26,003 bases of DNA from Thermofilum sp. ex4484_15 (GCA_002254595.1 NJEH01000017.1:1-26003); one strand, 5' to 3'. Shown: positions 1-26,003, numbered from the stretch's first letter. Program-made: numbers and translations. The notes: generated by a model not told the origin, from the letters alone.

Positions 1-909
1 CTCGCGTTTACAAATATCCATAGCGTAAGGACACCTAGGGTGGAACCTACAACCCGGAGGAGGGTTAATAGGCGAAGGTACTTCCCCCTTAGGTATTATC
101 CTCTTCTCCAGCCGTGCTCTAGCTACCTCCGGATCAGGTATTGGTATAGCGGAGAAGAGCATTTGAGTATAAGGATGTAAAGGCTTTTCGAATACCTCTT
201 CGGAGGAAGCTATTTCCACTATCTTACCTAGGTACATAACCGCTATCGTATGGCTCATGTACCTTACTACGCTTAAATCGTGGGATATGAAAAGGTAAGT
301 AAGCCCTAAATCCTTCTGTAGGTCCCTGAGCATGTTAAGTATTTGCGCCTGTACGGATACGTCTAAGGCCGAAGTAGGTTCGTCTAATACCATGAATATA
401 GGCCTTAAAGCTAACGCCCTAGCTATTACTATCCTCTGCCTCTGTCCGCCGCTAAATTCGTGGGGGTATCTATATAAGTGCTCCTTCTTAAGTCCTACCC
501 TCTCGAGGAGTGAGATTACGTATTCCTCAGGATTCCCTACGTCGATCTTATGTACTCTTACCGGTTCATAAATTATATCGAAGATCATCATCCTAGGATC
601 TAAGGAGGAGAAGGGATCTTGAAAGACTATTTGGGCTTTCCTCCTAAAGGCCATTAGCTCCTTTCCTTTAAGTTCGAAGACGTTCCTGCCCTGGAAGTAA
701 ACCTTACCGTTAGTAGGCTCTATAAGCCTTAAGATTAACCTACCTAGGGTCGTCTTACCGCAACCCGATTCCCCTACTAAGCCGAAGCACTCCCCCTTTA
801 GGATGTCGAAACTTACCCTATCTACCGCGTGGACATTCCCTACGGTCCAGAAGAGCCTTTTAACGGGGAAGTACTTAACTAGATCCCTTACTTCTATAAG
901 CGCCTTCAC
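1..909 (-). CDS. oppF: Peptide ABC transporter ATP-binding subunit (OppF/DppF), 3'-truncated by the window edge; absent from the ORF track
   Basis: Manual translation from GTG at 909: [49 protein letters not shown] (Walker A), [13 protein letters not shown] (signature), [11 protein letters not shown] (Walker B), FISHDL (H-loop), [19 protein letters not shown] (oligo_HPY C-terminal motif). The frame is open to position 1. Confidence 0.93.
769..798. repeat. 30-nt exact repeat shared with 1763..1792 (oppF vs oppD, codons [10 protein letters not shown])
   Basis: ttcccctactaagccgaagcactccccctt occurs identically at 769-798 and 1763-1792. Confidence 0.85.
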
Positions 910-913
910 GAAC

Positions 914-1891
914 TCACCTCTTAGCGTAAAGCCAACAAGCTACGTAATGTTCAGGCTTAACTTCCACCATAGGTGGCCTCTCCCTTTTACATATCTCTGC
1001 AACTAAACTACACCTAGGATGGAAGCGGCAACCCGGTGGTGGTCTTATTAAGTTAGGTATAGTACCAGGAATGGGCTTAAGTCTAACCTCCCTACTCTTC
1101 GTTATAATGGGTACAGCTTCTAACAATCCCTTCGTATATGGGTGCAATGGATCCTTGAAGAGATCGTAAACGTTAGCCAGTTCCACTATTTGGCCAGCGT
1201 ACATAACAGCTACCCTATCGCACATTTCAGCTACTATGCCTAAATTATGGGTAACTAAGATCAGGGTGGTTCCGTACTTCCTCCTTAGATCCCTAAGTAA
1301 GTCCAATATTTGCGCTTGGATGGTAACGTCTACGTTAGTAGTAGGTTCATCGGCTATTATGAGGTCGGGAACGCATGAAATTGCCGTAGCGATTACTACC
1401 CTCTGCTTCATTCCTCCGGAGAGCTCGTGAGGATAATTCCTGCTCCTCTCTTTAGGCTCCGGTATCATAACTGTTTTAAACAAGTTAACTACCCTCTTCC
1501 ACATCTCCTTTACATCCTTAACTAGGCCGTGTACTAAGAGGGGCTCTCCAGCTTGGTACCCTACCTTATATAGCGGATCTAGGGCGCTCATGGGTTCCTG
1601 TACTATGAACCCTATCTTCCTCCCTCTTAATTTCCTCACTTCACTTTCAGGTAAGCTTAGTACGTCTAGGCCCTCGAAGTATATCTTGCCAGAAACTATC
1701 CTACCTGGAGGGGGTACTAGCTTAATTACGGACCTCATAGTTACCGATTTACCACAACCGGTTTCCCCTACTAAGCCGAAGCACTCCCCCTTGCGGACGC
1801 TTAAATTTACTCCTTCTATAGCCTTAACTACCCCTGCGTAAGTGTAAAAGTACACTTTAAGCCCCTCTATCCTTAATATCTCCTCGTTCAC
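914..1891 (-). CDS. oppD: Peptide ABC transporter ATP-binding subunit (OppD/DppD)
   Basis: GETGCGKS Walker A, LSGGMKQR signature, IIADEPTT Walker [24 protein letters not shown] tail. The GTG start overlaps the oppC TGA. Confidence 0.96.
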
Positions 1892-2874
1892 TCCTTCTCA
1901 CCTTTCACTTCGAATTCCAATCTCCTCCTAAACCTAGGATCTAATACGTCCCTTAGTCCATCCCCTAGTAAATTAAAACCTAACGCGAATAGGAATAACA
2001 TGAAGCCAGGTATTAAGGAGTACCACCATTTCTCGGGTAGGTAATCTAATCCATCGAATACTATCCTGCCTAATTCGGGGGTAGGGGGTTGGGCGCCTAA
2101 TCCTAGGAAGGATAAGTTAGCTCCCGTGAGGACTACCCCCGCTATGTCCATAGTTGTGTATATTATTAACGGGGAGATGACGTTAGGCAATATATGCTTC
2201 ACTATTATGGAGAAGTTCCCCATACCCACTGCCCTAGCCGCCTCTATGTATAGGTTCTCCTTAACCGAAAGGACCTGCCCTCTAATTAGCCTCACGTAAC
2301 CTGGCCACCATACGGTTATTAAAGCTATTATAGCGCTCATTAAACCGGCTCCTAAGGAGGCCGAAATGGCCATAGCTAGTACTAGTGCTGGGAACGCTAG
2401 GAACATATCGGTAATCCTCGATATTACCTCATCTACCTTACCGCCGTAGTAGCCAGCTATTAAGCCTAGTATAATGCCTATAGGTATCGCTACCACTAAT
2501 ACTACTAACGAATACACTAAGGATACCTGTATCCCCAGCATGGATCTAGCGAATATATCCCTCCCGTAATCGTCGGTACCGAACCAATGTTTCCAACTAG
2601 GCGGTTGAAGTACGTCGAGGGACCAATCGAAAGCGTTAAAGGAAGGTTCGGTCCTTATAATGCCGTGAGAATATAGGAAGCCCATTAGGCCTCTTATGCC
2701 ATCGAGTATCCAAGGTCCGAAAACCCCTAGGATAACGAATATAATTACCATTATTGAACCGGCTACTGAAAGCGGCGATCTCTTAAAAGCGTAGAACATT
2801 AACCGGTATTCCTCTATTTTCGCTGCATTCTTAAATTTCCATTTTTCATACCTCTCCTTGAGGGATTTAAACAT
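1888..2874 (-). CDS. oppC: Peptide ABC transporter permease (OppC/DppC)
   Basis: HWFGTDDYGRDIF motif, EAA loop (YIEAARAVGMGNFSIIVKHILPN), LSFLGLGAQPPTPELG, multiple TM helices. The ATG overlaps the oppB TAA. Confidence 0.95.
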   Translation of the reverse strand: MFKSLKERYEKWKFKNAAKIEEYRLMFYAFKRSPLSVAGSIMVIIFVILGVFGPWILDGIRGLMGFLYSHGIIRTEPSFNAFDWSLDVLQPPSWKHWFGTDDYGRDIFARSMLGIQVSLVYSLVVLVVAIPIGIILGLIAGYYGGKVDEVISRITDMFLAFPALVLAMAISASLGAGLMSAIIALITVWWPGYVRLIRGQVLSVKENLYIEAARAVGMGNFSIIVKHILPNVISPLIIYTTMDIAGVVLTGANLSFLGLGAQPPTPELGRIVFDGLDYLPEKWWYSLIPGFMLFLFALGFNLLGDGLRDVLDPRFRRRLEFEVKGEKE

Positions 2875-3881
2875 TACAACCTCACCCTTGGATCTACAGC
2901 TCCGTAAAGCAAGTCAACTACTAAGTTAACTAATAAGTAAGTCATGACTATTAAGAAGGTGGTAGCCATAATTACGGGTATATCCATGGACCTTAATACA
3001 GCCATAACAGTATATCTACCGGCACCAGCTAGCGCAAATACAGTCTCGGTAATGAAGGCCCCCCCGAGTAACCCTCCGAACATCAACCCTCCTACGGTTA
3101 TTATAGGTATGATGGCGTTCTTCATAGCATGCTTGAGTACTACCATCCTCTCCGGTAAGCCCTTCATCCTAGTATAATCGATGTACTCGGAACTTAAAGC
3201 ATCTAAGAGGCTTCCCCTCATTAACCTAGCTATTACGCCGGCATTAGGTAAGGCTAGGGAGAAGGCAGGTAAGAATAAATGCCTTAAGTTATCAATGAAA
3301 GAACTCCAATCTCCGCATAATAAGCTATCTAAGAGGTACATGCCCGTATATATTTTGGCTGGAGGTTTACCTAAGCCTATGCCGGGGAACCAACCTAACT
3401 TCCAATAAAATAATAACTGGATGCCTATAGCCCATAGGAAGTAAGGCATGGAGTAAGCCACTAAGGAGAATACCCTAATTACGTAATCGATCCACTTATC
3501 TTGTTTCATCGCCGCTACGATACCTAACGGTACTCCTATTAAGAGTATTAACGCCTCCCCGGCGATCGCTAATTGAACGGTAACCGGGTAGTAATCACGT
3601 AGGTCCTCGAAGATAGGCCTTCCGCTCATCATTGAAGTACCCCAATGCCCGGTGAATAGATCTCTAACGTAGTAAGCGAATTGTTCCCACCAAGGCTTAT
3701 CTAAGTGGTAAAGCTGTTCTAACCTCTTTAACGCTTCTAAGTTTAAGTGCCTAGCGAAACCTGCTTTAGCTGGCATCATGGGTACTACATGGGAGACTAT
3801 AAACGTTATAAATAGAGCACCTAGGATAGTAGGTATAAATGTCAGTAACCTCCTTATCAGGTAATACTTATACTCCGCCAC
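2874..3881 (-). CDS. oppB: Peptide ABC transporter permease (OppB/DppB)
   Basis: YLIRRLLTFIPT start, GxWGTS, EAA loop (YIDYTRMKGLPERMVVLKHAMKNA), VDLLYGAVDPRVRL end. GTG start with GGGGGT RBS. Confidence 0.95.
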   Translation of the reverse strand: MAEYKYYLIRRLLTFIPTILGALFITFIVSHVVPMMPAKAGFARHLNLEALKRLEQLYHLDKPWWEQFAYYVRDLFTGHWGTSMMSGRPIFEDLRDYYPVTVQLAIAGEALILLIGVPLGIVAAMKQDKWIDYVIRVFSLVAYSMPYFLWAIGIQLLFYWKLGWFPGIGLGKPPAKIYTGMYLLDSLLCGDWSSFIDNLRHLFLPAFSLALPNAGVIARLMRGSLLDALSSEYIDYTRMKGLPERMVVLKHAMKNAIIPIITVGGLMFGGLLGGAFITETVFALAGAGRYTVMAVLRSMDIPVIMATTFLIVMTYLLVNLVVDLLYGAVDPRVRL

Positions 3882-3959
3882 CTATACCCCCGTCCTTGGG
3901 ATATTACGAGCTGTTAGTCATATATGAGTACGTCCTAATTATCGTTTTCCATATTAACT

Positions 3960-4006
3960 TTAGAAAAGAATTATTACGAAAAAATATAATGAAAAATTTT
4001 CAGAAG
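3960..4006 (-). terminator. T-rich tract downstream of oppA (candidate archaeal terminator/attenuator)
   Basis: The minus strand reads ..aaaatttttcattatattttttcgtaataattcttttctaa just after the oppA stop, within a 125-nt gap before oppB. Confidence 0.35.
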
Positions 4007-5923
4007 CTAGCCTTTAACTACCTTTACCTCGGAGAAATCCCAGCCTCCCCAGAGTAATGGGTAAGCGTAGTCGTCAGGATCTACGTAATCGGGAGCCCAA
4101 CCCACTATGTAGACGTCGAACTCTCCCCTGGAGGTCTTCCTTAAGTAAGTAGGCCAGGCCAATGCCTTTACCTTAACATTGAAACCTAACCTACCCCACT
4201 CCCTCTGGAGTAAGGTAGCTATCATCTCCCTGATCTTGTTACCTTGGTTATATAAGATGGTTATAGTGTACTTAGAAGGATCTATACCGGACTTCTTGAT
4301 TAACTCCTTAGCCTTAGTTATGTTGTAGGTGTACTTAATTAATCCCTTCTCGGTATAGCCTGGCATACCCCTAGGTAATACTCCGTACAAAGGCTCGTAA
4401 TGCTTCCTAAATACGTTCTTGTAGATGAACTCATAAGGTATAGCGTAGGCTAACGCCCTCCTAACTAACGTATTGTTGAAGGGAGCCCTCATGTTATTTA
4501 ATACTATGAAGAGTATATCGAAAGTATCCCCTACCCATGGCATTAAGAAGTGCCAAGTCTTACCCTTATAGGTTAAAGTAACGTGCTCTAACTTATACTC
4601 GGAAGCCGGGAATACGGCGCCCATGTCGGCATCCCCCTTGGAGAGAACCATGATCCTAGTCTGCTCTTCGGGGACTATCTTCGAAATGTACTCCTTTATC
4701 TTAGGCTTCGGGTAACCCCAGTAGTAGGGGTTAGCCCTTATCTTTAAGTACCTCTCGTGCTTCCACTCGACTAAGTAGTAAGCTCCAGTACCTACTGGGT
4801 GTTCATCCAACCACTTGAGGGCTAAGGGGTCCTTGGTCGAATTGTGCATAGCTACTACCTTCTCGCTTACTATATCGCCTACGTTGCTAGCTAAGCACGC
4901 TAATATAGCTAAGTAAGGCTTATAGAGGGTTATTTCTACATAACCAGCTATTTTAGTCTTGGTCCTATGCCATGGTACGTAAGCGAACTTCTCCCTGAAT
5001 AAGTAGAGCCATTCGGGTATACTAGTTACCCTATAGTTCCTACCTAAAACGGGAGCGATCAATCCCTTACTTATAATCTTAGTCATCTCGCTCTTAGGCA
5101 CTACCCTGGCATCCTTTACGAAGTCCTTTATTATCCACTCTGGGTAGTCCTTCTTCTCATAATTAGCGGATTCTATCATCCTCTTTATTGAGTAAACTAC
5201 GTCCTTAGGAGTGAGCGGTATGGTCTTATTATCCCAGGGATCGTAGAAGACTATGCCATCCCTTATGGCGAAATATACATGTAGGCCGCTAGGATCCATA
5301 GCCCAAGCATAAGCTAACTCCGGAACGACGTTCTTCGAATCATTACCGTAGTAAAATACTAATCTATTGTATATTTGGATGCCGAAGCCCCAACCCCCAG
5401 TTTCGTAAGTTTGAGCCGGATCTAGGGACTCCGGCTCATCTATATCTAGGACTATTAACTTGTCCGGCTTAGGTCCGTTCGGATCCTTGGAGACGAAAAT
5501 TAAGTTAACCATAGCTAGTACGGGGTTAAAGAACGGTAGCTTAACCCACTCCCAATAGTGCCTCCTAGCCCTAGCCTGCCCTAGCCATATTATGGGTAAT
5601 TCCTTATTAGATATCCTCTGGATAATATTGTAAAGCTTAGTCCTTAATATGGGGTCGGTTTCGTACTTAGCTGCGTAGAGTAAAGCGTCTAGGGTAACGT
5701 TACTGTAGAAGGCAGGACCTATAGTGGAGAAACCTATTAACCTACTCTTGTTAGGCGGTACGGCCCCTTTATACACTATATAGTAGCCCTTAAGCCCAGG
5801 TATCGGGAACTTTCCCTCCCTAGGTACTTGAGCTTGGGCAAGTAAAGGTGCGGAAACGTAGAAGGAAAATACTAGGAGTAGGACTATTAGGGCAGACGCT
5901 ACCTTTAAGTAGGCCCTACTCAA
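4007..5923 (-). CDS. oppA: Family-5 peptide-binding protein (OppA/DppA), apparently circularly permuted; the ORF extends to 5971 but TTG at 5923 is the likelier start
   Basis: SBP_bac_5 motifs: EPESLDPA, IYNRLV, PELAYAW, PVGTGAY, VRRALAYAI, GWAPDYVDPD. N-terminal hydrophobic signal ending in LAQA. AAGGGGG RBS precedes TTG 5923. Seven N-x-S/T sequons. Confidence 0.92.
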   Translation of the reverse strand: MSRAYLKVASALIVLLLVFSFYVSAPLLAQAQVPREGKFPIPGLKGYYIVYKGAVPPNKSRLIGFSTIGPAFYSNVTLDALLYAAKYETDPILRTKLYNIIQRISNKELPIIWLGQARARRHYWEWVKLPFFNPVLAMVNLIFVSKDPNGPKPDKLIVLDIDEPESLDPAQTYETGGWGFGIQIYNRLVFYYGNDSKNVVPELAYAWAMDPSGLHVYFAIRDGIVFYDPWDNKTIPLTPKDVVYSIKRMIESANYEKKDYPEWIIKDFVKDARVVPKSEMTKIISKGLIAPVLGRNYRVTSIPEWLYLFREKFAYVPWHRTKTKIAGYVEITLYKPYLAILACLASNVGDIVSEKVVAMHNSTKDPLALKWLDEHPVGTGAYYLVEWKHERYLKIRANPYYWGYPKPKIKEYISKIVPEEQTRIMVLSKGDADMGAVFPASEYKLEHVTLTYKGKTWHFLMPWVGDTFDILFIVLNNMRAPFNNTLVRRALAYAIPYEFIYKNVFRKHYEPLYGVLPRGMPGYTEKGLIKYTYNITKAKELIKKSGIDPSKYTITILYNQGNKIREMIATLLQREWGRLGFNVKVKALAWPTYLRKTSRGEFDVYIVGWAPDYVDPDDYAYPLLWGGWDFSEVKVVKG

Positions 5924-5968
5924 ATCGACCCCCTTAAATACTTTTCGGGTTCGGAGTATTAAGTAACT

Positions 5969-5983
5969 CAAAGGATATATAAA
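5969..5983 (+). promoter_or_regulatory. BRE/TATA box in the divergent oppA / 6017 intergenic region
   Basis: caaagga-TATATAAA at 5969-5983, about 33 nt before ATG 6017. The reverse strand also reads TTTATATA. Confidence 0.45.
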
Positions 5984-6016
5984 TGTTGAGGTCTATAGAA
6001 TACTAGGAAGGATTTC

Positions 6017-6769
6017 ATGGTCCTCTTAGTGCCTTGCGCTATGCGAGATCCTTTAACAGATAGAAAGGTATTTAGGGAAGTTAGGAAGGGCTTGAATTTA
6101 AGGAAGGGTAAAGAGTTAGAAGCCGACTTAAGGCTATTCTGGATGCCCTATCAAATCATAACCTATAAGGATTATTTAGGTCGCGTAAGGAGGATGTGTA
6201 TAGACCTCCATTATTATGATGCCTTAGCTCCTTCGCACCGCTTACTTTTACTAATAAAAAATAGTTACTTGAAATTTAAGGCCGTAGAGGGTAAAGTAGG
6301 GGACGGTACCTTAGTGAAGGCTGAGGTTAAGGATTCGTATAGAGTGATATACGATATCGTAAGCTTATTCGAGAGGATAAAGGAAGGGGTAAGGGAATAT
6401 TCTAGCCTTTTAATAAGTTATGCTCATAAATTAGGTAGGGTGGATTTAGCGAGGACCCTTTTCATACCTACCGGTTTTAAATCGCTTAAGGAATTAAAGG
6501 CTATGGAGGAGGCGGGAAGGGAAAGGGGAGAGCTAATATTAATTAAAGCCATTATAGAGGGCGGTTTAAACTTAGGAAAGCCACCTTTAGGAGTTTCGAG
6601 AGAATTAAAGGTATTTTATTTTCCTAAAGTATTGGCCAAGTACGGAGGGAAGGTAGCTTTCGTAGAGGTAGGCGGTAAAAACCCCTCCTTAGATAAGGTC
6701 TTCACGTCGTTATATTCTGAAGATGAATCCTTTAAGCTCTTAACGGACGAACTATTTTCGATGGTATAA
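6017..6769 (+). CDS. Hypothetical protein (250 aa), first gene of a three-gene + strand unit
   Basis: Long ORF with a promoter upstream and a 4-nt gap to the next gene. No family recognised. Confidence 0.75.
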   Translation: MVLLVPCAMRDPLTDRKVFREVRKGLNLRKGKELEADLRLFWMPYQIITYKDYLGRVRRMCIDLHYYDALAPSHRLLLLIKNSYLKFKAVEGKVGDGTLVKAEVKDSYRVIYDIVSLFERIKEGVREYSSLLISYAHKLGRVDLARTLFIPTGFKSLKELKAMEEAGRERGELILIKAIIEGGLNLGKPPLGVSRELKVFYFPKVLAKYGGKVAFVEVGGKNPSLDKVFTSLYSEDESFKLLTDELFSMV

Positions 6770-6773
6770 GGCT

Positions 6774-7607
6774 ATGAGGGTAAGGGTAGGCGTTGTAATA
6801 CCCGCTAGGAACGAGGAAAGGTATATAGGTAAGACACTATCGGCCTTACTTAATCAGGAGTTAAGGCCTTCTGAAATAGTAGTAGTTGACGACGGTTCTA
6901 AGGACGATACACCTATTCTCGCGGAAAGCTACGGCGTTAAGGTAATTAGGTTAAAAGATAGAGGTTATAGAGCTACCGGCCTACCGATATTAGCATCGGT
7001 CATTAACAAAGGGTTAGAGGCGCTAGAGGAAGCAGGTCCCTTCGACTACCTAATGGTATTAGGAGCAGATCATCTATTGCCGCGTAACTACCTCTCAGAA
7101 CTAACTAAGAGGATGGAACGAAACGTAAGTTTAGCCATAGCTTCTGGAATTATACTCGGTGAGAGTGGGTTAATCGAAGTACCTCGTGGTTCCGGGAGGG
7201 TAGTAAGGTACTCCTTTTGGAATTCGATAGGGTTAAGGTACCCCTTAAATTACGGGTGGGAAGCTTATATAATATTTAAGGCTTTAGCTAAAGGTTACGA
7301 AGTTAAGGTATTTAAGGACTTAATTACCTTAACGCTTAGGCCTACTGGTAGGTCGACGAATAGTATAAGCTACGGTAGGGCCATGAAGGCATTAGGCTAC
7401 CCCGTACCGTACGTATTAGCTAGGATGGTAGTTAATTTAAATAGGGGACTTAGGTGGTCGGTAGGCATGGTTGCGGGCTTCCTTTCCTCCCCTAAGGGCT
7501 TTAAATACTACGAGGATGAAGTTAGGTCCTACGTAAAGTTATACGCTTGTACTAGGTTAATGAGTGGAGTTCTTAGGTTATTGAAGGGGTGTATAGGGCT
7601 TGGTTAG
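6774..7607 (+). CDS. Glycosyltransferase family 2
   Basis: VVIPARNEERYI, VVVDDGSKDDT, LGADH at the DxD position. Confidence 0.9.
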   Translation: MRVRVGVVIPARNEERYIGKTLSALLNQELRPSEIVVVDDGSKDDTPILAESYGVKVIRLKDRGYRATGLPILASVINKGLEALEEAGPFDYLMVLGADHLLPRNYLSELTKRMERNVSLAIASGIILGESGLIEVPRGSGRVVRYSFWNSIGLRYPLNYGWEAYIIFKALAKGYEVKVFKDLITLTLRPTGRSTNSISYGRAMKALGYPVPYVLARMVVNLNRGLRWSVGMVAGFLSSPKGFKYYEDEVRSYVKLYACTRLMSGVLRLLKGCIGLG

Positions 7608-8550
7608 GATATGCATAACGGCCGATAGATTCGGCTTTTACTGCCCAGAGGCTCTAGAGGCGTTAAAGGAGGTAGGTGAGGTAATTAAGTTAAGGCCTGC
7701 AGCTAACTTAAGGGACGTATTAAAGTCCTTAAGGTACTGCGATGCCTTAATAATGGGACCGGAACTGGAGTTGGACGAACGAGCTTTAGAGGAATTGAAA
7801 TACCTAAAGATAATAGCGTTACATTCCCCCAACTTTATCAACGTAGACCTAGAGGCCGCTACTCGAAGGGGGACAGTAGTACTTAGGGCAGTACAGGCAG
7901 TAGCTACTTCCGTAGCCGAGTACGTTATGGCCTTACTCCTTTCACTAGTGAAAAGAATTAATGAAGCTTATTCATCGGTTAAAAGCGGTAGGAGCGATAA
8001 GAGGACTTCACTAGTAGGTTTTGAACTTAGAGGCAAGAAGTTAGGTATATTGCACTTAGGCGAGGTAGGTAAGGAATTGGCTAACATTGCTAATAGGGGT
8101 TTCGGAATGGAGATATTAGTATTCGATCCCTTTTCGGAAATCCCTAGGGACTATCGTAAAGTAAATAACTTTAAGGAATTATTAGTTAACTCAGACGTAA
8201 TAACCATTCAAGATCCCTTACCGCCTAAGTTCAAGCGCTTAATAAATGAGCTCGATTTCAGAAGCGTTAAGGAAGGAGGGATCCTAATAGACGTCACGGG
8301 CGGGGAAGTAATAAGCGAGGAAGTAATAGCCGAATTGGTGGAGGAAGGTAGGTTAATAGGGGTAGCCCTTGATAGTTTACCTAAGTCCTATAGGCTCTTC
8401 AAATATCCTAACGTGATAATAACTCCTCAGACCTCCTATTATACGCTTGAAGGGATAGCTAGAATGGAGTTGATGTTAGCTGAGGACATAGTTAAGTATT
8501 TTAAGGGGGAAAGGCCGAAGAGGGTAGCTAACCCCGAGGTATTTAAGTAA
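7600..8550 (+). CDS. D-isomer-specific 2-hydroxyacid dehydrogenase family protein with degenerate active site
   Basis: Fold markers NVDLEAAT, SVAEY, ELRGKKLGI, FGMEILVFDP, NVIITP, ANPEV. The canonical GxGxxG, RG, E and H motifs are altered. TTG start overlaps the GT2 end. Confidence 0.85.
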   Translation: MVRICITADRFGFYCPEALEALKEVGEVIKLRPAANLRDVLKSLRYCDALIMGPELELDERALEELKYLKIIALHSPNFINVDLEAATRRGTVVLRAVQAVATSVAEYVMALLLSLVKRINEAYSSVKSGRSDKRTSLVGFELRGKKLGILHLGEVGKELANIANRGFGMEILVFDPFSEIPRDYRKVNNFKELLVNSDVITIQDPLPPKFKRLINELDFRSVKEGGILIDVTGGEVISEEVIAELVEEGRLIGVALDSLPKSYRLFKYPNVIITPQTSYYTLEGIARMELMLAEDIVKYFKGERPKRVANPEVFK

Positions 8551-8559
8551 TAGTAATAT

Positions 8560-9222
8560 TTAATTTAGGAACCCCCTTTCCTTAACCTCCCTCACTATTA
8601 GATCCCTTATCGCCTTAGCTACTTCGAAGGCATCCCCTTCCGCATTCAAGTAGTACACGTTAAATTCCTCCCTTAACTCCTTAGGTAGGTTGTAGTAAGC
8701 TTCCGTCTGCCTCCTGAGGTATTCTACCTCCTCGAAGACGTCGAAGACCCTTCCCTCCACCCTCCTCCTCCTCAGTAGTTCCTCTAAACTTACTTTTAAA
8801 ATTATAGTTAATGAAGGTAGGGCCTTACAATACTTATTTATCTCCCTTAACCATGTTATGTCGGCGCCTCCTATTAGGCCTTGGTAGATGAAAGTGGTAA
8901 GTAAGGACCTTTCTTGGACTATAAGGTATTTATCCCTTAGCTCCTCTAACGGTTTAATTCTAACCCTATAATAGTGCAAATGATCTAGGGCGTAAGCTAA
9001 CGCGTACTCCTCTGGGGATACCTCGCTCTTTAAGCTCCTTAAAATATCGGTGAAAGAACCAGTTACCATATCGTTCGTAGGTAGCTCGGCCTTCCTTATG
9101 ATTATTCCCTTTAGCGAATTACCCTTCCTCTTCTCTCTTTTAAGTAATTCCACCACTAAGTTCGTTATAGTAGTCTTGCCGGAGAGATCCGGCCCGTCTA
9201 TTGAAACTATGAAAACTACCAA
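8560..9222 (-). CDS. tmk: Thymidylate (dTMP) kinase-like P-loop kinase
   Basis: SIDGPDLSGKTT P-loop, ERSLLTTFIYQG (variant of DRYxxSxxAYQG), LPSLTIILKV, lid region DVFE. Confidence 0.72.
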   Translation of the reverse strand: MVVFIVSIDGPDLSGKTTITNLVVELLKREKRKGNSLKGIIIRKAELPTNDMVTGSFTDILRSLKSEVSPEEYALAYALDHLHYYRVRIKPLEELRDKYLIVQERSLLTTFIYQGLIGGADITWLREINKYCKALPSLTIILKVSLEELLRRRRVEGRVFDVFEEVEYLRRQTEAYYNLPKELREEFNVYYLNAEGDAFEVAKAIRDLIVREVKERGFLN

Positions 9223-9295
9223 GGCGTAACCCTAGTTACCTTCTTCATAGGGATTAGATATACTTAACATTTAAGTTTAACGAACGATATACTAG

Positions 9296-10114
9296 CTATA
9301 ACCTTACGGTATGTACCCTCCAAACCCTCTTACCCGTTAATAATTTCCTAAATTCCTCGGCCCAATAAGTTACGTAGCAAGCTAAGTACCCTAAGATACC
9401 TCTCCATAAGCCCTTGGAACCTATTTCCCCCCAGTACCTACCGCCTAGGAACCTAACCACCGGGACTTCCCTATTCCCCTCCTTAAGTAACTTAATACCG
9501 TACTTACGTATCTTAAGGCCTACGTCGGTATCCTCCCCTACATTATACTCCTCGCTAAATCCGCCTATTATTTCGAAAATGTCCTTCCTGCAGGAGAATA
9601 ACCAGCCGGGGAGGTAGTAAAGCTTAAGGTAATTTATGAGGAATTTGGGGAGTAAATTCACGTTTATTTCCTCCATTAATCTAACTAAAAGCCCCCTGAA
9701 CCCCTTTAAGTATCTAGTTACCGGTTTCACTTTATACCTTATGGCCGCTAGGTAAGGGTTAGACGAAAAAGCTTTAAGCGTACCTTCTAGGAAATCGATG
9801 GCCAGCCTATCGTCAGCACCCATGAATACTAGGTACTTTACCGCTCTGGAGCTATGCCTAACTCCTAAGTTTCTAGCCTTACCTATCCCTTCCTCCCTTA
9901 TAGTAATTAACTTCACGTTAAGCCCTCTCTCCTTAAATTCTCCAATTACGCCTTCGAGCTCGCTTTTACCATCCGGTTTATAATCCACTACTATAACTTC
10001 ATAAAGCTCCTTAGGTATGGATTGGCGAAGTAGTGAGGTTAAGCAAGACCTTAATGTGGATTCCGATTCCCCTTTAGTGGGTATAATGACGCTTACTAAG
10101 GGCCCCTCCCTCAA
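9296..10114 (-). CDS. Glycosyltransferase family 2 (ORF extends to 10183; TTG at 10114 overlapping the upstream TGA is the likelier start)
   Basis: LVSVIIPT, GIGKARNLG, FMGADD, FEIIGGFSEEYNVGEDTD (GT2 GGF..ED motif). Confidence 0.85.
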   Translation of the reverse strand: MREGPLVSVIIPTKGESESTLRSCLTSLLRQSIPKELYEVIVVDYKPDGKSELEGVIGEFKERGLNVKLITIREEGIGKARNLGVRHSSRAVKYLVFMGADDRLAIDFLEGTLKAFSSNPYLAAIRYKVKPVTRYLKGFRGLLVRLMEEINVNLLPKFLINYLKLYYLPGWLFSCRKDIFEIIGGFSEEYNVGEDTDVGLKIRKYGIKLLKEGNREVPVVRFLGGRYWGEIGSKGLWRGILGYLACYVTYWAEEFRKLLTGKRVWRVHTVRL

Positions 10115-11222
10115 GTTCTCATACCCAGATACCAAGGCCTCCCTATCCCCACATACCTCACTCCCTTTAACTTCGCTTCCCATCCGCTTAATACCCCCCT
10201 AGTATCTATCACGCCGACGGCATCCCTACCGCTTAATTCCTTAATTTCGCTCACCTTCATTCCCTTATAATTAGAGTGATCGGTAACCACTATTACTAGA
10301 TCGGAACCCTTTAATGCTAACCTTAAATCGTTAATTAACTTCACTCCTAACCTCTCCAGCTCCGGATCATGACCTATAAAGGGGTCGTGAACTACCAATT
10401 CCCTTACTTCCTCTTTTAATGATGAAATTATACCGTACGTTGGAGATAACCTAGAATCGTTAATATCGCCCCTAAAGGCTAAACCTAGGATAGTTACCTT
10501 GGAGTTCGAAGGATCCTTGCCTAATTCTTCAAGTAATTCAAGAGCTAATTTAGCTACTTCAGCAGGCATGTTCTCGTTTACCGTTCTAGCTAACTCGATT
10601 AAAGGTAACTTTACCCCTAACCTCTTAGCTATGTAAAGTACGTACTTAGGGTATATAGGGATGCAAGCCCCTCCTACCCCGGGTCCCGGCTTATGTAAGT
10701 GGCAGTAGGGTTGGGAGTTAGCTATTTCGATTATTTCCCAGAAGTCCAACCCCAATTTAGATATCAAGGGGGCTAGTTCGTTAACAAGGGCTATATTTAC
10801 GTCCCTATAGACCCCTTCCAGTAATTTTTCCAATTCAGCAGCGGTAGGGTTGCTCATGGTTAAAACCCCCTTTCTAGCTACCAACGAGTACAGGTCCTTA
10901 ACTACTTTAGTACTCCTGGGACCTACTCCCGCTACAACCTTAGGGTACCTCTCTTCTATGTCCTGTACCGCTCTACCTATAAGGATCCTCTCCGGGCTGT
11001 AAGCTAAAGCGAAATCATCCTCGCATTTAAGGCCGCTACGCGATTCTAACAGGGGTAAGGCTACCCTTAAGGTAGTAGTAGGGGGTACCGAGGATTCTAT
11101 TATTACTACATCGCCTTTATCGAGTCCCTTAGCTATGTCTGTTAAAGCGCTATTTAAGATTTACCCCCCGATATTAACCGTTTTAACTCGCTCCGCTCCA
11201 TTTCGAGTAGGTTAATTTTCAA
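10111..11222 (-). pseudogene. UDP-glucose/GDP-mannose dehydrogenase family (WecC/UDP-GlcNAc dehydrogenase-like) gene with internal deletion and frameshift
   Basis: The frame is open from 11160 (ILNSALTDIAKGLDKGDVVIIESSVPP..AYSPER..ELEKLLEG..GPGVGGACIP..GLAFRGD..DLVIVVTDH) to the stop at 10111. The N-terminus MKINLLEMERSELKRLISGGK (TTG 11222) is in another frame and stops at 11154. The GxGxxG NAD-binding segment is absent. Confidence 0.85.
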
Positions 11223-11239
11223 TTGAAAGCCCCTACCTC

Positions 11240-11776
11240 CTAGATGGTAATTACCTTAGGAGAAGTTGTACAGTAGTAATCAGATCCTAAATGTATTACC
11301 GGTTTAAACTTAGTTATATCGTAAACCTCCTTAAAGAATTCGTCCTTAACGTAAGCCCTAACTACTTCCCCTATCATTAATACGTGATCTCCTACTTCGA
11401 AGCGATCCCTTAACCTACACTCTAAATAGCTTACACATCCCCCGATAAGCGGTACATTTACTTCCCTCGCTTCAGAAGTAATTAACCCCAGCTCAGTTAC
11501 CTTGTCGACTTCCCTACCGCTAACCGATCCGCAATAATCTACTACCCCTAACATATCTAAAGTAGGTACGTTTACGGCAAACTCCTTTTGATCTACTATG
11601 AGCTCGTATGTATACCTCCTAGGTGATACCGCTACTGCTAATAAAGGAGGCATCGCGGATACCGGGGTTATCCAAGCCGCAGTCATTACGTTTCCCTTCC
11701 CCCTTCCGGCGGATATAAGTACCGTTAATTTAGGGTGTAAAAGCCTAGTAGCTAGCCTTAATTCTACCTCCCCCAT
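11240..11776 (-). CDS. Flavin reductase-like FMN-binding protein (flavoredoxin family)
   Basis: NVMTAAWITPVS, AVSPRRYTYELI, EFAVNVP, CGSVSGREVDK, LECRL, GDHVLMIGEV. GGTGAGGAGGT RBS. Confidence 0.88.
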   Translation of the reverse strand: MGEVELRLATRLLHPKLTVLISAGRGKGNVMTAAWITPVSAMPPLLAVAVSPRRYTYELIVDQKEFAVNVPTLDMLGVVDYCGSVSGREVDKVTELGLITSEAREVNVPLIGGCVSYLECRLRDRFEVGDHVLMIGEVVRAYVKDEFFKEVYDITKFKPVIHLGSDYYCTTSPKVITI

Positions 11777-11825
11777 ACCTCCTCACCTAATAGGGACTAG
11801 GTGGTATTTCTATTAATTTTAAACG

Positions 11826-13400
11826 TTACCCTACTATCCTTATTACCCTCTCCTCTAAGGACAAGAAGTACTCTAAGGGGCCATAAAGTGGTTTAAACCC
11901 TTTGAAAATAGCCCTCAGGATCCTTAAGTCATCTAAGGTAATAGCCTTAGTTAAGGGGAGGGAAAGGAGGTAAAGCGTTAAGTAAGAGGGAGTGAGCAAG
12001 ACTAGGGTAAGGAGGGAGTTCTTAAACGGTAAGACAAGCTTTAAAATCCACGTAATTAAGGAGGTTATGGATGTGGATAAATATACCTTAAGGGAGGAAG
12101 TTAAGTCTACGTTAAATCCTAACTTCTTTACTTTCATTAATCCGTACGTCACTCCCGCTAAGGCTCCCATTAAGTTGGCTAAGATAAGGCCGGGTACCCT
12201 TAACGTAAGGGTAAAGGGTAAAGCTAACGAAACAGCGATAGCGAAAGTTAACGAAGTGATAGTAAAGGTAACCCTAGTTAACCCTATCCCGTTAAAGAAG
12301 GGGCCGAAGGTGAGAGAACCTAAGCCAGCGTACAGGTAGTTAATAGTTAAAAGGGAGAGGTATAAGGGGGCCAGTTTGTAAACTTTTCCATAGACTAAGC
12401 TTATTAGCTGGCTCGAAAGTAGCGTTAAATAGGCTGAGGAAGGTACTAGAAGTAGGGCCGTATACTTTACGCTCCATTTAAGTACCCTAGATAATTCGTT
12501 CCTCTCCTTTTCGAGGTCAAACCTGGAAAAGGTAGGGAATAATGTTATTGAAATAGGGGAGGAAATTAATGTAATTAAGGAAATTAATTTGGATGCTACA
12601 CTATAGTTTCCTATCTCTACGTTAGTAGTGAATGCGGCTAGTATTATGTTATTGACTTGGAAATTTAAACTTAGTAATAGACTTGAGAGGTAAAGGGGTA
12701 TACCGTAGGAGAGCATTTCTTTAAGTACCTTAGGACCCTCTAGCAGTAGGGCACGTACTCCGTTAATCCCTCCTAATAGCTTACGGATGATTAGGACGCT
12801 TACTAAGCCTGCTAATAAATAACTTAACGAATGCCCTAAGATCGCCCCGTAGGTCTTAAACCCGAGTAAAAGTAAAGTAAGCACCGCGGTCAACTTAGTT
12901 ATCGCTTGAAGTACCCTTACCGCCGAGGCCGTCCTCATATCGTTAAGCCCGTAAAGAGCGGATATGGAGAAATTAAGTAAGTTCTGGCCGAAGAGAGCTA
13001 AAGACGTTATAGCAACTAAGCTACTTAAGCTCTCTCTCCTAATTAGGTAACTAGCGAAAAAATCGGAGGCTAATAGGAGAAGTAGTGCGGAGAAAAGCCC
13101 GCTTACCAAGGAATAAATCCCCCCATAAGTTACAACCTTTCTTACTTCCCCCTCTTCTCCCCTTTTACTTCTCTTAGCTACGAAGTTTATGATGGCGGAA
13201 TTAATCCCCAAAGCTATTAATGAGGAAATTAAGGAAGCTGGTATTAACGCTAAGGAGTAAAGTCCGTAATCCTCTGGGCCTAAAATTCTTGCCATTACTA
13301 TCGAAGTTAAGCCTAATAAGCCGGTAGAGAGTACGTTACCTATTAAAACGTAAAGACCTCCCCTTACGGTACTCCTAGCAGCATCTACTAGGTTCTCCAA
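11826..13400 (-). CDS. Oligosaccharide flippase / polysaccharide export protein (Wzx-like, MOP superfamily)
   Basis: 524 aa with roughly 14 hydrophobic segments; ARILGPEDYGLYSLAL, EIGNYSVA, LFPTFS motifs; adjacent to GT2 and NDP-sugar genes. Confidence 0.88.
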   Translation of the reverse strand: MENLVDAARSTVRGGLYVLIGNVLSTGLLGLTSIVMARILGPEDYGLYSLALIPASLISSLIALGINSAIINFVAKRSKRGEEGEVRKVVTYGGIYSLVSGLFSALLLLLASDFFASYLIRRESLSSLVAITSLALFGQNLLNFSISALYGLNDMRTASAVRVLQAITKLTAVLTLLLLGFKTYGAILGHSLSYLLAGLVSVLIIRKLLGGINGVRALLLEGPKVLKEMLSYGIPLYLSSLLLSLNFQVNNIILAAFTTNVEIGNYSVASKLISLITLISSPISITLFPTFSRFDLEKERNELSRVLKWSVKYTALLLVPSSAYLTLLSSQLISLVYGKVYKLAPLYLSLLTINYLYAGLGSLTFGPFFNGIGLTRVTFTITSLTFAIAVSLALPFTLTLRVPGLILANLMGALAGVTYGLMKVKKLGFNVDLTSSLKVYLSTSITSLITWILKLVLPFKNSLLTLVLLTPSYLTLYLLSLPLTKAITLDDLRILRAIFKGFKPLYGPLEYFLSLEERVIRIVG

Positions 13401-13552
13401 GGCCTTTCACTTTAACTTCGTTAAAGCTCCCTTTTCCTATTCCCCCTTTACGTTAAAAAACCCATCGCCTAAGGAATTCCGTAGGGAAATAAGGGAGTGA
13501 GGTAGGTAAAAGTTTTATAGCCTTTAGTCCTTAATTCTCAAGGGTTAAAGGA

Positions 13553-14137
13553 GTGGAGGTAGCCCTTCTAAATAGCTTACTACCTTCCTTAATTACTATG
13601 GTTACCTCGCTAGTGGCGCTAGCTTATTGGCTAGGTAGGAAGTTTGAAGGTATTGAAAATTCGATAAGTGAATTAAATAACGTTGTAATTAAGGTAAGTA
13701 ATAGCTTAGTTAACTTGAATTCTGAGATAAATAAGCTAAAAATCGAAATAATTAGCTTAAATTCTTCTCTTCAAAAGTTAAATAGACATGTAAGATCCTT
13801 ATCTATAGCTTCATTGGAAGCTCATAGGATGATGATAGATTACTTATCCTTAAAAAGACTATTAAGCAAGGAGGAAGCAGAATATTTAGGGGGAAGGGTT
13901 AAGGGTATCCTAGACTTATACAGGGCGAATCCCTTAAGGGAGGAGGAATTAAAATTCCTAAGGGAAATTTTCTCCTCGGATCTAGATAAAGTTACGATAG
14001 GGGATGTAGAGAGGGCCTATGAGATAGGTAAGAAATTATTCGTAGAGGAAGGGGATGAAAGGGGCTACTTAATAGCTTTAGCTGCTGCTTATATAAGGGG
14101 TTATTTGATAAGTAGGAAAGTTAAGAGAGTTAGATAA
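13553..14137 (+). CDS. Membrane-anchored coiled-coil protein, resembles crenarchaeal paREP15-type family
   Basis: N-terminal TM ending LAYWLGRKF, heptad stretch (IENSISELNN..LQKLN), then ANPLREEE and a helical C-domain. TATA-like ttttatag upstream. Confidence 0.65.
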   Translation: MEVALLNSLLPSLITMVTSLVALAYWLGRKFEGIENSISELNNVVIKVSNSLVNLNSEINKLKIEIISLNSSLQKLNRHVRSLSIASLEAHRMMIDYLSLKRLLSKEEAEYLGGRVKGILDLYRANPLREEELKFLREIFSSDLDKVTIGDVERAYEIGKKLFVEEGDERGYLIALAAAYIRGYLISRKVKRVR

Positions 14138-14151
14138 TTAAACCGCTAATT

Positions 14152-15081
14152 TCACCTCAGCTTATACTTATAATAATTTACCATCATCCCTATTCCTTCT
14201 CTTAAGTCCACCTTAGCTTCGAACCCTAATAACCCACGCGCCTTAGAGGTATCCGCTTTAGTACGATAAACATAGCCCTTAGGATACCTCCAGGTATATA
14301 AGGGCTCTAGCTTTGAACCGGTTACCTCACTTATCATATCTATTAGTTCCCTCAGGCTAGTCTCCTTTCCGGTACCTACGTTTACCACTTCGCATACTTC
14401 CTTCCGTTCAACTAACTTCATGGCTAAAAGATTAGCCCTAACTACGTCGTCTACGTAAATGAAATCCCTAGTTTGGCTACCGTCCCCGTATATAACCGGC
14501 CTCCTACCCTTTAGCATAGCCCATATGAATTGACTTACTAAGTTAGCATACCTTCCCTTATGCATCTCATTAGGTCCATAGACTGAAAAGTACCTTAAAG
14601 CTATGGATCTCACTCCAAAATACTCGAAGTACAATCTAGCATATTTCTCCCTAGCTAAGAACGTATACTCATAGAAGGTTTTAGGCTTAATCTCCATGTC
14701 CTCCCTATGAGGGGGTTCTAGACCGTTGTAGAGGCTACTCGTAGACGCGTAAACTACCGGTATATCGTACTCCCTAGCTACCTCCAGTACTTTAAGGAAG
14801 CCCATTAAGTCTACGTTTACTGCCCTTAACGGTTCCTTTAGGAACATCGGGGCTGAGGAGAGGGCAGCTTCATGAAAGATTCCATCTACGTCCTTACATA
14901 TTTTATGTAGTAACCTCTCGTCTAATACGCTACCTCTTATGAAGGATACCTTACTGTCTAAGTTATCTTCACTACCTAAGAATAAGTCGTCGAGTACTAA
15001 AACTTCATGTCCCTGAGAGGAGAGGAAATTAGCTATATTACTACCTATGAATCCAGCCCCCCCGGTAACTAGGTACCTCAA
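14152..15081 (-). CDS. NAD-dependent NDP-sugar epimerase/dehydratase (extended SDR, HldD/RfaD-like C-domain)
   Basis: TGGAGFIG, HEAA, YASTSSLY, LRYFSVYGPNEMHKG, GDGSQTRDFIYVDDV, NVGTG. Confidence 0.9.
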   Translation of the reverse strand: MRYLVTGGAGFIGSNIANFLSSQGHEVLVLDDLFLGSEDNLDSKVSFIRGSVLDERLLHKICKDVDGIFHEAALSSAPMFLKEPLRAVNVDLMGFLKVLEVAREYDIPVVYASTSSLYNGLEPPHREDMEIKPKTFYEYTFLAREKYARLYFEYFGVRSIALRYFSVYGPNEMHKGRYANLVSQFIWAMLKGRRPVIYGDGSQTRDFIYVDDVVRANLLAMKLVERKEVCEVVNVGTGKETSLRELIDMISEVTGSKLEPLYTWRYPKGYVYRTKADTSKARGLLGFEAKVDLREGIGMMVNYYKYKLR

Positions 15082-15211
15082 TCCTAGCTCCCTCTAAGTA
15101 ACGTTCAACACTATACCCTCCTTAAAGTTTTAAATTTTTATGCGGAGGTTCAGATTAAAATTTTTATAAATAACGTCCTTCCCTTGATAGGGGGCGAGAG
15201 TTACGAAGGTA

Positions 15212-16585
15212 ATGTTAGTACTTCCACCTTCCCAATCTGCTATAAAGTCGATTTTAGGGACTACAGGACCGCCATTGGGGCTAGCTTATATAGCCTCCGT
15301 ACTAGAGGAGGGAGGACACGAAGTTAGAATAGTGGATTCCTTAGCTATGAATTATACTTTAATTGATTTGAAAGATGAGTTAAAAACCTTCAACCCCGAA
15401 GTTATAGGCTTAACCTCTACTACGCCTACCATTTATGATGCCTATAGGGTAGCTAAATTAGCTAAGATTATCAATCCTAACGTAAAGGTCGTCATAGGGG
15501 GACCGCACGTTACATTTACCCCTGTCGAGACTTTAAGGGAATGTCCGTACATAGATGTCGTAGTTAAGGGCGAGGGGGAATTTACTACATTACATTTGAT
15601 GGAAAGTTTCGAGAAAGGTAAGCCGTTAAGTGAAGTTAGAGGGATAACTTACAGGGAAGGGAATGTCATAAAGGATACCGGTAGTTCCAGATTCATAAGG
15701 GATTTAAATAAGCTACCCTTACCTGCTTACCACTTATTACCTATGGATAAATATAAGTTAGGGGATAGGAAATTCGGAGCTATTATTACAAGTAGGGGTT
15801 GCCCTTTCCAATGCATATACTGTTCATCATCCCAGCTCTACGGTAAGGTATGGCGGGCTAGGTCTCCTGAAAGCGTAGTAGAGGAGCTAAGGCTGTTAAG
15901 GGACAAGTACGGGATTAGGGAGATAGAATTCTTAGACGATACTTTTACTTTAAATAATAAGAGGGCGGAGAAGATATGTGAAGCTATAAGGAGGGAGGGC
16001 TTAGATATATCCTGGTCTTGTTCCTCTAGAGTGGATACCTTAACTAGGAAGTTAGCATTTAAGCTCAAGTTAGCTGGGTGTCACTTCCTCTATTTAGGTA
16101 TAGAATCTGGTTCTCAACGATTATTGAACTTCATAAGGAAGGGCATTACCTTAAACCAGGCCAAGGTAGCCATTGAAATAGCTAAGAAGGTAGGTCTAAA
16201 TACGTTAGCTTCGTTTATGCTCGGAATACCTGGTGAGACTAGGGAAACTATTAGAAAGACAATTAATTTCGCTAAAAAATTGAACCCTACGTTAGCTCAA
16301 TTTACCCTTTGTACGCCTTACCCCGGTACTAAGTTACTCGAAATAGTTAAAAAATGCGGTTGTCTATTGACTAGGGATTGGTCGAAGTATACTACCTTAG
16401 AGCCTATAATTAAGTTACCTGGGTTAACAGCTAAGGAACTTAAAAGATGGTTGGAAAGGGCTTACTTAAGCTTCTATTCAAGGCCTAGCTTCATATTGAG
16501 GAACTTAAGGAAAGGGGGCTTCGCACTACTTAAAAAAATAGTAGAGGGCATGGCATGCTACATAGGGTTAAGGAAGGGGGATTAA
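15212..16585 (+). CDS. Cobalamin-binding radical SAM enzyme (class B methyltransferase-like)
   Basis: N-terminal B12 domain (PPLGLAYIA..VVIGGPHVT..VVKGEGE), TSRGCPFQCIYC (CxxxCxxC), DDTF, GIESGS, FMLGIPGET, TPYPGT. Confidence 0.92.
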   Translation: MLVLPPSQSAIKSILGTTGPPLGLAYIASVLEEGGHEVRIVDSLAMNYTLIDLKDELKTFNPEVIGLTSTTPTIYDAYRVAKLAKIINPNVKVVIGGPHVTFTPVETLRECPYIDVVVKGEGEFTTLHLMESFEKGKPLSEVRGITYREGNVIKDTGSSRFIRDLNKLPLPAYHLLPMDKYKLGDRKFGAIITSRGCPFQCIYCSSSQLYGKVWRARSPESVVEELRLLRDKYGIREIEFLDDTFTLNNKRAEKICEAIRREGLDISWSCSSRVDTLTRKLAFKLKLAGCHFLYLGIESGSQRLLNFIRKGITLNQAKVAIEIAKKVGLNTLASFMLGIPGETRETIRKTINFAKKLNPTLAQFTLCTPYPGTKLLEIVKKCGCLLTRDWSKYTTLEPIIKLPGLTAKELKRWLERAYLSFYSRPSFILRNLRKGGFALLKKIVEGMACYIGLRKGD

Positions 16586-17239
16586 GACTTACCTAGCTTC
16601 CTCACTCGTACGTAAAGGGCTAAATATAGGCCGGCAACTAATTGAGTGGCTATTAGCTTATAGGTATTACTTTGTAATGTAACTCCCTCCAATTTCCTAT
16701 CCTCGTCCTCTAGGAATCCTCCAAGTTCCTCCCTAACTTCGCTAACCCCATCATTGTCGGCTTACTCTTCGGCCTTTAGCATCCTAACGAACATCCCTAC
16801 CATTAGTAACCTGTAAAACTTATTTACCTGATAGCTATCGAAGACCTCTGCTACCGTAGCCTTTCTAGAGAAACTGGCCCCCCTCTTGGCCCAACCCACA
16901 TGGGCTTTTAAGCGCTCCGGCACGACCTTTAGGAAGTATTCTATAGCTTACCTAATCCTATTTGTGATCCTTATCTCCTTGTACTTCTCCAATAGTAAGC
17001 CGTATCTTCTATCCTAAGATCATGATAATAGGGTACCTCCGTAATTAATTCAAAGGCGTCAGGATTGAAGTTCCTCGCGTAATCTACGTTAGAAGTACCG
17101 GTCTTTATCATTTCAGCTGGATCCTTACCTAAAGTCCTCTTTAGGTAATTGTATTCATCTTTAATACTCGGCATGTAGAATACCGCTTTACTCAATTCTA
17201 CCGTATAAGGCATTTTCGGTTCACCTAAACTTAAGGGAA
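16582..17239 (-). pseudogene. C-terminal remnant of an M14-type zinc carboxypeptidase
   Basis: LPLSLGEPKMPY..FELITEVPYYHDLRIEDT, then a frameshift to YGLLLEKYKEI..*AIEYFL..ATVAEVFDSYQVNKFYRLLMVGMFVRML..*..QLVAGLYLALYV. In-frame TAA at 16948-16950 and 16762-16764; no start or Zn-binding region. The family is recalled from the ITEVPY and ATVAE motifs. Confidence 0.65.
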
Positions 17240-17392
17240 GCTCTTGGGATCGCCCCAGTAAGCTACGACTAGCGTACTGCCTAACCTAGGTCCCTTAACC
17301 TTACCGGATAAGGAGAGGGGGGTAGTTAGCGATAACGTTATTATTAGCGCCGCGGTTGATAGTATGAATGCCCCTTTAACTCTCTTCCACAT
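17231..17392 (-). pseudogene. N-terminal stub (53 aa) of a second family-5 solute-binding protein; not in the ORF track
   Basis: GGTGA RBS, then ATG 17392: MWKRVKGAFILSTAALIITLSLTTPLSLSGKVKGPRLGSTLVVAYWGDPKSFP*. This is a signal peptide followed by the first strand and DPxSF motif of SBP_bac_5. Confidence 0.62.
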
Positions 17393-17558
17393 ACCCTTCA
17401 CCTATGTTTTAACGGAAGTTTAATTACTAATCAATGTATAATTTTGACCTCCCACCTAAGTTAAAGATCGATAACTATATTTGTAAAGGTAATTGTTAAG
17501 AGGAATGAGGTCTAGAGGTACTCAGGAAACCTCCTCCATGTTTTCTACTCAAATTACT

Positions 17559-18530
17559 TTACTCGCTACCTAATTCCTTCCTTACTTTCCTAACAGCTTC
17601 CACCATTACCTTAAGCTTACTTAGAGCTATTTCCCTAGGTAATAACTTAAGGCCGCAATCGGGATCTACGTATATCTTCTCAGGCCCTATTACCTCAAGA
17701 GCCATCTTTATCCCTCTTACCACCTCCTCTACGCTTTCGACCCTCAGGGTATGTACGTCTACTACACCTAAGCCCAACTCCTTATCGAAGGAATACTCCT
17801 TAAGTACGGGTAACAATCTATACCCGCTATTCTTCATCTCGAGATCTACCTGATCTACTGGAAACTCCAGTAGGTCGGGGAAGAGTCTCTCTAACTTACC
17901 GTAACATATATGTATTATCCTCTTAGCATTAATCCCCTTAAAAACCTCCCTTAAAGCCTCCCTAGCCAATTCCATATCTTGCCTTTCCCTATGGGTTGAA
18001 AGTGCGGGTTCGTCCACTTGTATGTATTTAGCGCCGGCTCTCTCCAGCTCCTTAACTTCCTCATGTAGGGCCCTAGCTAAATCTATGACTAATTCTTCCC
18101 TTTCCTTGTAGTACTCATTAAAGGACCAATCAGCCATGGTATAGGGGCCCGTAATGATACCTTTAACAGGCCTTCCCTTCGAGAAGGCTAATGCATATTT
18201 CCAATCCTTTACAGTTATAGGTCGCTTAAACTTGACCTCCCCTATTACTACCGGTTTCCTAAAGTAAATGTTATCGAAAACCCTTACCCAGCCACTTATC
18301 CTAAAGCCTTCCAGCCTTTCTGCGAAGAATACAGCCATATCCTCCCTTCTTTGTTCACCATCAGAAATTATATCTATACCGGCGTTTAAGTAATCCTTAA
18401 CTACCAGTTTGGTGGCTTCCATTATTGCCTTATCTAACTCCTCCTCACCTATATCCCCCTTCCTATACCTTCTTAAAGCTTCCTTGGCCACTTCGAACTT
18501 AGGGTAACTACCTACTACCGTAGTAGGCAA
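17559..18530 (-). CDS. metE: Cobalamin-independent methionine synthase, catalytic (C-terminal-half) subunit
   Basis: [31 protein letters not shown]; Zn ligands IHICYG, DLE and VDPDCGL. Confidence 0.9.
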
Positions 18531-18552
18531 TACCTTAGGAACCTCATACCTC

Positions 18553-19536
18553 CTACTCGTAATACCTCCTCACCTCCTTGGTTGCTTCGCTAAGTACCTT
18601 CAACTTAAGGAAGGCCCTTTCGTAAGGTATATAGTCTAACCAAGTATTAGGCGTTAAATGTAACTCTTTTACATCGATATGCTTAAGTACCTTCGCTAAG
18701 GTGGTAGCTAAATCCTTCGGGTCCTCTAGCTTCGTATTCCTAGCATCCACTATCCCTAAGGAGAGAGCTTTAGCCCCTTCAAAGTACCTACTCAAATCCG
18801 CTAACCCCTTCTTACAACTAATTAGATCTAAACCTACCATGTAAATACCTACGTCGAATAATGCTTGGAGGAATTTAGGGTTTAAGCAACCGAAATAAGT
18901 AGCCACTATGGATTTGAAGGGTAAACCTTTAACTAATCCTCCAATTACCTCTAAGTAAGCTTCAAAGTGTTCGATTTTTAACTCCTCCTCCGTGAGGATA
19001 GGTTCGTCGAATTGTAAGTAATCGGCCCTTATTTCCTTTAAATAGGAGAGTTCCCTTTTAAGGGCATTACCTAACTCCCATATTAATTCGTTTAACTTAG
19101 GGTAATACTCGTTCCTACATAAGTACGCCATAGTTAAAGGTCCGGGTACTACTAACTTTACCCTTTTCCTCGCTACTTTAACCGCTAGGCCGTACTCCTC
19201 GGTTAATAATGGATGCCTCCACCTTAATTTGCCCTTTACTACAGGTACCCTGTAATAGAAATTATTGTCGAAGAACCTAAGCAAACCGTTAAGTTCTACA
19301 CCTTCAAGCCCTTCCATGAACTTAGTTATTAAATCGTCCCATAGGAGCATGCCGCTAGTTATTACGTCTAAGCCCGCGATCTCCTGTAATCTTATTATCC
19401 TTACCGTACATTCCGAGGCCTTACGGAGTAATTCCCCCCTAGTTAATTTACCTCGTTTAAAACGGTCTATGGCCTTCCTTAAATCTGGCGGCCTAGGGTA
19501 ATTACCCAAATTAGCACTTAGTATTTCCAAGTTCAA
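18553..19536 (-). CDS. MetE N-terminal-half homologue (non-catalytic, folate-binding subunit of split MetE)
   Basis: [42 protein letters not shown]. The HxC and DCGL Zn ligands are replaced ([14 protein letters not shown]). Confidence 0.85.
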
Positions 19537-20612
19537 CTACCTACAATTCCCCTTAAACTCTTTAAAGCGTAAGGTAAGTAGCTATGTTTACCTACTGTTG
19601 TTATGTAAATACCCCTTATTAAGAGGTTCGAGGAAAGAGCTTCCTCTACCAATTTAGAAGTTTCCCCGAGGCAATACTTCAAAGCACCTACTTCCCTTGA
19701 GGATTTATAGGATCGTATAAAGCCTTTAAAGAATACCTTAGATACCTTTACGCCCATATCCCTAAGATATCCCAAAGCCTTTGGGTGGGTAGGTAGTGCT
19801 ACCGCCATTACGACTGGGACGTCTATATTTAATTTAATTAAATTGTTCAATAACTCCCTTAAGGGGTTGAATTCGTAAACTGGTTGGGTTATTAGGAATT
19901 CCGCCCCTGCCCTCACCTTCCTTAAGGCCCTAACTACCTCTACCTTAACTGGCCTTAGGTGAGGGTTAAGGGTAGCACCTACGTGGAACTTACTACTTAC
20001 CTTGACCTTCCCCCCTCTATAATTTAACCCTTTATCGCTCAAGAGCCTAGCTAGATATATTAGCCTAGTAGAATCTAAGTCGAAGAAAGTCTTGGAAAGG
20101 TTGCTTTTAGGTAGGTCTCCCGTTACCGCTAAGAAGTTCCTGACCCCTAGACCTAACGCCCCTAATATCGTGGAAGTTAAAGTATCCCTATCCTTCCCCC
20201 TGCAGGATAAATGTATTATCACGTCGCTTTCTATAGAGCCCTTCAGCATAGCTACGAAAGCTAATGGGCTAAGTTTTACGGTACCTGCTGGGTTATCGGT
20301 TATACTCAATGCATCCGCTAGTTTCCCGCACTCCTTTACGTACTTCAACGAACTTAAGCTAGGTACTATTTCAGCTACTAAAACGTCATTACCGCGGGAT
20401 AACTTACTTAGGAAGGTTGAGTAGGGATCCTTAAGTAACGGTTTGAAATCTCTTACCCTAAACCCTTCATCTAATTTAGGGGTAGCTAGCCTTATACCCT
20501 CCCTTATTACCGCTTCGTACCAAGGGCATTTAATGGATCCGCTTTCACAAATCCCCCCTTCCCTTACGCCTCCGCAAGGTCCATTAAGTAAGCCCTTCGG
20601 GCAACCGAGCAT
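19533..20612 (-). CDS. metF: Methylenetetrahydrofolate reductase with N-terminal MetV-like Cys-rich domain
   Basis: CPKGLLNGPCGG..CE..CPW (MTHFR_C/MetV-type), then AEIVP, SITDNP, HLSCR, AVTGD, GAEFLITQPVY. Confidence 0.88.
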   Translation of the reverse strand: MLGCPKGLLNGPCGGVREGGICESGSIKCPWYEAVIREGIRLATPKLDEGFRVRDFKPLLKDPYSTFLSKLSRGNDVLVAEIVPSLSSLKYVKECGKLADALSITDNPAGTVKLSPLAFVAMLKGSIESDVIIHLSCRGKDRDTLTSTILGALGLGVRNFLAVTGDLPKSNLSKTFFDLDSTRLIYLARLLSDKGLNYRGGKVKVSSKFHVGATLNPHLRPVKVEVVRALRKVRAGAEFLITQPVYEFNPLRELLNNLIKLNIDVPVVMAVALPTHPKALGYLRDMGVKVSKVFFKGFIRSYKSSREVGALKYCLGETSKLVEEALSSNLLIRGIYITTVGKHSYLPYALKSLRGIVGS

Positions 20613-20636
20613 ATAGCTTTAAGTGCTCATATGAAT

Positions 20637-20650
20637 TTTATATATTTTTT
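20637..20650 (-). promoter_or_regulatory. BRE/TATA of the met operon (probably leaderless or short leader)
   Basis: The minus strand reads AAAAAA-TATATAAA, 25 nt before ATG 20612. Confidence 0.55.
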
Positions 20651-20659
20651 GTAAAAGAT

Positions 20660-20678
20660 AAATTACTAATAGTAATTT
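20660..20678. repeat. 8-bp inverted repeat just upstream of the metF BRE
   Basis: aaattact-aat-agtaattt. Confidence 0.55.
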
Positions 20679-21695
20679 TTAACTGGACTTACCCCATATC
20701 CAACCGCTATTAAAGTAATTGTCAGGTACATAATCTACGGTAACTACTTTTAACTGCTCGAAGGAGAAAAGCCTTGCTTCCGTTCTTACGCTTAAGTACC
20801 TTAAGGGTACTTCATAAACCATCCTATTGCCTACTACGAACCCTGGAAACGGTAGTATTAATCTCCAGGACTTAGTATTTTGATCCCACTTAAACAGATA
20901 ACCGGCTATGTACATTCCCCTAAAGGGCCCTTCCCTACACTTAAAGGCCTGTAATTCTAAAAGGTAGTCGGCTCCGTACTTACCGGTGGACATGTTACCA
21001 TCGCTATCTAGATACAACTCATAACTTAACTTCGCGGATATACTGTCACCTAGTAAGGTAGGTATGGGGTAATCGAAGAAGGCCAAATCTATTTCTAACA
21101 ACGTATTGTTATTTAGCCTAATACTTAAGGACTTTAAATCGCACCAAGGAGGTAAGTTATCCCTTCCATCCTCGATTACTTCTACGGCCTTAGGGCCTAA
21201 GGAGGACCAAGGAAGATTTATCGCGGTTAAGGGATCCCTAGTGGTTACCTTTACCAGTAGTTTAACCCTACTACCCTGATCGAAGTACTTAGATGGTAGT
21301 TCCACCGCTACACTATTCCCTAATATAGCTAAGTAAGCCTTACCTACCGCCCTGAAGGCGTTTCCATACCATTTATATAGCCCAGCTCCGCAATTATCGA
21401 AAAAGAGGGCATAATCTGCTCCGGTAATACTTCCCTTCTTACATCCCGTAGCAGGTAGGGAATCCTTATCAATGTAAATTACTCCCTTAAGTCTTATCCC
21501 TATAGGTAGGTATCCCCTGAAGCTTAACTTTATGGTGTAATTGCCATCGCTAGACTTATTGAACGTAACTTCGCTTACGTCAGCGTAAAAAGGACCATCC
21601 TTTAAGTTTAAGGGATCCTTAAAGGGATTAGGATAAGCTAAGTTAAGCGATAATAAATACGTTAAGGTTAAAGTTAAAATTAGAACTAGCTTCAT
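20679..21695 (-). CDS. Secreted/surface protein with two tandem beta-rich (DOMON-like) repeats
   Basis: Signal peptide MKLVLILTLTLTYLLSLNLA. Repeated motif IYIDKDSLPATG..GADY..LYKW..GNSVAVELP / LYLDSDGNMSTG..GADY..LFKW..GNRMVYEVP. 9 nt downstream of the MoxR-VWA gene, with a GGGGT RBS. Confidence 0.78.
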   Translation of the reverse strand: MKLVLILTLTLTYLLSLNLAYPNPFKDPLNLKDGPFYADVSEVTFNKSSDGNYTIKLSFRGYLPIGIRLKGVIYIDKDSLPATGCKKGSITGADYALFFDNCGAGLYKWYGNAFRAVGKAYLAILGNSVAVELPSKYFDQGSRVKLLVKVTTRDPLTAINLPWSSLGPKAVEVIEDGRDNLPPWCDLKSLSIRLNNNTLLEIDLAFFDYPIPTLLGDSISAKLSYELYLDSDGNMSTGKYGADYLLELQAFKCREGPFRGMYIAGYLFKWDQNTKSWRLILPFPGFVVGNRMVYEVPLRYLSVRTEARLFSFEQLKVVTVDYVPDNYFNSGWIWGKSS

Positions 21696-21704
21696 ACCCC
21701 CATC

Positions 21705-23525
21705 TTATAGATCCATCAATATTGTAGGTAATTCATCCGGTATCTCCCTAACGTTCCTTATCAATACGAACTTCCCTCCTCCGTAGTTAGCTAAGAGCCT
21801 CGAAAAGGAAAGTAACCTACTAGGTACGCAAATTACGTGCAACCTATCGTAGAGGGTAACTTTATTTAATGGGTTCTCGCCGGCCGTCCACTCCCCATCG
21901 GTTATTAATATGCCTACCTTCCTCTTAACCCCCTGGCTATCCAATTCCAGGAAATTCTCCTCTAAAGCCCTGGATATATCGGTATAACCCACCGGAGATA
22001 GGTTTAGTATCTCTCCCACTATTTCCTCTATTGCTTTCCTCTCCTTAAGCCTTTTTATGAAGTCGACGTTAGTATTAAAAGCCGAAACTACGAAGTTACC
22101 GAAGGGGTTAAGCCTAGCTATTACGGCTGCTACCAAGGCCGCTAATATCATTTTATATCCCGTCATGGAGAAGCTCCTATCTATTATTATCGCATAAGCT
22201 TCGTCGAAACCGGTCCTATTTAAAGCTACTACCTTATCGGGACTTAAAGGAGGATTCTCGAGTACCCTATCAATTGTGGCATCTATATCTATCTCCAAGC
22301 TGGAAGAGTTTAACGGCCCCCTCCTCAACTTCTTAAGCTTTCCTCCCTTTACATTACTCTCCGCTAACTTTATGATTAAATTAGATGCGTACTCCTTGAC
22401 CTTATCCTTAAGTTCCGGGTTTAAGTAATCCATTAACCTACCGTATACCTCTAAGGCGTCAGCGTCCCTTAAGCCTCCCTGCCCTCCTACTAGCTTAAGT
22501 ACGTAACTGGGATCTCTCCTTATCAATGGCAATAAGGATAAGGGGTTCCTATAAGCTATGGTAACTACGTTCGATACCGTAGGCTCCCCTAGCTCCTCCC
22601 CTTCCTCATCGCCTTCCCGAAAAAAATCCCCTCTGGGTCCCGAAGGGCTCCTCCTCTCCTCCAATAGTTTAGTTAGTAACTCCCTTATTAGCTCCTCTAC
22701 GGAAGTCCTAGGATCCTTAAGCCATATCTTACTGGACATACCTAGGACGGCCGCATCGTATAGATCCTCGAAACTTAATCCTCCGTTCATCCTTTCAAGC
22801 TCCTTCGCGATTAGTACCATATCTATAGCTCCCCTTACCGATGCGCCCATTTTAACTGAGGGGTGTAACCTAGTAGCCCTAGCTAAATCTACCGCTAATT
22901 CTATTAACCATTCATCCTTACTTCCCGTCTTTAACTTAACTATCTCAACTTCCTCCTCCCTACTTTGATAGGATAACTTCAACCTTGCAAATCGATCCAT
23001 TATAGCCCTACTCACTTTAGTAGTACCTACATCGTCGTAAGGGTTCTGCGAACATATTACTCTAAAGGTAGGGCCCGCTCTAACTATACCGTACCTAGGT
23101 ATTACTAATTCCCTCTCCTCCATGGCCCTTATTAGGACGTTAGCTACATCTTCGGGCATTCTATTAAACTCCTCGATATACAATAATCCTCCTTTCTCCA
23201 TAGCTAAAGTCAAGGGCCCAGGTTCGAAGAATTCCTTCTTAAAGCCTTCGGCCATTACCTTAGCAGGGTTAAAATTCCCTATTAGCTTTTGGGGGGTGAG
23301 GTCCGCATTTCCTTCTACCATGTAAAAAGGTAAATTAACTTCCTCCGCTATAGCCCTTAAAATAGTGGATTTAGTAGTGCCTGGGGGCCCCTCTAATAGG
23401 AGGTTTTTACCAGCTGCTAGGGCTGCTAGAATCGCCTTAAGTTCCCTTCTCCTACCTACTATTTTACTGGAAACCCTTTCGTAAAGCCCATCATCTCGAA
23501 ATACGTCCTCATCCATCCCGATCAA
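21705..23525 (-). CDS. MoxR-family AAA+ ATPase fused to a VWA domain (CoxD/CoxE-like); ATG 23516 is an alternative start
   Basis: LLLEGPPGTTKS (Walker A), LLYIEEFNR (Walker B), SQNP, AIMDRF, GASVRG; acidic linker; VWA MIDAS IIDRSFSM, GYTDI, ILITDG. Confidence 0.92.
   Translation of the reverse strand: MIGMDEDVFRDDGLYERVSSKIVGRRRELKAILAALAAGKNLLLEGPPGTTKSTILRAIAEEVNLPFYMVEGNADLTPQKLIGNFNPAKVMAEGFKKEFFEPGPLTLAMEKGGLLYIEEFNRMPEDVANVLIRAMEERELVIPRYGIVRAGPTFRVICSQNPYDDVGTTKVSRAIMDRFARLKLSYQSREEEVEIVKLKTGSKDEWLIELAVDLARATRLHPSVKMGASVRGAIDMVLIAKELERMNGGLSFEDLYDAAVLGMSSKIWLKDPRTSVEELIRELLTKLLEERRSPSGPRGDFFREGDEEGEELGEPTVSNVVTIAYRNPLSLLPLIRRDPSYVLKLVGGQGGLRDADALEVYGRLMDYLNPELKDKVKEYASNLIIKLAESNVKGGKLKKLRRGPLNSSSLEIDIDATIDRVLENPPLSPDKVVALNRTGFDEAYAIIIDRSFSMTGYKMILAALVAAVIARLNPFGNFVVSAFNTNVDFIKRLKERKAIEEIVGEILNLSPVGYTDISRALEENFLELDSQGVKRKVGILITDGEWTAGENPLNKVTLYDRLHVICVPSRLLSFSRLLANYGGGKFVLIRNVREIPDELPTILMDL
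22620..22626 (-). other. T7 homopolymer (candidate slippage/frameshift site) at the AAA+/VWA junction
   Basis: The minus strand reads AGA GGG GAT TTT TTT CGG; stops at 22606-22608 (-1 frame) and 22589-22591 (+1 frame). Confidence 0.4.
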
Positions 23526-23633
23526 CTAATCTATATAGGCCTTAGGCCCCTAAAACGCTTTTTCCCTACCTCAATAGACGATAACCCAAGTACTCGAGGA
23601 CGTTAACTTAAGGTTATCGAATGGGTTAAATTT

Positions 23634-23661
23634 ATATTTATGTGCAAAAGCACATAAATAT
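23634..23661. promoter_or_regulatory. Perfect 12-bp inverted repeat overlapping the TATA/TSS of the small-protein cluster (candidate operator)
   Basis: atatttatgtgc-aaaa-gcacataaatat; TTTATATT at 23631-23638; GGTGGGA RBS and ATG 23672 follow immediately. Confidence 0.72.
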
Positions 23662-23671
23662 GGTGGGACAT

Positions 23672-23860
23672 ATGGCGTGGGTAGGGCCTTGGCCTGGTAG
23701 GGGCCCCTTCAGTTACCTACCTCCGTGGCAGAGGCCAGGTTGGCTCTTCGGTAGGGGTGCTTGCAGATGGTTACTAGGCCGGTGGCTTTGGCCCTACCCC
23801 TACTTAGCTCCCTTAACTTATTGGAGACCCTATCCCTTCTGGTACTGGGCTTGGTGGTAG
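23672..23860 (+). CDS. Small Trp/Pro/Gly-rich protein (62 aa), DUF5320-like N-terminal motif
   Basis: GPWPGRGPFSYLPPWQRPGWLFGRGAC motif; GGTGGGA RBS before ATG 23672 (preferred over 23642). Confidence 0.68.
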   Translation: MAWVGPWPGRGPFSYLPPWQRPGWLFGRGACRWLLGRWLWPYPYLAPLTYWRPYPFWYWAWW

Positions 23861-23864
23861 AGCT

Positions 23865-24047
23865 ATGTGGTGGTATTACCCCTACTACCCTCCCCTCTTC
23901 GACGCTTATCATTTCTACTTAGCTTTTTACTCCTGGACTTACCTTTGGTTCTACTACGTGCTCATGGCTTATTATATGGAGATGTTTAGGGCTACATTAG
24001 ACCTTTGGAGGAAATACCTGGAATCGTTAGTTAAGGGCGGATCTTAA
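23865..24047 (+). CDS. Small Tyr/Trp-rich hydrophobic protein (60 aa)
   Basis: GGTGGT RBS, 4-nt gap from the upstream stop, one hydrophobic segment followed by an amphipathic helix (FRATLDLWRKYLESL). Confidence 0.6.
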   Translation: MWWYYPYYPPLFDAYHFYLAFYSWTYLWFYYVLMAYYMEMFRATLDLWRKYLESLVKGGS

Positions 24048-24136
24048 AATCTAACAGTCTTAACTATCTTCAAAAATAAGGAAAACTTACGCAATATTTA
24101 AAAAATGGGTAAATCATTTTAAACGGGTAAAATTCC

Positions 24137-24328
24137 ATGGGGCAGGGGAAAATTAGACGACCGCTCGGGCCTCTTAAGAAGTTCTTATGCAGAGCTTGTG
24201 GACGGATTATAGAAGTCCCTTACGGCGTACCTAAACCTATGACGTGCCCTTACTGTGGAGCGCCTGGTTTTATGATACATAGGTTAAACGCCGGAGGTAG
24301 GGGAGGACCACCGTGGGCTAAGGGCTAA
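24137..24328 (+). CDS. Small zinc-ribbon/rubredoxin-like protein (63 aa)
   Basis: CRAC..CPYC knuckles, IHR, Gly/Arg-rich tail GGRGG. Confidence 0.75.
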   Translation: MGQGKIRRPLGPLKKFLCRACGRIIEVPYGVPKPMTCPYCGAPGFMIHRLNAGGRGGPPWAKG

Positions 24329-25191
24329 TTTATTACCTCCAATAACCTTCTTCTCAATAACTCGGGATTAGCCTTAACGGCGTAGTTAACATTGGGCTTC
24401 CCCCTAGTTCTTACTAGTCTTCCGCTATTATCGACTTCTACTTTCATGGGCTTAAATTCTACTATTCCTTCTTCTACTATAGAGGCGGCCGCTAAGGGAT
24501 CGTGCATTACGGGTATTTTACCCGTTCTTTTACGCCAAAGGTAAGTCATCGTATAAAGGATCTTCGCGAGGGGAGACCTTTTAGTTTTAAGAACTTCTAT
24601 ATCCGAATCCGTTAGAGTACATTCGAGAGTTACGTCAAGCCCTATTACAAACTTAGGTACTTCGGTAGAAAGCACTACTTTAACAGCTTTCGGATCGCAA
24701 CTAGCGTTATATTCCGGATCTCTCCTCCCTTTAATTAAGTGACCGCACATCATAACGTGTTTAGAGAGAAGTCTGAATTCCTCCGGATACTCTATGGCGA
24801 ATCTCGCTGCATTAGTTAAAGGACCTATGGTTAAAAGTACTAGCCCAGGGTATCTCTTCGATACCTCAGCCATGAATTTAACCCCTCCGATTTTACACTC
24901 CTTAAGCTCGTAATCCTCGGAATCCAAAACGTCAGCGTAAAGGGGACTTCTTAAAGGAACTCGTCCGTCGAGTCCTCCTCTACATCCAGCAACTACTTCT
25001 ACATCCCTACCGGCCTTCTTTACGAGTAACTTCGCTAATGCTGTTCTAATTTCTACATCCCCCCAAACCGTAGTTACACCGACTAGTTCTACTTTAGGAT
25101 GACATAGGCAGAAAGCTAAAGCCCACGCATCATCTATATCATCTCCTATGTCAGTATCTAGGAGTACCCTTACGGTCATAACGTTACCCAA
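24325..25191 (-). CDS. Inosine/uridine-preferring nucleoside hydrolase family
   Basis: LLDTDIGDDIDD (Ca-binding Asp cluster), IGPLTNAA, EYNASCDP, GLDVT, MHDPLAAA. Confidence 0.92.
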   Translation of the reverse strand: MGNVMTVRVLLDTDIGDDIDDAWALAFCLCHPKVELVGVTTVWGDVEIRTALAKLLVKKAGRDVEVVAGCRGGLDGRVPLRSPLYADVLDSEDYELKECKIGGVKFMAEVSKRYPGLVLLTIGPLTNAARFAIEYPEEFRLLSKHVMMCGHLIKGRRDPEYNASCDPKAVKVVLSTEVPKFVIGLDVTLECTLTDSDIEVLKTKRSPLAKILYTMTYLWRKRTGKIPVMHDPLAAASIVEEGIVEFKPMKVEVDNSGRLVRTRGKPNVNYAVKANPELLRRRLLEVIN

Positions 25192-25322
25192 CTAAATTAG
25201 ATAATTAAGATGATATATTAAGGGAGCGATAGTAGCATACAATGGCGTAGGGATATCGTTTGGCGATGATACTACTTAAGGGTTCCGGAAGTTATTTTAA
25301 GGGAAATTCATTGTTTTAGAAC

Positions 25323-25814
25323 GTGAAATTACTAGTGGTCTTCGATCTAGACCTAACCTTATGGGATTGCGAAGATATAAGTTCAACCGTCCCCCCTTAT
25401 CTAAGGATAAGTAAGGATATTATAGCGGATTCCAATGGAAGACTAATAATGTTAAGGGAAGGCGTTAGGGAGCTATTAACGTGGTTAAAGGGACTAGGGG
25501 CTACCCTAGCTGTAGTTAGTTGGAACGTAAAGTGGAAGGCCTTAGAGGCCCTAAAGGGGTTAGGCGTTAAGGATTACTTCGATTACATCATCGTGGAACC
25601 GCATCCCCGTAAGGACATTATGTTTATGAAGTTACTCTCCGCCGTTGGGAAGGTAGATAGAGCTTATTTCATAGATGATAACCGTACTATGGTAGAGCTA
25701 GTTAAGAGGGCTTACCCATGGGTGAGGACTTTAACGTACCTAAATGAGGTAAGGACTATGAGGGAAATAAAGGAGGTCTTAAGGAGGGAGCTAAAAGTTA
25801 AGGAGGGATTATAG
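25323..25814 (+). CDS. Magnesium-dependent phosphatase-1 (HAD superfamily IIIC)
   Basis: VVFDLDLTLWD (motif I), VSWN (II), PRK (III), YFIDD (IV). Confidence 0.88.
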   Translation: MKLLVVFDLDLTLWDCEDISSTVPPYLRISKDIIADSNGRLIMLREGVRELLTWLKGLGATLAVVSWNVKWKALEALKGLGVKDYFDYIIVEPHPRKDIMFMKLLSAVGKVDRAYFIDDNRTMVELVKRAYPWVRTLTYLNEVRTMREIKEVLRRELKVKEGL

Positions 25815-25844
25815 CTAAGGAGATTTTTAGCTCTCTAGATAAGG

Positions 25845-25860
25845 CCTAGTAAACACTAGG
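25845..25860. terminator. Small hairpin between convergent genes
   Basis: cctagt-aaac-actagg, preceded by gattttt on the + strand. Confidence 0.3.
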
Positions 25861-25862
25861 TA

Positions 25863-26003
25863 TTAGAAAAGTACGATACTTCTCCTTAAAGCTTCTAAAT
25901 TTACTTCCCCCTCCAGCTTAAGCCTAAGGTAACAAGCTTTAGCGTTATAATAAGGCGCTCCTTTCCTCGAAAATACGGTAATTACCCTACCTTTATGGTT
26001 AAG
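25863..26003 (-). CDS. Probable 3' end of a gene entering from beyond the window
   Basis: Only one minus frame is open from the edge: LNHKGRVITVFSRKGAPYYNAKACYLRLKLEGEVNLEALRRSIVLF*. No family recognised. Confidence 0.4.
   Translation of the reverse strand, partial: LNHKGRVITVFSRKGAPYYNAKACYLRLKLEGEVNLEALRRSIVLF

Follow-up and report, generated by a model that had tools for sequence, protein, structure and literature searches.

Evidence for natural circular permutation of a cluster C binding protein encoded in an archaeal DppBCDF-type operon

Introduction

The substrate-binding proteins of ABC importers have a textbook conserved bilobed fold and are workhorses of biosensor engineering, a field in which sites for artificial circular permutation and insertion are sought by trial. 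Our search of the literature on natural circular permutation in oligopeptide-, solute-, and periplasmic-binding proteins returned only TpMglB-2 (Tp0684) of Treponema pallidum and engineered cpGFP sensors, with nothing for cluster C, and we found no solved structure with such a permutation in cluster C. For TpMglB-2, a class of "Type Ic / Cluster Bc" circularly permuted ligand-binding proteins has been proposed (PMC4990184). In cluster C (family 5, PF00496), the large peptide/nickel/oligosaccharide class, the canonical chain runs collinearly from an N-terminal strand through domain II, the rest of domain I, and domain III to the C-terminal helices and a returning strand. The C-terminal segment of canonical proteins provides one of the two strands that link the lobes, and D408 of DppA, a residue of domain III, binds the alpha-amino group of the peptide (PMC8566422). 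The canonical members used here for comparison were E. coli DppA (1dpp/1dpe), H. pylori DppA (6ofq), HbpA/GbpA (3m8u, 3tpa), the B. anthracis protein 5u4o, and YliB/GsiB (1uqw).

Here, we describe a gene in a 26,003-nt stretch of DNA from Thermofilum sp. ex4484_15 (GCA_002254595.1 NJEH01000017.1:1-26003; hereafter, the window), with all coordinates counted from its first letter. The gene very probably encodes a functional, membrane-tethered binding protein of a Dpp/Opp-type importer, with a chain that is a naturally occurring circular permutant of the cluster C fold. The ~80 residues that are normally terminal lie instead behind the N-terminal anchor and are joined to the normal N-terminus by an 8-residue fusion. 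A preliminary description of this DNA had proposed such a permutation, and its claims are considered below beside the results that bear on them.

Gene and operon context

The gene for the permuted family-5 binding protein is an open frame on the minus strand at 4007..5971, with 654 codons plus a stop, the first codon being TTG; the probable start, however, is a second TTG at 5921-5923. Residue numbering throughout follows the 654-codon frame despite this probable later start. A GGGGGT Shine-Dalgarno-like motif (5928..5933, minus strand) is separated from the TTG at 5923 by 4 nt, and this start is therefore favored over the one at 5971, in agreement with the database gene call P0002 (638 aa, 100% identity to the window protein), which begins at the same TTG. 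A TATA-like box, TTTATATA (5976..5983, minus strand), is found ~55 nt upstream of the probable start. Both motifs were read from the DNA and are putative signals, and the positions of both are compatible with a start at 5923. Database gene calls place the identical protein on 4 contigs.

The binding-protein gene is the first of a DppBCDF-type operon on the minus strand. Downstream of it lie genes for a DppB/OppB-type permease (2874..3881; PF00528 and PF19300), a DppC/OppC-type permease (1888..2874; PF00528 and PF12911), a DppD-type ATPase (914..1891; PF00005 and the PF08352 oligo_HPY extension), and a DppF-type ATPase (1..909; PF00005 and PF08352), the 3' end of which lies beyond the window. 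The operon had been called intact, and this holds as far as the window reaches, although the last ATPase gene extends past its end. Permease and ATPase genes also adjoin the permuted gene, on its downstream side, in every related locus checked. As first described, the protein chain ends in ...GWAPDYVDPDDYAYPLLWGGWDFSEVKVVKG, just past the GWxxDxxDPD motif; this is followed by the stop and 125 nt in which no coding or frameshifted remnant was found before the permease gene. An ORF at 21705-23525, part of a second operon-like cluster, was considered as a second binding protein in the window and rejected, as it encodes a MoxR-type AAA+/VWA protein.

Non-collinear order of the family-5 chain

PF00496 (SBP_bac_5) matched the protein over residues 214-640 only (235.3 bits against a cut-off of 32.4), and no Pfam match was found anywhere in residues 1-175. 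A canonical HMM built from 24 ordinary family-5 proteins (509 positions) returned two domains for the window protein (P0001). Residues 165-640 matched positions 26-422 (276 bits), in keeping with the earlier observation that motifs which normally open the family appear only from about residue 170. Residues 87-143 matched positions 433-489 (21.8 bits), which, together with matches to the C-terminal ends of PDB chains, bears out the claim that the canonical C-terminal segment sits at the N-terminus. The same two non-collinear domains were recovered from 18 of 18 family members (P0001 and 17 homologues), the first pairing residues ~75-175 with positions ~430-506 at 18-38 bits and the second pairing residues ~165-640 with positions 26-422 at 239-314 bits. 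The collinear order typical of PF00496 was thus present in none of the 18. Since the profile matches while collinearity fails, we regard the protein as a PF00496 homologue with permuted topology rather than as a canonical member.

A phmmer search against PDB sequences aligned residues ~345-640 to chain residues ~160-445 and gave a weak second domain pairing residues 85-127 with residues 444-486 of 5u4o. We also built a profile of the junction (residues 60-218, alignment A2) and ran it against all PDB sequences. Positions 31-104 of this profile matched the extreme C-termini of AapF (7kz8; residues 417-490 of 491, E value of 3.9e-9) and 2wok (residues 485-553 of 562, E value of 3.5e-8), as well as the C-termini of DppE, DppA, and HbpA, while positions 105-154 matched extreme N-termini (6ofq, 32-73; 8upi, 6-55). 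Among all PDB sequences searched, no chain carried both halves of the profile in one stretch. As sequence matches, these split hits to opposite chain ends are far beyond what would be expected by chance. The junction region itself contains 22 invariant columns over 18 sequences with 37 to 69% identity in that region. The two non-collinear matches to SBP_bac_5 and DppA-type templates that had been anticipated were therefore obtained by phmmer, HMM, and junction profile alike. An alignment to ordinary family-5 proteins that ran collinearly over the full length would have spoken against a permutation; none was found.

The chain can be divided into six parts, all on the minus strand. A hydrophobic stretch, LKVASALIVLLLVFSFYVSAPLLA (residues 22-45, 5837..5908), may, by its sequence, serve as a signal peptide or as a membrane anchor, and hydrophobic N-terminal stretches are found in all homologues, often with a Ser/Thr-rich linker after them. 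The homologues P0017, P0020, and L004 start with K/R-G-L-S and ~20 hydrophobic residues, with a Ser/Thr-rich linker behind them; judged by eye, these starts are similar to the N-terminal anchors of another binding-protein family. Next is a "head" (residues 50-84, 5720..5824) of lineage-specific beta-strands at the new N-terminus, modeled as E52-56 and E63-68, for which the canonical family-5 HMM has no counterpart. The relocated C-terminal segment (residues 85-162, 5486..5719), matched by HMM positions 433-489 and the junction profile, contains two helices and a long strand, and the family alignment shows P86, A96, A100, R110, Y114, Q118, I128, Q132, W140, W142, P150, and K162 to be invariant within it.

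The old C-terminus is joined to the old N-terminus by a junction linker, DPNGPKPD (residues 163-170, 5462..5485; from alignment and HMM), which agrees with the short linker noted initially and measures 8 residues. In homologues, the HMM match of the C-terminal segment and that of the N-terminal part are separated by 2 to 24 residues (mostly 2 to 13). The canonical N-terminal and middle parts follow (residues 171-640, 4052..5461; PF00496 and HMM positions 26-422) and end in the GWAPDYVDPDDY motif. D628 is invariant in the family and aligns with D408 of DppA. Finally, the family alignment defines a "tail" (residues 641-654, 4010..4051), which closes the permuted chain with a short strand. The tail of the window copy is the shortest in the family, as relatives have ~20 to 45 more residues, ending in ...VVVGP. 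The new termini had been proposed to open in a surface loop; they are not simply a bare loop, as lineage-specific strands are found at both (residues 50-84 and 641-654).

Predicted structure and function

AlphaFold2, run with the family alignment, produced a model with a mean pLDDT of 86.8 and a pTM of 0.83. Residues 50-170 are mostly at pLDDT 84 to 96, with lower values (61 to 72) over residues 71-90, and the two head strands are at ~91 to 94. The moved segment is modeled at pLDDT ~90 as H92-102, H107-124, and E127-136, the canonical succession of helix, helix, and long strand. When the junction region (residues 60-218) was folded alone, pLDDT was 45.5. Given confidence of ~90 in context versus ~45 in isolation, we consider the moved segment to belong to the fold itself rather than to form a domain of its own. 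A fold search with the isolated junction-region model was set aside because the model was too poor.

The model superposes on the bilobed fold of solved cluster C members over residues ~161-653 by sequential aligners. VIA-align gave Z scores of 22 to 25 to DppA-type structures (~24 to DppA, HbpA, and YliB) at 20 to 26% identity, and Foldseek matches to solved family members had E values down to 1e-28. These sequential alignments pair model residues ~161-653 with chain residues ~1-445 (e.g., model 170-649 with 1dpe 1-445), leaving unpaired the last ~60 residues of the template and the first ~110 folded residues of the model; the structural match to canonical members thus covers this range and is not collinear over the full length. 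Residues 70-654 align with the AlphaFold DB entry I3ZVB1 (648 aa) at a TM score of 0.78. Judging from homology at the sequence level, agreement in secondary structure, and the confidence of the model, residues 85-162 probably occupy the canonical C-terminal position in the fold.

The ~80 moved residues comprise the two helices of the D408-bearing lobe and the strand by which the chain returns to the first lobe. With this segment in its usual place, both hinge crossings would be kept; as the chain would still cross between the lobes twice, binding and docking are expected to be ordinary. We predict that a ligand, either a peptide or an oligosaccharide, would be bound and delivered in the usual Venus-flytrap way, and that the sole change would be the exit of the tether from the D408-bearing lobe (domain III). 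Since the termini lie directly after the Asp equivalent to D408 in domain III, it is a reasonable inference from the sequence that the anchor has shifted to the other lobe. No NCBIfam equivalog came near its cut-off for the window protein, all of them scoring below it, and the D628/D408 motif, with its invariant aligned Asp, is general to the family. Sugar binding is known for archaeal and Thermotoga homologues of the family (Nanavati 2006, cited in PMC3047682), and its archaeal members are known to bind peptides too.

Sister permutants and origin of the chain order

A junction-profile search of a representative library revealed many other family-5 proteins with a C-to-N junction but with other breakpoints, as well as natural tandem fusions of two to four family-5 binding proteins. 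In Thermoproteota, chain orders include that of the window, type B (cut after a YYWG motif; loci L006-L014 and L021-L026), a cut near HMM position 280, and a cut near position 88. A second near-C-terminal cut is found in L016-L020 and P0124, and P0125 and P0126 are cut at still other places. These sister permutants share 37 to 45% identity with the window protein on the re-ordered core and have the family motifs and permease neighbors in common with it. BLASTP of type B against the window type paired L006 46-295 with P0017 447-691 and L006 309-692 with P0017 87-433, which shows, at the sequence level, that the two types are exact cyclic rearrangements of each other. Likewise, L021 and L017 are 59% identical in both swapped pieces.

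Trees were built on re-ordered sequences (FastTree and IQ-TREE). A single clade, with SH-aLRT support of 100%, unites the window type, type B, L016-L020 with P0124, P0125, and P0126; canonical proteins from the same genomes fall outside it. The window type is sister to a clade of all forms with a contiguous tail-head module; among the sister groups, the IQ-TREE topology is a polytomy. In all members of the sister clade, the tail of the window type (...VVVGP) is joined to the head (...VV.Y) by a homologous loop, GPKG-T-G-A-x-P-x-K, such that the module is contiguous, with this loop, in 4 of the 5 chain orders of the permutant clade. Pairwise identities and the FastTree topology had raised the possibility of two independent switches from type A to type B. 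Given the IQ-TREE polytomy and an inspection of termini, which placed the second "type A" cut ~25 residues earlier, we dropped this claim of recurrent identical breakpoints.

We propose that, to give the window's order, a binding-protein gene may have been duplicated in tandem and the copies joined in frame, after which both outer ends were lost. In the sister lineages, tail and head would have been fused by the conserved GPKG-x-P-x-K loop, again via a tandem duplicate, and the fused form would then have been re-cut at at least 4 other sites. A single tail-head fusion followed by re-cutting at at least 4 sites is the simplest reading of the clade; no tandem-fused intermediate was found inside it. 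The chain order of the window gene may thus be the one from which an archaeal clade of serial circular permutations started, a placement that we offer tentatively and judge to be a little short of an even chance. Under this serial scheme, a first permutation would have opened the chain behind the D408 motif, pairing strands would then have grown at the new ends, and a second duplication and fusion would have turned these strands into an internal module before the re-cutting at other sites.

The principal alternative is that a beta insert of ~80 residues was ancestral in the loop after GWxxDxxDPD and that the window's order came from a later cut inside it. A contiguous module with a homologous GPKG...P...K loop in most of the chain orders is what such an insert would leave behind, and, because the internal branching is a polytomy, this origin stays viable. 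However, no canonical-order protein with the insert was found among ~50 canonical family-5 proteins of the same taxonomic order, the outgroups are without it, and the window type is sister to the clade of all contiguous forms. We therefore consider an ancestral insert the less likely origin, though a real possibility. If the serial scheme is correct, proteins up to ~60% identical would have different chain orders, and the clade would offer both a traceable living record of permutation by duplication and a map of the sites at which new termini are tolerated in a binding protein of cluster C.

Distribution and integrity of the permuted gene

The window's chain order is carried by 18 homologues at 40 to 67% identity and also occurs in closed genomes. 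Full-span matches to the junction profile were found in 13 of the 41 genomes of the source's taxonomic order and in ~31 of the 301 sampled genomes of the phylum, several of which consist of a single contig. Since the order is widespread in Thermoproteota genomes, the window gene is a member of a family and not a one-off. The arrangement has been kept under selection in many genomes, beside permease genes. This is a widespread archaeal family, and an apparently undescribed one.

The gene was also recovered from other samplings. In three runs from different samples and studies, contigs cover 3700-6300 in one piece with 0 to 1 differences and no joints, so that the sequence is continuous across both 5486 and 4007; the contigs derive from a 2017 sampling of marine sediment and a 2018 sampling of hydrothermal vents, and some of these runs may be the window's own source. 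In a 2025 run, a 962-nt contig crosses the junction. Taken with the non-collinear HMM and PDB matches and the homologues of the same order, these continuous contigs support the proposal that the permutation is a true one.

The short tail of the window copy, without the ...VVVGP strand present in all relatives, might suggest that this copy has lost its last ~20 to 45 tail residues and is decaying and non-functional. We consider this unlikely, as the frame is otherwise clean, all family-invariant residues are present, the chain end is modeled with a confidence of 79 to 90, the 2017, 2018, and 2025 samples carry the gene with little or no change, and the promoter-like motif, Shine-Dalgarno-like motif, and operon context are intact.

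A true permutant is also preferred over a binding protein truncated at its C-terminus, in which residues 50-165 would form an additional N-terminal domain, either just similar to a C-terminal segment or a duplicate of one. The placement of the segment does rest on sequence and model, and its HMM scores are modest (18 to 38 bits). However, neither alignment nor HMM revealed another copy of the C-terminal segment in any family member, and a binding protein without the segment would be unlikely to fold, since the segment supplies one of the two lobe-linking strands. In addition, the segment is confidently modeled only within the whole protein, it abuts the canonical N-terminus across the short gap described above, and in sister proteins the same parts recur exactly, in cyclically shifted order. 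An extra domain thus appears highly improbable.

An assembly or binning artefact, in which one or two ordinary binding-protein genes were joined into a chimera, would be conceivable for a metagenome-assembled genome that is 53% complete in 67 contigs, yet its probability is close to negligible, given three runs with contigs free of joints or loose ends, a fourth with a contig over the junction, the identical protein on 4 contigs, and the same order in closed genomes and at least 18 diverged homologues.

Significance and comparison with known systems

The family offers a natural experiment on the origin and tolerance of circular permutation, in which close relatives differ only in where the chain starts, and it provides ready-made alternative termini for the engineering of thermostable sensors. 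The evidence for serial re-permutation adds to this value. The family also carries a warning for annotation, since the Pfam match does not extend over the whole protein and several relatives are labeled "hypothetical" or even "DNA-binding."

The window protein resembles canonical cluster C members in family, in predicted fold (over residues 161-653), in the GWxxDxxDPD motif with its D408 equivalent, and in its DppBCDF-type partners. It differs from them in having the last ~80 residues before the first, in termini that lie after the D408 motif, and in the extra strands of head and tail. The sister permutants of Thermoproteota belong to the same clade and share its motifs and permease neighbors, while their termini lie elsewhere and their tail and head are joined by the loop.

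TpMglB-2 is likewise a natural permutant of an ABC binding protein; its arrangement is shared by a family of tethered proteins, and it still binds ligand (PMC4990184). It is, however, a sugar-binding protein of cluster B and of Peripla_BP type, in which strands of the N-lobe have moved to the C-terminus, a fourth hinge crossing is needed, and the moved part is poorly conserved (PMC4990184). All sequence and fold matches of the window protein are to cluster C and none to cluster B, such that the analogy with TpMglB-2 is one of phenomenon only. In contrast to TpMglB-2, the moved part of the window protein is clearly homologous to its canonical counterpart, and the crossings between its lobes are probably unchanged in number.

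Alternative chain orders and tandem fusions

The clade of the window's circularly permuted family-5 substrate-binding protein contains a second chain order, here called type B, at loci L006 to L014 and L021 to L026 (for example, G033:C1:1668500-1674500 and G067:C1:1143500-1150000). Type B chains start after the YYWG motif, near position 215 of our profile of canonical-order family-5 proteins, and run through the GWxxDxxDPD motif, which carries the equivalent of DppA D408, then a contiguous tail-head module (the extra strands found at the two new termini of the window protein) and the C-terminal segment, before ending in the canonical N-terminal half. Carriers of type B binding proteins include closed genomes, and permease genes adjoin the type B genes in every case. 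At one such locus, L007 (G032:C11:13500-21500), the type B protein lies in a 1,297-residue open frame on the minus strand (2741-6631), preceded by ~630 residues without family-5 similarity.

Permuted family-5 binding proteins were also found outside this clade in other Thermoproteota genomes, with cuts near profile position 280 (L027 to L031 and L034) or position 88 (L032 and L033), the latter type being nested among canonical-order proteins. Furthermore, the representative library contains natural proteins in which two to five family-5 binding-protein units are joined in tandem and in frame, namely, P0128 (4,308 amino acids), P0136 (2,754 amino acids; four full units), P0137, P0171, P0214, and P0254. 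Under the duplication model, circular permutation must pass through intermediates of this kind.

Other genes in the window

A frame for a UDP-glucose/GDP-mannose dehydrogenase (10111-11160, minus strand) has the central and C-terminal domains. Read stop to stop, it opens partway through the N-terminal NAD-binding domain and lacks ~80 residues as well as the glycine-rich loop. It may represent a 5'-truncated gene; a flavin reductase gene directly adjoins it. Matches to Meth_synt_1 and Meth_synt_2, the two halves of cobalamin-independent methionine synthase, were found in two adjacent ORFs of ~325 residues each (17559-19536, minus strand). The pair shows the split archaeal MetE-like arrangement, and an MTHFR-like gene adjoins it. 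MoxR-type AAA+ ATPases and VWA domains are as a rule encoded by separate neighboring genes; here, an AAA_5/AAA_3 ATPase and a C-terminal VWA domain form a single 606-residue protein (21705-23525, minus strand). Pfam returned no matches for a 338-residue ORF (20679-21695, minus strand) or for a 250-residue ORF (6017-6769, plus strand) that is transcribed divergently from the binding-protein gene (4007-5971, minus strand).

Annotation and N-termini of homologues

The NCBI record of P0016, a permuted homologue of the window's binding protein, is named "DNA-binding protein," and other permuted members of its family are named "hypothetical protein," which shows that annotation pipelines mishandle this family. 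The N-terminal stretch of the window protein (5837-5923) was considered alongside those of P0016, P0017, P0020, and the L004 protein. These homologues begin with K/R-G, followed by L/I-S, ~20 hydrophobic residues, and a Ser/Thr-rich linker, an arrangement that, judged by eye, resembles the class III (pilin-like) signal peptides that sugar-binding proteins of Sulfolobus carry.
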